A stretch of 64,000 nucleotides of DNA from Euryarchaeota archaeon UBA62. Its GTDB lineage: Archaea > Thermoplasmatota > Poseidoniia > Poseidoniales > Thalassarchaeaceae. Position numbers and translations under genes: made by a program. The notes under the pieces were generated by a model. It was not told where the DNA came from, made no database searches, and saw only the letters and a program-made list of their open reading frames with translations. The stretch lies in contig DAPJ01000005.1 in NCBI GenBank assembly GCA_002502095.1, positions 15,763-79,762 on the forward strand. The letters are read 5' to 3'. Below, one piece after another: positions 1 to 64,000 of the stretch (its first letter is position 1; every line of letters begins with the position of its first letter).

Positions 1-945
1 AATTCTCTCAGTACCTCTGACATTCACGTCAAAGTTACACCTCCGAACCAATCAGTTGCACATTCATTGACGCATGGGCATTCAATTATCCTAAGCTTCT
101 TCACATCAGGCGGGTACTCTGAAGAGATCAACGTTAAGGTCAGGATACCACAAATCCATGACTTCTCAGTAGTCTCATTAGAACCACTCTACGGAGTTTC
201 TCCGGGTGAAGAAATACAGATACCTCTGCAAATCAGGAACGATGGAAATGGGGACGACAGATTTGAGTTTGATTTCGACGACTCAGAGTTACCCGATGGG
301 TGGGAGAGGACCGGGGCTACTTCTCATTCTCTGCCTCCATTTACTACCACTACTCACAGTATCAATGTGATTGCACCAGATAATGCAACAGGCGAATACA
401 CGATATATGCTGCAGTCACCGACGAAGCAGGAAACTCTTACCCAGAGATAGAGATCAATGTTGCCATATCCAATCCAGTGATATCGATCACATCCCAGCA
501 ACTTCTGTCGGGAGGGGACAACGCAGTTTCCAACAGGGTCAACTCCTGGGTCGTCACTGTTGCCAACGATGGGCTAGTCGACGCGGAGGATGTTGAGCTA
601 AATGCCATACTCTGCAATGACTTGACTTGCCAAAGCGAGGTGATAATGGATACCAAGTTAGGAGATGTTCCATCCAACTCAGTTGTGAACTTCGACATCA
701 CACTGGACCTGGACGGGATCGATCCTGGAAACTACTACCTAAACCTGGAGATCAATGAATCTTCGGTAGACGGCGAAGTGGTCCCATTCGTACCAGAACA
801 GGGAGGAAGCGTCAACCTAGTAGTTTCATCACCTGCAGTGGAGTCCGACTCTAGTTGGATTGGCTATATCCTAGGGGCTCTAATCATTGCCGCACTGGCA
901 ATGCTGACAAGACCCCGCTCAAGAAGGCCAAACGCTCCATTCTGA
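1..945 (+). CDS. Secreted cell-surface protein, 5'-truncated by the window edge. It has a C-terminal TM anchor plus basic tail.
   Basis: The frame is open from nt 1 with no stop before the track ORF at 67. The product is acidic and Ser/Thr/Asn-rich. The C-terminus is the hydrophobic helix IGYILGALIIAALAML followed by RPRSRRPNAPF. Confidence 0.6.
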   Translation, partial: NSLSTSDIHVKVTPPNQSVAHSLTHGHSIILSFFTSGGYSEEINVKVRIPQIHDFSVVSLEPLYGVSPGEEIQIPLQIRNDGNGDDRFEFDFDDSELPDGWERTGATSHSLPPFTTTTHSINVIAPDNATGEYTIYAAVTDEAGNSYPEIEINVAISNPVISITSQQLLSGGDNAVSNRVNSWVVTVANDGLVDAEDVELNAILCNDLTCQSEVIMDTKLGDVPSNSVVNFDITLDLDGIDPGNYYLNLEINESSVDGEVVPFVPEQGGSVNLVVSSPAVESDSSWIGYILGALIIAALAMLTRPRSRRPNAPF

Positions 946-967
946 ACACACTGGTATTTATGCGGCA

Positions 968-980
968 GTTCCACAGGAAC
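968..980. promoter_or_regulatory. Inverted repeat GTTCC-ACA-GGAAC, 8 nt upstream of the subtilase start codon
   Basis: Perfect 5-bp arms with a 3-nt spacer in cagttccacaggaacgaatagaATG. A TATA-like tatttatg lies about 15 nt further upstream. Confidence 0.4.
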
Positions 981-987
981 GAATAGA

Positions 988-2223
988 ATGCCTGCCCTAG
1001 ACAGACTGGAGCTCATGCCTGAGCCGGAGGATCCCAGGCTTCTCACTACCGTGGACCCTAGAGCACCGGGATATCCCGGTTCTGCCTACGGGATGTCCGA
1101 TGAGGAGGCCAGAAGACTACGCTGGCCCTTGGATCCGCTAAAGGAGGCCTTATGGCCATGGGGGGCAGTTTTCTTCTCTATAGGAACCGTCGCGCTTCTA
1201 CTTGCATGGCCTTTTGTAGATTCATACTTGACACCGCTTCTCCCGGATTCCGAGTGGGCATATGAGACCACGGGGATTAGGGAGCTTCAGGACGGGGGAC
1301 TGTCTGGAGAAGGGGTATCAGTCTGTATAGTAGATACGGGCATGGATATACGCCATCCTGATCTATCAGGAATAAATTTGGCGGGTTTCAGAGATTTCTT
1401 TGATGAGGGCAACCAGGAGGTTAAAGACGTAGGATCTGAATTTCACGGTACCATGATGACAGGGATTTTAGCTTCCAACGGTACCTTCCTAGGGGCCGCT
1501 CCCGAAGCTTCCATTTCCATTGCTTTGGCTCTTGGACCGGAAGGATCCTCCGGTCAACAGGACAGGGTCTCGTTAGCAATTAGGTGGTGTAGGATAACCC
1601 AAGAAGCAGATATAATCAGTCTTAGCCTTGGCTCTGATCCAGGACAAGGAATGGGTATCGAAACTGAGACAGTAACAGCAGTTCAAGAGGCGCTGGAGGA
1701 AGGAATATTCGTCATAGCAGCTGCGGGAAATACGGGTGCAGAATCTTCCGATGTATCCGTTCCGGCAAATATTCAGGGCGTAATCGCCGTAGGTGCGTAC
1801 AGAAGCTCGGGGGCTATATGGGGAGACAGTGCTTCGGGTTCCAATATCGATCCTTACAGTGGACAGCCAAGAGAGTATCCTCATCAGAAGCCCGAGATTA
1901 TAGCTCCAGGAGTGAATATATTTTCCACAGCTTCCACAGAACTCGATCCACCCTACGCATACTCGTCAGGAACTAGCGACTCAACCGTCTTTGTAACCGG
2001 GGCCCTGGCTCTTATTTTGGAGGAATATGGGGATGCCATAGCTGGGGAAGACGGAAAAATAGACCTAGAAGAAATGAGTATGGTAAAGAGAGCACTAGCT
2101 AACTCAGCTAACCAAGACCCCTCCTCTTCGGGGAACCATAGCTCTAGATTGGGATACGGGTCCCTGAATTCAGTTGAATGGGCTAACCAACTCTCGTTTG
2201 AGCTGAATATCGACGTTCAGTAA
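988..2223 (+). CDS. Subtilisin-like serine protease (peptidase S8) with an N-terminal TM/signal anchor
   Basis: Catalytic triad motifs are present: VCIVDTGMD (Asp), HGTMMTGILAS (His), GTSDSTVFVTGALAL (Ser). An N-terminal hydrophobic segment WPWGAVFFSIGTVALLLAWPF is present. Confidence 0.85.
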   Translation: MPALDRLELMPEPEDPRLLTTVDPRAPGYPGSAYGMSDEEARRLRWPLDPLKEALWPWGAVFFSIGTVALLLAWPFVDSYLTPLLPDSEWAYETTGIRELQDGGLSGEGVSVCIVDTGMDIRHPDLSGINLAGFRDFFDEGNQEVKDVGSEFHGTMMTGILASNGTFLGAAPEASISIALALGPEGSSGQQDRVSLAIRWCRITQEADIISLSLGSDPGQGMGIETETVTAVQEALEEGIFVIAAAGNTGAESSDVSVPANIQGVIAVGAYRSSGAIWGDSASGSNIDPYSGQPREYPHQKPEIIAPGVNIFSTASTELDPPYAYSSGTSDSTVFVTGALALILEEYGDAIAGEDGKIDLEEMSMVKRALANSANQDPSSSGNHSSRLGYGSLNSVEWANQLSFELNIDVQ

Positions 2224-2310
2224 TGGACGTTACATAATATTGAATGATAATGGATTATGATGACCCAACAATCTTGTTTCCTCTAACATTATATCCGCTC
2301 CCGATACCCC

Positions 2311-5300
2311 GTGGCTATGGCCCGCAGAGATAGATTGAGCTCGACTATTCTAGTAATGTTGATGCTAACCAGCGTTTTCATCGCACTAGTAGGCCCCGCG
2401 TCCCCGGTAGCAGCCTCAAATGAGACCACTTCCGGAACAATCACTGGAACCGAGTACTGGCAAGGAAATCACGTTCTTACAGGTGACGTAGTAATCTCAT
2501 CCGGTGCTAAATTGGTCATCCAGCCCAGTACCAATGTGATTTTTCCCAATGGTACCCATCTGGATGCCAGGGGCAGCCTGTGCATAGGTGTGTCTTCTTG
2601 TGGGGCCAGCGGAAACGCAAATTCTGCTCAGAAAATCACATTTAGCTGGGAGGAGCCTGAGAATTCCAGTGCTCAAGGAGAATGTAATGGGATTTCCCAG
2701 GGACAATTCGAAATTACGATTACCGATCCTTCTTGCTATGAAGGACTCATTATCAGAGACTCAATTGACCTGTCACAATCTGGAATTAGACACACTACCA
2801 TTGATGGCGCATGGGGAATTCCACACTTTGTTGATAACCAAAACGGATTCAAATATGCCGCTCTAGTCCTGGATGGGGCCAGTCCTACACTGACGGAAAT
2901 GGAGTTTATCGATATCAACTCCAGTAGCGTACTAACCACGGGACTCGCTCAACCCGAGTTCATCGGAGGGCAGTATACCGTAGGTAATGATGATGAGAGT
3001 GGAGTGGACGGTCCCGCAGTCCAGATCTACAGCTCTGGAACTCCTATCACTCCACTAATCATGTCTTCTCCAGATCTGATTGGTTCTGATAATGGATGTG
3101 GGAACAATGCAGGTGGTAAGCCAACAGTCTGGGTTGAAGACGCGTTCATAGAGATCGATGATGCAGAAATCGGAGTTGGGGATTATGGAATTTCACTGAG
3201 GTATTCTTCTGGTTCAGTCACTAACTCAGAGATTTCCGTCAACTGTAACGGAATTGATATTTACAGCTTGAAGAGCGTGGGACAGATTGACTACTACAAT
3301 ACAATTACAGGAAACGAGATTGTTACGAATGATAGAACCCCAATCACTGTGTACGGGGGGGCTCATGCTTTTATCAGAGATAACGATCTATCAGGAGCTG
3401 GAAGTGGAAGTGGTATTGCAGTCTTCTCCAGCTATGCTGAGATAACAAACAATGACATCGGCCCAATCGGTGGGTGGAACGGACTTTGGATGTACGGATC
3501 TTTTGATGTAATTGCCGAAAATAACACAATCTTCGATACTAACAGGGAGGCCATTATCGCTGGAGAGTACGGGAGTAACGCTCCCGCCCCTAGCGCGTCT
3601 AGGGCATTCCTCGCAAACAACACCATTTCATCCTCAGGCCAAGGAGACTGCTCTAGTAGCCTCCATTTCAACGGGCAGTTCACCTGCCCTGCTGTGATGG
3701 CATACAGATCTGGACTGACCATGTATGATAACGAGATTAACTCTGGAGGGGAGTCCGATGGAATCAGGTCTATTGGAGCGTTACTTGACATCAGGAGGAA
3801 TACATGGAACGCCGCGGGCTCAGGAGCTGTAATCAAACACTATGATTCAGGATATGCAGGAGACCAGCAATACGGATCGCTAGCTTTCTTCTCTGAGAAT
3901 ACTTGGAACGGCGTGGGTACTACCTACAATATCACGAAGAGCTCAGTAACCGTACAATCCGAATCCATTCCCAGTCCACCCACAGGACAGTTTCCAGTGA
4001 TTCTCTCGTGGCCAGATCAGGAGGCATGGCCAGCCAACGGTTTCCAGAATGGAATCATACCCACAGACGTTCAAGAGTGCTCTAACTGTGATAATCTCAC
4101 TCCTAGAAATTTCCCACTAGCGCTCTCCATGGATAATAACTCCACAGTGATGACATTTGCCGGTCTGGCTAATCTAGATAGGTCGTCCATCTCAATCCAG
4201 ACTCAACCGACCCCCTATGCAGTACAGGTCAGAAGAGCCGAGTTGGTCAAGTTCCAAGCTCTGGTCAACGGAGAGAGGGTACCGGGTGCCAGCATCCTCA
4301 TCGAAGACGCTCTCGGAAACGATATGTATGATATTGATACCCTTTCCGATGGATATACCCCATGGTTTGCCCTCCCTTCAGATTTTCATCTGGACTTCAG
4401 AGGACTGGGAGGGGGCGATAACCCCGATGGATTCGCAGATGACGAATTCGAGGACTCCTGCTCAGATGGAATAGACAACGATGGGGACCTCCTAATGGAC
4501 GCGGACGATACTGATTGTGACTACACTGCGGGTACTAGAGAGCTCTCCCTATACCGATTCACCGCCTATAAGTTCGGATACGGTCTGGATAGCGGACAAT
4601 TCACATTAGATGATTCTTCATATCAAGGAACTGCGAACCTGCTAAATTTAGCTCCCTCTGTATCCATCACACAAGACCAAGGCCACTCTTTCAGAAAGAT
4701 AGTGAATATCACTGGCAACGCCCACGATGGTATTCTAGCCTCATTCTACCCGAGTGATGAAATGGCACAGTGGGATCAGAAAGGATTCGTCCATTCAATA
4801 GAAGTTAGAGACCCATTCACAAGTGATTGGTCAGATGCACAACTGGCCACCGACTCCTCTGGCTCCCAATATGGGGAAGTAACTAGTACTAACCATCCTT
4901 TCAAAGAATGGTACTATGAATTGGATATGTCTCAAATGGCTGAAGGAGACTATGTTTTCCAGTTCCGAGCATTCGACGGAATCGACTACAGCCCGATATC
5001 CACCATCTCTATCAAGCTCAATTCTCAGGCCCCTACAGTTTCAGTAAGCTCTCCAAGTCCATTCTCTACTCACTCTGACGACACTGTTACATTCGAGGGT
5101 GCTGCCTATGATTACTATGGATGTCCTTCACAGTGTGGCAAGGATATTTCTGAGATTTATTTCCAAATCGAGGGTCCTAATTTCCAAGTTGTTACTCCTG
5201 TCTCTGGAGGCACATCCTGGTCATGGACTTGGGACTTCAGCGGTCAGCCCAGAGTTGTGGCGGACTATACTTTCAAGATATGGGCCGCTGACTCGGACTT

Positions 5301-6540
5301 CTGTAATGGTGTGATTGATGAATGCGTTCCCGCGGAGCTTACCCTCACTATAGACAATTCAAACAGCGCGCCCTTCATCAGTATCTCCGAACCAAAGGAG
5401 TCAGACAGAATGCCTGTATCCGAACAGTCTGTTTTCGAGGGCGTTGCCAGAGATAATGACAATGAGGTAACTAGGGTAGATATCGAAGTCCTCGATACAG
5501 CAAACGGAATGATCGAAGTTCACTCAGAATCAGTCATTGAGTTCGATTCAAATGGTGCATTCAGCTCAATATGGGATTCAAGGTCACTTAGGCACAATTC
5601 CGAATACCAGATCAGGATGAGATCATATGACGGATTCGATTACAGTGAATGGAAGACAGTTAATATAATCGCAGACAATCCTCCAGATGCAGGAAATAGA
5701 CAACCCGTTTTCGATCAGTCAGGATGGGTAGAATCAGTAACACTATACTGCGAAGAAAACTCACAATCAGCTGATCGATGTACCACTTTCGAAATCAACC
5801 TACTGGATTTCTTCGCAGACCCAGATCCTAATCAAGAGCTCATTCTATCAGTTTATGATGACGAAGAAATAGCCTCAGATGATGAATATCCAGTGGTTAT
5901 TTCAGTATCTGCAGACGGTGTGGCTAGGTATAATCCGACATCTATGGCTTTCTTCGATCCCGAGATATCTGGTTGGTCAATTAACGATGTAGTATTTGTC
6001 GCATCAGATCAATTCGGGTCGAAGGCAAACTCAGTTCCGATGAGCATCGAAGTCATTGCAATAGATTTCCAGGTTGGTGTACCCCAAGAAACAAGGATTT
6101 CCGAAGATGAAACTGCTATCTTCTCTGGTATCGGTCTTCCAGGGAGAACTGTTACAGCTACAATTGGAGGTGTTCCTGTCAACAATACTGTTGTTTCGGA
6201 CGACTCAACATGGACTATGGGAATACCCGGATCTCGAATATCAAGCTCTGCTACTCCTCAGTTCATGTACGGAGGTCTCGAATATGACGGTTCAAAGATC
6301 ACTGTGAGTGAATCAGACTCATCTAATGCCTCATTCTTGATAATTATCGTGATAATTGTAATTCTGGGAATAGCGGGTTTCGCGTACTTCTTCATCGAAT
6401 TCGAAGACGATTCCGAGCCTGAGAATAATTACAACAAGAAAGAGAGACCTGACGAAGGGGAAAGCAGGTTTGTCAAGGACGATGACCATCCAGGTTGGCT
6501 TTGGGATACAGAAAAGGAAGAATGGGTCGAAGAAAAGTAG
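2311..6540 (+). CDS. Giant secreted surface protein of 1409 aa. It has parallel beta-helix repeats, a DxDxDG-type acidic Ca-binding-like segment, a C-terminal TM helix and an acidic cytoplasmic tail.
   Basis: Signal peptide MAMARRDRLSSTILVMLMLTSVFIALVGPASPVAAS. Repeated NNDI/NNTI/SG-rich beta-helix-like segments. DGIDNDGDLLMDADDTDCD segment. C-terminal FLIIIVIIVILGIAGFAYFFI then EFEDDSEPENN... tail. Confidence 0.7.
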   Translation: MAMARRDRLSSTILVMLMLTSVFIALVGPASPVAASNETTSGTITGTEYWQGNHVLTGDVVISSGAKLVIQPSTNVIFPNGTHLDARGSLCIGVSSCGASGNANSAQKITFSWEEPENSSAQGECNGISQGQFEITITDPSCYEGLIIRDSIDLSQSGIRHTTIDGAWGIPHFVDNQNGFKYAALVLDGASPTLTEMEFIDINSSSVLTTGLAQPEFIGGQYTVGNDDESGVDGPAVQIYSSGTPITPLIMSSPDLIGSDNGCGNNAGGKPTVWVEDAFIEIDDAEIGVGDYGISLRYSSGSVTNSEISVNCNGIDIYSLKSVGQIDYYNTITGNEIVTNDRTPITVYGGAHAFIRDNDLSGAGSGSGIAVFSSYAEITNNDIGPIGGWNGLWMYGSFDVIAENNTIFDTNREAIIAGEYGSNAPAPSASRAFLANNTISSSGQGDCSSSLHFNGQFTCPAVMAYRSGLTMYDNEINSGGESDGIRSIGALLDIRRNTWNAAGSGAVIKHYDSGYAGDQQYGSLAFFSENTWNGVGTTYNITKSSVTVQSESIPSPPTGQFPVILSWPDQEAWPANGFQNGIIPTDVQECSNCDNLTPRNFPLALSMDNNSTVMTFAGLANLDRSSISIQTQPTPYAVQVRRAELVKFQALVNGERVPGASILIEDALGNDMYDIDTLSDGYTPWFALPSDFHLDFRGLGGGDNPDGFADDEFEDSCSDGIDNDGDLLMDADDTDCDYTAGTRELSLYRFTAYKFGYGLDSGQFTLDDSSYQGTANLLNLAPSVSITQDQGHSFRKIVNITGNAHDGILASFYPSDEMAQWDQKGFVHSIEVRDPFTSDWSDAQLATDSSGSQYGEVTSTNHPFKEWYYELDMSQMAEGDYVFQFRAFDGIDYSPISTISIKLNSQAPTVSVSSPSPFSTHSDDTVTFEGAAYDYYGCPSQCGKDISEIYFQIEGPNFQVVTPVSGGTSWSWTWDFSGQPRVVADYTFKIWAADSDFCNGVIDECVPAELTLTIDNSNSAPFISISEPKESDRMPVSEQSVFEGVARDNDNEVTRVDIEVLDTANGMIEVHSESVIEFDSNGAFSSIWDSRSLRHNSEYQIRMRSYDGFDYSEWKTVNIIADNPPDAGNRQPVFDQSGWVESVTLYCEENSQSADRCTTFEINLLDFFADPDPNQELILSVYDDEEIASDDEYPVVISVSADGVARYNPTSMAFFDPEISGWSINDVVFVASDQFGSKANSVPMSIEVIAIDFQVGVPQETRISEDETAIFSGIGLPGRTVTATIGGVPVNNTVVSDDSTWTMGIPGSRISSSATPQFMYGGLEYDGSKITVSESDSSNASFLIIIVIIVILGIAGFAYFFIEFEDDSEPENNYNKKERPDEGESRFVKDDDHPGWLWDTEKEEWVEEK

Positions 6541-6586
6541 TATTTCCTTTGAAGAGCCCCTAAGCTTCCATCACGAACATTATTGA

Positions 6587-9139
6587 ATGGAAGATGTTGC
6601 TAACATAATTATGTCAGTCACACCCGCGCCCAAGCCCGGGGTCCAAGAGAGGATTCTTCTTCACCTCAGGGACTATGTGGACCATGCCGATAAAGTGGAA
6701 GTACCCTTTGCACTTTCGCAGATGGGTATTGCAAATGCAGTTTCCATTGCCAGATCCAATGTCCCTAGGGCTATTTCTGGTCTCAAGGAACAAGGATATC
6801 TGATTGAGAAACAAGCACATGTCACGGGGGTCTCGAGGAAAAGGAAGGCATACTTCCTAACTGACGATGGAGCTAAGCTAGCCGATGACATCTGGTCCAA
6901 GGTCGGGATGCAAGTAGTTCGCGTGATTGGAAGGGATGGAAGAGCGTCAAATATGGAGCTATCACAGGCTCTAGAGGGTACAGAATTACCTCTTAGGCAC
7001 GTTGATGTTATTCGGTATCTGGATGATTCAGGAACCATAGATCTTTCAGTTTTATCTGCTGACTTGATTGAAAGAGACCTGTCAAAGCATATTGAGAAAC
7101 AATTGGTAACCTCATTGAGTGATCTTCCAAGAACTAGGAGATTTTACGGAAGAGAAATGGAACTAGAAAATATGGTTAATCTCTTGGAGCATCAGTCAGG
7201 GTCAATACTTGTTCCCGGAATAGCAGGCATAGGTAAAACCGCACTTTCTGCTAAGCTAATTGAGAGCTTCACACATAGAAGAAATCTTCTTTATCACAGA
7301 TGTCAAGATTGGGAAGGGGCGAGGGCATTCTTAGAGGCTATTTCAGAATGGCTATCTGCAATGGGGAGCGATGATTTATCTGACTATCTCGCATCAACTC
7401 CCGTTCCCCAGCCTCAAATGGCAGTCAATCTAATCTCCGAAGGACTAGAGTCTTCACCATCCCTAATTGTAATTGATGACCTCCACAAGGTTGGTGATGA
7501 GACACTAATTTCAGTACTTAGATCACTTTCATTGAAGATACCAGAGCTAGAAAGTGTAGGGCTGGTAATGTTCTCCCGATCATTCAGGATGGTAGTTCCA
7601 GAATCTGACTCTTCGGGGAGAATAGTGACTCTGGTAATGCCACTCGATGGGCTAGATCAGGAAGCAAGTAGGAAAATACTGACTACAATGCAGGATATCG
7701 AGATGCCTCAATTCCTGCATATCCATAGTCTATCTAGGGGTCATCCACTGGTACTCGAGCTGATAAATAGAGGAAGTGTAGGAGGTACATTCCACGAAAC
7801 TCTCGAGGCATTCGTAGAGAAGGAAATTTTCAGTAGACTTTCTGGTGCTGAAAAGAGATTATTGGGAGCTATAGCGGTATTCAGAGAACCTATGCCCCTC
7901 GAAGCAATATCTGCAATAGACATGGAGACAGATCTTTTGGACGATCTAGTCGAAAAAGGCTTGGCTAGGCAAGCAGACAGCGAAAACTATGATGTTCACG
8001 ATTTAGTCAGGGAGTTCCTCACTAGATCTATGGAAGACTCACTAAAGCAATCGTTACATGCCAATGCGGTTGAATGGTACAGGACTAGGAAAGACGATCC
8101 ATCAGAAAGTATAGAGCATATTCACCACCTTCATGAGTCGGGCGATATTGAGGGGCTTGCCTCGGCATTATCCGAGGAAGGCCACAAGCTAGTCAAGGCC
8201 GGACACATTGAACTGCTTGGTATTCTCAGGGTCCTCGAGGCTAGGTTATTCGGACCTAGGACCCGATTTGTGATACATGAACTCACTGGGGACATACTTT
8301 CTGTCCAAGGAAAGTGGGATGAGGCCGAGGGACAATACGATATGGCACTGCCCATAGCCGTCAAACACAAACTAACTACTCCTCTTGCAAGGATTTACTC
8401 ATCCAGGGCAGATTTAGCGGTTAAGAAGGGAGAAATGGATACTGCACTCTCCCTACACAAGAAAGCGTTGGAGATGCAGATAAAACTCAGAGATGCACAG
8501 GGCGCAGCAAGATCATACAACAATATGGGATATATCTTCAGACGTCAACGAGATAACAAGAGGGCATTAGAAGTCTATGGAAATGTGGAGGAACTATTGG
8601 ATTCCGAAGACTCGTCCGACCTTACAGAGGCAAGAATCAGACTGGCTTCGGCTTTTCTCGAGATGGGTGAGATGGATAGGGCACGCGACCATGCCATGAC
8701 AGCTCACGATGAAACGGCGCAGAACAACCAAGAAAAGTTACATGCCAGGTCAAGGGCTGTTCTAGGCAGATACTATGCAAGGATAAAAGATAATGATTTG
8801 GCCATGCATCATTATTCCGGTGCTTTAGAAATATTATCGGATCAGTCAGACCCGAGAAGCGCGGTCGAAGTAGAGATGCTACTCGGACAAGTACTGAGTG
8901 ATGCAGGCAGATCAGATGAAGCCGCACAGCACTATCTGGACGCTTTATCGATTGCAGAGGCAAACGACTTCAGGATGATGCAAGGGGAGATTCTCTCCAG
9001 GCTGGGGGAAGTGGAGAGTAACAGATCACAGAGGATGGACTACCTACAGAGATCCCTAGTAGTATTCAGAGAGCTCGGTGCAGTCGACAGGATGAGGGAC
9101 GTTCAGAACTCTGTCCATAGGGTAGTCATGGGCCATTAA
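6587..9139 (+). CDS. STAND-type P-loop NTPase with an N-terminal winged-helix DNA-binding domain and C-terminal TPR repeats (putative signal-transducing regulator)
   Basis: N-terminal wHTH-like segment ALSQMGIANAVSIARSNVPRAISGLKEQGYLIEK. Walker A VPGIAGIGKTAL. hhhhDD Walker B-like LIVIDDLH. C-terminal third has TPR-like repeats (ARSYNNMGYIFRRQRDNKRALEVY... AVLGRYYARIKDNDLAMHHY...). Confidence 0.7.
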   Translation: MEDVANIIMSVTPAPKPGVQERILLHLRDYVDHADKVEVPFALSQMGIANAVSIARSNVPRAISGLKEQGYLIEKQAHVTGVSRKRKAYFLTDDGAKLADDIWSKVGMQVVRVIGRDGRASNMELSQALEGTELPLRHVDVIRYLDDSGTIDLSVLSADLIERDLSKHIEKQLVTSLSDLPRTRRFYGREMELENMVNLLEHQSGSILVPGIAGIGKTALSAKLIESFTHRRNLLYHRCQDWEGARAFLEAISEWLSAMGSDDLSDYLASTPVPQPQMAVNLISEGLESSPSLIVIDDLHKVGDETLISVLRSLSLKIPELESVGLVMFSRSFRMVVPESDSSGRIVTLVMPLDGLDQEASRKILTTMQDIEMPQFLHIHSLSRGHPLVLELINRGSVGGTFHETLEAFVEKEIFSRLSGAEKRLLGAIAVFREPMPLEAISAIDMETDLLDDLVEKGLARQADSENYDVHDLVREFLTRSMEDSLKQSLHANAVEWYRTRKDDPSESIEHIHHLHESGDIEGLASALSEEGHKLVKAGHIELLGILRVLEARLFGPRTRFVIHELTGDILSVQGKWDEAEGQYDMALPIAVKHKLTTPLARIYSSRADLAVKKGEMDTALSLHKKALEMQIKLRDAQGAARSYNNMGYIFRRQRDNKRALEVYGNVEELLDSEDSSDLTEARIRLASAFLEMGEMDRARDHAMTAHDETAQNNQEKLHARSRAVLGRYYARIKDNDLAMHHYSGALEILSDQSDPRSAVEVEMLLGQVLSDAGRSDEAAQHYLDALSIAEANDFRMMQGEILSRLGEVESNRSQRMDYLQRSLVVFRELGAVDRMRDVQNSVHRVVMGH

Positions 9140-9140
9140 T

Positions 9141-9938
9141 TCAGGCCGATATCTTCTCCGAATCTATTTGACCTATCCAGTTACTAAACTCTGGTCCGTC
9201 TTGTTTAGATATCGACAAGCTTCCCTTGAAATTATCACAAATCTCCATCAGAACCTCGCTCTCTGCAATATGCGGTAGATTGTTACTCTCAGAAAGATGA
9301 CACAGTACGATACTACTCAGATCTGGATGGACAATCTCGCTAAGTGCTGAAGCGGTCTGGGAATTGGAAAGGTGCCCCCCTCTGCCTGATATCCTCCTTT
9401 TCAGAGAGTCTGGATAGTTCCCCCTCATTAGGCGGTCATGGTCGTAGTTGGACTCAATGGAAATATGGTCGCATTTCCTGAGATGTGAAGACAACTCTGC
9501 GGTGACCTCACCCAGGTCAGTGACTACGGCCGCCCTTCTTCCTTTATCATCACAAGCTATCACTGCTACATTATCGGCATCATCATGTGGCACGGGAATA
9601 GTCAGCAAACTAAGGTCAACACCAGCATCAATTCTTTCCAGCTCGGAGAATACCAAGAGATTCTCGGAGTCCTCCCATTGCATTCTTTTTGCAGTCTCTG
9701 CATTACTGATTAGCCGTGCTCCCCACTTTTTTGCAGCTCTCTTGGCAGACTTAGAATGGTCAGAGTGATGATGAGTCACAATTATGGAGTCTATGTCTTT
9801 TGGATTTACTGATAATTTATCCAATCTGGACTCTGTCTTCTTCAGTGAAAAACCACAATCTACCAGAACATTAGATTCGCCTGTAGACAAGAGAACAGAA
9901 TTCCCCCTGCTCCCACTTCCGAGGTGAGTAATCTTCAT
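9141..9938 (-). CDS. Metallo-beta-lactamase-fold hydrolase (PhnP/YycJ-like, COG1235-type)
   Basis: MKITHLGSGSRGNS...VLVDCG start. HxHxDH motif in IIVTHHHSDH. A later GHLSNSQ motif. The track ORF begins at 9983, but the internal Met at about 9938 gives the canonical MKITxLG N-terminus. Confidence 0.75.
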   Translation of the reverse strand: MKITHLGSGSRGNSVLLSTGESNVLVDCGFSLKKTESRLDKLSVNPKDIDSIIVTHHHSDHSKSAKRAAKKWGARLISNAETAKRMQWEDSENLLVFSELERIDAGVDLSLLTIPVPHDDADNVAVIACDDKGRRAAVVTDLGEVTAELSSHLRKCDHISIESNYDHDRLMRGNYPDSLKRRISGRGGHLSNSQTASALSEIVHPDLSSIVLCHLSESNNLPHIAESEVLMEICDNFKGSLSISKQDGPEFSNWIGQIDSEKISA

Positions 9939-10128
9939 GCCAATGGCTCCGAGCTTGCGGGGATAACGACGACCTTTGAACAAATCCTATGATAATTATT
10001 CTCCAAGCTCATTTATTGATTAATCGACTCTTCCGGAACCATATATTTTGATTCAATGTCCGAACGACGCTCCATCACCATCATAAGTCAACCGAGGACG
10101 TTGGAGGCTACCTAGTTGGGGCTTTAAG

Positions 10129-13100
10129 ATGAGGAGGAAGCAGACAGCGGCCTTTATTGTACTACTTTTACTAAGTAGCCTCGCTTTCGTTTCTCAAACT
10201 AGGCCACAATCCCCGGTCGACTCCACGAATCCTACTGATGCGCAAGGAGGGGCTCCTCCAGCTACCGATGCAGACGAAGATAGAATACCCGATCAATATG
10301 AGTCGATATATGGGGAGGACATAGTTATCGATACTCCCGAAGGAAGCTTCGAGGTACTTGGTTTGGACATGAACAACGGTACTGACAATATGTCCGATCA
10401 TGATAGAGATGGGGCCGTGGCCCTGCTAGAGTACTGTTGGCCGTATACTCTCGACAAATGCTTTACTGACAGACTTTCCTTGACAGGCAAGCCTCCTGAA
10501 TTGACTGAATCAGGAAATAGGGAGTATCTGGACCCCACCTCGTCAGATACAGATGGGGACGGACTTCCAGATGGATACGAGATACACATGTGTACCGAAG
10601 GAGGACTGGGTTACCTCAATGCGACCAATGCATGGACATGCCTCTGGTTCGATCCGCTAGACCCATCTGACAGCACAGAAGATATTGACAGGTGTGAAGA
10701 TTTTAGTTTTGGCTGTGGAGACGGCTTTGATGTCAATAGAGACGGTCATATCGATGTTACCGAGAGATACTCAAACTCAGAAGAATACTCTTTCGGAACC
10801 CCAGAAAACTGGATTACAGAGAGAGACGGGCTTTGGTGCTCAGGTATAATTCCGGGAATGAGTGAAAATGCATGTCAGGAATCAATAGTAAGGCCGACCG
10901 GGGACGATGGGTGGCTAGGAACCGATCCTACACGCTCAGATTCTGACTACTACTCATGGTCTGATCTATTGGCAACCGGACTTGTCATTCCTGGTGATGG
11001 AATTCCAGATGGATGGGAAGCACACTACGGACTTGACCCCAGGAACGCTAGTGATGCGATATTGGATTCTGATAACGATGGTTGGGATGCAGATAGGGAC
11101 GGTTACGTTATCCCCGATACGTCCACCGCTACCGCCGCATGGGGAGAAGCGTTCAGTAATTACGAAGAGTACATGGTTTACTATGACGAAGGGTCCTGGG
11201 TAAAACCAGGAATCAGAGGTACTGCAGGAACCAGTCATGATGGAACCGTACTTACTTTTGATCAATCTACGCAGACCCAATTAGTTGATGCGGCAGTACA
11301 CACCATGATTAAAGACAGCGAGCAACAGAGAATAATTGTCGGTTCAAAATATGGAGTAACTACACTAGATCCATTCGGCGAGATATCCTCTCTTCACAAT
11401 CTTCGCCCTGGTGTGGAGATGACTTCGATGGTCAGGTGGTCTCCCGGTGGGAACTCAGATTTCTTAGTTATCGGAACGAATCTAGGGGTTCATTGCGTTT
11501 CAATGGAAAACGGACTCCCAATAATGTCGTCTCTTTCTGAATCTGAAATAGGCCACGTGGTATCAATGATGGAACTTGATACGGGTAGTGATAATCTGGA
11601 TCTAATGGTTTTCGGGCATCAGAAGGCATGGACTGTAAGCGTATCTGATGAAGGCTCTGGGGGAGATTGTTGGAGCGGAGGAAGATCCGTAAGTGTAGGA
11701 CAAGAAATCCTAAGCTCTCCATTGACCGAGGCTCTATCCGACTCGGAGGTATCGGCCAATGATGCTGTCCAAGTTCCAATACAAGGTAGAGGTCCACTGC
11801 TGATGGTAGCCACTAATTCAGGGCTGATCGCATGGAACACTACAGACGGAGTTACATCTGCGGGCGATCCATGGTGGGTCTTCGACATCGAAGATGCAGA
11901 GACATTCGTGAGAATGGCTGATCTACTAAACGAATCTAAATCCGCGGTCGTCAACGTTTTGGAGCCCGCGGGACCAATTCTGGACAATGGGGAGCTGGAG
12001 GAAGTTACAGGAGTATGGATGGGAACAGCAGGAGGGCTACACCTGATTGACCTGTCTATATTCATGCAGATGCCAAGATCCTCGATAAGTAATGATAGAA
12101 TGTTCAATTCAGAACGTTGGACTGAGGGTGCTAATGATATAAGGTCAGTTATGGCTATCGAGGGAATGGTAGTTCTAGGTTCTAGGGACGGAACATGGTG
12201 CCTCGAAGGAGGACACACAGGCGTCTTGGGCCCCTACATCAATCAAACCAGAATGCCAGGAATGGTCACCAACCTAATTTTAATGGAAAACGGAGACGAA
12301 GATTGGATTTTCTCAGGGTCATCGCCTGGGAGATTCATGAATATCATGCCTATAGACCCATTATCTGACGATTCAGATTTTGATGGAATGCCCGATGGCT
12401 GGGAATATGTTCATGGTTTGGATCCAACGGACCCCTTTGACAGGGAGAGGGATGCCGATGCTGATGGAGTCAGCTTCCCCTTAATTGATGGGACCATATT
12501 TATCCGTGAGTGGAGTAATTTGGAGGAGTTCAGATACGTAAACACTTCACAATTCGGTACAAATGGCACCGATCCAAGAAATATTGACTCCGATGGAGAT
12601 GGCCTTACCGATGGAGAAGAGTACTGGGGTTGGTTTTTGGATTCAACATCATTTTCTTGTCATTATCTGAATGATGACTATGTTTGTGATGACTCATCAT
12701 CACAATCGGAGACCGTCCATCTCGAAGGATGGCTTGGCTCAGGCGCAGGAGGAGGTACAGACGGTCCAACAGACCCCACCAATCCAGATACAGACGGGGA
12801 CGGAATGCCCGATGGCTGGGAGATCGAGAATAGGAGATGGATAGGAGATATCTACACTGGAGGTAATCTCTGGACACTAGATCCAAGGGACCCGAACGAT
12901 GCAGAAGAAGATGCAGATGGAGACGGACTGTCAAATCTATGCGAGTATAAGTGGGGGGAGATAATTGATGATGTCATCAGAGAAGGACTTCCTTCCCATG
13001 GTGAGTCTAATGAGTCGGCACTATCATGGGTGCCCACAGATCCGAATAATGTAGACTCTGACGGGGATACTCTTCCCGATGGCTGGGAGGCGAGATATAC

Positions 13101-15867
13101 TTGCTCTTGGAATAAGGACAACAAGGGAATCAATCCATTGAATGGTTCAGACGCACTCAACAACCCCGACGGTGATGGTTACGATATCAATATGGACGGC
13201 GTACTATCAATGGATGAGCAACTGGTAAATTGGCTCGAATACCATCTGAAAGATCAGATTATATATGCTGATTCAACTGAGTCAGGAATGGAATTCCCAA
13301 ACGGATTCGTCACGAACCTGTCACACTCTTCATGGCAGGGACTCGCTCCAGGCTCCTTTGGAGAGTACACTAGTACTGCATACCTAAGCTTGGTCAATGG
13401 AACTACTGTGGAAGATGTCGGCTCTGGAAATCCACTTTCTTCCGACTCAGACAGAGATGGAATGCCAGATGGTTGGGAATACTACCATTCACGATGGAGT
13501 TTGTTTGATGAAAAATGGACTCTAAATCCAGTAGATGAAAGAGATCAAGATGGCGATCCCGACGGGGATGGAATGAATAACTGGGAAGAATACAATTCAA
13601 TAGATGGAAATCTCAGTGAGACAGACTCTCTTGTTACATCGCCACAATTCTACTTACTGAGCGTAGGAGGGGAACTACTTCCTACTCCATGGCTTTCTGC
13701 AGAGTCAACATACTCTTTCGGACACTTCCTGTCTGAAGATCAGAAGAACCTAACGGGACTGACTGCAGATCCAAATAATCCTGACACGGACGGAGATGGA
13801 CTGTTAGATGGAATTGAATTAATTTTCACAAGATGGAACTCAACCGATTCTGTATGGACTCTAAATCCCTTGGTATCTGGTGATGGATATTATGATTCGG
13901 ATTTAGACGGAATCACCGATCAAGTTGAACTCAACCTTACCAATAATAACCCTGCCAATGGGGGACTCTCTCCTCCAGATGCCCCTAGAATGTGGGAAGA
14001 GGCTGACTCGATTGATCCTTCTGAGGCCAACAACAGAGTCTTCAGGATTCTGTTTGGAAAGGAAGGAAAGGCCCAACTAGCCATGGAGCAATACCAAGAT
14101 TGGCTGTCAGGGAGTCCAGCAAAACCACTCCTATCTGCCCTTCTAGGAATATCAGATCCTAATGACGTGGATACCGATAGAGATGGGATGAGTGATGGGT
14201 ATGAGTATTGGTTCACACAGTGGAACCTAGAGCAAAATATATGGGAGATGAATCCCTTAACAGGAACTGATGTTTCTAGAGATTCGGACGACGACTCGTA
14301 CGACTGTGATGGAAACGGTCAGATTTCAGACTCAGAGTCATTTGATAACTTGGCGGAATATGAGTCTAGAATTTATGGAAAAAAGATAGCTGTGGATACA
14401 ATTCCAAATGAGACAGGTCTGGTTTCATATGGTGCCGACGCGATTAATGCATTTATCGGAGAGGAGGGAATGTCATATGATGCCGCGTTTGGACAGCTGT
14501 ATGATATGTTCAGAAGCAAGAGTCTGGAATCTTCAGATAGAATGGGCCTAATCAATTCTTTACAACCGGATAATTTCAATATCAGCCTAGCCGGAGTGAG
14601 CGATCCTACAGATGATGATTCAGATCTTGATGGGATGCCCGATGGTTGGGAATTTTGCTATTCGATATATGGCGAATTCTTGCCTGTTAATGATTTCAGG
14701 TGGTCTTTAAATCCAATTAATCCATTAGACATAAACTATGATCCCGACTCTGATGGATGGTTCGATAGGGAAATCACTGATGTTCCCGCTCCTCAGGGAA
14801 CATGGGAGTCAAGACAGTTCTCAGAGTATGAACCGGAAGGACAGATCCCCCAAGGAGTCCAGTCTCTACTTTTCTCCAATTTAATGGAGTACAACAACGG
14901 CACACACCCATTAGATGATGATAGCGATGACGATTCCAGTGTGATGAAGCCTGTTTTCACTAATGGTGTAGTCACGTCATATGTCAAGGACTCCAATCTA
15001 TCTGATGGAAGAGAGGTGTTCAAGTACGGTACTAACCCACTGGACAACGATACAGATGGAGATATGATGCCGGACTTCTACGAGTATTACAGAGGTTGGA
15101 ACGAAACAAATGATAACTGGTCTTCCAGACTGCAAATTTCAGTTGTATGGCATCAAGTTACTTCTGTTGTCTGGAAACCAGTACAGGTTTCTAATGGAGT
15201 GATAACTAGGCCTGTTCTAGAATGGGCTTGGTTCACTCACGATCCAACAGATCCCTCTGATGCTGGCCAAGATGCGGATAACGATGGTGCTTGGGACTGC
15301 TCTGGAGGGAGTTGCATTTACCAGCCCTACAACAACTTCCAAGAATACTTCGGAGTAGTCAATGCTTCAATGTCATCTCCTTCTCTGGTCAGAGCATCAA
15401 ATCTTGTTGACTGTTCGGGAGAGCCAGTATCCGAGTGGTGGCAATTAAGGGAGAGCCTCTTAGGGACCTGCTCTGGCAGCTCGTCCATTTCTACTAATTA
15501 TTTCAGAATGAATAAAATTAATGATAATGATAGACTCTATGCGTTGGTAATCAATGACTACGATTTGGACTATGAGAATGTCGATAGTAGCAATGACTTA
15601 ACTTCGCTCAATGGCGAGTGGACGGATACGTTCAACAGGATTGCAGGAGACCAGTATCATCTTCCAAATATTTTCCTCGGAGAGTACGTGTATGGTTGGT
15701 GGATACTCGATATCGATGGCGATCAGATTGCAGACGGTACAGACCCTACCAATTGGGATACCGATGGAGATTGGCTAAACGATCATTTTGAGATTGAGGA
15801 CGATTTACTAGATGGGATAAGGGGGAATAGTGGTTCGCCGATAAGGTACGATGACAGGTCAACCTAG
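10129..15867 (+). CDS. Giant secreted protein of 1912 aa with at least 10 copies of a thrombospondin-type-3-like Ca-binding motif D-x-D-G-D-G-x-P-D-G-W-E
   Basis: Signal peptide MRRKQTAAFIVLLLLSSLAFVSQT. Repeats include DTDGDGLPDGYE, DSDFDGMPDGWE, DTDGDGMPDGWE, DSDGDTLPDGWE, DSDRDGMPDGWE, DTDRDGMSDGYE, DSDLDGMPDGWE, DTDGDMMPDFYE, DTDGDWLNDHFE. The protein is extremely acidic. No C-terminal TM helix was seen. Confidence 0.7.
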   Translation: MRRKQTAAFIVLLLLSSLAFVSQTRPQSPVDSTNPTDAQGGAPPATDADEDRIPDQYESIYGEDIVIDTPEGSFEVLGLDMNNGTDNMSDHDRDGAVALLEYCWPYTLDKCFTDRLSLTGKPPELTESGNREYLDPTSSDTDGDGLPDGYEIHMCTEGGLGYLNATNAWTCLWFDPLDPSDSTEDIDRCEDFSFGCGDGFDVNRDGHIDVTERYSNSEEYSFGTPENWITERDGLWCSGIIPGMSENACQESIVRPTGDDGWLGTDPTRSDSDYYSWSDLLATGLVIPGDGIPDGWEAHYGLDPRNASDAILDSDNDGWDADRDGYVIPDTSTATAAWGEAFSNYEEYMVYYDEGSWVKPGIRGTAGTSHDGTVLTFDQSTQTQLVDAAVHTMIKDSEQQRIIVGSKYGVTTLDPFGEISSLHNLRPGVEMTSMVRWSPGGNSDFLVIGTNLGVHCVSMENGLPIMSSLSESEIGHVVSMMELDTGSDNLDLMVFGHQKAWTVSVSDEGSGGDCWSGGRSVSVGQEILSSPLTEALSDSEVSANDAVQVPIQGRGPLLMVATNSGLIAWNTTDGVTSAGDPWWVFDIEDAETFVRMADLLNESKSAVVNVLEPAGPILDNGELEEVTGVWMGTAGGLHLIDLSIFMQMPRSSISNDRMFNSERWTEGANDIRSVMAIEGMVVLGSRDGTWCLEGGHTGVLGPYINQTRMPGMVTNLILMENGDEDWIFSGSSPGRFMNIMPIDPLSDDSDFDGMPDGWEYVHGLDPTDPFDRERDADADGVSFPLIDGTIFIREWSNLEEFRYVNTSQFGTNGTDPRNIDSDGDGLTDGEEYWGWFLDSTSFSCHYLNDDYVCDDSSSQSETVHLEGWLGSGAGGGTDGPTDPTNPDTDGDGMPDGWEIENRRWIGDIYTGGNLWTLDPRDPNDAEEDADGDGLSNLCEYKWGEIIDDVIREGLPSHGESNESALSWVPTDPNNVDSDGDTLPDGWEARYTCSWNKDNKGINPLNGSDALNNPDGDGYDINMDGVLSMDEQLVNWLEYHLKDQIIYADSTESGMEFPNGFVTNLSHSSWQGLAPGSFGEYTSTAYLSLVNGTTVEDVGSGNPLSSDSDRDGMPDGWEYYHSRWSLFDEKWTLNPVDERDQDGDPDGDGMNNWEEYNSIDGNLSETDSLVTSPQFYLLSVGGELLPTPWLSAESTYSFGHFLSEDQKNLTGLTADPNNPDTDGDGLLDGIELIFTRWNSTDSVWTLNPLVSGDGYYDSDLDGITDQVELNLTNNNPANGGLSPPDAPRMWEEADSIDPSEANNRVFRILFGKEGKAQLAMEQYQDWLSGSPAKPLLSALLGISDPNDVDTDRDGMSDGYEYWFTQWNLEQNIWEMNPLTGTDVSRDSDDDSYDCDGNGQISDSESFDNLAEYESRIYGKKIAVDTIPNETGLVSYGADAINAFIGEEGMSYDAAFGQLYDMFRSKSLESSDRMGLINSLQPDNFNISLAGVSDPTDDDSDLDGMPDGWEFCYSIYGEFLPVNDFRWSLNPINPLDINYDPDSDGWFDREITDVPAPQGTWESRQFSEYEPEGQIPQGVQSLLFSNLMEYNNGTHPLDDDSDDDSSVMKPVFTNGVVTSYVKDSNLSDGREVFKYGTNPLDNDTDGDMMPDFYEYYRGWNETNDNWSSRLQISVVWHQVTSVVWKPVQVSNGVITRPVLEWAWFTHDPTDPSDAGQDADNDGAWDCSGGSCIYQPYNNFQEYFGVVNASMSSPSLVRASNLVDCSGEPVSEWWQLRESLLGTCSGSSSISTNYFRMNKINDNDRLYALVINDYDLDYENVDSSNDLTSLNGEWTDTFNRIAGDQYHLPNIFLGEYVYGWWILDIDGDQIADGTDPTNWDTDGDWLNDHFEIEDDLLDGIRGNSGSPIRYDDRST

Positions 15868-15897
15868 TATCTCAAAAAAACAATCCTGGGAATAGTT

Positions 15898-16371
15898 ATG
15901 GACGAACAAGACGGACAAATACCAAGCAAATCCTCGCCTACAGAGGAAAAGCTTCTGTTCCTTCAAGAGAATATGGTCAACTTCATCAATCAATACGGTC
16001 AACCTGTGATAGAAGTATCATTAGTAATTTCAAAATATATCCGTATTATAGTTAAAGAACTTGAAGAAAAGGCATCGAATACCAATGAGGAGCTTCCCGA
16101 AGACTTACTCTCTCCTCGGCCAGTAGAATCCTCTGATGAAGATCCAGTCATGGACTCATTCCCCTTGGAGAGGATACTGGAATCGGTTGATCAGGATAGA
16201 ATGGATATTCTCGACACAATCATTCGAACCATACTGAACGAGACTGAATTACCCTTCATTCCGGCACTAGCTGTCCTCAGAGATTGGGAGCACATTATCA
16301 GGACACAACTGGTAAAATCAACTAGTCCAGGGCATCTTTTCAGCCCATTACAACTTCCTGAAAATTTCTGA
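15898..16371 (+). CDS. Hypothetical acidic protein
   Basis: 157-aa ORF in a compact coding context. No recognisable motifs. Confidence 0.4.
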   Translation: MDEQDGQIPSKSSPTEEKLLFLQENMVNFINQYGQPVIEVSLVISKYIRIIVKELEEKASNTNEELPEDLLSPRPVESSDEDPVMDSFPLERILESVDQDRMDILDTIIRTILNETELPFIPALAVLRDWEHIIRTQLVKSTSPGHLFSPLQLPENF

Positions 16372-16746
16372 CTATCTAGTTCCGGCGACAATGCCACTAG
16401 ATACCCACCATGCGTCAAATATAGACCAAACGAATAGAACTGGCCAGAGGAAAATAGACAAAATTAATGGAAACTGTATTACGAACCAACCAACTGATTT
16501 TCTATGCTGACGATTGAAGTGCTGTCCAAGGAACAGAAAAGGAACTAGGGATAGCAAAACTGCAACCAGTGGCCTTAATGCTCCCCAAGGACCAACTCCT
16601 CCACTCAACTCCTTCCAGATTACGCCAATTACTCCAATTGCAGTAACCTCATCCTCCTCCTCAGCAGGTAGAATCACCACGTATTCGTGCTCCATCGTTC
16701 GTTGGAAGATGCCAATATGAATGAATGTGACTGCTAATAGACCCAA
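16372..16746 (-). CDS. Small integral membrane protein (hypothetical)
   Basis: 124 aa with 3-4 hydrophobic helices (LVAVLLSLVPFLFLG, WFVIQFPLILSIFLWPVLFVWSIF). Convergent with the upstream gene. Confidence 0.4.
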   Translation of the reverse strand: MGLLAVTFIHIGIFQRTMEHEYVVILPAEEEDEVTAIGVIGVIWKELSGGVGPWGALRPLVAVLLSLVPFLFLGQHFNRQHRKSVGWFVIQFPLILSIFLWPVLFVWSIFDAWWVSSGIVAGTR

Positions 16747-16779
16747 AAAGACAACCGTTGAGACCCGCTCGCCTACTCC

Positions 16780-17766
16780 ATGGAGGAAAAGAGGATTCTA
16801 CTCACAGGCTTCGAACCATTCTCGGGCCTAGATATCAATGAGTCCTCAGAGGTTGTAAAAATAATTTCAAATGCGGGGTTACAAGATATTGAAATCATCT
16901 CTAGTGTCCTATCCGTGGATGAAGGAGGAACTGAATCATCACTGGATATTCTCAAGGCCATGGAATTTGATGCAGTAATCCATTTGGGGCTATCCAGAAA
17001 TTCTGAGAAGATACTGCTTGAGAGATTTGCAACTAATATGATTTCAATGGAACTACCTGATAATTCTGGTAGGATGGTTAAGAAATCTAAAATTCTCGAA
17101 AACGCATCTGAAAGAATCGAGACAACGGTAAGCATACATAATTTCGATGAGGAATTTGAACACGATAAAGATGTTCAATGGAGCTGCAGTGCTGGAAGCT
17201 ACGTGTGTAATGAGACGTATTTCAAGACTCTATCTGCCCTCTCAAATTCTAATATTCCTATACTATTCATCCACCTGCCGAAGATGTCAGAGATTTCCCT
17301 CAATAAGCAGGTAGAGGTTGTCTCAAGAGCAATTAGACTAATGGTTACAAGGCCAAAATTGACAGTGGTCGGCGCCATGATCAGAGATGAGAATGGAAGT
17401 ATATTGGCCTGTATGAGGCCAGAAGGGGACGCATGGTCTGGTTGGTGGGAGTTCCCAGGAGGAAAGGTTGAGGGGAATGAGTCACTCACAGATGCATTAT
17501 CTAGGGAGATTGAAGAGGAGCTAGGCGTTTCAGTCTATCCAAGATCAAAGGTGTGCGAAATCAATCATAGTTACCAAGACAGGGATGTCAATCTCCATAT
17601 TTTTGATTGTGGTATTGTCGATAGGAAAGACATTGTCCTCTTGGAGCACGATGAATCAAGATGGTTGTCACAAGAAGAGCTCTTAGATGTAAAATGGCTA
17701 CCTGCTGATCTTCCTACTATTGAGGTCTGGTATAGAGAAGGAATTCCCAATTCGAGCTCACCCTAA
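16780..17766 (+). CDS. Fusion protein: N-terminal pyroglutamyl-peptidase I-like (peptidase C15) domain plus C-terminal Nudix hydrolase domain
   Basis: N-terminus has LLTGFEPFSG (Pcp-like start), ERFATN (catalytic Glu context), GSYVCNETYF (Cys nucleophile context), FIHLP (His). C-terminus has a perfect Nudix box GGKVEGNESLTDALSREIEEELGV (Gx5Ex7REUxEExGU). Confidence 0.75.
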   Translation: MEEKRILLTGFEPFSGLDINESSEVVKIISNAGLQDIEIISSVLSVDEGGTESSLDILKAMEFDAVIHLGLSRNSEKILLERFATNMISMELPDNSGRMVKKSKILENASERIETTVSIHNFDEEFEHDKDVQWSCSAGSYVCNETYFKTLSALSNSNIPILFIHLPKMSEISLNKQVEVVSRAIRLMVTRPKLTVVGAMIRDENGSILACMRPEGDAWSGWWEFPGGKVEGNESLTDALSREIEEELGVSVYPRSKVCEINHSYQDRDVNLHIFDCGIVDRKDIVLLEHDESRWLSQEELLDVKWLPADLPTIEVWYREGIPNSSSP

Positions 17767-18386
17767 TCGAACCACTCTCTTGGGCTTCCATCTTTGTACA
17801 TTGATAATTCATCTCCAACAGCACGTGGAATCTCTCTTCTGCCCTCATGCCAAGTGGCCGACTCCAACCATTCAATGAGGCCAACTCCAGTAATGGAGAT
17901 ATCAATATCCCCTCCGATCACTCTTTCACCAAGAGTGAACGATACCTTGCCGGCCAATGAAGCCAACCTGGAGATACTGAAATCGCAAATTTGGTCATCC
18001 TCCTCCATTGTCATCGCATCTAACGCGGTATCGAGGATAGATTGATTCCTAATAGCCTCCAGAAAATGATCTATTGACGATGATGTACCATAAATTATCT
18101 CTGGATTATTTTTCGAAGGAAAACCTCTTTCTCTATTAGTAATTTCAGGCGACCAGTCAGGAAACAATGATTTTACAGATTCAATAACCTTGTCTAAATC
18201 CTCGTACGGTTGCAGGGTAGTTGAAATCTCAATCTCCCTAATCATGACTCTTCGAGTACAACGAGGCTGAAAGTTTTGTTCATCCTTGCTCATGTACACG
18301 AATGATTCAAATGAGAAATTTCTAGGGGTCATATATGTCGGAACGCTCTCCTGCAATCTCACTGGCTTTGTTATTCGCACCAACAT
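17763..18386 (-). CDS. Hypothetical protein
   Basis: 207-aa ORF. Its 5' end overlaps the divergent gene at 18335 by about 50 nt, so the true start is probably the internal Met near 18332. Confidence 0.4.
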   Translation of the reverse strand: MLVRITKPVRLQESVPTYMTPRNFSFESFVYMSKDEQNFQPRCTRRVMIREIEISTTLQPYEDLDKVIESVKSLFPDWSPEITNRERGFPSKNNPEIIYGTSSSIDHFLEAIRNQSILDTALDAMTMEEDDQICDFSISRLASLAGKVSFTLGERVIGGDIDISITGVGLIEWLESATWHEGRREIPRAVGDELSMYKDGSPREWFD

Positions 18387-19099
18387 TGTGCGTCGTAGCG
18401 ATTAGATTTGGATTGCCTGCTCTCGAGGAGGTTATCTCCCAAGATTATGTATTGGAGATTTCCATTCACGCACTCGCTCTATCATTGGGTGTACTGATGC
18501 TTTACAGATATCTGAGAGTCGAAGATCATGAGTTTCATAGATCTCGGGCCATTAGGAGATTATCAAAGACTTACAAAAGTGAGGATCGAGGACTTTGGGA
18601 AGAGAAATCAGACCGCGCTTTGCAGAAGCTGGAAATCAAGGCAAACTCATCAAACAGGAGAATCAGTACGAAGGTTAGCAAGAGAATGACTGGAAAGGTC
18701 GGAAGTCTAAACACTGAGATGGATGAATCCGAGGTGGACGATGAGTACGAGGCGGAAGTACGCGTTTCCGGACTTCAGACAATTATTGACGAGGAAAATA
18801 TAGGCCCAATAGGAGAACAAAAAAATCGTATTTCAATATCTAATGCCATCAACTCCTTCCTAGATAGATCCGCCAGTAGGAGACTTCTGAAGATGAAGAG
18901 AAATGAAGAGAAGAAGAGAATAAAAGATCTTCAGAGAACCAAGAAGAGAGCGTCCAAAAATAAAATTTCAGGAAGTCCTTGGGACGACACCCCGTCTTCT
19001 TCAAACATTAGAACAGTCAACAAGTGCAATCATTGCGGGGCGATGAATGATAGTGACTCTCAGTATTGTATCTCATGTGGAAATTACTTGTTATCATAG
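18335..19099 (+). CDS. Membrane protein with a charged linker and a C-terminal zinc ribbon
   Basis: Two N-terminal hydrophobic helices. Lys/Arg/Glu-rich middle. C-terminal CNHCGAMNDSDSQYCISCGNY (CxxC...CxxC). Confidence 0.5.
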   Translation: MSERSPAISLALLFAPTLCVVAIRFGLPALEEVISQDYVLEISIHALALSLGVLMLYRYLRVEDHEFHRSRAIRRLSKTYKSEDRGLWEEKSDRALQKLEIKANSSNRRISTKVSKRMTGKVGSLNTEMDESEVDDEYEAEVRVSGLQTIIDEENIGPIGEQKNRISISNAINSFLDRSASRRLLKMKRNEEKKRIKDLQRTKKRASKNKISGSPWDDTPSSSNIRTVNKCNHCGAMNDSDSQYCISCGNYLLS

Positions 19100-19138
19100 G
19101 GAACGATTCAAATCACCCCTACTTTAGCCATTGACATC

Positions 19139-20278
19139 ATGACGGAGAAGAGGGACTACTACGATGTCCTTGAGATAAGCAGAAATGCTTCCGATGGTGA
19201 CATCACAAAGGCGTTCAGATCACTCGCGAGGAAGTATCATCCAGACAAGAATCCAGATGACACAGAAGCAGAGAAAAAATTCAAGGAAGTCCAAGAGGCA
19301 TACGCAATACTTTCCAATAAAGAAGAAAGAAGGAAGTATGACACCTTTGGTCACAGCGGACCAGGTTCATCCCCATTTGGTCCTGGTGGTTTCCAAGGAG
19401 TCAACATTAGTCTTGACGATTTATTCGGTGGTGGCTTTGATGGTATTTTCAACCAGTTCTTCGGCTCATCTAGAGGGCGGAGGAGGACCAAGGGTGATGA
19501 TCTCATGTACCGTCACTCAGTACCATTCCAAGTAGCAATGGAAGGCTCTGAGGAAGAGATAGAAATCGAAGTTCTAAGAAAATGTAACGATTGTCAAGGG
19601 ACAGGTTCAATGAATCCTTCCGGTGTGAGGGTGTGTCCAAATTGCGAAGGCAGGGGAAGGATAGAGAGGTTAGAAAGACTCGGTCCCTTCACACAAAGAT
19701 CAGTTTCAGACTGTCCATCCTGCAATGGCAGTGGAAAACTTATCTCAGATCCGTGTAAATCATGCAATGGACAAGGCCGTTCTAACCAAACCAAGAGGGT
19801 GAAATTTACCATCCCTCCGGGAGTCTCTTCAGGTGTCAGACTCAGGATGAGGGAGTATGGAGGAGCTCCCGCGAGCGATGATGGAATCCCCGGGGATCTT
19901 TATATCGAGATAGAAATCCAACGTCATCCATGGTTCGAGAGAGACTCTGCGGATCTTTTGATGGGACTTCCAGTTGGATTTTCAGATTTAGCCCTGGGAA
20001 CTAAAATAGAAATTCCTCATATCGATGGAGAGAACCTCGTGGTGAAGATAGATCCAGGTTCTCAACCCGGGGATACAATTGAAATTCGAGGCAGGGGTTT
20101 ACCCTTGCAAGGGAGTAAAAGAAGAGGTTCAGTAATGATTGTTCTGAAACTAGATATGCCAAGAAAACTCTCCAGAAATGAAAAAAAGAGAATTTCTTCA
20201 TTGTCAGATATTTTAGGTTCGGACCATGATGGCATCGAAGAAAGAATCAGGGACGAAGCAGCCAAGAGAAGAAATTGA
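19139..20278 (+). CDS. dnaJ: Chaperone DnaJ (Hsp40)
   Basis: J domain DYYDVLEI...KAFRSLARKYHPDKN with HPD. Four CxxCxGxG zinc-finger repeats (CNDCQGTG, CPNCEGRG, CPSCNGSG, CKSCNGQG). No dnaK or grpE adjacent. Confidence 0.9.
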   Translation: MTEKRDYYDVLEISRNASDGDITKAFRSLARKYHPDKNPDDTEAEKKFKEVQEAYAILSNKEERRKYDTFGHSGPGSSPFGPGGFQGVNISLDDLFGGGFDGIFNQFFGSSRGRRRTKGDDLMYRHSVPFQVAMEGSEEEIEIEVLRKCNDCQGTGSMNPSGVRVCPNCEGRGRIERLERLGPFTQRSVSDCPSCNGSGKLISDPCKSCNGQGRSNQTKRVKFTIPPGVSSGVRLRMREYGGAPASDDGIPGDLYIEIEIQRHPWFERDSADLLMGLPVGFSDLALGTKIEIPHIDGENLVVKIDPGSQPGDTIEIRGRGLPLQGSKRRGSVMIVLKLDMPRKLSRNEKKRISSLSDILGSDHDGIEERIRDEAAKRRN

Positions 20279-20279
20279 C

Positions 20280-22451
20280 CTATTCTCTGTCAAAGGAAAT
20301 AGCCTCTCTAGGAACGGCGGCCAATGGCGCCCCGTGAACCAGACCCGAAACTTCTAGTTCTATCAAAGACGGACTTCCACTAATTTCCAAACTTAGGAAT
20401 CTCTTGGTCTCTGGATCCAATGTATCTAGGAAAATCTCGTTATCTTCAAACATATGCTCCGGACTAACTTTCGTAATGGAGGCAGTTGAGCCCTCTGGAG
20501 AGCTGACGCTAAGAGCTGTTAATTCCCACTTATCTTGAAAGGTTCTGATACCAAGAATCAGAAAGCTACTCTCTGGAATTACCCAGCTACAAATCTCAAT
20601 TTGTTCAGTCATATGTCTCAGTGACGGCTTTCCTAAGTCATACAGGGCATCGTCCCAAGAACTGTCTCCCAACATACTCAGTGCCTTCACTATACCTTCA
20701 GTATCTCCCTCTAAATTTTCACCCTCAAGGGACAGCCTCTCTCTAAGTAGCTCGAGCTTCTTAATTCCATGGATTTCAAAACCAGTCCTAGTATTTCTTT
20801 TCTCCAAAAACATGGACCTATTCCACCACAAGACAACTGCTAGGGGAAGTAACATCAGACCACCTATTAGAACATAGAAATTAGTGAATAGGTGAGACAG
20901 GTCACGATATTCTCCCTCATCGGGAATATTCTCGCCCAGGTAGACCATGTAGAATTCATATTCCACATCTCCAACTATGGGAGAGAGGCCCTCCACTCTA
21001 ATGGCATGAATTCCAGGTGGGACACTGATTACCGTACCATTCGTGTAATTCAGAATTTGCCAGCTATCCTGACTTAGGGTTTGGATCTGATATGTCACTG
21101 GAGACTCGATATCGGACCTGATCATCACCATAGAGCCATTTGAATCAACTATCTCGAAAGGATGAATGTCTATCCTATCTCCAATCCCTAAATTACCTGA
21201 GTAAGGAGTGGTACTAGGCGAAAGTAAGTCCCAGAACTCCGAAGGCCCCGTCTCGAGCCACAATAAATCAGGAGCATCTCCAAGAAGAACTCCATCTCCA
21301 GATACAGGGGAAGCCACCTCAATCTCCCATTCTATTACTTGTTCAGACTTTATTCTGAACTCTACACCAGTGCTGGAAGGACCAGTCTCGATATTATGGG
21401 GGCATTGATCTGAATCATCAACAATCTTCTCTTTCTCACCGTCTAGCTCATGTAGAAGTATTTCCAAGGCCACTTCTCCCGTGAAATGACATAATATTGG
21501 AAGACTAATTTTTGCTCCTGTAGAAATCAGGAGTGAATCCCCAAGATGGTCATTAGAAGATATGTGCCCCCTGTAAAAATCATAAGTTATTGAATTACTA
21601 CTCAATTGAAAATCATACATCCACGGATTTCCAAGCTCTTCTCCTGCAGGGCCTTCTTTTTCATCATCGAACCTGACCAAGTCGAATCTGTAAGGAGAAA
21701 AGTCACTCTCGTCTGAATGTACAATCCGAACCCATAGCTCTGCGTCTTCTGGGTAGTCTAGATACACTGAACTTGATTCACTCGATGAAATTGAGCCTAT
21801 CAGAGTTTTAGAATCCGATCTACTCCAATACTCAATACTGATACTATCGGGACTATGTATGTTAGATATCTTGACAATATCTCCATCATCTCCTTCAATC
21901 AATATCGCATCGTCATCGGCAGAAGTATCGAGAATTCCAACGAAAGAAGCACCTTCTGATAGAATCTCACTCCGATTGCACCTGTTTAGTTGGCAATTAG
22001 ATGAAGCGGATATGGATGCCCATTCACCTTGCTGTCCCGGAGGTGGTACCAAGTCAGGAAGATCTGAATTCTCAATGATATCCGATTGCTCTCCAATGAT
22101 GGACCTCACAGCAAAGTTTTCGATGACTAGAGATGGGTTTGCAAGAAGCTCCCAAGATACCGAACCGTCGACAAAGCCACTCCATTCTACGAGATGAGTG
22201 TCCATAATCCGATATTGAGAGTCATTGGTCCACACAACTAGCTCCATATCCTGACATGTATCTAGCTCACATGAAAACTCTACCCAGAAAGGACCATCCA
22301 CATCAGAATTACCTTGGAAAAATACCTCTGACTCACCATCATCATTAGCACCTACAAGGCCCGAAACCATCAACATTAGTACAGCTACAATCGAACCAAG
22401 TCTCGCCGCGCCCATGATTACCGGAAACAGTCCTGCCTTAGAATCCTTCAA
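20280..22451 (-). CDS. Large type-I membrane/surface protein of 723 aa: signal peptide, ectodomain, one TM, and an ~190-aa cytoplasmic domain
   Basis: N-terminal AGLFPVIMGAARLGSIVAVLMLMVSGLVGA. TM FYVLIGGLMLLPLAVVLWW at about two-thirds of the length. Remaining C-terminal domain is hydrophilic. Confidence 0.6.
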   Translation of the reverse strand: MKDSKAGLFPVIMGAARLGSIVAVLMLMVSGLVGANDDGESEVFFQGNSDVDGPFWVEFSCELDTCQDMELVVWTNDSQYRIMDTHLVEWSGFVDGSVSWELLANPSLVIENFAVRSIIGEQSDIIENSDLPDLVPPPGQQGEWASISASSNCQLNRCNRSEILSEGASFVGILDTSADDDAILIEGDDGDIVKISNIHSPDSISIEYWSRSDSKTLIGSISSSESSSVYLDYPEDAELWVRIVHSDESDFSPYRFDLVRFDDEKEGPAGEELGNPWMYDFQLSSNSITYDFYRGHISSNDHLGDSLLISTGAKISLPILCHFTGEVALEILLHELDGEKEKIVDDSDQCPHNIETGPSSTGVEFRIKSEQVIEWEIEVASPVSGDGVLLGDAPDLLWLETGPSEFWDLLSPSTTPYSGNLGIGDRIDIHPFEIVDSNGSMVMIRSDIESPVTYQIQTLSQDSWQILNYTNGTVISVPPGIHAIRVEGLSPIVGDVEYEFYMVYLGENIPDEGEYRDLSHLFTNFYVLIGGLMLLPLAVVLWWNRSMFLEKRNTRTGFEIHGIKKLELLRERLSLEGENLEGDTEGIVKALSMLGDSSWDDALYDLGKPSLRHMTEQIEICSWVIPESSFLILGIRTFQDKWELTALSVSSPEGSTASITKVSPEHMFEDNEIFLDTLDPETKRFLSLEISGSPSLIELEVSGLVHGAPLAAVPREAISFDRE

Positions 22452-22475
22452 GCGAAATGTTCCCCTCGCAGGCGC

Positions 22476-24254
22476 ATGAGTGACAGGCCATTGTCTAGAG
22501 AAGTCACCTCAAGGAACCGTTTCTCTAGACTTTTTTCACTAGGGGATAGGAGAAATCCTGTCTCTTTGGCGCCAGGTTTGGTTCTATCTGAATTGGACCC
22601 GGAGATTAATCTGGAAATAGCCCCATTCATTTTCCGCAGGGAGTCAACTAAACTCCCCGCAAAACTAAATCTAAGCACTCGTGGAAACCTATGCTTCCCT
22701 TTCGACGGCGAAGATAATTGGGAAGCATCAGAAGGTCTAGTTCTGCCCTCGAGCCTATCGACATCCAATTCCGGAGAATTCGGTTATGGAAATCAATTTC
22801 TACCACTATCGTGGCAGTCTCTCCATCATGATATTTCCCTGCTAGGGTCAGAACTTCAGCCTTCTGTTATAGCGATTACAGATGCTCCTCAATTATCTAA
22901 CTCAAGTGGGAAATTAGTAGAGGCCTTGAATGTAGTCAGGAGGAGATTCCCCTCTTCGCTGATTTGGACTCCTGGAATTTCAGGTCCAGATAATTGTGCA
23001 CTTTTATCTTGGTTAGGAGTAGATCTATTCGACCTCTCAAGATCAAGAATAGCTAACGCGAACGGCCTCCTCCTTACCTCTGATGGACCACGATATGCAG
23101 AAATATCCCTTGGAGAGCACGTGAACATGGATACTCAAATAGATCATTGGAGGTATTCAATCGCATCACTTAGATCAGCAATTAGATCAGGAACTGTAAG
23201 GGAGTTGACTGAGAAGGCTAGTCTTTCGAGCCCAAGATCTGTTGAAAGGCTAAGAAGACACGATACGCTAATCAGGGCTGACAAAGGAAGCTCTACTCTG
23301 ACTGCAGTGGACACCAGTGGAAGAAAGCTGAGGTACAACTCTCCAGTAAGTAGACAAGATCCCTTGGTTAATGATTGGAGAAAGAGAGTCTCAAGCCTAC
23401 ATACTCCTCCTAGTCACCAAGAACAGTTACTGATTTTACTTCCTTGTTCGGCGACTAAGCCATACAGGCTTTCTCAAAGCCATCATCGCTTCCTTAGGAA
23501 TATTCCCAGCAATAGGGCGCATCAAATCATGGTTACTTCTCCTCTTGGGCTAGTTCCAAGAGAACTAGAGGATTTGTGGCCCGCAGCGCACTACGACATA
23601 CCAGTTACCGGCGACTGGGATGCAGACGAACTACAAACGATAAACTCAATGATTTCGGAGGTTTGCCAAAGGGTAGGTTACAGCGAGATAATTAATCATT
23701 CAGGAATGGATATCTCCATCGAGGGAATTGTATGCCATAATACGAGAAGAGGAACGGCGGGATCTAAGGAATCACTAAACGAATTAAGGAAATCTGTTTT
23801 GAAATCTATTGAGGGTATGAATCTGGCAGATAAATCAGAGAAGCAACATAGAATCGAGATAATGAAATCTAGATCCAGATTTATACACGGCACAGACTCT
23901 TGGCTTGAGGGAACTACAGTATCTGGTAGGTTGCCAATACTGAGTATTTCCAGAGATGGCGAGCAACTGGCGAGATGGAACCCACGAGATGGGAGATTCG
24001 CGTTCTCGAAGAGGTCACTCCCACTCCTCCACGATAGTGGATGCTTCCCCTCAGTCAGTATCTTGGAAAACCACGATTGGAAGGGGGACATTTTTCCAAC
24101 AAATCTGGAGTCAGTATCCGGTGAAATTAGATTGGGGGAAGAAATTATGGTTACTCAAGACGGGATACTGATAGGAAGTGCTAGAGCAGTAGCACCTGGT
24201 TGGGAATGGCCATCTGGCCCCGGTAGGCTTGCGAAGGCACGCCATAGATTGTGA
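22476..24254 (+). CDS. arcS: Archaeosine synthase (ArcS)-like protein with a C-terminal PUA-like domain
   Basis: Contains the ArcS signature PC-X3-KPY-X2-S-X2-H (LLPCSATKPYRLSQSHH). Size of 592 aa is typical of ArcS. C-terminal EIRLGEEIMVTQDGILIGSARAV is PUA-like. Confidence 0.65.
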   Translation: MSDRPLSREVTSRNRFSRLFSLGDRRNPVSLAPGLVLSELDPEINLEIAPFIFRRESTKLPAKLNLSTRGNLCFPFDGEDNWEASEGLVLPSSLSTSNSGEFGYGNQFLPLSWQSLHHDISLLGSELQPSVIAITDAPQLSNSSGKLVEALNVVRRRFPSSLIWTPGISGPDNCALLSWLGVDLFDLSRSRIANANGLLLTSDGPRYAEISLGEHVNMDTQIDHWRYSIASLRSAIRSGTVRELTEKASLSSPRSVERLRRHDTLIRADKGSSTLTAVDTSGRKLRYNSPVSRQDPLVNDWRKRVSSLHTPPSHQEQLLILLPCSATKPYRLSQSHHRFLRNIPSNRAHQIMVTSPLGLVPRELEDLWPAAHYDIPVTGDWDADELQTINSMISEVCQRVGYSEIINHSGMDISIEGIVCHNTRRGTAGSKESLNELRKSVLKSIEGMNLADKSEKQHRIEIMKSRSRFIHGTDSWLEGTTVSGRLPILSISRDGEQLARWNPRDGRFAFSKRSLPLLHDSGCFPSVSILENHDWKGDIFPTNLESVSGEIRLGEEIMVTQDGILIGSARAVAPGWEWPSGPGRLAKARHRL

Positions 24255-24323
24255 AAAATAAGCTACCGTATTTACGTAGTGGTTAAAGAGGAAGAGCAGG
24301 TCGCCGCCTTCGGAGATTCTGTT

Positions 24324-24779
24324 ATGTCACGCATGCACTCTGGTGGAAAAGGCTCCAGCGGGTCATCAAAGCCATTCGCAACTGAGGTCCCAAGTTGGTC
24401 GGAATCTGATAAGAAAGTCATCGAGTCCCACATTTTGGATCTTAACAAGGAGGGGCACTCAAATGCTATGATAGGTACAATCTTGAGAGATAGATTTGCA
24501 GTTCCCGATGTCCGTCTAGCAACAGGTGAGAGAATTTCTCAAATTCTCTTAAGAAATGGCATCTCTCCAAATTATCCAGAGGACATGATGAATCTGATGA
24601 GGAGGGCTCAGGGACTAATTGACCACCTTGGCAATAATCCCAAGGATAAGCATAACCGAAGGCAACTAGAGCTATGCGAATCCAAGATAAGGCGTCTAGC
24701 CAGCTACTACAAGGGCGTAAACAAGCTAGATGCAGATTGGCAGTATAAGAGGGATCAGTTGAGACTGATTGTAGAATAA
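24324..24779 (+). CDS. rps15: 30S ribosomal protein S15P/S13e
   Basis: MSRMHSGGKGSSGSSKPF... matches the characteristic archaeal S15P/eukaryotic S13 N-terminus. The track ORF starts 45 nt upstream at 24279; the internal Met is the likely start. Confidence 0.8.
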   Translation: MSRMHSGGKGSSGSSKPFATEVPSWSESDKKVIESHILDLNKEGHSNAMIGTILRDRFAVPDVRLATGERISQILLRNGISPNYPEDMMNLMRRAQGLIDHLGNNPKDKHNRRQLELCESKIRRLASYYKGVNKLDADWQYKRDQLRLIVE

Positions 24780-24818
24780 TCCTCATGGTACAAATCTCAC
24801 AAACTTGTTACGATAGTT

Positions 24819-25679
24819 ATGAGGGACCTCATTTCCACTGACTTATTCGCTGGTGTTGAAAAGACCATCACAACAGGCATATCGCAACTAATGGAACAAG
24901 GTCAAAGAATATCCATAATTTCAGATGCTAATCTTCTGGGGGCACTATCAATAGCGCCTCTCGAGGCCTCATTAATTGACTCTAATTTCCCATACAGGAG
25001 AAGAATCGGTAACATCGATTATACCATTCCTGGAAACTCAATTGTCATTCATAATTACGGTGATACAAAAGGTGTTTTATGGGACAATGAAAAAAAAATA
25101 TTATCGATAAGTGAAACACTGTCGCCCGCATTATCCGGACATCTGGGAGATGACAAGATAGGACCACTTACTACAGTCGCCATGTGTCACTCAATCGCTC
25201 AATTGATATCTCCTTCGGGAGTATTAGTTAGGAAAATTAGGCCATGGGCAATATCTGGTAATTGGATTCATGCTTGCATGGATATGACATATGATCCGGT
25301 CTATTCTTCCTTGAAGGAATTGCTGACTTTAGAGGGTAGCATAAGGGTGATCCCAATACCGGAAGTTCCTAGTCCGAATGTGGATAGTTTGGATTTCATA
25401 GATGGAAACTCGCTGATTGATATTTCAGATAGATGGGGCTCCATGGGTGAGGAAGGAAGGGCAAGATCGCTATCGCACCTCTGTAGAGGTGCTCTCGACT
25501 CTACATCTCCCTCTACATCGAGACTAGAGGAGATCGTATGGAACTGTATCCTAGCTTCTGGTTGGGAAGTCGATTTGGCTAGCCAAATAAGAGCCTCTTC
25601 AATGATCTGGAATAACAAGAATCCCAAGTTGGCCACATCTGAAGCAATAGATAGGCTTCTCAGGTCTGGCAGACTCTAG
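24819..25679 (+). CDS. Hypothetical protein
   Basis: 286-aa ORF with tight spacing to neighbours. No confident motif. Confidence 0.4.
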   Translation: MRDLISTDLFAGVEKTITTGISQLMEQGQRISIISDANLLGALSIAPLEASLIDSNFPYRRRIGNIDYTIPGNSIVIHNYGDTKGVLWDNEKKILSISETLSPALSGHLGDDKIGPLTTVAMCHSIAQLISPSGVLVRKIRPWAISGNWIHACMDMTYDPVYSSLKELLTLEGSIRVIPIPEVPSPNVDSLDFIDGNSLIDISDRWGSMGEEGRARSLSHLCRGALDSTSPSTSRLEEIVWNCILASGWEVDLASQIRASSMIWNNKNPKLATSEAIDRLLRSGRL

Positions 25680-27677
25680 TCACTCTTCTATTCTAATGAC
25701 ACTGTCACAACCACTACAGCTAATCCTTAGGGGACGAACATCTGATTCCACAGCAACGCTCATCCCACATGAGGGGCAACTAATTCGAGGATAGTTGGAG
25801 CCCCTGCTCTCATTACTCCTCAGTTTGGGAGATAGCAGAGAGATTGGTAGTACAAGCAGGAGGCTACATGCAACTACTCCAAGGACCATCTGCATCGGAA
25901 GCCCAAGAAAATAAATCCCAAAAGAAAGCACGCCAAGAGCTGTTACCGTAATCATGGTGGGGAATCTTGATCTATTCCTGGTCATAGTCATTCCCAAGCC
26001 TATGGACAAGCTCAGTACCAATACCATCATCCCGGATCCCAATAAAACACTGAATAGCCCATTTCCCGTCGGTACGAATTCCACTCTAAATGACTCTTCT
26101 ATATCTAAATCCGTACTCTCAACAGATAGGGTTTCAGATACGATCCACCTCCTATGAGAGTAGTCGATTCCACTCGCTGTAACAATTCCTATATCGGTGA
26201 GCATAGATCCCTGCAGAGTGGCATCAACCGAGATTTCTGTCCAGTATTCTTCAGCAGTAGACTTTGCGAAGGTTTCGATTAGTAGTTGTCTGTCTCCTTC
26301 CATAACCGAGTAAGAAGTAGAGATTTTTATCGTTATAGTTTCGGAACTGAAACCACTCGTCCCCCCTAGGTCGATCGATATCTCAGTTGGCCCCAATTCA
26401 ATAGGGTCAACACCAATTACCGACTCAGATTCTATGAATAGTCCATTTGAAAGAAATGATATCAAATCAGCGTTAGACCCTCTCAGATATCCTGTAAGTG
26501 CCATTAACTCGGAACTATCTACCATTTTGTTGTTAAAATCTGAGTCTGGTACGGAATCCGAGTACGAGTTTAGATTTCTCCACCAACTACTGGAGCCAAG
26601 ACTGGAGTTTCCAATATTGTCTAGGCCCCATCTCATCCACTGTGACATAGAGCCATCAAACTCTAGCGAGACCTTCTTTCTAACCTCGCTTCCATCCCAA
26701 TCCGCGTCTATTGAAACTAATATCGCTGACCCGCCCGTTCTAAGGGGCTCACTCGCAGGATACCAGGATCCACCTCCTCCATCGTCATCTCCGGCTTCTA
26801 TGAAATGAGACATGTTGGCACTGATCTGTAATCCATTCTGGGGCTCCAAAATGAATTCAGCTAAGAAAGACCCACTATCTACTCCTGCAGGCAAACTCCA
26901 TACGAATGTTACTTCGACGCCCCGTTCTACTAGTGTGGCAACTGGCTTATCTGTTACCGCAACATTCTGAACCTCAAAAGTACCTAAAGAAGATGACCAC
27001 ATCCTGTCGTCAAATCCAGAAGATAGAAGGATGGGGAAATACACAAGGTTTCCACTTACGCTAGCCTCCTTCATTTCAATCTCCACCAGCGGGAGCTTAA
27101 CCGATATACTGGACGCTTTATCATCGCTACCCCAATGAAAAATTACGCCTGAGTCATCCCCTGGTTGATTGAACCCCAATAACTGAACGATAAGGCTCAC
27201 TTCTACCTCGTCATCCTCTCGAACATCCCCCGATTCCACACTGATTACAGATTGAACGTCTCCTTCGCCGGTAAGATAAGGCTCGATTCCAGAGGTTCCT
27301 CCCTCATAGAAAGACCCACCAATCCTGACCTCAACTGTTATGTTGATATTAACCCCGACCGCACCTTGGACTTCATAATGGATATTGAACTCCCAGTCTC
27401 CAGCGGGATATTCCCCATCAATCCCCCAATCAACTCCCCAAGTTCCAACCTCAACAGGTTGTAGAACTTGGTTCACTAGCTTGGAATCTCCTTCATTGGT
27501 TTCCGACTCAAATGGTGTAAGAATGCCAGAATCTGGGTCTCCTTTCAAAAACAACTCAAAATTTTCTCCTGAGCAACAGCTTCCCTCTTGTGCTGAGACG
27601 TTGATAACCGGTCCCAAAACGGTCAACAAAAAAACCAATACAATAGAGGCTGGGACAAACCTACTGCGTACGCCCAT
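25680..27677 (-). CDS. Surface protein of 665 aa with signal peptide, large ectodomain, about 3 C-terminal TM helices and a cytoplasmic C-terminal zinc ribbon
   Basis: N-terminal RFVPASIVLVFLLTVLGPVINVSA. C-terminal hydrophobic helices. Final CPSCGMSVAVESDVRPLRISCSGCDSVIRIEE. Confidence 0.6.
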   Translation of the reverse strand: MGVRSRFVPASIVLVFLLTVLGPVINVSAQEGSCCSGENFELFLKGDPDSGILTPFESETNEGDSKLVNQVLQPVEVGTWGVDWGIDGEYPAGDWEFNIHYEVQGAVGVNINITVEVRIGGSFYEGGTSGIEPYLTGEGDVQSVISVESGDVREDDEVEVSLIVQLLGFNQPGDDSGVIFHWGSDDKASSISVKLPLVEIEMKEASVSGNLVYFPILLSSGFDDRMWSSSLGTFEVQNVAVTDKPVATLVERGVEVTFVWSLPAGVDSGSFLAEFILEPQNGLQISANMSHFIEAGDDDGGGGSWYPASEPLRTGGSAILVSIDADWDGSEVRKKVSLEFDGSMSQWMRWGLDNIGNSSLGSSSWWRNLNSYSDSVPDSDFNNKMVDSSELMALTGYLRGSNADLISFLSNGLFIESESVIGVDPIELGPTEISIDLGGTSGFSSETITIKISTSYSVMEGDRQLLIETFAKSTAEEYWTEISVDATLQGSMLTDIGIVTASGIDYSHRRWIVSETLSVESTDLDIEESFRVEFVPTGNGLFSVLLGSGMMVLVLSLSIGLGMTMTRNRSRFPTMITVTALGVLSFGIYFLGLPMQMVLGVVACSLLLVLPISLLSPKLRSNESRGSNYPRISCPSCGMSVAVESDVRPLRISCSGCDSVIRIEE

Positions 27678-27755
27678 GATGTCGACATCACGTTGAACAT
27701 CTTGAACTCAACCCTTCTGAGGGCGAAACAAAGTCAATTTTGACCGAACCCAAGG

Positions 27756-29483
27756 CTACCCGTGTAGCCATATCAACGAGACTCCATTAGTTTCTGAAAT
27801 TTCTTCGACCATAGCGAAACCCATCCTCTCAAGCTGAAGACATTGACCAGTGAAAATTTCAATATTTTCGATTACTCCCTCGGCGTAATCAATTTCACTG
27901 TCGCGGGGGACTATCATTCTGGCTTCTGTAGAGTTCTTTGAAGAAACCCAATGGATAATTGGTAGGTTGCCACTTTTTTCCTTAGACACAATAAACGCAC
28001 TATCTCCCTTTATGTCAACATCTGCAAAGTCTTTCAGCCTCACCAATCCCTCTGAATAGTCATTTCCAGAAATAAATATCGATCCAGTGCCCAGGTCCCA
28101 CTCTCTAACTCCCATGTCCGGAATATCTGGATGCCTTCTGATTGAAATCAGCCCCATATCATCTGTGTTTCCGTCTCCTACCAGTTGCAACTCTCTTGGG
28201 ATCTCGATAAATGACCTCCTTTCTGAGTATCTATCAATGATCTTCGAATTCTTAGACTCTATACTTTCCATTGGTATTGAAATATCCTTCTGGGTCAAAC
28301 CTAACTCTATCCAGAACTCTCTCAGCGCCTGAGGGGAGAATCCCCTTCTCCTTAGCGCGGATACAGTAGGTAATCGAGGATCATCCCAACCAGAGAAATC
28401 TCCGTCTTCTATGGATCTCCTGATTGATGAAGTAGAGAACCCGCCAAAACCTAGTAACTTTACCCTTCCCCAGTACAATGTTTCGGGATAATCCCAGCCA
28501 AGGAGTTCGTACAGGAGTGTCTGCTTTCTGGTACTGTCCATTAGGTCCTTTCCCCTAACAATGTGAGTGACTCCTTGTAGGTGATCTTCTACAGCACTCT
28601 GGAAATCTAATAATGGCCAAACCTTGTATCTATCTCCTACTATTGGATGAGTATTATGCTGAATTCGTAATGCAGGCCAGTCCCTTAGTGCAGGATTGGG
28701 AAGCTCAAGATTAGTCTTCACTCTAACTACGGCACCGCCTTCATCAATATCTCCGGAAAGCATAAGTTTCCATTCCTGAATGCTATCTTCAGCCTTCTTC
28801 CCTCTACATTTACAGGCCTCCTTTGAATCTCGAAGCTCTTTGAATTCTGAAGCCGAACACCTGCAGACGTAACAGATACCCTGTGAAATCATCTCCTCAG
28901 CGGATTCTAGATAGGTATCCATTCTAGAACTAGCCCTTATGACTAAATCCGGTTTCGTCCCTGAAATCCATTCAAACTCTTCCTCGATCATTGAATATGC
29001 AGATTCTAACGGTGGCTTAACCTTTGTATCTGTATCATCAAATCGAAGTATGACCTTGCCGGAATACTTTTTCGCAAATTCTGAGTTAATTACAACTCCT
29101 CTTGAATGACCTATGGATAATGGCCCATTGGGGTTTGGGGCAAACCTCAAAATTACCTTTTTTCCGTTCTTGACCTCTAAATCCGGAAGTCCGACCCTCT
29201 TCTTCTGTTTTTCACGGTTTAGAGCTTCTGGATTAGTATCCTCGAGAATCTCCCTAACATGATCTAAGCCGTTATTATTGGCTAACATATTTGCTTCATC
29301 AACCTGCTTGGAAATAATGGGAACAAGCTCTTTGGCATTGCCCCTCAACTCAGGAAATTCTGAAAGTAGTCTTCCCAGTACACTACCAGATTTGCCAGAT
29401 CCATTGTATTCTACTGCGTTCTGTAAAGCATACTTGCGTACAGCAGAGAATATCCCTGGGCCCCACTCATCTTCATCTGCCAC
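27756..29483 (-). CDS. gltX: Glutamyl-tRNA synthetase, archaeal type
   Basis: Class-I aaRS signature PNPNGPLSIGHSRG (HIGH-like). ILRFDDTD motif typical of Glx-tRNA synthetases. Length of 575 aa fits archaeal GluRS. Confidence 0.8.
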   Translation of the reverse strand: MADEDEWGPGIFSAVRKYALQNAVEYNGSGKSGSVLGRLLSEFPELRGNAKELVPIISKQVDEANMLANNNGLDHVREILEDTNPEALNREKQKKRVGLPDLEVKNGKKVILRFAPNPNGPLSIGHSRGVVINSEFAKKYSGKVILRFDDTDTKVKPPLESAYSMIEEEFEWISGTKPDLVIRASSRMDTYLESAEEMISQGICYVCRCSASEFKELRDSKEACKCRGKKAEDSIQEWKLMLSGDIDEGGAVVRVKTNLELPNPALRDWPALRIQHNTHPIVGDRYKVWPLLDFQSAVEDHLQGVTHIVRGKDLMDSTRKQTLLYELLGWDYPETLYWGRVKLLGFGGFSTSSIRRSIEDGDFSGWDDPRLPTVSALRRRGFSPQALREFWIELGLTQKDISIPMESIESKNSKIIDRYSERRSFIEIPRELQLVGDGNTDDMGLISIRRHPDIPDMGVREWDLGTGSIFISGNDYSEGLVRLKDFADVDIKGDSAFIVSKEKSGNLPIIHWVSSKNSTEARMIVPRDSEIDYAEGVIENIEIFTGQCLQLERMGFAMVEEISETNGVSLIWLHG

Positions 29484-29505
29484 ATACTAACGCCATCAGC
29501 CATCC

Positions 29506-30258
29506 CTATTTGTGATTGCCCTCTATCCAATGCTGAATATTAGTTTGAGAAGAAATCCCTTTATTTTCATATCTAGTAGGTACAGACGTACCATGCATTT
29601 CCTGCCAAGCTCTTCTCACAGTAGACCATGTCCATCTCAGGCATTCATGAGGATTTTTTCCAGAAATCAACTCATTTATTGAGGATCTAGTTTTTGGATC
29701 TGAGGGATATCCAGAACCTAAATCAACACCTATCTCACTGGATAATTTTTGCATGGCATTATCCCTAGTCACCTTTGCCACTATGCTGGACGCGGCAACC
29801 AATGAATTAGATGAGTCCATCGAGTGCTCAGATATTATCCTCCAGTCGCTCCACGAAGGCCCCAATTTTGATTTTACGTTGTTACCGAATCTTTCCTGAT
29901 CTACATCACACGCATCTAAAAAAATACTTCCAGACTCACCATTGTCATTGGAATTTTTTATCGCTTCAGAAAATAGAGTAACTTCGAGCTCATTCAGATT
30001 AGAAACAGAACTATTATGATCTATCCTGAAAGGTTCACACTCAACAATCCCTATGTTCCAATTCCTCTCAATTGCCTCCACATGAATTAGTTTGTAGATT
30101 GCCTCTCTCCTACTCTTGGAAAGAGTCTTGGAGTCTCTGGCCCCAATTTCTCTCAAAATGTGGTAATCATTTGAAGGAATGGATATCGCACATACTATCA
30201 GAGGTCCAATTACTGGCCCCCTTCCAGCTTCATCGACACCTATGGAGTACTCGCTCAT
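29506..30258 (-). CDS. rnhB: Ribonuclease HII
   Basis: IGVDEAGRGPVIGPLIV, the canonical RNase HII N-terminal active-site motif. 250 aa. Confidence 0.9.
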   Translation of the reverse strand: MSEYSIGVDEAGRGPVIGPLIVCAISIPSNDYHILREIGARDSKTLSKSRREAIYKLIHVEAIERNWNIGIVECEPFRIDHNSSVSNLNELEVTLFSEAIKNSNDNGESGSIFLDACDVDQERFGNNVKSKLGPSWSDWRIISEHSMDSSNSLVAASSIVAKVTRDNAMQKLSSEIGVDLGSGYPSDPKTRSSINELISGKNPHECLRWTWSTVRRAWQEMHGTSVPTRYENKGISSQTNIQHWIEGNHK

Positions 30259-32369
30259 ATCTCCAAGTCAAAGTCAGAAGGGATTTGATTATCACTGATA
30301 TTTTCTTCAGAAACCAAGTCTTTATCATCAATATCTAAGATTATATTGTCAGGATGAAGAATATCCTGTTCATCGAGTATATCGGCTATTCTCAGGGCCT
30401 CTTCCATGTCGGAATCCTCCTTGGAACGATCTAATAAATCACTAGCTTCGTTAACTATTTTCCCATCGACCGAATTAAAAACCTCGCTCTCAGGCCTACC
30501 TTCTTCACCAAAGAAATCTTTCTCAAACTCCTCAATATTGATCTTAGGACTTTCAATAATCTCTGCAACTGGGGAACTCTTTCTCACAAATTTTGAAATC
30601 CAATCATCGTCTTCTGGGATATTTTGTTCTTTCTCCCGGGGATTGCCTATTTTCAACGCCCATATAACGCCAAACATTCCCACAACTACTACAGCCATTA
30701 TCATGATAGGCTCTAACCAAGTGTTAATGAGAGGGACAATCCAATTTTCCTCAAGAGCTTGCTCCTCATTCTCTGGCAGGGACTCTCCCTGAATAATTAC
30801 TGGAATGGAATCAATAAAAAATATGCTAGGCTGTAAGAAAGACCTCGTCTCTAAGGTAAGGTTTGCCATAGTTTCAGTCGGAGCCGATTCAGGAACTTGC
30901 ATCCATCCGATAATATCCACTGAATCGTTTCTACTTACAGGATATATCTCCAAATATCTACTTGACTCAGAGACAATAATAGAGGAGAATGAATCTGAAA
31001 TTGTAATTCCAAAATCTGTCATAACGCTTGAATCAATAGATGCAGTAAACCCATCAACTCCGTTGCCGAGGTTAGTCATCGTCCATATGGCTGTCAAGTT
31101 TTTATCCTCGTTTAATTGATATGACATTTCCATTTCCCATGAGTATATGGTTCCAGAATTGAGATTAAAATCGACATAACCAGGGGACCAATCATCAATC
31201 ATCAGACGGATGGTAACTTCTGCAAATAAGTCAGAGTAAGCACCCTCATTAACACTGCATGAAATGGTCATGGCTTCTGATGAAGACCCCGGCTGAAGGG
31301 AAAATATATCATTTCGATAATCTACAGTTGCCCAATCTGGAAGATCAATAACATCCAGACTAAACTGTGAATCACCATCCCCCGTGTTTGTAACAACAAC
31401 CTCCATTTCACAATAGCCCCCGGGAAGTACTTCTACCATGGTACAACCATCCTCTGATATCGATATGGTACCGCCAATTCTGGGTACTATGTTTACGATA
31501 TGAGATACCGAGGAAACACTCTCTGGCGAAGCAGGACTAGAAACCCGTATTTCAAAATCTAAAGCGCCATCAACATCTCCCGGAGAGAATATTTGGACCA
31601 TGACAACTCCCGTTGAGTTAGGGTAGAGGTCTGAGACCCTCCAGCTCTCGATTATCGAAGCACTCCAGTTTTCTATCTCGAAGTAGTCTCCAGGAACTGT
31701 AATCATACTCCCGTTCTCGTCCAAGGCTACAATCTCAACATCAAGACTCCTAATGCTATTTCCAGTATTTCTGACGATCGTTTCTAGTGTTAGGACCCCT
31801 CCAGGTACTATCGAAGATAATCCTCCGCCCTGAACAATCTCAACGCCCTCATAATAGCCATACCTCATCGAGAAGTTATACCAGTCAAGTACCTCTCCTT
31901 GGTCTGATACTATCGACATACTCACCACGTGTAGAGAATTTGACAGCGGAAGGCCTTCAAAAACCGACGGAGAAGTAATCGAGAATTGGACCCAGTAAAT
32001 CTGATCAGGCGATACAGCATATTCTCGACCAGCTTCAGGAGTATCTTGTGAATCCCAAGATATATTCCATCCAGAAGGTCCGTCAATCGATATAATGACA
32101 TTTGATTCAATTTCCAAATTACTACTGAAATTAACATTTATGCCGATACTTGAACCCGGATCGATTCCAAAAATTGAACCCGAATCAGATCCAAAAGAAA
32201 CCCCTTGATTAATTTCAGAAGAAGATATTTTTTTATCATCCAGTTGAACAATATCTTGCGGTGCTGATGTGCAGGTAACGAGTAACATTAGAATTGCAAG
32301 TACTCCCAATCGCACATTCACGAGCTTGCTAGTAAGGGGCCACATATTACTTGTGCCCGAAGAATTCAC
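30255..32369 (-). CDS. Large secreted surface protein of 704 aa with a C-terminal TM anchor and a long acidic cytoplasmic tail
   Basis: Signal peptide VRLGVLAILMLLVTCTSA. Ectodomain Ser/Thr/Asn-rich. TM PIMIMAVVVVGMFGVIWAL. About 130-aa acidic tail. Confidence 0.6.
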   Translation of the reverse strand: MNSSGTSNMWPLTSKLVNVRLGVLAILMLLVTCTSAPQDIVQLDDKKISSSEINQGVSFGSDSGSIFGIDPGSSIGINVNFSSNLEIESNVIISIDGPSGWNISWDSQDTPEAGREYAVSPDQIYWVQFSITSPSVFEGLPLSNSLHVVSMSIVSDQGEVLDWYNFSMRYGYYEGVEIVQGGGLSSIVPGGVLTLETIVRNTGNSIRSLDVEIVALDENGSMITVPGDYFEIENWSASIIESWRVSDLYPNSTGVVMVQIFSPGDVDGALDFEIRVSSPASPESVSSVSHIVNIVPRIGGTISISEDGCTMVEVLPGGYCEMEVVVTNTGDGDSQFSLDVIDLPDWATVDYRNDIFSLQPGSSSEAMTISCSVNEGAYSDLFAEVTIRLMIDDWSPGYVDFNLNSGTIYSWEMEMSYQLNEDKNLTAIWTMTNLGNGVDGFTASIDSSVMTDFGITISDSFSSIIVSESSRYLEIYPVSRNDSVDIIGWMQVPESAPTETMANLTLETRSFLQPSIFFIDSIPVIIQGESLPENEEQALEENWIVPLINTWLEPIMIMAVVVVGMFGVIWALKIGNPREKEQNIPEDDDWISKFVRKSSPVAEIIESPKINIEEFEKDFFGEEGRPESEVFNSVDGKIVNEASDLLDRSKEDSDMEEALRIADILDEQDILHPDNIILDIDDKDLVSEENISDNQIPSDFDLEI

Positions 32370-32394
32370 AGAATACGGGCCATCATATTCTCGG

Positions 32395-34149
32395 CTAGTG
32401 GACAGGGTCCTTTACAATCTTCGAAATTACATCAATATCAAATTCGCCAGCGTGGATGGGCGTCCTCAAGCCGAATGAACTCATTACTTCTGGCGAAACC
32501 TCACCGAACTCTCCAATTTCATGATTTTCGATAAGTACTCTCGCACCTCTGCCATCAATCCAAGGACCCCTACCTTCTGCTACAGGCTCAAAGGAAATTG
32601 AAGGAGTCGGGGCGCCTAGGTCCCTCAAAAGTGACTGAACTATTCCTTTGGCTGTTGAGAATCCCGCTCCCGATTCAGCGCAAGCCCAAGAAACTCTTGT
32701 TTTGTTGACCCCTCCATGAACGACCTCCCCAAGTTCGTAAACCCTCTGAGGGAGCTCATGATGTCTATTTGATGCTAGCAGATTCATTAATGATGGGAAT
32801 ATATACTGCCTGAGTACTGTATGATCAACTGTAATTGGATTAGAAATCACTGTGGCTTCTGATATTATGGGCCACCTAGTCTTCTTGAATTGATCCCCCT
32901 CATTAGAAAGAGTCAGACTCTGAATCTCTTGAAGGCCGACCGACCTCATACTCATCCTTATCCTCCTGTGCAGATTGGACGATTTTAGTGGCGAAGCATC
33001 GATATGTACTGAAGATAAAATATCTGGCAGATTTTCATATCCAATTCCTATTGCTATATCTTCTACAATATCAACAGGATGCATAATATCACTGCGCCAT
33101 CTAGGCATGGAGAATACATGCTCTCTTTCTCCCACCACGCAGTCGGACCATCTTTCCGCCCTCTCTGAACCATGGGTGATGGTCCTAGATTCCAGTAATA
33201 TTCCTCCCATTCTTTGAATCGCTCCGCCAATTTCAGAATCACTGAGCTCCATGCCGAGTATTTTCTCAATGAGTCTGTTCGGGACCCTGTAGGTTTTAGC
33301 CCCAAAGTTTGGGGTCACCTTTACTGAACCATCTTTATCCTGTACCTCTACACTTTCGACTACACCTCCCAATTCTGATAAGGATAATGAAACTAATAGG
33401 AGGCAGGTTTCACACGCTATTTCATCAAAACCTGTTACGTCAATGAAGAAATCATTAGTATCTTCACTAACAGTTGTATGATTTCCATTGATGATAGGGG
33501 GGAGCGAAATGACCTCATTATTGGAATCGAGGATTATCGGATATGCGTCCAAGCCATCCATAAGTTTCGAGTATTCAATTCCTTTTGGATGGCTATCCAG
33601 GATTTCAGAGACGCTCATAACATCCTCGGAGGCTAGTGGCTGGAAGGAAAAGTCACTTGAAACGGTCTCATATCTGAATGGATGCTTTAGCTTGGATAAA
33701 TCATGAACTCCAATGGATGCAAGCGACCTCTTCCTCCCCAAGGTCATGTGTAGCTTCTCTTGGTGATCCATAAGGGACTGGATGAAAGAGTCCCTCTCAG
33801 AAGCACTGTTACCGGTATTTACTCCCCTAACTATGGCCCCCATTATTATTGGCCTCACACCCTCTAAATCCCCCTCCACAGTTATTCTGACGCCGCTGTC
33901 GGAGACCTCTACCGGGGATACTTCTGTATCGCCGTCCTGAAATGACCTAACTGCTTTAGCCATGGTTTCATGACTGAGTAGATCCGGACGATCAGGAAAT
34001 ACCTCGATTTCAATATCATCATCATCATTTAATTCGACCGGACAACCCATCTTGGGCAGCAAATCTGACAAATCATTTTTATTATGAATCGCCCCATTGA
34101 TTTCTTGAATCCTCCTCATCATGGAATGACTCAAAGTAATTGTCGGCAT
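32395..34149 (-). CDS. pheT: Phenylalanyl-tRNA synthetase beta subunit (archaeal)
   Basis: MPTITLSHSMM...LLPKMGCPVELNDDDDIEIEVFPDRPDL resembles the archaeal PheT N-terminus (MPxVxxxxx...LxxLGxxxE). Size of 584 aa fits. Confidence 0.75.
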   Translation of the reverse strand: MPTITLSHSMMRRIQEINGAIHNKNDLSDLLPKMGCPVELNDDDDIEIEVFPDRPDLLSHETMAKAVRSFQDGDTEVSPVEVSDSGVRITVEGDLEGVRPIIMGAIVRGVNTGNSASERDSFIQSLMDHQEKLHMTLGRKRSLASIGVHDLSKLKHPFRYETVSSDFSFQPLASEDVMSVSEILDSHPKGIEYSKLMDGLDAYPIILDSNNEVISLPPIINGNHTTVSEDTNDFFIDVTGFDEIACETCLLLVSLSLSELGGVVESVEVQDKDGSVKVTPNFGAKTYRVPNRLIEKILGMELSDSEIGGAIQRMGGILLESRTITHGSERAERWSDCVVGEREHVFSMPRWRSDIMHPVDIVEDIAIGIGYENLPDILSSVHIDASPLKSSNLHRRIRMSMRSVGLQEIQSLTLSNEGDQFKKTRWPIISEATVISNPITVDHTVLRQYIFPSLMNLLASNRHHELPQRVYELGEVVHGGVNKTRVSWACAESGAGFSTAKGIVQSLLRDLGAPTPSISFEPVAEGRGPWIDGRGARVLIENHEIGEFGEVSPEVMSSFGLRTPIHAGEFDIDVISKIVKDPVH

Positions 34150-34158
34150 TATAGAACC

Positions 34159-35706
34159 TCAGTTTCCTAACCACATCGGAAGAGGCCTTTCAAAACCAAT
34201 TAGCCTGAGTCCACTGATTGCCGCAGTCTCCATATCCTTGGCTCTTAATATTCGCCTACCGACATTGTGAAAATTTGATAATCCTGCTTCTTTCATTATT
34301 CCTACAATCTCGGGAATGATAGTTTCTGAAATATCTGAAATTTCGTTCCCCTCATCAATAGGGCCAACGACGAACGAGCATCCAGAAGCTCTGACGATGA
34401 TCAAATCTTCTGCAGAGGGTTGCTTCTCAAGCTCTATGCCTATTATTCTTCCCTGGGTATCCAACCCCATTGCTCTCGAGGCTAATCCAATCCTTGGTAA
34501 TGCCGCGGCTGCTCTTCCTCCTCCAGGAGTTGCCAAGGAGACTATGGCGCCATCTAAATCGAGATCAACTACCAACCTGAAAAGCCCCTCTATCCTATCA
34601 GCCCCATCTCTAAGGAGGATTAGTGATGAGCTACTCAAATGACTCGACAATGAGACCAAAATAGCCTCAATCTCAGCATCATTCATAGGTGGTAAACTCT
34701 GTAAATCTAGAATAATTCCAGAAATCTCTCCGGCATTGTCTGGAAATTCTGCAAGCCCCCCCTCGCCTACTATCAATAGATCGCCCTTTTTCGGTCCCGC
34801 ATCAACAATACTTGGAATTCTAATCTGCCCATCCGGATAAGTAAAGCCACGGGGCGACCTAATAATCCAAGGGACTGGCAATTCCAAAACCCCCTCATCA
34901 GAACCAACTGGAATTATGCTGATGGATGTATCAATTATTGAGTAATCAGGAATTCTATCCGAACTGGATGGACTAATCCCTATTCCATCGAAGCCTTCGG
35001 ATACCCATCTCTTGGGTGTGATACCCCTAATCGAAGACTCCTTGTCTGGAACCAAAACTAATGCATCCTCCTCAAGGGAAAGACCGAGCGGCTCTAGGAA
35101 CTCTTCCAGCTCAATGACTTCTTTATCTGTTATTGATCTCATCGTTGAACCCTTTCCAGGCGGTGGACAACTACCTGCAATAATCACTCTACCTCCCTTC
35201 ATCCCTAAACCTGGATCGGGTCCAACGGAACCCATGACAATCAAAGTTCCCCCTAACATTCCCGATCCAGCACCAGACGAGGCTTGTCCTCTGACTACTA
35301 CTATACCATCATTCATCCCCGCACAGGCATCCTTACCAGCAGAGCCCATAACAGTCACACTTCCCCCATTCATATTCATTGCCAGCCTGTCTCCAACATC
35401 CCTCTCCACGACAACTCTGCCATCAGATTGAAAGGCGGCCAGCATAGACTCGCAACTCCCCTCAATATTCAGCGTACCTCCTCTATTCATCGCTCCAACG
35501 CACTCTCCTAAGTTACCAAGAAGTAGTACCCTAGATCCCTTGGGAAGATGAGTAAGAACGCCGAAGTCACCATCTCTAGGCTTGGTGTCTCCACCGGATC
35601 CATAGCCGATTTTTACCAAGCGATCTTTGTCCATAGCCTCAGGCAACATCCTAGCGATTTCTCTATTGAGTTTGACACTCCTTGCGGTCTGTTCCCTCAT
35701 CGCCAT
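34159..35706 (-). CDS. GltB-like protein: N-terminal GXGXG domain (glutamate synthase domain 3 / FwdC-like) followed by a divergent ~300-aa domain
   Basis: N-terminal 190 aa has the repeated Gly-rich beta-helix pattern (NMNGGSVTVMGSAGKDACAGMNDGIVVVRGQASSGAGSGMLGGTLIVMGSVGPDPGLGMKGGRVIIAGS). The C-terminal part lacks the 3Fe-4S Cys cluster of genuine GOGAT. Confidence 0.5.
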   Translation of the reverse strand: MAMREQTARSVKLNREIARMLPEAMDKDRLVKIGYGSGGDTKPRDGDFGVLTHLPKGSRVLLLGNLGECVGAMNRGGTLNIEGSCESMLAAFQSDGRVVVERDVGDRLAMNMNGGSVTVMGSAGKDACAGMNDGIVVVRGQASSGAGSGMLGGTLIVMGSVGPDPGLGMKGGRVIIAGSCPPPGKGSTMRSITDKEVIELEEFLEPLGLSLEEDALVLVPDKESSIRGITPKRWVSEGFDGIGISPSSSDRIPDYSIIDTSISIIPVGSDEGVLELPVPWIIRSPRGFTYPDGQIRIPSIVDAGPKKGDLLIVGEGGLAEFPDNAGEISGIILDLQSLPPMNDAEIEAILVSLSSHLSSSSLILLRDGADRIEGLFRLVVDLDLDGAIVSLATPGGGRAAAALPRIGLASRAMGLDTQGRIIGIELEKQPSAEDLIIVRASGCSFVVGPIDEGNEISDISETIIPEIVGIMKEAGLSNFHNVGRRILRAKDMETAAISGLRLIGFERPLPMWLGN

Positions 35707-35830
35707 AGTACTCCGAGTCTAGCCAATGGTCTTCATTGTGACGGATATTTTTCATTTGCTGATAAATAATAGCTTCATTGAGTTATCTTGATAGAGCATC
35801 GACTAGAGGATATATTGTTCAGGGGTTAGT

Positions 35831-36871
35831 ATGGCACGAGTGAAAGTAGCTATTAATGGGTATGGGACAATTGGAAAGAGAGTTGCGGATGCAATAGACG
35901 CACAGGATGATATGGAGATCGTGGGCGTTACCAAGACAGGCCCAAGCTTCGGTTGTGAGATGGCAGCTAAGAAGGGATTTGACCTCTATTGCACATCTGA
36001 TGACAAAGATATGATTTCTAGCTTCGAGAACTCTCGTTTTGTTTGCAAAGGTGGACTCAAAGACTTACTTTCCAAATCAGATGTAGTCATTGATTGCTCT
36101 CCGGGAAAAATGGGTGCGGTCAATCTCAAAAAGTACCAAGAGGCTGGAGTAAAGAGTATATTTCAAGGAGGTGAGAAACACTCACTGACCGGACTTTCTT
36201 ACACATCTTGCGCAAATCATTTGGAAAATTTTGGAGCAGAAACAACAAGAGTTGTTTCTTGTAATACCACGGGACTCTCTAGAACATTGGTGCCATTGTA
36301 TGACCTGTGTGGCTCTCTGAAAGTAGAATGTACAATGATCAGAAGGGCGGCGGATCCAGGTGACTCGAATAAAGGCCCTATAAACGCTATAAAACCGGTT
36401 TTGAAGGTACCTAGCCATCACGGCCCAGACGTGATGACAGTAAAGCCAGAAATTGAGATCAATTCACTCGCAGTAGCGGTACCAACAACGATAATGCATG
36501 TCCATGCAATCATTGCCGATCTTCCGGAGAATCACGGCCTCACCACTCAAACAATTCTGGATATATGGAACGAAACTCCGAGAGTTATCGTGATGAACGG
36601 CCAGGGCAATAGGATCACCACTACTGCCGAGGTAATGGAGATGGCCAGAGATATTGGGAGAAAATGGGGAGATTTGCATGAAATTTTTGTCTGGGAGGAT
36701 GGAGTTAGACTAATAGGAAATAGGCTGTATTATTTCCAAGCTATCCACCAAGAGAGTGATGTGATCCCTGAGAACGTAGACTGTGTAAGGGCTCTAATGA
36801 AACTTGAGGAAAGCTGGACCGAAAGTGTCACGAAGACAGACCAAGCAATATCCAGATATTACAATATTTGA
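35831..36871 (+). CDS. gap: Glyceraldehyde-3-phosphate dehydrogenase, archaeal type II
   Basis: KVAINGYGTIGKRVADAI N-terminus. Active-site SCNTTGL. 346 aa. Confidence 0.9.
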   Translation: MARVKVAINGYGTIGKRVADAIDAQDDMEIVGVTKTGPSFGCEMAAKKGFDLYCTSDDKDMISSFENSRFVCKGGLKDLLSKSDVVIDCSPGKMGAVNLKKYQEAGVKSIFQGGEKHSLTGLSYTSCANHLENFGAETTRVVSCNTTGLSRTLVPLYDLCGSLKVECTMIRRAADPGDSNKGPINAIKPVLKVPSHHGPDVMTVKPEIEINSLAVAVPTTIMHVHAIIADLPENHGLTTQTILDIWNETPRVIVMNGQGNRITTTAEVMEMARDIGRKWGDLHEIFVWEDGVRLIGNRLYYFQAIHQESDVIPENVDCVRALMKLEESWTESVTKTDQAISRYYNI

Positions 36872-36896
36872 GCTTTTTCACGGCTTTTTACTCGTT
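36872..36896 (+). terminator. T-rich tract (gctttttcacggctttttactcg) after gap, a probable archaeal oligo-T terminator
   Basis: Two T5 runs directly after the gap stop codon. Confidence 0.4.
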
Positions 36897-36916
36897 ATTG
36901 GTTATGATTATTCTAT

Positions 36917-36949
36917 AATCAGCTTAGGTTAACTGTCAAAAGGCTGATT
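36917..36949. promoter_or_regulatory. Second inverted repeat AATCAGC-N19-GCTGATT overlapping a TATA-like ttctataat box
   Basis: 7-bp perfect arms (aatcagc ... gctgatt) between the gap terminator region and the giant subtilase gene. Confidence 0.3.
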
Positions 36950-36950
36950 A

Positions 36951-36965
36951 GGTTCCGAAGGAACC
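36951..36965. promoter_or_regulatory. Inverted repeat GGTTCC-GAA-GGAACC abutting the start codon of the giant subtilase
   Basis: Perfect 6-bp arms with a 3-nt spacer immediately 5' of ATG 36966. Same core as the 968-980 element. Confidence 0.4.
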
Positions 36966-39900
36966 ATGTATGCAAGGAAATCAACTTTCCTTGTCCTTAC
37001 TGTTTTGTTATTTTCTTCATGGTCGGGAATGGTTTCCGCCTCTCCTCAAGGTACAGATTCGATACATTCTCAGGATCTCGATAATTATCATTTTGAGAAA
37101 TGGGCCTCTCTGGAATTTGCCTCAGAGCACGTACACCAAATCAGGCAAACTTCAGGCCTAATACACTCGCCGTATGGGTCATTTGATCCATTGATGGATG
37201 ACTACCCAATCTTTGGAGAATTAGATACCGGCGATTACAGTTACTCAGATAGGCCAGTCTTTGTGATTCAATCTGATAGCTCTGACATTTCGGGAATATC
37301 ATATTCAGTGGAAGAGGTAGGGGGCGCAATACTCGACTATATGCCCGATAGCGCGCTTCTTGTGAGGCTTCCCCTACACGTTAATGCTGATAATTTCTTA
37401 GACTCTTTAGCCAATGTAAGGTGGTCCGGGCAAATGCCTGATATCTGGAGGGTATCTCCTGAAATCCTAAGTAACATAAATCTCCCTTCATCACAATTAA
37501 ATCTTCAGATTTTACCTGCTAATGACTTAACTATTGAAGAGCTGACCTCCCTAGAGAGGGACCTATCCCTGATTTCCAATTATGATCAATCAACTAATTG
37601 TGACTCGTGGCTGTGTACGATAGAAAGTATTGATTCAATGTGGATTCCTCTCTTATCCAAAGACTGGAGGATTCTGCATATCCAAACCACAAGCACTGCA
37701 TCGGTATACAATAGCGTGGCTAGAGAAATTTCTGGCGTACAAGGTGCATATGAGCAATCATCGATACCTCTGGATGGAACAGGTGAGGTCATCGCTATTT
37801 CGGACACTGGCCTAGACGAAGATCATGGAGATTTCGATGGAAGAATAAGATCAGTATACAGCCAATTTGGGCCAGATAATGATAACTCGGACCTACTTAG
37901 TGGCCACGGAACCCACGTAGCCGCAACGCTCCTAGGAGACGGCTCAGGACAATCATCCGCACTTGGTATGGCTCCTGGAGCAACATTTCACATGTACACT
38001 CACGAGTCTCAAAGTGGCTTCTTCGGTATTTACGGCTCATTGTATGGCCTATTTACACACTCATGGAATCAGAATGCTAGGATACATACCAATAGCTGGG
38101 GCACATCAAACTTAGGTAATTATAGCCAGACATCTTCTAATGTAGATGATTTCGTAAGCGACTATCCGGGCTATATGGTCCTATTTTCAGCTGGCGATAT
38201 TGGTAATACTAATGATACTGGTATCACCCCTCCTGGTACCTCTAAGAATGCTCTAACAGTGGGTGCATCAACAACTGGTTCTTATGGTTCAGAGCCTTCG
38301 GGAAGCGTAGTTTCTTTCTCATCACAAGGATTGACCAATGATGGCAGAATAAAGCCAGAAATTGTTGCACCCGGAGTCCTCATTTGCTCAGCTAGAGCTG
38401 AGGAAGCAACTCTGGTCGATGGACAATCATGCTCCGAATTAACTCACGACGATGGTACTACACCACTCTATGTCGCAATGAATGGGACCTCTATGGCAAC
38501 ACCTGTGGTTGCGGGGGCATCCGCGCTCGTCCGACAGTTTCTGAGGTCTGAAGGAATCAGTGAGCCCAGGTCCGACCTGATTAGGGCAATTCTAATCAAT
38601 GGGGCTGTAGATATCGGAGATAGTAATGTTCCCAACCCCTCTGAGGGATGGGGACAACTCTCACTCGACAACAGCCTCTTTCCAGTCTCAGAAAATGGAG
38701 TGGAAATGGACGTGATGTATGATTATTCAAGAGAGCTTTTTCCAGGTCATGGATTCACCTACACATTCGATGTAAGTCCAGGTGCAGGACTAGATGCTAC
38801 TCTGGCTTGGAACGATCTAAAGGGGTCATCAGTCGCAAATCAATCAGCCTCTCGTTTAGTTAATGATCTCGATCTTTCTGTTACTGCTCCCGATGGGACA
38901 ATTTACCTTGGAAATGAATTCATTTCCGGATTCAGTGTATCTGGCAACTCCATAGATTCCCTGAACAATCTTGAAAGGGTAAAAATTCAGGATGCCTCGC
39001 CCGGTACTTGGACAGTTAGAGTAGGAAACTCAGGAGGGGATACACAGGGCTATTCTCTGGTATTATCTGCTATAGCGAGTGAGATTAGTGAGGCGGATCT
39101 AACTGTTTTCGAAGGTTCTATATCTACTTCAGTGGAGAATCCTTTGCAAGGCGACACTATTCTAATTGAGGCCGCATGGGGAAACCAAGCTACCGCTACT
39201 GCATTAGAATATGATGTGGAAATCCACGATATGACCACTGGGAACTTATTGCATACCTCAAGACGCTCGTCAATTGCAGGAGGCGGACTTGATTCACTCT
39301 CATTCCCCTACTCATTCTCATCAACAGGTGAGCACATACTCAGACTCTCCCTCGACTCATCTTCGGAGGTATTCGAGTTGAATGACGAGGCCAATGGCAT
39401 TAACAATAACATAGCCGAAATGATCGTACAGGTTTCTCAGATAGGAGTGAGAATTACTCCTCTTTTAGAAAGTGGAAATCTGCCATCCAATCCGCTGGAA
39501 TTTGAAGATTCAAGAACTAGAGGTATGAATCCGAGGGAGACCAACTCTGTATACTTCCCTCTCGAACTTAGAAATGAAGGAACTTCAACTATATCCGTCC
39601 AACTCAGCGTTTCTCCTGTAAATATAGTTTCAGAGAATGGGGTATTGCAACCACCATCAGATGAATGGTGGAAAATCCTCAATCAGACAGGACCATGGGA
39701 ACTAGGGCCGATGGGAAGCGAGGGCGATAGGATAGTGGTCGAGCTAAATCTCACCGCTCATCCACGATCCACTTCTTCATCCCTTCCAGGCGAGGTTTAT
39801 GCTCTCCCAGGTACGTTTGTAACCGATTTGAATCTGTTCGATGTAAACGCCCCCACCGTGAATAACGTAATCAGACTCGAAGCAGAGGTAGACAGAATCG

Positions 39901-41705
39901 AGGGGCTGGTCACAGTTCTAGCTGGAGAAGGAGGGGCAGAGGCCGAACCGGGAGACTGGGCCTCTTTCTCTCTTGCAGTAGGAAATGACGGAAACGGCCC
40001 TACTCGATATATTGTATCATGCTCAACTGAAAATTCATGGCCAGTGAATATCTGGGATTCCCAGTCTTCAGAACTCCTTACAGATCCCATAGGTAGGTTA
40101 CTTTATACTACTCTCCCAATAAAAATTAGGGTTCCTAAATTACCGAATGGTGAGCCCGCCGCGGGAAGTATTGAGGATGTCACATGTGTGACTGAATCTG
40201 TTAACGATCCTTCGTTGAGTATTTCTGATACGGTATCTGTACTCGTACTGGCCAATGATGACTTCGGAACAGAAATATTTTCACCTTCTGGCAACCCACT
40301 AGGTCCTTTGGCATTAGCTTCCGGAAGGGCCGTCATAAACGGAGATATGGTGACTACCACATTAGAAGTCAGCAATAATGGCAATATCCCGATGACATTC
40401 GAAGTAGATGCTTTCTCTTCGCTCAACACTTGGCCAATTCAGATTATTCATGAGGAAGAGGAATCAATGGATTCTATTTCTGTTGAAATATTGTCTGGCC
40501 AAGTAGCAGTTTTCCAGATTAATACTCTGGTTCCAATGGCGGCTCAAATGGGAGATTCCAATACAATCACTACGAGAGTGACACAAATTGGAGGAGATGT
40601 GATTTCCAATGGGACCAAGCTAGTTGTCAGAGAACTGGCAGAGCTGGATATTTCTGGGGACTCCTCTATTTCCGCGGCGCCGGGACTAACAGGGGTTGCG
40701 AATATCATGATTCAGAATTCCGGCAATGTTGATTTGGTAGTGTCCCTGACTCTTGGCACCATACCTTCGGATTGGTCTGGCGGATTCATGACTGCTGGAA
40801 GTTTCGCAATGAATATGAATCAGCAGGCAGTCGTTTCTGTCGCTTTAGAGCTACCAGGTGCTATTCCAGCAGGACCTCAGGAAGAATCGATCCCTGTAAT
40901 AATTGAATTTACAACACCTGCCTTCGTGACACATTCCGAAACTGTTTGGCTAGATGTTTTGGTCTTGTCATCCGCATGGCTAGATCTTTCTGTTCCGGAT
41001 GACACCGTGGAAGATGTATCGCCCGGCAATCCCGCTACTTTCGATATAACCTTGCAGAACATTGGTAATTCTCAGACTGAAGTCTCCCTTGAGGTAGTTG
41101 GTGACGAGAATTGGAGATTTGATGTCGACCCATCATCAGCAGGGACGATAGAGCCCGGAGAATCGATTTCTATAGAGGTAGTGGCAGACCCGGGGGGGAA
41201 TGCAGAGTATGGCATTATTGAGTTGGACGTCTTTGCAAATGGTACAGGGGAAATCGAGGTTTCAACTAATGCATACCTAAAATTACAGGTTAGCAAAGCA
41301 AGGGAATCTACAGAAGGACTCATTCCTTCATGGGCCGTAGGATTAATTTTTATTGTCGTAGTTTCAGTATCTGCCATTCTGATTGTTAGGGCGAGAAGGG
41401 CTTCTTCTCTGGCGGCACGCCCCGATGAAGAACTGATTCCCCCCGGATCAGCACTGCTTACTGGCTCCACTAATGAGAGAAGGGCGGCCGCTTTGGAGAC
41501 TAGCGCTTCAGGAGAAGTCCTTACTGGAACCGTATCCGAGCAAGAACTGAATGATGCAATCTCCTCATCATCACTCCCCTCATTAACTATCGAAAAGGCC
41601 CCTGAAGGAGCCCCTCCCTTGCCACTTTCAGGCCTTCCGGAAGGATGGACAATGGAGCAATGGGCCGCTTACGGTAATATGTGGTGGGAACAGAATCGTC
41701 CGTGA
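36966..41705 (+). CDS. Giant membrane-anchored subtilisin-like protease (peptidase S8) of 1579 aa, with a long C-terminal extension
   Basis: Signal peptide. IAISDTGLDEDHGDF (Asp), HGTHVAATLLGDG (His), NGTSMATPVVAGASALV (Ser). C-terminal TM LIFIVVVSVSAILIV plus about 100-aa tail. Confidence 0.85.
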   Translation: MYARKSTFLVLTVLLFSSWSGMVSASPQGTDSIHSQDLDNYHFEKWASLEFASEHVHQIRQTSGLIHSPYGSFDPLMDDYPIFGELDTGDYSYSDRPVFVIQSDSSDISGISYSVEEVGGAILDYMPDSALLVRLPLHVNADNFLDSLANVRWSGQMPDIWRVSPEILSNINLPSSQLNLQILPANDLTIEELTSLERDLSLISNYDQSTNCDSWLCTIESIDSMWIPLLSKDWRILHIQTTSTASVYNSVAREISGVQGAYEQSSIPLDGTGEVIAISDTGLDEDHGDFDGRIRSVYSQFGPDNDNSDLLSGHGTHVAATLLGDGSGQSSALGMAPGATFHMYTHESQSGFFGIYGSLYGLFTHSWNQNARIHTNSWGTSNLGNYSQTSSNVDDFVSDYPGYMVLFSAGDIGNTNDTGITPPGTSKNALTVGASTTGSYGSEPSGSVVSFSSQGLTNDGRIKPEIVAPGVLICSARAEEATLVDGQSCSELTHDDGTTPLYVAMNGTSMATPVVAGASALVRQFLRSEGISEPRSDLIRAILINGAVDIGDSNVPNPSEGWGQLSLDNSLFPVSENGVEMDVMYDYSRELFPGHGFTYTFDVSPGAGLDATLAWNDLKGSSVANQSASRLVNDLDLSVTAPDGTIYLGNEFISGFSVSGNSIDSLNNLERVKIQDASPGTWTVRVGNSGGDTQGYSLVLSAIASEISEADLTVFEGSISTSVENPLQGDTILIEAAWGNQATATALEYDVEIHDMTTGNLLHTSRRSSIAGGGLDSLSFPYSFSSTGEHILRLSLDSSSEVFELNDEANGINNNIAEMIVQVSQIGVRITPLLESGNLPSNPLEFEDSRTRGMNPRETNSVYFPLELRNEGTSTISVQLSVSPVNIVSENGVLQPPSDEWWKILNQTGPWELGPMGSEGDRIVVELNLTAHPRSTSSSLPGEVYALPGTFVTDLNLFDVNAPTVNNVIRLEAEVDRIEGLVTVLAGEGGAEAEPGDWASFSLAVGNDGNGPTRYIVSCSTENSWPVNIWDSQSSELLTDPIGRLLYTTLPIKIRVPKLPNGEPAAGSIEDVTCVTESVNDPSLSISDTVSVLVLANDDFGTEIFSPSGNPLGPLALASGRAVINGDMVTTTLEVSNNGNIPMTFEVDAFSSLNTWPIQIIHEEEESMDSISVEILSGQVAVFQINTLVPMAAQMGDSNTITTRVTQIGGDVISNGTKLVVRELAELDISGDSSISAAPGLTGVANIMIQNSGNVDLVVSLTLGTIPSDWSGGFMTAGSFAMNMNQQAVVSVALELPGAIPAGPQEESIPVIIEFTTPAFVTHSETVWLDVLVLSSAWLDLSVPDDTVEDVSPGNPATFDITLQNIGNSQTEVSLEVVGDENWRFDVDPSSAGTIEPGESISIEVVADPGGNAEYGIIELDVFANGTGEIEVSTNAYLKLQVSKARESTEGLIPSWAVGLIFIVVVSVSAILIVRARRASSLAARPDEELIPPGSALLTGSTNERRAAALETSASGEVLTGTVSEQELNDAISSSSLPSLTIEKAPEGAPPLPLSGLPEGWTMEQWAAYGNMWWEQNRP

Positions 41706-41736
41706 GCGTTATCAGTGTTAGCCGCCTGGCATACCC

Positions 41737-42393
41737 ATGTCTGCAATCTCTAGTCAAGCACATTCCATCATACTATTCGGTCCCCCTGGGGCCGGCAAGG
41801 GAACTCAAGCAGTAAGGATTAGCCAAACTACCGGTAAGCCACAGATTTCGACTGGTGACATGCTTAGAGAAGCAGTGAGAGAGGGCACTGATCTGGGGAA
41901 TGAGGCTAAGGGATATATGAATCGTGGATTACTGGTTCCAGATTCCATAATCATCGGTCTGATATCTGAGAGGCTCAAGCGTTCAGACGCCTCAGGGGGG
42001 GTTCTCTTTGATGGATTTCCGCGAACAATCGCCCAGGCAGAGGAACTATCCGGTATAGCTGAAGTGTCAATGGTAATTATGATACAAGTTCCCGATGAAG
42101 ATATCGTCGAGAGAATAGTTGGAAGAAGAATGGACCCCGAAACAGGAGATATTTACCATATTAAATTCCGACCAGCTCCCTCCGAAATACTCCCTAGGCT
42201 CATTCAGAGAAAGGATGACAATGAGGAAACTGTAAGAAGTAGGCTTAACGCATACCATCAGCAGACAAAACCCTTGTCAGATTGGTATTCCAAACTGTCT
42301 GAAAAGACAAATTTAAGGGTAATTTCAGTAGATGGAAGAGGAAGCATAGATGAGGTTGCAGAATCAATCAACTCAGAGCTAGAGGTGTTTTGA
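41737..42393 (+). CDS. adk: Adenylate kinase
   Basis: P-loop ILFGPPGAGKGTQA. GFPRT motif. 218 aa. Confidence 0.9.
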   Translation: MSAISSQAHSIILFGPPGAGKGTQAVRISQTTGKPQISTGDMLREAVREGTDLGNEAKGYMNRGLLVPDSIIIGLISERLKRSDASGGVLFDGFPRTIAQAEELSGIAEVSMVIMIQVPDEDIVERIVGRRMDPETGDIYHIKFRPAPSEILPRLIQRKDDNEETVRSRLNAYHQQTKPLSDWYSKLSEKTNLRVISVDGRGSIDEVAESINSELEVF

Positions 42394-42711
42394 TTGTCGG
42401 GCAGGTTCCGTAGAAGGCCAAATCCGAAGAAGGCATTAGCTACGGAAGCAATTCAGGATCTACATCACGTTCTGAATGAAAGTAACGAGCAGAGTCTTTC
42501 TGATGCCTCCGCTAGATTAATTCTAAGAATCGGTAAGAAGCACGGAGCTAGAATGAAAAATTATAGCGGTATCGCAATATGCAGGTCATGTAAAGTAGCA
42601 ATGGTTCCCGGAAGGAACTCTACAGTGAGGATTCGTTCCAAGTCAATCAAGTATACATGTGGAATATGCGGTAGAACCAAAACAATGGGCCCTTCGTTCA
42701 GAGGCCGGTAG
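42394..42711 (+). CDS. rnp4: RNase P protein component 4 (Rpp21/Rpr2-like zinc-ribbon protein)
   Basis: ARLILRIGKKHGARM...ICRSCKVAMVPGRNSTVRIRSKS...YTCGICGRT matches the Rpr2 pattern (helical N-terminus plus CxxC...CxxC ribbon). 105 aa. Confidence 0.65.
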   Translation: MSGRFRRRPNPKKALATEAIQDLHHVLNESNEQSLSDASARLILRIGKKHGARMKNYSGIAICRSCKVAMVPGRNSTVRIRSKSIKYTCGICGRTKTMGPSFRGR

Positions 42712-42712
42712 T

Positions 42713-42985
42713 ATGTCTAAAATTCCAACCAGAGTATTAAGGGAGTCTTCTGATTCAGAACTCCCTATAACTGTCAGAATAGGAAAATCAGGAGTGATAG
42801 ACTCAGTGATAGGTGAGCTTAAAGATCAACTTTCAAGTAGGTCTTTAGTCAAGATTAAGCTTAACCGAGGAGTAGCAAAAGGGTCTTCCGAAAGAACGGA
42901 GATTTTTTCCACTTTAGCTACTAAAACGTCATCGGTTGTTTCATTCAGTCGAGGCAATATCGTGGTTCTTTGGTCTGGTAAATAA
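42713..42985 (+). CDS. CRS1/YhbY (CRM) domain RNA-binding protein
   Basis: ITVRIGKSGVIDSVIGELKDQLSSRSLVKIKL...GNIVVLWS resembles YhbY (VQIGKNGLTEGV...LIKVKI...GNTLVLYR). Likely start is the internal Met at about 42713; the track ORF starts at 42659. Confidence 0.6.
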   Translation: MSKIPTRVLRESSDSELPITVRIGKSGVIDSVIGELKDQLSSRSLVKIKLNRGVAKGSSERTEIFSTLATKTSSVVSFSRGNIVVLWSGK

Positions 42986-43031
42986 TCCACGCAAGTCTTG
43001 AATCTGCATCAGTGATATATTTAGGTGTAAT

Positions 43032-44588
43032 TTGTCTCGACGTGTTATGCAGCTTACAAGAGCCCTTGCAGCGACCTCTGATCCAGGAGTATGGACTCCA
43101 GCAGAAATGCCAGAATGGGCTGTCCCTGCGGCATTTGGTATTCTCACCATCGTCTACGCTCTGATAGTTTTCGAAGTAGTCCACAGGGCCCTGGCAGCTG
43201 CCGTTGGTGGAATAGTGGCAGTGATCACTCTTCATATCATTGGAAACGGCCCAGATCTAGGTACTGTGGTAACTTGGATAGATGAAGAGACAATTGGTCT
43301 ACTAATTGGGATGATGGTAATTGTTGATATCCTCGGAAAGACAGGAGTTTTCGAATGGGCTGCGGTCCAGGCATATGCGTTGAGCGGCGGGTCCATCTGG
43401 AGATTATCGATTATACTCTGTACAATAACAGCAGTTTTCTCAGCATTTTTGGATAATGTGACCACGATACTCCTAATCGTCCCCGTTACTATACAGATAG
43501 CTAAGGTTCTAAATCTAGAGCCAATACCCTTGATAATAGCGGAAGTAATGTTCTCAAATATCGGAGGAGCGGCAACACAAATTGGAGATCCTCCTAACAT
43601 AATAATCGGAGCACAACTGTCATCTCAGGCACTTTCCGACAATGTCATTCTTGCAGATCAAGGAATAGCTTTCATTGACTTCATCATCCACGTGGGACCT
43701 GCAGTAGTAATCGCTATGGCACCTTCATTCTGGCTCCTATCCAAGTTGGAATCTGAAGGCCTTTCGGGAGAGAGGCACCGCAATTTAGACCTTCTACGAC
43801 TTAGGTACAATATCAAGGATGCAGAATTATTGAAGAAATCAGGATTCATCCTGATTCTAGTTATTCTGGCGTTCTTCGCCCACTCAAGCTTTCCTCACCC
43901 TCTCTTTACAGTAGCCACCATAGCGCTTGGCGGGGCCGTCCTCATGCTGCTAGTAACCTCTCCTCATCATGTTGAAGAGCAGCTTGATGCGGTGGAGTGG
44001 ACAACCATTATTTTCTTTGCAGGTCTGTTCATTATGATTCATGGTCTAGAGTATATGGGCCTCATTGATGCAATAGCTACTGGTATTTCCGATGCTATTT
44101 CCCAAGCCTCAGAGGAAAATAGGCTGATGGTCGCCGTCCTTCTGCTCCTATGGGTATCGGCAATTGCGTCTGCCTTTATTGATAACATACCGTATACGGC
44201 AACTATGGTACCAGTAGTAATCGAGCTTGCAAGTGATCCAGAACTCAACTTACAACTAGGCCCACTGGCATGGGCACTAGCCCTTGGAGCGTGTCTGGGA
44301 GGAAACGGTACGATCATCGGCGCCTCAGCTAACGTTGTGGCGGCAGGACTGGCCGAAGAAGCAGGTCATGATATCTCATTCAATAGATTCTTCAAGACAG
44401 GTTTCCCGATAATGCTGCTAAGCGTAGCACTTGCTACTGTATATGCTGTGGTCAGGTATGCTGTAGACTGGCCAAATGAGATGGTCAAATGGGTAATCAT
44501 AGTTGCAATGATGATAGCATCACTTTCACTACTGCCATCGATTTATGGAAACGCTCCAACAGAAGGCGCGCACTATGAGGCAGAGTAG
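43032..44588 (+). CDS. Ion transporter of the ArsB/NhaD/CitMHS (IT-superfamily) permease type
   Basis: 518 aa with about 12 TM helices. Contains the typical ...IGGAATQIGDPPNIIIG... loop motif of this family. Confidence 0.55.
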   Translation: MSRRVMQLTRALAATSDPGVWTPAEMPEWAVPAAFGILTIVYALIVFEVVHRALAAAVGGIVAVITLHIIGNGPDLGTVVTWIDEETIGLLIGMMVIVDILGKTGVFEWAAVQAYALSGGSIWRLSIILCTITAVFSAFLDNVTTILLIVPVTIQIAKVLNLEPIPLIIAEVMFSNIGGAATQIGDPPNIIIGAQLSSQALSDNVILADQGIAFIDFIIHVGPAVVIAMAPSFWLLSKLESEGLSGERHRNLDLLRLRYNIKDAELLKKSGFILILVILAFFAHSSFPHPLFTVATIALGGAVLMLLVTSPHHVEEQLDAVEWTTIIFFAGLFIMIHGLEYMGLIDAIATGISDAISQASEENRLMVAVLLLLWVSAIASAFIDNIPYTATMVPVVIELASDPELNLQLGPLAWALALGACLGGNGTIIGASANVVAAGLAEEAGHDISFNRFFKTGFPIMLLSVALATVYAVVRYAVDWPNEMVKWVIIVAMMIASLSLLPSIYGNAPTEGAHYEAE

Positions 44589-44635
44589 AAGAATTACTGC
44601 GACAGCATCAAGGGATGATGCCTTAAGCCACTATT

Positions 44636-44989
44636 ATGAGGGTGTGCGAGGTATGTGGTATGGCCACTCGTTCTGGCATTTGTCTGACCTGCGGAACCGA
44701 AGAAAATGAAAAAAATATTTCTGGCGTAACAAAGAAAACACATAATCAGGAATCCCAGAAAACTACACTCCCATTCGATCTTCAAGAGTCTAACAGGAGG
44801 AAACTCGAAACTCCTGTTTTTGGACTTGAAGCCTCCCCTGAATATATTCAGACAGAGAAAAATGCAGAAAACAGTGAAAAATCAACCTTTATTGATAATA
44901 TTCCCTTTGGAATCGATGATGCTCCAAAAACGACTCTTCCAGGAGGGCTAATATTTGGACTCTCAGATACTCCAGATAGTGAAGAATAA
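44636..44989 (+). CDS. Small zinc-ribbon protein (hypothetical)
   Basis: N-terminal CEVCGMATRSGICLTCG. Low-complexity acidic C-terminus. It lies immediately upstream of the 23S rRNA leader. Confidence 0.35.
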   Translation: MRVCEVCGMATRSGICLTCGTEENEKNISGVTKKTHNQESQKTTLPFDLQESNRRKLETPVFGLEASPEYIQTEKNAENSEKSTFIDNIPFGIDDAPKTTLPGGLIFGLSDTPDSEE

Positions 44990-45269
44990 CCGTGCTACTG
45001 AGAGATGTTTTAGCCAGCTAATGAAAGCTAACTATCCCGGTTACTTCATATACCGAATGTAGGTCGCCGAGATGCTTTGTGTGCTCCTTGGTACAGTCGT
45101 GTATCAGGGTAAGAAGGTTGAGACCGCTTCGCCCTGCGGGGAGACGTAGTGGTCAGAGAAACCTGAATTGATATGCCTGGAATACCAGAGGAATCGCCTC
45201 TTCACTTGTGGAGGGGCGATTAAAACTCACACAGGTGGGTATGTGGAATCACAATGATGCTACAACCCG

Positions 45270-48138
<2,869 letters not shown>

Positions 48139-48218
48139 ATCAAGAATTCACATATTAAGCCCTGTGTGGGCCTCTGTTCAATCAAGCATATCAATTCACA
48201 CATTCGAAAGAAAGTTGT

Positions 48219-48334
48219 GCACGGCCACAGCGGAGGGGTAATACCCGGTCCCATATCGAACCCGGAAGTCAAGACCTCCTGCGTCGATTCCTGTACTGTG
48301 GTGCGAGAGCCCACGGGAACGATCGTCGCTGTGC
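48219..48334 (+). rRNA. rrf: 5S ribosomal RNA
   Basis: GCACGGCCACAGCGGAGGGGTAATACCCGGTCCCATATCGAACCCGGAAGTCAAGACCTCCTGCG...GTGCGAGAGCCCACGGGAAC...GCTGTGC. The terminal helix 5' gcacggc pairs with 3' gctgtgc. About 80 nt downstream of the 23S gene and followed by a T-rich tract. Confidence 0.85.
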
Positions 48335-48335
48335 C

Positions 48336-48352
48336 TTCTTTCTTTCTCATAA
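48336..48352 (+). terminator. T-rich tract (cttctttctttctcat) downstream of 5S, a likely archaeal oligo-T terminator
   Basis: Pyrimidine/T-rich run immediately after the 5S 3' end. Confidence 0.4.
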
Positions 48353-48427
48353 GTTCTGGAAACAGTTCTTTATCCCCGCAAAAAATTATTCATAAAGGAC
48401 CTGTGAGGAAAAATACGGAGTGGTAAA

Positions 48428-49096
48428 TTGGGAATTTCCACTGGCGATATTCTGGGTCACAGCCAAGTTGGCGTTTACTTATCTGTAATCGGTGATGTAT
48501 TATTCGTTCCAAGATCCCTTGGCGCAGAGGCCGTAGAGGAAATCGGAAGTGCTTTCGGTATCGAAACATATCCGTTCATGGTAGGAGGGTCCTCTTTGAT
48601 TGGGAGTCTTTTGAAGGGAAATAGCAAGGGTATCGCTGTAGCTGATATTGCCACAGAAGAAGACCTTGATGAGCTAACAAGCTTTGGTGACGTTGTAGTA
48701 ATGCAGAGCGGTGTAAATGCCGCAGGAAACCTAGTCGAATGCAATGAAATAGGTGCGATTGTAAGTCCAGTGGTCCCTCCAGGGAAAGACGGCGTTGAAA
48801 TGATAGGAGAAGTATTGGGTGTGAATGCAATAAGAAGTAAAGTTGCAGGACATGATACAGTAGGCAGTATGCTAGTAGCGAATTCTAACGGAGCTTTGGC
48901 TCATCCAGATATTACAACAGATGAGGCAAAGCTCATCGAGAATACCTTAGGCGTTCCAGTTATGGTGGGGACAGTCAGTTTCGGATCTCCCTTTATTGGT
49001 GCGGGTTGTGCCGCCAGCGATACCCATGCAATGGTAGGTACAGGTTCAACCGGTCCTGAGATGAATAGGATAGAAGACGCTCTGGGACTAATTTGA
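48428..49096 (+). CDS. eif6: Translation initiation factor 6 (aIF6/eIF6)
   Basis: Five-fold pseudo-repeat with GVYLSVIGD..., GNSKGIAVAD..., SGVNAAGNLV..., NSNGALAHPD..., VGTGSTGPEMNRIEDALGL. The frame opens only after the stop at 48404-48406, and the first start is TTG at 48428. Confidence 0.85.
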   Translation: MGISTGDILGHSQVGVYLSVIGDVLFVPRSLGAEAVEEIGSAFGIETYPFMVGGSSLIGSLLKGNSKGIAVADIATEEDLDELTSFGDVVVMQSGVNAAGNLVECNEIGAIVSPVVPPGKDGVEMIGEVLGVNAIRSKVAGHDTVGSMLVANSNGALAHPDITTDEAKLIENTLGVPVMVGTVSFGSPFIGAGCAASDTHAMVGTGSTGPEMNRIEDALGLI

Positions 49097-49345
49097 TCAG
49101 ATTGCCGTTGGAGCAACGTGATCATCGCCCTTTTCATCGGCTTCTCTAACTCTGTTCCAAACCGATTTCATCAATTCATCATGGCATTTATCACAATAAG
49201 TAAATCTCTTGTAAGCCTCTCTGAATGAGTATGCCTTATTCCCCGTAGCAACAAGGAATCCTTTGGGTGATAATCGACTAACCACACTTCCCTCAGAGGA
49301 GCACTGGGGAAAGTCGCATTTTACCATACATAAGCCTGCAGGCAT
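49097..49345 (-). CDS. Small Cys-rich (putative zinc-binding) protein, co-directional with the carboxylase genes upstream
   Basis: 82 aa with C6/C10/C15 and a C-terminal CDKCH cluster. Sits immediately downstream of BCCP on the same strand. Confidence 0.4.
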   Translation of the reverse strand: MPAGLCMVKCDFPQCSSEGSVVSRLSPKGFLVATGNKAYSFREAYKRFTYCDKCHDELMKSVWNRVREADEKGDDHVAPTAI

Positions 49346-49362
49346 TCTCTATTGAAACCTCT

Positions 49363-49830
49363 CTATTTAGAATCGTCAATAGCGGGTTCAATTACCATTA
49401 GAGGAGAATTTGCTTCGATGCTATCTCCTGGTTCACAATTCAACTCAGTAATTTTCCCAGAAATAGGGGCCTGAATTTCATTCTGCATCTTCATGGCTTC
49501 TAATATCATTATGACGTCCCCTTCGGAGACAAGCTCATCCTGTCTCACTGAGATGGAGATAATTTTTCCTGGGATTGATGACGACACTACTCCTGATCTC
49601 TTAGCCTTTCGAGCTCCCTTCTTTTTCCTGGGAGAGGGTGACCCGCGTTTACTGCCATCTACTTTGATAGAGAATACTCTACCTTCTACTTCGACCTTCC
49701 AAAAATCTCCTTCTTTCTCCATAGAGACTTCAAAATCTTCTCCATCGACATTTACTTTTCTTTTGTCGTTCATTAGATCACCTGGAAGAACTCCTCTTCG
49801 ATTTAGCTCTGAACAGATTCCTTCTGCCAA
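49363..49830 (-). CDS. Biotin carboxyl carrier protein (biotinyl domain subunit of acyl-CoA carboxylase / methylmalonyl-CoA decarboxylase)
   Basis: Biotinyl-lysine motif ILEAMKMQNEI inside a lipoyl/biotinyl-type hammerhead (GDVIMILEAMKM...GKITEL). The start may be the internal Met near 49773. Confidence 0.8.
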   Translation of the reverse strand: MAEGICSELNRRGVLPGDLMNDKRKVNVDGEDFEVSMEKEGDFWKVEVEGRVFSIKVDGSKRGSPSPRKKKGARKAKRSGVVSSSIPGKIISISVRQDELVSEGDVIMILEAMKMQNEIQAPISGKITELNCEPGDSIEANSPLMVIEPAIDDSK

Positions 49831-49981
49831 TAATTACTCTTCGATGGTCTCTAGCCCACTCCTTTCCCCTGTTTCTCTGTGAAGAGGGTTGGATAAAATC
49901 TCCTCCCTCCTCTTCTAGAATAACAGCAACCATCGCTACTACTTTTAATTTAAGCAATCTACTATCGTCCAAAAAAACACC

Positions 49982-51535
49982 TCAAAGCGGAATATTACCA
50001 TGTTTTCTAGCTGGCCTAACCTCTTCCTTTTCAAGCAGCGCACCGAGTGCTTTGACCATGACGATCCTCGTCTCACTTGGTTGAATTACATCATCAAGAT
50101 ATCCAAGAGAGGCAGCACGATATGGGTTTGCAAAAGTATCTTCATAGTCATCTACTAGTCTCTCCCTCTCCTGTTCAGGGTTTCCAGAAGAGGCGATCCT
50201 CCTTCTATGAATAATTTGTACCGCTCCCTCTGCTCCCATAACTGCCAGCTGTGCAGAGGGCCACGCAACGTTGTAATCTCCCCTGATGTGTTTGGACGAC
50301 ATTACATCGTAAGCGCCCCCATATGCCTTCCTGGTAATCACAGTCAATTTAGGGACCGTCGCTTCGGCATATGCATAAAGTAACTTAGCGCCATGTCTGA
50401 TTATCCCTCCCCACTCTTGGCTAGCACCTGGAAGAAAACCAGGAACATCTACAAAGGTTAGAAGAGGAATATTGAATGAATCACAAAATCTTACGAATCT
50501 AGCCGCCTTAATGGATGCATCAATATCCAAGCACCCGGCAAGAAAATTAGGCTGATTAGCAACCACTCCAATAGTATGTCCTCCTAGTCTGGCAAATCCG
50601 ACTACTATATTCATTGCATATTCTGACTGAACCTCTAAGAATGCCCCATCATCTACTGTTTCTTCTATTGCCACAATGATATCATACGGCTCTTTGGGGT
50701 TATCTGGAACTAAACTTTGCAACCTGTCACAGGCCCTATCTATCGGATCCATAGTAGGTAAAACGGGAGCTTTCTGTAGATTATTCGATGGCAACATACT
50801 AATGAGCTCCCTTGTCAACTCTAAGGCCTCTTCATCGTCATCTGCAGTAAAGTGAGTCACACCAGACTTTCTAGCATGAGTCGAAGCCCCTCCCAAGTCC
50901 TCAAAGGAAACCTCTTCGTTAGTTACTGTCTTGATTACTTCCGGTCCGGTGATGAACATATGGGAGGTCCCATCCACCATAATTACAAAATCAGTAATCG
51001 CTGGAGAGTAGACTGCTCCTCCTGCACAGGGTCCCATGATGACTGAAATTTGTGGTATGACTCCACTTGCTCTGACGTTCCTGAAGAATATTTCCGCATA
51101 AGAACCAAGACTAGCTACGCCCTCCTGTATCCTTGCACCCCCGCTGTCATTTAGTCCAATGACAGGAGATCCAGTTTTGAGGGCCATGTCAAGAATCTTG
51201 CAAATCTTCAGGCCATGCATCTCCCCGAGGGAGCCACCGTATACTGTGAAATCCTGAGCAAAGCAGTACACTGTCTTCCCTCCTATGGTGCCATGCCCAC
51301 ACACCACACCGTCCCCAGGGATTACATTCCTATCCATATCAAAGTCTCTGCATCTATGCTCTACCAACGGATCCACCTCCATGAAAGATCCATCATCTAA
51401 GAGTAGATCTAACCGCTCTCGTGCCGTTAATTTTCCCTTGGAGTGCTGTGCTGATACTCTCGCCTGACCGCCTCCTGCTATGGCTTGTGCCTTACGCCTC
51501 CGAAGCTCTTCAACGCGTACGTCATCTGCACTCAT
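49982..51535 (-). CDS. pccB: Acyl-CoA carboxylase carboxyltransferase subunit (propionyl-CoA carboxylase beta / methylmalonyl-CoA decarboxylase alpha family)
   Basis: [22 protein letters not shown]-terminus. [16 protein letters not shown] motif. 517 aa. Confidence 0.85.
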
Positions 51536-51638
51536 GTACCTCCATATGTTGGGACGTCAATATGTCTTACTAATGAAAACGTGAAAATATGGCCTGCGGT
51601 TGCTTCAAGGAGGGTCACCGGTTCGCCTATTCGATACT

Positions 51639-52076
51639 ATGAAGATAGTAATGGCCAAACCGGGCCTTGACGGCCATGATCGAGGTGCAAAAGTAATAGC
51701 CAGATCACTTAGAGATGGAGGTCATGAAGTCGTGTATACTGGCCTTAGGAGGACTCCTGAGGAGATTTCAAGAATTGTAATGGATGAAGACGCAAATGCT
51801 CTTGGACTCTCTACATTATCAGGAGCTCATGACGTTTTAGTGCCACGAATTTGTGAACTTCTCAGGGAGACAGGAATGGGCAATGTAATGGTTTTCCTGG
51901 GAGGGATAATACCCGATAGAGATCATGAAAGTATGTTCTCCAGTGGCGTGAGGGCAATATTTGGACCGGGATCAAGAACAGATGAAATCCTATCTTTCTT
52001 AGATGAGGCTAATTCAAGAGTGGAGTCAGGTGCCCCCATTGGAGTCGGTGATGAAGATGGGTGGCGTTGGAATTGA
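51639..52076 (+). CDS. Methylmalonyl-CoA mutase small subunit, the B12-binding domain
   Basis: MKIVMAKPGLDGHDRGAKVIARSLRDGGHEVVY contains the DxHxxG cobalamin-binding motif. About 145 aa. The track ORF starts at 51600; the internal Met is preferred. Confidence 0.85.
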   Translation: MKIVMAKPGLDGHDRGAKVIARSLRDGGHEVVYTGLRRTPEEISRIVMDEDANALGLSTLSGAHDVLVPRICELLRETGMGNVMVFLGGIIPDRDHESMFSSGVRAIFGPGSRTDEILSFLDEANSRVESGAPIGVGDEDGWRWN

Positions 52077-52948
52077 TTGATCAAGACTCCCTCCTAAAAT
52101 CAGCAGCCGATGGTAACAGGAGGGACTTGTCAAGATTGCTAACTTACCTAGAAAAGGGTATAAAGCTCAATTTTCCTGAAAATACCCCTCCAAGGAAATC
52201 ATCGGTTATGGGAATAACCGGTCCTCCAGGAGTCGGAAAATCATCTCTAATAGGGAGAATAATCAGTTATTGGAATTCTAGAAATCAGAACGTAGCTGTT
52301 CTGGCTATTGACCCCTCGTCTCCAAGGTCAGGTGGGGCACTGTTGGGGGATCGAGTAAGGATGGACTCAGCTGACTCAGGAGAGTTGGTTTACGTGAGAT
52401 CTCTTTCTACTGGGGGCCAGCCAGGTGGAATGTCATCATCGTTGATTTCAATGATTGAATTACTGTCCTACTGTGGATGGGAAAATATTGTGATAGAAAC
52501 CGTTGGATCGGGCCAGTCGGAAATTAAAATAGTTGCATTCGCAGATAAAATAATTTTAGTTGATGGCCCAGATAGAGGCGACATAATTCAAGCCGAGAAA
52601 GCAGGCATTATCGAGTTAGCAGATATTATTGTGATTAACAAATCAGACCTTCCGGGGGCTATCAAAGCTGCCGAATCAATACGTTCTTCTCTCTCATTTG
52701 CCGACGGAAAGAAATCCCCGGATGTTGTCCTCGTCTCTGCACAGATGAACGAGGGAATAGATGAAATGATGGAGTTAGTGCAAAACTGTGATTCTCCGGA
52801 TTGGAGAGAGAAGATAAAAATACAAGAAAGATTGATCTCACTGTGGGATTCTCGTCTACTATCGTCTCCCAATTTGAATCGGGTCATAAACGAATTACAA
52901 ACCGGAAGTATTTCACTTGATGATGCTCTGGACGATTTAGCTAGGTGA
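52061..52948 (+). CDS. meaB: MeaB/ArgK-type GTPase (methylmalonyl-CoA mutase-associated G-protein chaperone)
   Basis: P-loop GITGPPGVGKSSLIGRI. NKSD (NKxD) motif in VINKSDL. Overlaps the preceding B12-domain gene by 16 nt. Confidence 0.85.
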   Translation: MALELIDQDSLLKSAADGNRRDLSRLLTYLEKGIKLNFPENTPPRKSSVMGITGPPGVGKSSLIGRIISYWNSRNQNVAVLAIDPSSPRSGGALLGDRVRMDSADSGELVYVRSLSTGGQPGGMSSSLISMIELLSYCGWENIVIETVGSGQSEIKIVAFADKIILVDGPDRGDIIQAEKAGIIELADIIVINKSDLPGAIKAAESIRSSLSFADGKKSPDVVLVSAQMNEGIDEMMELVQNCDSPDWREKIKIQERLISLWDSRLLSSPNLNRVINELQTGSISLDDALDDLAR

Positions 52949-52952
52949 ATGA

Positions 52953-53597
52953 ATGGACGACCCCCTCAAGCCATTTGATACAGATCATGTCAAGCACTCC
53001 ATTGGGGGATTCACAGGACACGCACTCAGAAGGGCCACTCATATGGTAATGGCATTGATCCCACTCATATACTATGCAAGAGGAGTTGAAATTTCGGATT
53101 ATTTTGGGATGAATCCAGATCAATTAGTTAGTACCATAATTATCACTCTCATAATTATAGAAGCCCTGAGAATAAAGATGGGAATTGTGGTAATAGGTCA
53201 ACGTGAATACGAGGCTAAACAGATTTCTGCACTTGCGTGGGGTGGGTTTGCAGTTGCACTAGCCCTGTTGATTGCTCCAGACAATGGAAAGACCGGCCTT
53301 GAATCTGGACTCTACGGCATTCCATTGATATTTGGTCTGACCTTTGTCGATCCTATAATGGGTGAGATAAAGAGAAAGAAGCAGGATCTAAAATTAGCAA
53401 TTTGGGCAGGAATGTTAACCTCATATGCCGTTTGGATAGGGTGTTACTTCTGGCTTGGAACGCCATTAGTTATCTCACTACTTCTGGCCCCACTAACGGT
53501 TTTAGGAGAAGTACCTTCGCTGAAGTATATTGACGACAATGCGACGATGGTCCTCATACCTCTGGCGGCACTAATGATTTTACTTCCCATAATTTGA
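52953..53597 (+). CDS. Polytopic membrane protein, possibly of the CTP-dependent kinase / cytidylyltransferase type (dolichol kinase/CarS-like)
   Basis: 214 aa with about 6 TM helices. FVDPIMGEIKRKK loop weakly resembles the Dx4GxxKR-type motif of that superfamily. Low-confidence assignment. Confidence 0.3.
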   Translation: MDDPLKPFDTDHVKHSIGGFTGHALRRATHMVMALIPLIYYARGVEISDYFGMNPDQLVSTIIITLIIIEALRIKMGIVVIGQREYEAKQISALAWGGFAVALALLIAPDNGKTGLESGLYGIPLIFGLTFVDPIMGEIKRKKQDLKLAIWAGMLTSYAVWIGCYFWLGTPLVISLLLAPLTVLGEVPSLKYIDDNATMVLIPLAALMILLPII

Positions 53598-53709
53598 ATC
53601 ATGTCCAGATGGGTATATTTACATTCAAAACTATCCTGGGATATTCATGGCCGAGCCAGATGAAGATGAATTGAAGCAGTCTACCTATCTAATGGTCTGG
53701 GCAGTTGCC

Positions 53710-54021
53710 TCACTTGCATCTCTGGCCATATTCATCATTTATTTCTGAGTGCTTGAATCCCTCCTCTTCGAGCATTCGGAGTTTTCCCTCTGCCCCTCCT
53801 AGGCCAGAGTAACCACCGACTCTTCCATCCGAACGAATCACTCTATGGCATGGAACAAAGGGAGCATACGGATTTGCTGCACATGCATTGGCAACTGCTC
53901 TCGATGAGCCAGGTTTCCCAATAGCATCAGCAATCTGCTTGTACGTCCTAGTTTCTCCAAGGGGGATAGAAAGCAACTCCCTCCATACTAGTTTCTGGAA
54001 GGAAGTTCCATTCATTTTCAC
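53710..54021 (-). CDS. ogt: Methylated-DNA-protein-cysteine methyltransferase (Ogt/MGMT), a stand-alone C-terminal catalytic domain
   Basis: Active-site PCHRVIRSDGRVGGYSGLGG with the catalytic Cys. Only 103 aa, so it lacks the usual N-terminal domain. Confidence 0.85.
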   Translation of the reverse strand: MKMNGTSFQKLVWRELLSIPLGETRTYKQIADAIGKPGSSRAVANACAANPYAPFVPCHRVIRSDGRVGGYSGLGGAEGKLRMLEEEGFKHSEINDEYGQRCK

Positions 54022-54305
54022 GGCTCTTCCTCTTCCAATCCGGATGGACGATATCCCTCATCCATTCCCACTATCTCGTAATTTGAGGGAAAAAGGGCTA
54101 TTGCCACACCTCCGATCATACACCCAAGGCCAAGTAAGAACTGCCCAGTTATCATCATTTCAAGAGCTATGGCAACTAAGATTAAACCTCCGATATTGGA
54201 TACCCAAACCAAGTTTTTGAATGTCGATAATGATACTCCTGTGGTCCTCTCTGTCCTCTTGGGACCAAATTCTGCACCGAATCTAATTGGGTCTTCATCA
54301 CTCAA
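54018..54305 (-). CDS. Small two-TM membrane protein
   Basis: 95 aa. Hydrophobic segments LILVAIALEMMITGQFLLGLGCMIGGVAIALF. The 4-nt ATGA overlap with ogt suggests co-translation. Confidence 0.45.
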   Translation of the reverse strand: MSDEDPIRFGAEFGPKRTERTTGVSLSTFKNLVWVSNIGGLILVAIALEMMITGQFLLGLGCMIGGVAIALFPSNYEIVGMDEGYRPSGLEEEEP

Positions 54306-54309
54306 AATA

Positions 54310-54642
54310 TCACCTGTCTATCATTAGTATTGCATCTGTTGGGCAAGCAAGAACGCATAACTGGCACCCAGTACAAGGGTCTCTCAGAATCTTCGCTTTC
54401 CTGTTTACCTCGATATTTAGGATGGGACTGGCAAGCGGAGTATCATACAGCTCTATGGCATCATCATCACAAACAATCGTACATTGATCGCACCCGATGC
54501 ACTGCTCTTCCTTGACCCACGCGACAGCATCTTCTCCTCCCTTCAATTTAGCCTGATCTTCAGACCTTCTAGCATCTAGAAGAATCTTAATTCTCCGTTG
54601 CTCAGATTTTCTCCGTGCTATCAGATCTTTGATGTCCGTCAC
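54310..54642 (-). CDS. 2x[4Fe-4S] ferredoxin
   Basis: Two cluster motifs: CIGCDQCTIVCDDDAI and CTGCQLCVLACPTDAI. Confidence 0.85.
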   Translation of the reverse strand: MTDIKDLIARRKSEQRRIKILLDARRSEDQAKLKGGEDAVAWVKEEQCIGCDQCTIVCDDDAIELYDTPLASPILNIEVNRKAKILRDPCTGCQLCVLACPTDAILMIDR

Positions 54643-54721
54643 AAAAAACCCTCCATGCTCCTTCTTCTCAATGCTACGGTCTAAACATCACTAATTTAAC
54701 CATGTTTCGTTAGCAAGTAAC

Positions 54722-54985
54722 ATGGAAGCCTATGAGGGACCCTGGATATACGATCCTATGTGTTGGATTGGCTTGACACAGGGCATATTGATTTGGGTGT
54801 TGATGACAATGTATATTTCTCCTCAGATAGCATGGATTTCATTTGCTTGTGGAGGACTAATTGGCTTCTTCATTTGGCTTACTGCACTCGGCTATCGCCG
54901 AATACAAGTTGCGAAATTCACTTTGTATGGCATAGCAATAAATGCATTATTGGCTGTATTTTCAGGTTGGTTAGCTTTCGGTTAG
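54722..54985 (+). CDS. Possible small membrane protein (uncertain)
   Basis: 87-aa ORF with 2-3 hydrophobic helices. It lies in a 346-nt gap between minus-strand genes. It could instead be a non-coding leader or intergenic region. Confidence 0.3.
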   Translation: MEAYEGPWIYDPMCWIGLTQGILIWVLMTMYISPQIAWISFACGGLIGFFIWLTALGYRRIQVAKFTLYGIAINALLAVFSGWLAFG

Positions 54986-54988
54986 AGC

Positions 54989-57772
54989 TCACTGACTCTT
55001 CCCTGCCTCAACCTGCCTGGCTAGGAAGCTAACGACATCCAATATTTCGAAGTCATGTCTTGGGTCCCCTTCGAACTTTAGGCACTCGAAATGGGAGACA
55101 CACTTTGGACAGGATGTCAGCATGATGTCAGCCCCAGTTGCGTTTACCTCTTCGAATCTCTGGACTCTCAAAGCTCTACTATTCTCATTACAGCTCATCA
55201 TACTGGAAACACCACAGCAAAGTGCATCTTCGCCATGATGCTCCATCTCTACTAGGTTAACTCCTTCTACGTTGGATATGAGGTCCCTTGGCTGGTCATA
55301 GATATTCATCTGCCTCCCTAGTCTGCATGGGTCATGGAAAGTGACCGTAACATCGTCATCCGATTGTAGATTCATGTCAAAACCATTCTCTACCAGGAAT
55401 TCAGTGGTATGCATCACCTTCATGTCCTCCAACTCATAGTCCAGGGCGAATGTTCTGAAGCACTCGGCGCAAGATGTCACTAGGGTGTCAATCCCACTCT
55501 CTCCTAGTTTCTTCTGATTGTACGCCTTGAGCTTCTCAAAGACTTCTGTCATTCCTTGCCATTTCTGATCATGGCCACAGCACTTCAAGAAATCCCTACC
55601 AAGGTAAGTGACATCTTCACCCATCTCTTCGAATAGCGTGAATGCGGAAGTTGTAGCATCTCCTAGATTCATGGAACCTTCGTTGACGTGACTGAAAATC
55701 ATTTCTTGATCCAGGTAGTCGACACATCCTGGGTAGTATCCGATGTTCGAATCAATTGGATACTCATCAATCGACATGAAGTATCCGTCAGCATCCTCCT
55801 CTGCTTCAGCAGCTAGGACCGCCTGTAATACAGTATGAGGAATTTCAGTAGCAGGAGGGCCGCCGACTATCATATTCCTCCTGATGTCAACATATGAATC
55901 ATAATCCACTAGTTGGGGACAGGCATTGGTACAAGCAGAGCACGTCAGACATGAATACAAAGGAACCCCGTCGTCCTCATTGTTCCAAGTATTGTAGATG
56001 ATGTTCAGCTTATCTCCAGAGTTGAATAGCCTCACTGGACAAGCGTCATCACAAAGATCGCAGCCGTAGCACTTGTTCATCTCGTATTCGTATCCTCTCG
56101 CCATGCTCCTCATGAGCATGAATACCAAAGCACCGACTCCCAGACAAGGTATGAATAACGAATATATCAATTTCGCATCAAGACTCTTCGGATTCTTGTG
56201 ATACGTTGGATTCTTCAAGTACATTGCCGACATGGTCTCTAGATCCAGAGTCGACTCTGACCTGACTAGTGAAGTGCCATCATCATTCAACAGTAGGGGC
56301 TGGTATGCTACCACAGACAAGCTCGTGATTACCTCTACAGACTCGTTGATTCCTTGCGATGTGGTCATGTAAGAAACACTGTAAGTATTCCCCGCATCTA
56401 GGTATATGGTTTCCGAAACACACCCTTCCGTACTCCAAATTTCATCTCCTGACGAGTCACTTAGAACCAAACTCTGAGAATGGACACCTGCTCCTCTGAC
56501 TGTAGTCCTGAATAGACATCCAATATCCGCTGGAACTTCGGAAACTCCCAGGTCTTCTACTTCGAATGTCATACTTACTTCGTATGTAATCTCAGATCCA
56601 TCTGCAGTCCCGGGGAAAGATGTTTCATCCTCGGCCGAATTTCTACCTGTGGCACTGTCGGCATGTCCATTATCACCTGCAAAGTCAATTATCTTGAATT
56701 TCGTAGGTTGGAAAATACCCCAATTAGACCAATGCGTCGCGGCAATGACACACCAATCAGAGGGATCTTCTTCTGATGACAATCCATTCCATGCAGCCAG
56801 TGTTGAGCTTTCCTCATAAGGTATGCATTCGTCTTCCCAGTCAGCCCAAACATTCCCTTCCTCTACGTGTACAAGGGTGTCAGAAGGCTGTGCCCTGAGG
56901 GAATCCAAGTCTTCGACATCGTCCATGGCACCGAGCCCACCATAGTCCCAGAAACCATTCTCATACACAGGCCATGTGACAACAGATATGAGTACAGCGG
57001 CAATTAGAGATCCTACAGCAACCTGACGACCAATCCTTGGGGTAACTCTGGAACCTACTGAGCTAAGCAGGAATTTCCTGGTAGGGAAATATATGACTGC
57101 GAATAAGAAAATTCCAGTAAGTATCCACGGAACCGCATTGAAAACCTCAGCAGTCCAGGGGGCTTGTCTTCCACACATTAGTTCAGAATGAGAACCAGTA
57201 AAGCAATAGTCACTACGATCTTTGGCATACAAGTCTAGGAATATATTGATCGAGAAAACCGATATGAACCAGACATGGGCTAAATAAACAGCTCCCGCAG
57301 TTGCAAACCATGGATCTTCAACCCCTCTCTTTTCTCTACCGGGTAGGAAGGGGGGAAGTGCGAGAATACCAACAGGAAGTCCTGTAATTGCGGCTCCCCA
57401 CCAAGCAGCGTTCCAATCGATAACAGGAGTTCCGAAGAACTCTCCGATAGGGCCTGCTGGAATCACAAATTGAGGAAGATACTCGCCCCATCTTAGGTAT
57501 CCGTATGAAAACAGAACGTACCAATCGGGGAATACGAAACCAGCTTGCGCGAATGGATCAGCCGCACTATGCAGTGGGGGAGGTATCAGCCAAGAGTAGA
57601 ATGCTATGGTCATGACAATCGAGGCAAAAATTATCGTATCTCGAAGTACTTCAGTAGGCCAGAAAGGATGTCCAGTAAACGTCCTCCTCCTCTCGGTATC
57701 AGCTTCCAAAAGCTTGTTTCTCTCGCTGATGTATGTATCAGCAATTCTACCAAATCTATCCATCATCCCCAT
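54989..57772 (-). CDS. Fusion protein: cytochrome b6f subunit IV (PetD)-like quinol-site domain, large acidic ectodomain, one TM, and a cytoplasmic HdrD/GlpC-like module (2x[4Fe-4S] plus 2 CCG domains)
   Basis: N-terminus YGEPAWP-like HPFWPTEVLRDTIIFASIVMTIAFYSWLIPPPLHSAADPFAQAGFVFPDWYVLF has the PEWY-equivalent PDWY. C-terminal CYGCDLCDDACP and CLTCSACTNACP ferredoxin motifs. Two CCG motifs LKCCGHDQ...DPCRLG and ALCCGVSS. Confidence 0.8.
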   Translation of the reverse strand: MGMMDRFGRIADTYISERNKLLEADTERRRTFTGHPFWPTEVLRDTIIFASIVMTIAFYSWLIPPPLHSAADPFAQAGFVFPDWYVLFSYGYLRWGEYLPQFVIPAGPIGEFFGTPVIDWNAAWWGAAITGLPVGILALPPFLPGREKRGVEDPWFATAGAVYLAHVWFISVFSINIFLDLYAKDRSDYCFTGSHSELMCGRQAPWTAEVFNAVPWILTGIFLFAVIYFPTRKFLLSSVGSRVTPRIGRQVAVGSLIAAVLISVVTWPVYENGFWDYGGLGAMDDVEDLDSLRAQPSDTLVHVEEGNVWADWEDECIPYEESSTLAAWNGLSSEEDPSDWCVIAATHWSNWGIFQPTKFKIIDFAGDNGHADSATGRNSAEDETSFPGTADGSEITYEVSMTFEVEDLGVSEVPADIGCLFRTTVRGAGVHSQSLVLSDSSGDEIWSTEGCVSETIYLDAGNTYSVSYMTTSQGINESVEVITSLSVVAYQPLLLNDDGTSLVRSESTLDLETMSAMYLKNPTYHKNPKSLDAKLIYSLFIPCLGVGALVFMLMRSMARGYEYEMNKCYGCDLCDDACPVRLFNSGDKLNIIYNTWNNEDDGVPLYSCLTCSACTNACPQLVDYDSYVDIRRNMIVGGPPATEIPHTVLQAVLAAEAEEDADGYFMSIDEYPIDSNIGYYPGCVDYLDQEMIFSHVNEGSMNLGDATTSAFTLFEEMGEDVTYLGRDFLKCCGHDQKWQGMTEVFEKLKAYNQKKLGESGIDTLVTSCAECFRTFALDYELEDMKVMHTTEFLVENGFDMNLQSDDDVTVTFHDPCRLGRQMNIYDQPRDLISNVEGVNLVEMEHHGEDALCCGVSSMMSCNENSRALRVQRFEEVNATGADIMLTSCPKCVSHFECLKFEGDPRHDFEILDVVSFLARQVEAGKSQ

Positions 57773-57782
57773 TTATCACACC

Positions 57783-58649
57783 TCAATGTGGCTCCGCTAT
57801 ACCTTGTGCCCAAACAATGAACAAATGTGCAAGAATGAGCGAAGTAACTACTACTGGAAGTATGAAGACATGAAGGAAGTACATTCTGGTAACCGTCTGT
57901 CCTGAGATTGTAGTACCGGCGAACATAGCGGTTGCAACCCAACCTCCAATCAGAGGGGTACTATTTGCCATGTTGATTCCAATAGTTGCAGCACCGAATG
58001 CTAGGCTATCCCATGGGAGGAGGTATCCTGAATAGCCAAAGAAAATTGTGAAGAACATCAGTGCGACTCCAATCAACCAGTTTAATTCCCTAGGATTCCT
58101 GTAAGCACCGGTGAAGTAGACCCTACACATGTGCAGGAATACAGCAGCGACCATGAAGTGCGTAGTCCAGTGATGTATGGATCTGATGATGTATCCGAAA
58201 GGAAGTTGTGTCATTATGAATTCCATGCTACTATACGCAGGAGTTGGATCTCCCTCTCCACCCGGTACGTAGTATAGTCCTAGAACAGTACCTGTCAGAA
58301 CTAGGATTACGAATGCCAAGAAGGAAATCCCACCTAGGCAGTATAGGGGATACCAATACCAAATTATTCTGAGCTTGTATTTCTCAGCATGAGTCATGGG
58401 CATTTGCCTGTGCATGCCGTAGTACGCATCCCTGCTCATCCCCCAGTAGTCCTGAATTCTGAATCTTGTATCTAGCCACGAGAATGCCCACAGGAATGAC
58501 TTTTCTGCTAGACCCATGCTACTAGCACTAGTCTCGACCGCTCGCAGTATTTCTTTCCTCGGCATCTCCTCTCTTTCTTTCCTCAGTGTTAGAGCTACTA
58601 TTACTACAACTAAGGTTATGAAGACCCATAGAAACCAGAATTGAATCAT
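57783..58649 (-). CDS. petB: Cytochrome b6-type cytochrome b (N-terminal 4-helix haem domain)
   Basis: SIHHWTTHFMVAAVFLHMCRVYFTGAYR...PRELNWLIGV...GYLLPWD. Haem His pairs spaced 14 (helix B) and 15 (helix D) as in b6. Confidence 0.85.
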   Translation of the reverse strand: MIQFWFLWVFITLVVVIVALTLRKEREEMPRKEILRAVETSASSMGLAEKSFLWAFSWLDTRFRIQDYWGMSRDAYYGMHRQMPMTHAEKYKLRIIWYWYPLYCLGGISFLAFVILVLTGTVLGLYYVPGGEGDPTPAYSSMEFIMTQLPFGYIIRSIHHWTTHFMVAAVFLHMCRVYFTGAYRNPRELNWLIGVALMFFTIFFGYSGYLLPWDSLAFGAATIGINMANSTPLIGGWVATAMFAGTTISGQTVTRMYFLHVFILPVVVTSLILAHLFIVWAQGIAEPH

Positions 58650-58658
58650 TTTCTCACC

Positions 58659-59513
58659 TCAGTCGCAATATGTGTACCAGTCTTTGAAATCAGGCAGAGC
58701 CTCTATCAAATCTCCGTTAAGAACGAATGGAATCAATGGCATCCCCATTGGTGCCGGACCTCCGGCCCTCTTAATCCCAATGAAATCAAATTCAGCACCA
58801 CTTGATCTATTTCTGGCCCTATTCTTCTCTATGACAGTAGGGTCGAACCTAGACGAGTGACAGATACAGAACAGCTTACTTCCCCCAGAGTCAGTTCCAC
58901 TTGGAACCCACTGGTCTTCGGTAAATTCGTTAGTAACCAGTTGCCACCCCGGGATGCAACAAAGGTGCGTACACCTTGAAAATATTAGTATCAGGTTGTC
59001 ATGTATGGAAAGAGACTGATATTGGGGATCTTCATCTAGCTCGTATCCAGAGCCAACATATGAGCCATCTGCCGTGTATCCATCCATAAATTGAAATCGA
59101 GGCTTATCCTCAATGAGGGCACTACCCTTATTCTCTTCATGAGGTACATACACTGCATTTACTGGCATTCCCGACCATACTCCCTGGGCTGCTGACATCC
59201 CCGTGGCGGAACTGGCGGCCGCATCGACGAACGATTGGTATGTCATGGGCTCCAAGTGCCTATCTCCGTACCATACACTATCCTCTGCCCCCGTCGGTAC
59301 CCAGTATCTCACAGCAGTGTCTCCTCCATCTGCTTCTGCCTGCCCCATTAGTAAGGATGCGAACCCAACACTCCCAATGCTGGCAACGGTAATGGCACCA
59401 GCGGCGGTATTGAACGAGTGCCTCATGAACTCGCGCCTGTCTATCAGGTGCCCCTCTCCGGACGAATCCTCCGAGCTTGAAGAACTATCTCTGAGCGTGA
59501 ATTTTCTTGCCAT
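58659..59513 (-). CDS. petA: Rieske [2Fe-2S] iron-sulfur protein with a twin-arginine (Tat) signal
   Basis: Tat motif DRREFMRHSFNTAAGA. Rieske box I CTHLCCIPGW and box II LFCICHSSRFD. Confidence 0.85.
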   Translation of the reverse strand: MARKFTLRDSSSSSEDSSGEGHLIDRREFMRHSFNTAAGAITVASIGSVGFASLLMGQAEADGGDTAVRYWVPTGAEDSVWYGDRHLEPMTYQSFVDAAASSATGMSAAQGVWSGMPVNAVYVPHEENKGSALIEDKPRFQFMDGYTADGSYVGSGYELDEDPQYQSLSIHDNLILIFSRCTHLCCIPGWQLVTNEFTEDQWVPSGTDSGGSKLFCICHSSRFDPTVIEKNRARNRSSGAEFDFIGIKRAGGPAPMGMPLIPFVLNGDLIEALPDFKDWYTYCD

Positions 59514-59515
59514 AC

Positions 59516-59965
59516 TTACACCTCATATTTCTTCCATGATTCAGGATCTTTCGTAGTGATATACTTGTTTCTCCTGCTCTTCACGATTACTATGTCAGGC
59601 ATTACATACTTCATGTATATCATTCCCAGTATTATTACAGTAAGCAATAACATCCCTAAGAAGAAAGACAACATCTGTTGATCCCATTTATTGTAAAGCC
59701 CATATGAAAGTGAACCAGCCCAGTAAAGTGACCAAACTATTCCCCAAAGGCCTACTAAAATTATTAGCCATGAATCTCCAGAAGGAGAGACGCTGGCTCT
59801 AACAATAGACCCTGCAGGGGCCTCATTGAAAACCCCGTGTTCAATCGCAGTCTCATAAGCCTCCTCTGTGAGAGATATTCCATCAAGGGCCTCCCTGGCG
59901 TCTTCCACGCTCACCTCTCCCGATGCTACCTGCCTGAGCATCTTCATTACTACGTCATCCCTCAT
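59516..59965 (-). CDS. Small membrane protein: about 60-aa soluble N-terminus plus 2 TM, co-transcribed with the Rieske/cyt b genes
   Basis: 149 aa. Hydrophobic helices WLIILVGLWGIVWSLYWAG and FFLGMLLLTVIILGMIYM. 2-nt gap to the Rieske gene. Confidence 0.5.
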   Translation of the reverse strand: MRDDVVMKMLRQVASGEVSVEDAREALDGISLTEEAYETAIEHGVFNEAPAGSIVRASVSPSGDSWLIILVGLWGIVWSLYWAGSLSYGLYNKWDQQMLSFFLGMLLLTVIILGMIYMKYVMPDIVIVKSRRNKYITTKDPESWKKYEV

Positions 59966-60783
59966 TACTGATCACCCCTTCTCTGGTGCTTAATCCTCAG
60001 TCTCAGAAGATTACTCCTGCCCTCATAATGTCTTGAGAATCCATACCTCAACATCAATCCACAAAAGATAATCACGATAACAACAGCGGCGAAGCCGAGC
60101 AGCCCTAGCCAATGCGCCCTCATACCAGCTCCCATGTGGTGTAGGTCCACCCCTTCTTCCACAGGTGCCGGTGGCTCTATGTCACCATTTCCTACGAATA
60201 CAGTCCTCGTCCCTCCAAATTCACCTTCATCTATAGACGCACTTAGCCTGTTCCACCTGTCCAGTTGCGAGGGAATCCCGTCTCCATTAACCGAGTTCCC
60301 AGCCAACCAAATCGTAACAACACCAGTACCTTCTTCTGGAGCAGTCCATGTGATATGCCAAGTTCTGTCAGAAACCTTCGATCCAGAATTGCTGTGAGTG
60401 AGTGTAGAAAGATCGTCTTCCCAGTTGTACATCAAGGACTCAAATCCAGCCGAGGCGGTGAGGGTACCTTCGCTAACCCTCATGGAAAATCCACCGGTAT
60501 GGGAAGTCGTATCTGCCACAGGACCCCCAATGATTTGAATTGACATTTCATAGGAATCTCCTGGTTGGTAACGATGGGGGACATCGGTCAATATTAGAGT
60601 GACAGAATTATCCGGCTCCTCGGCGTGACATGTGCATCCTGCAAGCGCCACATCTCCCTCATTATTCGCATCGCCACCTATGCCTGTGGGATTGGCCTGT
60701 GACCCACCAGCCGTCAGCACAGCGACAATAGTGATAGCCAGTACCTTCCTTACGGTGAGCACACTCGACGCCATCCACAACAC
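59965..60783 (-). CDS. Secreted, C-terminally anchored protein encoded by the first gene of the Rieske/cyt b operon (putative redox partner, unknown cofactor)
   Basis: Signal peptide VRKVLAITIVAVLTAGGSQA. About 200-aa ectodomain with GCTCH and a His/Met-rich HHMGAGMRAHW segment. TM WLGLLGFAAVVIVIIFCGLML plus basic tail. Confidence 0.5.
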   Translation of the reverse strand: MLWMASSVLTVRKVLAITIVAVLTAGGSQANPTGIGGDANNEGDVALAGCTCHAEEPDNSVTLILTDVPHRYQPGDSYEMSIQIIGGPVADTTSHTGGFSMRVSEGTLTASAGFESLMYNWEDDLSTLTHSNSGSKVSDRTWHITWTAPEEGTGVVTIWLAGNSVNGDGIPSQLDRWNRLSASIDEGEFGGTRTVFVGNGDIEPPAPVEEGVDLHHMGAGMRAHWLGLLGFAAVVIVIIFCGLMLRYGFSRHYEGRSNLLRLRIKHQRRGDQ

Positions 60784-60872
60784 CTTGGTGTAGTGGCCAC
60801 CAGAAAGGGGGCTATTAACGTTGCATTACCCCACTGTCAGTATGCCACACTAAACAGGCCATTTCTGATAGC

Positions 60873-61223
60873 ATGCCGTCACACCAAACTAATATGCCAA
60901 GTCTAAGAGGAAGTGATATGTCAGGGCCCGTTTGGAGGAATGTGTACAGTCTTAACGAGGATCAAATATCGAAACTTGACGAGGCCGAGGACCATATGGA
61001 GATGATGAGAATCGGTCCCGCTGAAAAAATACTCATCGAACTTCTCGAGCAAGAACCAGAGTGCGTTCCGGTCCTGAACGTCATGGCACACCTCCAGGGA
61101 AGGTATTTATCAGACTTCGAGAAAGCTGTAGAATTCTATGATAAGGTACTTGCTATAGAACCAGATAATGCATGGGCAAGAGATGAGAGAAGACGTTACA
61201 CAAGATATTCCAGTTATGATTGA
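60873..61223 (+). CDS. Small TPR-like protein (hypothetical)
   Basis: 116-aa ORF. ...YLSDFEKAVEFYDKVLAIEPDNAWA is TPR-like. Overlaps the start of the following ftsZ-like gene by 8 nt. Confidence 0.4.
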   Translation: MPSHQTNMPSLRGSDMSGPVWRNVYSLNEDQISKLDEAEDHMEMMRIGPAEKILIELLEQEPECVPVLNVMAHLQGRYLSDFEKAVEFYDKVLAIEPDNAWARDERRRYTRYSSYD

Positions 61224-62163
61224 GCAATTCTATACGCCTACCCCATACTCGAGGTTCGTGAACGACGGAGAGGTCCTAATAGCCGGAGTCGGAGGCTTGG
61301 GTTGTATATGGGCTATTGAGGCTCATTCAAGATGCTCAGAATTATCCGAGTTACTGTTAATCGATGCCGATGAAAGCTCCTTCGAAGGAGCTAACGAGGC
61401 TAATTGCTTGTATCTCGATGCAGGAGGGGAGGGCAGAGGCGCAGCAGCTCTTCCTTCAATGGCAACACACAGGCTGAGAAATGGTATTGACTCAATTTCT
61501 TCTCTACTTGAAGGGGCCGAGGTGCTCATCCTATTGACTGGTTTGGGGGGAGGAATGGGATCTGGTGCTTCGGGGGAACTGGCAAGGATAGCAAATCAAC
61601 ACGGTTGCATGGTTCTTTCTATCGCGGGCCTTCCCTTTGCAGAACAGCCACTAAGGTGTTCGATTGCAGAGGCAGCAATCCCTTCATTAGAAGTAAATTC
61701 CAGCGTGTGTATCAGAGTCAGTATGGAGAGATTAGCTTGGCAGTCTAGGAGCAGGAAGACGAATTGGATGACAGGTTCAGGTTGGATAGCGGAACTCGTT
61801 GAAGGACTTGTTACGACCCTAGCTAGTGTGGGAAGAATAAATCTAGATTTAATGGATATGAGAGCAATAATAAACAAAGAAGGAAATGCTACTTTGATAG
61901 TTGGAACGGGTGTATCTGAGAATCCTAAATCAGTAGTTGAGATGGCTAGAAACTCACCTCTAAATGACATTCCAGTAGAAGGCGCCAAGGGTTGTATGAT
62001 TCAGGTCGAAGGAGGCCCAGATATGACTCTAGCACACCTGACAGAATTAACAGACTCATTCGTATCATCCATGGACCCAGACTGCCAGGTCATCATGGGA
62101 GCCAGAGTTAGTGATGAGATGGTCGGTAAGCTCAGGCTCGTCGCAGTAGTTAGTGGGATTTAG
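61216..62163 (+). CDS. Divergent FtsZ/tubulin-superfamily GTPase (short, about 315 aa)
   Basis: T1-like LIAGVGGLGCIWAI. T3-like DAGGEGRGAAALP. T4 signature altered to GLGGGMGSGASG (canonical GGGTGSG). T7-like GRINLDLMDMRAI. C-terminal domain pattern ...GNATLIVGTGVSE...ARNSPL...GAKGCMIQVEGGPDMTL...LRLVAVVSGI parallels the FtsZ C-domain. Confidence 0.7.
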   Translation: MIEQFYTPTPYSRFVNDGEVLIAGVGGLGCIWAIEAHSRCSELSELLLIDADESSFEGANEANCLYLDAGGEGRGAAALPSMATHRLRNGIDSISSLLEGAEVLILLTGLGGGMGSGASGELARIANQHGCMVLSIAGLPFAEQPLRCSIAEAAIPSLEVNSSVCIRVSMERLAWQSRSRKTNWMTGSGWIAELVEGLVTTLASVGRINLDLMDMRAIINKEGNATLIVGTGVSENPKSVVEMARNSPLNDIPVEGAKGCMIQVEGGPDMTLAHLTELTDSFVSSMDPDCQVIMGARVSDEMVGKLRLVAVVSGI

Positions 62164-62198
62164 GCTTCATTAATTAACTGAAATCCCCTCTCAGACTC

Positions 62199-62495
62199 AT
62201 GGCTAAGGTCAGTAAGGCCAGAAGGGGTAAAAATAGATGGATAGGCCTGCACATCTATCAGAAACCAATTACTAGGACATTATTAGAGGATAATTTAGGA
62301 AAGATAATGGGCGATATCGACTGGAAATTATTTGATTTGTTCGACGACGAAATTCATACTCTAGCAATTCTGAGGACATCACTTGAAGATAGCTTGGAAG
62401 CAAAGAAAAAAATTAATTCTATTGACGGTATGGCGACTCTAACCACATCAGGTAAGATTAGGCTCGTAAGGCAGAGATTGGGCATCCATAAATAG
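62199..62495 (+). CDS. rnp2: RNase P protein component 2 (Pop5-like)
   Basis: KARRGKNRWIGLHIY (cf. Pop5 RRRKRWIAVRV). Internal ILRTSLE (cf. LRCSHK). C-terminal TSGKIRLV (cf. VSGTIKKL). 98 aa. Confidence 0.5.
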   Translation: MAKVSKARRGKNRWIGLHIYQKPITRTLLEDNLGKIMGDIDWKLFDLFDDEIHTLAILRTSLEDSLEAKKKINSIDGMATLTTSGKIRLVRQRLGIHK

Positions 62496-62499
62496 CTAA

Positions 62500-63858
62500 T
62501 TAGGGATAATTCCATTCCATCTTTTGAGCATCCGAAACCAAGACTTCACTGCCATCGACTTCTATGCACAAGAATCCATCATTGTCTAGTCCAATAATCC
62601 TGACCCTTTCATTCTCAATCTCAGCTACTACGCCTCTAGAAAGACTGGATGACAATGCCTTCCAGCTAGAAATTTCCAGCGACCTTTGATCAAGATCTGG
62701 TACCATTTCGAGTCTTTCAAGAATTCCAGAGACCCCACTGTCCACCATACTGAACACTTCTTCTAGGGAAACGTCGCCAATGGTATCGCTCCACCCAAGG
62801 CAAGGAATTCCATTAACCACCCTTGGTGATGAATTAATTCCAATCCCTATCCTAAAGCCAGGATTAGAACTATTCGCTTCAATCATTATCCCCCCTATTT
62901 TCTCCCCACGGATGGAGATCAGGTCATTGGGCCACTTCAGTTCACAACTTAGTGACTTCGAAACCGCGGCGCCAATCCCTATCTGTAGCATTCCAGGGGT
63001 GGAAATCTCGGTTGGCTCTCTGTTGATTTTCCACGATGCCAGTAAATCTCCAGGAATAGACTCCCATTTTGATCCTCTTCTCCCTCTGCCAGAAAGCTGG
63101 TCTCCTACAATCAGTCTCTGCCACCCCTCGTCCGGCAAATGAATCACTCCATCCATTGCAGAATCACATATTTCCTCTCTCTTTTCCTTTGACCCTGAAC
63201 CAGTCCTCCACATAGCAAAGACCTCCAATCTCTCATCGCCAATCCTCTTCATTTCCAATGATCTGCAAGACCACCCAGACATTAACCAGACAGAAGGGCT
63301 ACTGGGACTAATTGGGTCCGTTCTAAATAGAAGAACGACCGTCAAATCATCATTGTTCCTAACTTTCAGACTTTTCAATAACTCTTCTGACCAGCCACCA
63401 TCTCCCAAATCAGTCAGTGACGCCTCCTCGATAGGCTCCAATACCGGCCCATTAGGGTCTGGGGGATTGAGATATGGTAGATTCCATACAATCAACTTAG
63501 TTCCATCTGGTATGCCCCATCCATCCTCGCCAACCCCACCTTCTCTAACTATTACATTTCTCTCAAATCCATTTCTTTCTATGTTAGCTCTAGAACAGGC
63601 TACAGCATATGGATTGACATCATATGATAAAACACTCCAGCCGAGAGCAGAAAGTGCCATGGAGACCACGCCCGTGCCACATCCTATCTCTATTGCATTC
63701 GATGCATTCCCCTCCAGTCTTGAAATCGCCCTGCAGAGCAATTCAGTGTCCTCACGAGGAGGATAAACTGTCGGAGCCACATCAATTTCCCAAGGGCCGA
63801 AGTTTTCCATTTCAAATATCATCCTCTTCATATAAATCATCACCCGCTCAGTTCTCAA
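62500..63858 (-). CDS. Fusion protein: Mtq2/HemK-like class-I SAM methyltransferase (N-terminal) plus biotin-[acyl-CoA-carboxylase] ligase BirA catalytic and C-terminal domains
   Basis: N-terminus VYPPREDTELL...IEIGCGTGVVSMALSALG...YDVNPYAV...IVWNLPYLNPP (SAM motif I plus NPPY-like motif). C-terminus QLSGRGRRGSKWESIPGDLLASW (BirA GRGRRGR-W-SP-G-L signature) plus an SH3-like tail. Confidence 0.75.
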   Translation of the reverse strand: MRTERVMIYMKRMIFEMENFGPWEIDVAPTVYPPREDTELLCRAISRLEGNASNAIEIGCGTGVVSMALSALGWSVLSYDVNPYAVACSRANIERNGFERNVIVREGGVGEDGWGIPDGTKLIVWNLPYLNPPDPNGPVLEPIEEASLTDLGDGGWSEELLKSLKVRNNDDLTVVLLFRTDPISPSSPSVWLMSGWSCRSLEMKRIGDERLEVFAMWRTGSGSKEKREEICDSAMDGVIHLPDEGWQRLIVGDQLSGRGRRGSKWESIPGDLLASWKINREPTEISTPGMLQIGIGAAVSKSLSCELKWPNDLISIRGEKIGGIMIEANSSNPGFRIGIGINSSPRVVNGIPCLGWSDTIGDVSLEEVFSMVDSGVSGILERLEMVPDLDQRSLEISSWKALSSSLSRGVVAEIENERVRIIGLDNDGFLCIEVDGSEVLVSDAQKMEWNYP

Positions 63859-64000
63859 AACATCGATTTTTCATCAGTAAACCTTATTTGTTGGCCTCAT
63901 AAATTAATCTTGCTTCCGTCCATACGGGAGGGGACCCGGCCACCGCTAGCCTTGCTCTTGCCGGTAGGTTCAAAAATACCCCCTCGGTCCGAGGATAGCC

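Follow-up and report, generated by a model that had tools for sequence, protein, structure and literature searches.

A conserved fusion of an Mtq2/HemK2-type methyltransferase with a biotin protein ligase in Poseidoniales

The window considered in this analysis, a whole stretch of 64,000 nucleotides from the archaeon UBA62 (contig DAPJ01000005.1), encodes close to its end an open reading frame with the motifs of a SAM-dependent methyltransferase followed by those of a biotin protein ligase (BPL). The locus raises the question of whether these two enzymes are truly joined in one protein and, if they are, whether the two halves act independently or on each other's behalf. Members of Marine Group II, which have not been cultured, rank among the most abundant planktonic archaea, and what is known of their proteins therefore comes nearly all from sequence.

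The mechanical open reading frame (62500..63858 on the minus strand) is uninterrupted and comprises 452 residues when counted from TTG 63858. Homologues of the fusion are 443-445 residues long, and the true start is therefore probably ATG 63840 or ATG 63831 rather than the alternative TTG 63858; the start at 63831 gives a 443-residue form that is found in homologues. The residue numbering of the fusion protein used here begins at 63837.

62500..63840 (-), methyltransferase-BPL fusion, a single coding sequence including the stop codon (ORF scan and homologue lengths)

One gene thus described joins a complete Mtq2/HemK2-type methyltransferase to a complete biotin protein ligase. The first-pass annotation of this DNA had proposed such a fusion, and family HMMs, profile-profile alignment and fold search support it, with the domain sizes revised from about 190 to ~213 residues for the methyltransferase and from about 260 to ~230 residues for the BPL. 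The motifs of both halves have been located on the minus strand (EIGCGTG at 63690-63670, WNLPYL at 63486-63469, GRGRRG at 63090-63073 and KWPND at 62937-62923). All the 84 members of the fusion family match the archaeal PRK14968/MTQ2, PrmC and birA_ligase models, and the AF2 model of the protein has a pLDDT of 91 and a pTM of 0.90.

The same fusion, sought in other genomes, recurs in 356 GTDB species-representative genomes, and the ORF is represented by >440 protein clusters at 90% identity in NCBI, JGI, ENA, Logan and Tara data. Of the genomes examined, those that carry names are all Poseidoniales (Marine Group II). In the best 80 of the 356 genomes the gene is intact in one frame and syntenic in every case (80/80), and this recurrence of a two-domain ORF is far beyond chance. 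An alignment of 84 sequences, extending down to 41% identity, retains VYPP..D, ExGxGxG, DxNP, N-x-P-Y, GRGR..W, KWPxD, GG...E and GxGxN as invariant motifs. Both halves are under purifying selection, dN/dS over unsaturated pairs lying at 0.12-0.18 in the methyltransferase and at 0.10-0.22 in the BPL, and mean conservation is highest in the methyltransferase half (0.62 vs 0.58 and 0.47). The conserved neighbours of the gene are an RpoH-like gene, a tRNA, a 98-residue protein of unknown function, an FtsZ-like gene and a TPR gene; functional hints were sought among these neighbours and none was found. We regard the product as a genuine bifunctional protein fixed across Poseidoniales.

The N-terminal half and its motifs, the latter placed by alignment and motif scan, are given below.

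63199..63801 (-), HemK2/Mtq2-type class-I SAM-dependent N-methyltransferase domain, residues ~13-213 (hhalign, Foldseek, Pfam and HMMs)
63745..63771 (-), TVYPPREDT, the N-terminal HemK/Mtq2 signature (VYxPxEDT in Mtq2)
63670..63690 (-), EIGCGTG, motif I, the SAM-binding glycine loop
63610..63624 (-), YDVNP, with the acidic residue ending strand 2
63469..63486 (-), WNLPYL, a variant of the catalytic NPPY motif

Alignment of this domain with the standalone archaeal HemK2/MTQ2 family by hhalign gives a probability of 99.95% and an E-value of 6.7e-38 over 189 columns, and it pairs columns 13-209 of the N-domain with 7-195 of 206 in the standalone proteins, i.e. their full length. The first three ranks of the Foldseek search for the N-domain are 6h1d, 6ped and 6kmr, all of them HEMK2/N6AMT1-TRMT112 (E 1e-8 to 4e-8, TM 0.63-0.67, ~200 columns), followed by PrmC-RF1, and N6AMT1 is the best methyltransferase match in the PDB profile search. 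The Pfam family MTS is matched at 31.2 bits vs a cut-off of 23 (residues 38-128) and the PrmA core at 35.7 bits vs a cut-off of 22. An identity with PrmA has been rejected, the PF06325 match spanning no more than the SAM-binding core (profile positions 148-215 of 296) and TIGR00406 scoring 33.5 bits vs a cut-off of 183. Matches to GenN-type aminoglycoside N-methyltransferase and CbiT are likewise confined to the SAM-binding core, whereas MTQ2 aligns over the full length and HEMK2 is the top fold.

The concern that the N-domain might lack SAM-binding residues is refuted by the alignment of 84 sequences, where E50, G52, G54 and G56 of the glycine loop are invariant, as are V24, Y25, P26, P27 and D30 of TVYPPREDT, D73, N75 and P76 of YDVNP, and N119, P121 and Y122 of the NxPY motif. 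In class-I methyltransferases the acidic residue that closes strand 2 contacts the ribose. Position 120 of the NxPY motif is L in 73/78 and I in 5/78 of the loci scored by motif scan; some standalone archaeal MTQ2 proteins that pass the MTQ2 cut-off show NTPY and NAPY, and the NLPY/NIPY variant is therefore probably tolerated. The AF2 model has an extra N-terminal beta-hairpin at residues 4-20. The curated cut-offs are not reached by the N-domain, which scores 48 bits vs 87 for TIGR00537 (MTQ2), 67 vs 162 for PRK14968.1-3 / NF011529 and 51 vs 199 for the PrmC model, while standalone HemK2/MTQ2 relatives score 112-219 bits, above the TIGR00537 cut-off. Since the domain falls below these cut-offs and its single-sequence HMM alignments end at the NxPY motif, it appears to be a divergent MTQ2 relative that could have a different substrate. 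We consider it a complete HemK2/Mtq2-type methyltransferase that would be catalytically competent.

The C-terminal half is made up of the following features, with the motifs again from alignment and motif scan.

62698..63189 (-), biotin protein ligase catalytic domain, residues ~217-380 (PF03099, TIGR00121, PDB profile and Foldseek)
63073..63090 (-), GRGRRG, the biotin-binding loop, residues 250-255
62923..62937 (-), KWPND, residues 301-305, with the predicted catalytic lysine K301
62878-62895 (-), GGIMIE, after KWPND
62833-62847 (-), GIGIN, after GGIMIE and KWPND
62503..62688 (-), probable SH3-like BPL_C small beta-barrel, residues ~384-445 (weak PF02237, AF2 and Foldseek)

In the 84 sequences G250, G252 and R253 with the downstream W258, and K301, W302, P303 and D305, are invariant. 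Among the Pfam families suggested for this protein, MTS and BPL_LplA_LipB (PF03099, 38.5 bits vs a cut-off of 21, residues 250-342) exceed the gathering score, and BPL_C is weak (PF02237, 15.5 bits vs 21, residues 410-437); the C-terminal domain has five strands in the AF2 model, and whole class-I BPLs align over this barrel too in Foldseek (target TM 0.72-0.77). TIGR00121 (birA_ligase) matches 84/84 homologues at E<=1e-5. Its score for the present protein is 69.6 bits vs an equivalog cut-off of 83.1, which is not reached, and the ligase half is on this account taken as a divergent member of the birA_ligase family. Profile matches in the PDB are 2eay, 1wnl and 1bia, and Foldseek returns 1wnl, 4xtw and 3efs, with class-I BPLs at the top for the full-length model. 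The label BirA given to this half by the first-pass annotation is borne out for the BPL core and not for the repressor: the HTH DNA-binding domain was not found in the fusion protein by Pfam scan, and BirA models align solely from about profile position 108 onward. The absence of the HTH domain and the methyltransferase nature of the N-terminus make this a class-I-type BPL rather than a BirA repressor. It is a complete class-I-type core with a new N-terminal domain, and it would be expected to have biotinylation activity.

Between the two enzymes lies a junction that has been delimited by the alignment of 84 homologues and the AF2 model.

63133..63255 (-), domain junction, residues 195-235

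The junction is exactly 41 residues long, without indels, in 84/84 aligned homologues and holds the invariant residues W210 and S226. It is modelled as an ordered strand-helix-strand with pLDDT >90, and W184, W189, W210 and W239 are invariant across the interface region. Being short, ordered and fixed in length, it suggests that the two domains form one rigid body. Such a rigid and well-conserved junction somewhat exceeds the needs of an accidental fusion of unrelated enzymes.

A putative substrate of the ligase is encoded in the window. The annotation had placed a biotin carboxyl carrier protein (BCCP) and a carboxyltransferase ~13 kb from the fusion gene, and domain matches confirm both genes.

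49363..49830 (-), BCCP, putative BPL substrate (biotinyl domain E 1e-15)
49500-49483 (-), EAMKMQ of BCCP, with the biotinyl-Lys codon at 49491-49489
49982..51535 (-), carboxyltransferase subunit (PccB-like) of a biotin-dependent acyl-CoA carboxylase (E 2e-200)
51600-52076, methylmalonyl-CoA mutase B12 subunit, beside the carboxyltransferase
52061-52948, MeaB, beside the carboxyltransferase

The BCCP probably starts at an internal ATG, e.g. 49773. Judged by its sequence, this carrier in a propionyl/methylmalonyl-CoA cluster is likely to be the substrate of the ligase. The 13 kb that separate it from the fusion gene are not linkage.

We propose a lineage-specific fusion in which two housekeeping enzymes of protein modification work independently of each other, each on its own substrate, and we give this explanation as a whole a probability of about 0.6. 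The C-terminal half would activate biotin to biotinyl-5'-AMP and would then move the biotin to the EAMKM lysine of the BCCP subunit of a propionyl/acyl-CoA carboxylase. The N-terminal half would methylate, in a SAM-dependent manner, the GGQ glutamine of aRF1, which we infer to be its most likely target; the fusion would in this way carry the Mtq2 function of the lineage. Mtq2 of H. volcanii methylates the GGQ of aRF1, Mtq2 orthologues have been reported in all archaea, and Trm112 is usually needed for the solubility of archaeal and eukaryotic Mtq2 (PMC6144793).

The fused domain may be the only Mtq2 of these genomes. A Poseidoniales Mtq2 separate from the fusion is not seen among the nearest standalone relatives, the ten nearest named ones being from Diapherotrites, Methanosphaera, Thermoprotei and Asgard archaea. 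A Thermoplasmatota Mtq2 profile gives no Poseidoniales entry in the best 120 of 2147 matches (a weak hint, few of these being named) and no entry from Tara, a source common in the fusion family. The search with the closest standalone protein also has neither Poseidoniales nor Tara entries in its best 120 matches. An origin by the joining of adjacent genes is not supported, as two other Thermoplasmatota are without an Mtq2-BPL neighbourhood: a BPL gene beside the standalone Mtq2 was not found in a Methanomassiliicoccales genome or a Thermoplasmatota MAG.

Other explanations of the locus have been weighed against this proposal. The methyltransferase-BPL architecture is rare a priori, and the two halves might be adjacent genes misjoined through a frameshift or in assembly; the intact frame in all the 80 independently assembled genomes, the >440 clusters and a junction without indels leave this artefact with practically no probability. 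Two apparent standalone relatives, P0183 and P0236, had been considered as N-domains of split genes and were rejected as fragments ending at contig ends: one is a partial record, the other a 694-nt contig fragment that clusters with a full 442-residue fusion. It is very improbable, too, that the N-domain is a BioC-like malonyl-ACP O-methyltransferase fused to the ligase. The thematic link to biotin and the weak generic matches to Methyltransf_11, 12 and 25 would fit such an enzyme, but the domain has the N-x-P-Y motif of amino-methyltransferases and a HemK-type VYPPxEDT lid, it aligns with MTQ2 at full length, HEMK2 and PrmC are closest to it in fold, and the BioC model is absent from the reported NCBIfam matches.

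The remaining alternatives concern the relation between the halves. The methyltransferase may be an Mtq2 paralogue neofunctionalised to methylate part of the biotin system, whether BCCP, the carboxylase or the BPL itself; its attachment to the ligase would carry it to this substrate and couple biotinylation with methylation, a coupling that the annotation had already suggested. The rigid, conserved junction of fixed length and the pTM of 0.90 suggest a co-evolved two-domain unit in keeping with coupling, and BCCP has a Gln two residues past the biotinyl-Lys (EAMKMQ). The scores below all curated MTQ2 cut-offs and the altered NxPY motif agree with a retargeted enzyme, as do TIGR03533 matches among the relatives, which fit non-release-factor substrates of the HemK family; such substrates are known, PrmB acting on ribosomal protein L3. 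Against coupling, we know of no precedent for BCCP methylation near the biotinyl-Lys, AMKMQ also occurs in the carboxylases of organisms without a methyltransferase-BPL fusion, and the fusion gene lies 13 kb off the carboxylase genes among RpoH, tRNA and FtsZ-like neighbours. Retargeting is further opposed by the matches listed, in which no separate Poseidoniales Mtq2 is seen; if it is absent, the aRF1 function would have to sit in the fusion. Coupling or retargeting is on balance unlikely. Still more doubtful is an accessory or regulatory role, in which the methyltransferase fold serves the ligase as a SAM switch or as a dimerisation or substrate-recognition module of the kind found at the N-terminus of class II and III BPLs, or the BPL body replaces Trm112 as stabiliser. 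Other BPL classes do have non-catalytic N-terminal modulating domains (the HTH of E. coli BirA), NCBIfam contains a BirA/CoaX fusion model, and the usual need of Mtq2 for Trm112 (PMC6144793) and the four invariant tryptophans of the interface region agree with such a role. The N-x-P-Y motif, the VYPP..D lid and the SAM pocket are, however, invariant at ~41% identity, and the dN/dS of the methyltransferase is equal to or below that of the ligase; with invariant catalytic motifs and low dN/dS, a purely structural domain is not expected. The replacement of Trm112 is not opposed to the independent action proposed above and is compatible with it. Taken in the wider sense of one functional unit, in which Trm112 is replaced, the methyltransferase acts on the carrier or carboxylase, or SAM gates the ligase, the fusion is again an improbable case.

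Comparison with known systems brings out the features peculiar to the fusion. Class-I BPLs, to which residues ~217-445 are closest in sequence and fold, share with the fusion the catalytic domain, GRGRxG, KWPND and GxGxN, a putative C-terminal beta-barrel and the lack of a DNA-binding domain; among them are PH0147 of Pyrococcus horikoshii (1WNL, and 2EJF with BCCP) and the Aquifex aeolicus BPL (2EAY, 3EFS). They start at the catalytic domain, whereas in the fusion a 213-residue methyltransferase and an ordered junction stand ahead of it. Mtq2/HemK2/N6AMT1 (human 6H1D, Haloferax volcanii HVO_2744) resembles the N-terminal half as a ~200-residue class-I methyltransferase with the VYxPxEDT lid, GxGxG, N-x-P-Y and a C-terminal hairpin in common. 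The fusion protein differs from it in the attached BPL, NLPY/NIPY in place of NPPY, the extra N-terminal beta-hairpin and a divergent segment past NxPY (LEPIEEAS..GGWS). PrmC/HemK (2B3T, 1NV8) shares the catalytic core and motifs, a PRxETE-like lid and 'EP..A' after the catalytic motif, and TIGR03534 (PrmC) matches 84/84 fusion-family members; the N-terminal helical RF-binding domain of PrmC is nevertheless absent from the fusion, and archaea, to our knowledge, lack the bacterial RF1 and RF2 on which PrmC acts.

Fusions of a BPL core with a domain of second function are exemplified by E. coli BirA (HTH), Bordetella-type BirA/CoaX (NF009862), in which the BPL is joined to type III pantothenate kinase, and eukaryotic holocarboxylase synthetase with its long N-terminal extension, and they are a precedent for the tolerance of N- or C-terminal fusion. 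Their partner is never a methyltransferase, and that of BirA regulates biotin genes; the partner in the present protein is unlike these in belonging to a family that modifies translation factors. PrmC/TrmB (NF002421, PRK01544), the model of which is among the matches of the standalone relatives, also joins a HemK-family methyltransferase to an unrelated second enzyme, but it is bacterial, its partner is a tRNA methyltransferase and both halves are related to translation. In the Methanocella PycA-BirA fusion the partner is the ligase's own substrate enzyme, and in the archaeal fusion survey describing it this is the sole BirA fusion mentioned, with neither birA nor K03524 appearing in supplements of the survey (PMC11237513).

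Full-text literature searches found no description of a methyltransferase-BPL architecture, and one on Poseidoniales and biotin returned viral auxiliary genes only. The automatic annotation of JGI already names both halves, and current names of the proteins include 'hypothetical protein', 'methyltransferase' and 'biotin ligase'; the fusion does not seem to have been described in the literature. Strictly conserved across the order and joining a methyltransferase of the translation-factor type to the sole biotin ligase that can be recognised, the fusion is a clean and testable oddity, and it brings the kinds of N-terminal appendage known in BPL architectures to four. Whether enzymes of the Mtq2 type can do without free Trm112 is a question for which it provides a natural experiment. 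Should the ligase body or the N-terminal hairpin take the place of Trm112 as obligatory stabiliser and activator, this methyltransferase family would have a new answer to its dependence on Trm112. With independent activities the fusion would be a curiosity of genome streamlining, and with coupled ones it would form a new link of methylation to biotin-dependent carboxylation; a methyltransferase that acts on the carrier or carboxylase, or a ligase gated by SAM, would tie one-carbon status to biotinylation. Were the protein one functional unit, it would represent a new class of BPL with an enzymatic N-terminal domain, in one of the archaeal groups most abundant in the surface ocean.

A single open frame on the minus strand of the window (62500-63858; 452 residues from a TTG codon) encodes a protein with an N-terminal methyltransferase half and a C-terminal biotin protein ligase (BPL) half. 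Its homologues have 443-445 residues, their first residues corresponding to MKR...FEMENFGPW, so that the true start is probably the ATG at 63840 or 63831. The motifs named in the first-pass annotation (the SAM motif, NLPY and GRGRRG) are all present, as is the frame itself. Of the Pfam families expected, MTS (with the PrmA core, residues 38-128 of the ORF) and BPL_LplA_LipB (residues 250-342) have been assigned above gathering score, whereas BPL_C gives a weak match at residues 410-437. In NCBIfam, birA_ligase is significant at residues 251-436, yet below its curated equivalog cut-off, and the same holds at residues 14-136 for the archaeal PRK14968 'putative methyltransferase', PrmC and HemK2/MTQ2 models.

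The concern that two adjacent genes had been joined by a frameshift or assembly artefact has been rejected. With each GTDB species represented by one genome, a scan has identified 356 loci encoding a relative; both halves lie within one unbroken frame in all of the best 80, and the junction-spanning segment (residues 195-235) is exactly 41 residues long in 84 of 84 aligned sequences. The best 80 of the 356 loci go under the names Poseidoniales, Thalassarchaeaceae, Thalassarchaeum or Marine Group II, or under generic MAG names (Euryarchaeota, Methanobacteriota or Thermoplasmatota). Among 5.8 billion proteins searched there were 443 matches; nearly all of the best 120, which are drawn from NCBI, JGI, ENA, Logan and Tara, are full-length two-domain proteins of 441-515 residues with identity down to 41%; two of them are shorter fragments. 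Some members, such as P0176 (670 residues), P0178 (560) and P0191 (528), are extended by 60-90 residues at the N terminus or are longer in their C-terminal part. Apparent close standalone relatives of the N-terminal domain were discarded as fragments ending at contig edges.

The N-terminal domain is predicted to be a complete Mtq2-type enzyme, in agreement with its first assignment as Mtq2/HemK-type. When residues 1-205 are searched exhaustively with HMMER against 1.84 billion representatives, dozens of fusion-length clusters come first, followed by standalone proteins of about 200 residues (E 1e-13 to 1e-8) that exceed the HemK2/MTQ2 cut-off and, where named, belong to Diapherotrites, Methanobacteriales, Thermoprotei and Asgard archaea. 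Profile-profile comparison with 29 standalone proteins (probability 99.95%, E 6.7e-38) gives an alignment of 189 columns that starts at the VYPPxEDT lid and extends as far as the last hairpin. The three best PDB neighbours of the N-domain model (pLDDT 90.8) are human HEMK2/N6AMT1-TRMT112, the next being E. coli PrmC bound to RF1. PrmA, GenN and CbiT have been rejected as identities, their matches spanning the SAM-binding core only.

V24-Y-P-P, D30, E50-x-G-x-G-x-G56, D73-x-N-P and W118-N-x-P-Y-L (numbered from 63837) are invariant in 84 of 84 sequences, and these include the SAM-binding residues that the first-pass annotation had singled out for checking. The sole systematic departure is at the first proline of NPPY, which is Leu in 73 and Ile in 5 of 78 scored loci; this position is evidently tolerant, since NTPY and NAPY occur in standalone proteins that exceed the MTQ2 cut-off. 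In unsaturated pairs the methyltransferase half has a dN/dS ratio of 0.12-0.18 and the ligase half one of 0.10-0.22; mean column conservation is 0.62 for the methyltransferase, above the 0.58 of the ligase catalytic domain and the 0.47 of the tail. Taken together, these features of the sequences argue that the domain is catalytically active and is neither a fossil nor a spacer.

The C-terminal half is a BPL of the class-I core type. The family profile matches class-I BPLs of Aquifex, Pyrococcus and Methanocaldococcus as well as BirA in the PDB sequence set, and a fold search with the full-length AlphaFold model (pLDDT 91, pTM 0.90) also retrieves them with target TM of 0.72-0.77; GRGRRG, KWPND, GG...E and GxGxN are invariant or almost so. 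The earlier name BirA goes too far, as the fusion protein has no helix-turn-helix and is not a BirA repressor.

The neighbouring genes in the window are as follows.

45250-48147, plus strand: archaeal 23S rRNA
48217-48337, plus strand: 5S rRNA
48428-49096, plus strand: eIF-6 gene, directly after the 5S rRNA
51600-52076: B12-binding methylmalonyl-CoA mutase small subunit
52061-52948: MeaB
60873-61223, plus strand: small TPR protein
61168-62163, plus strand: divergent FtsZ/tubulin-family protein (FtsZ_C and a weak Tubulin GTPase match)
62199-62495, plus strand: 98-residue ORF converging on the fusion gene, stop codons 5 nt apart

The rRNA genes (45250-48337) mark the window as archaeal and appear to be unlinked, as no 16S rRNA is found anywhere in the 64-kb window. 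The BCCP (EAMKMQ, 49500-49483) and a PccB-like carboxyltransferase, located as annotated within 49363-51535 on the minus strand, adjoin divergently the mutase subunit and MeaB, and the four form a propionyl/methylmalonyl-CoA pathway cluster (49363-52948) beside which no biotin carboxylase subunit was seen. In the region 54989-58649 on the minus strand, a cytochrome b gene (57783-58649) is followed immediately downstream by a gene for a 927-residue protein that has two CCG cysteine-rich domains and 4Fe-4S dicluster domains; this looks like a respiratory module.

Synteny around the fusion is kept in 70-80 of the best 80 of 356 loci, in the order Rpb5/RpoH-like gene, tRNA, fusion, convergent 98-residue gene, FtsZ-like gene, TPR gene, then membrane and unknown genes. 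The FtsZ-like gene, whose mechanical ORF overlaps the end of the TPR gene by 56 nt, and the TPR gene itself are both syntenic with the fusion order-wide. The 98-residue ORF occupies the same position in all of these 80 Poseidoniales loci (32-86% identity) and has no Pfam match even at E 0.5; its shape may resemble that of a small RNase P/Pop5-like protein. Upstream of the fusion gene in locus L005, which is 88% identical, lie a tRNA (3746-3819, minus strand) and a gene for an Rpb5/RpoH C-terminal-domain protein that is unusual in being extended N-terminally by about 100 residues (region 3106-3819), and the window end (63940-64000) is about where such a tRNA is expected. The fusion also occurs in one very divergent lineage (P0312/P0235, 442/430 residues; 33% identity, NAPY or NTPY motif), and the family is therefore broader and faster-evolving than its syntenic neighbours.

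By family membership, the ligase half would convert biotin to biotinyl-AMP and transfer it onto the lysine of EAMKM in the 155-residue BCCP, and the methyltransferase half would use SAM to N-methylate an amide or amine in a protein. The most likely target is the aRF1 glutamine in GGQ, since Mtq2 orthologues are reported for all archaea, Haloferax Mtq2 methylates this glutamine (PMC6144793), and, as a weaker argument, no separate Poseidoniales Mtq2 was seen among the nearest named standalone relatives or the best 120 of 2147 matches to a Thermoplasmatota Mtq2 profile. Among the matches listed, other Thermoplasmatota have standalone Mtq2 of 188-215 residues, with no adjoining BPL gene in the two cases looked at; the fusion thus seems to date from the stem of the Poseidoniales or from close to it.

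The junction, of fixed length, ordered in the model and ringed by the invariant tryptophans W184, W189, W210 and W239, suggests that the two halves form a rigid, co-evolved body. This gives scope for three further readings: that the BPL replaces Trm112, that the carboxylase system is methylated, or that SAM controls the ligase. Even combined, the three are rather unlikely, and a truly novel coupling is more doubtful still.

Known BPL appendages include the helix-turn-helix of BirA, the CoaX kinase fusion and the N-terminal extension of eukaryotic HCS. Another, a PycA-BirA fusion, has been noted in Methanocella (PMC11237513). PrmC/TrmB, a known HemK fusion, was found among the matches of the standalone N-domain relatives. 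No description of a methyltransferase-BPL protein was found in full-text searches or in the supplements of the archaeal fusion survey that notes PycA-BirA. Automatic JGI product names already cover both domains (e.g. 'biotin-(acetyl-CoA carboxylase) ligase/methylase of polypeptide subunit release factors'). The architecture is real and lineage-defining, but is made of two well-understood enzymes.
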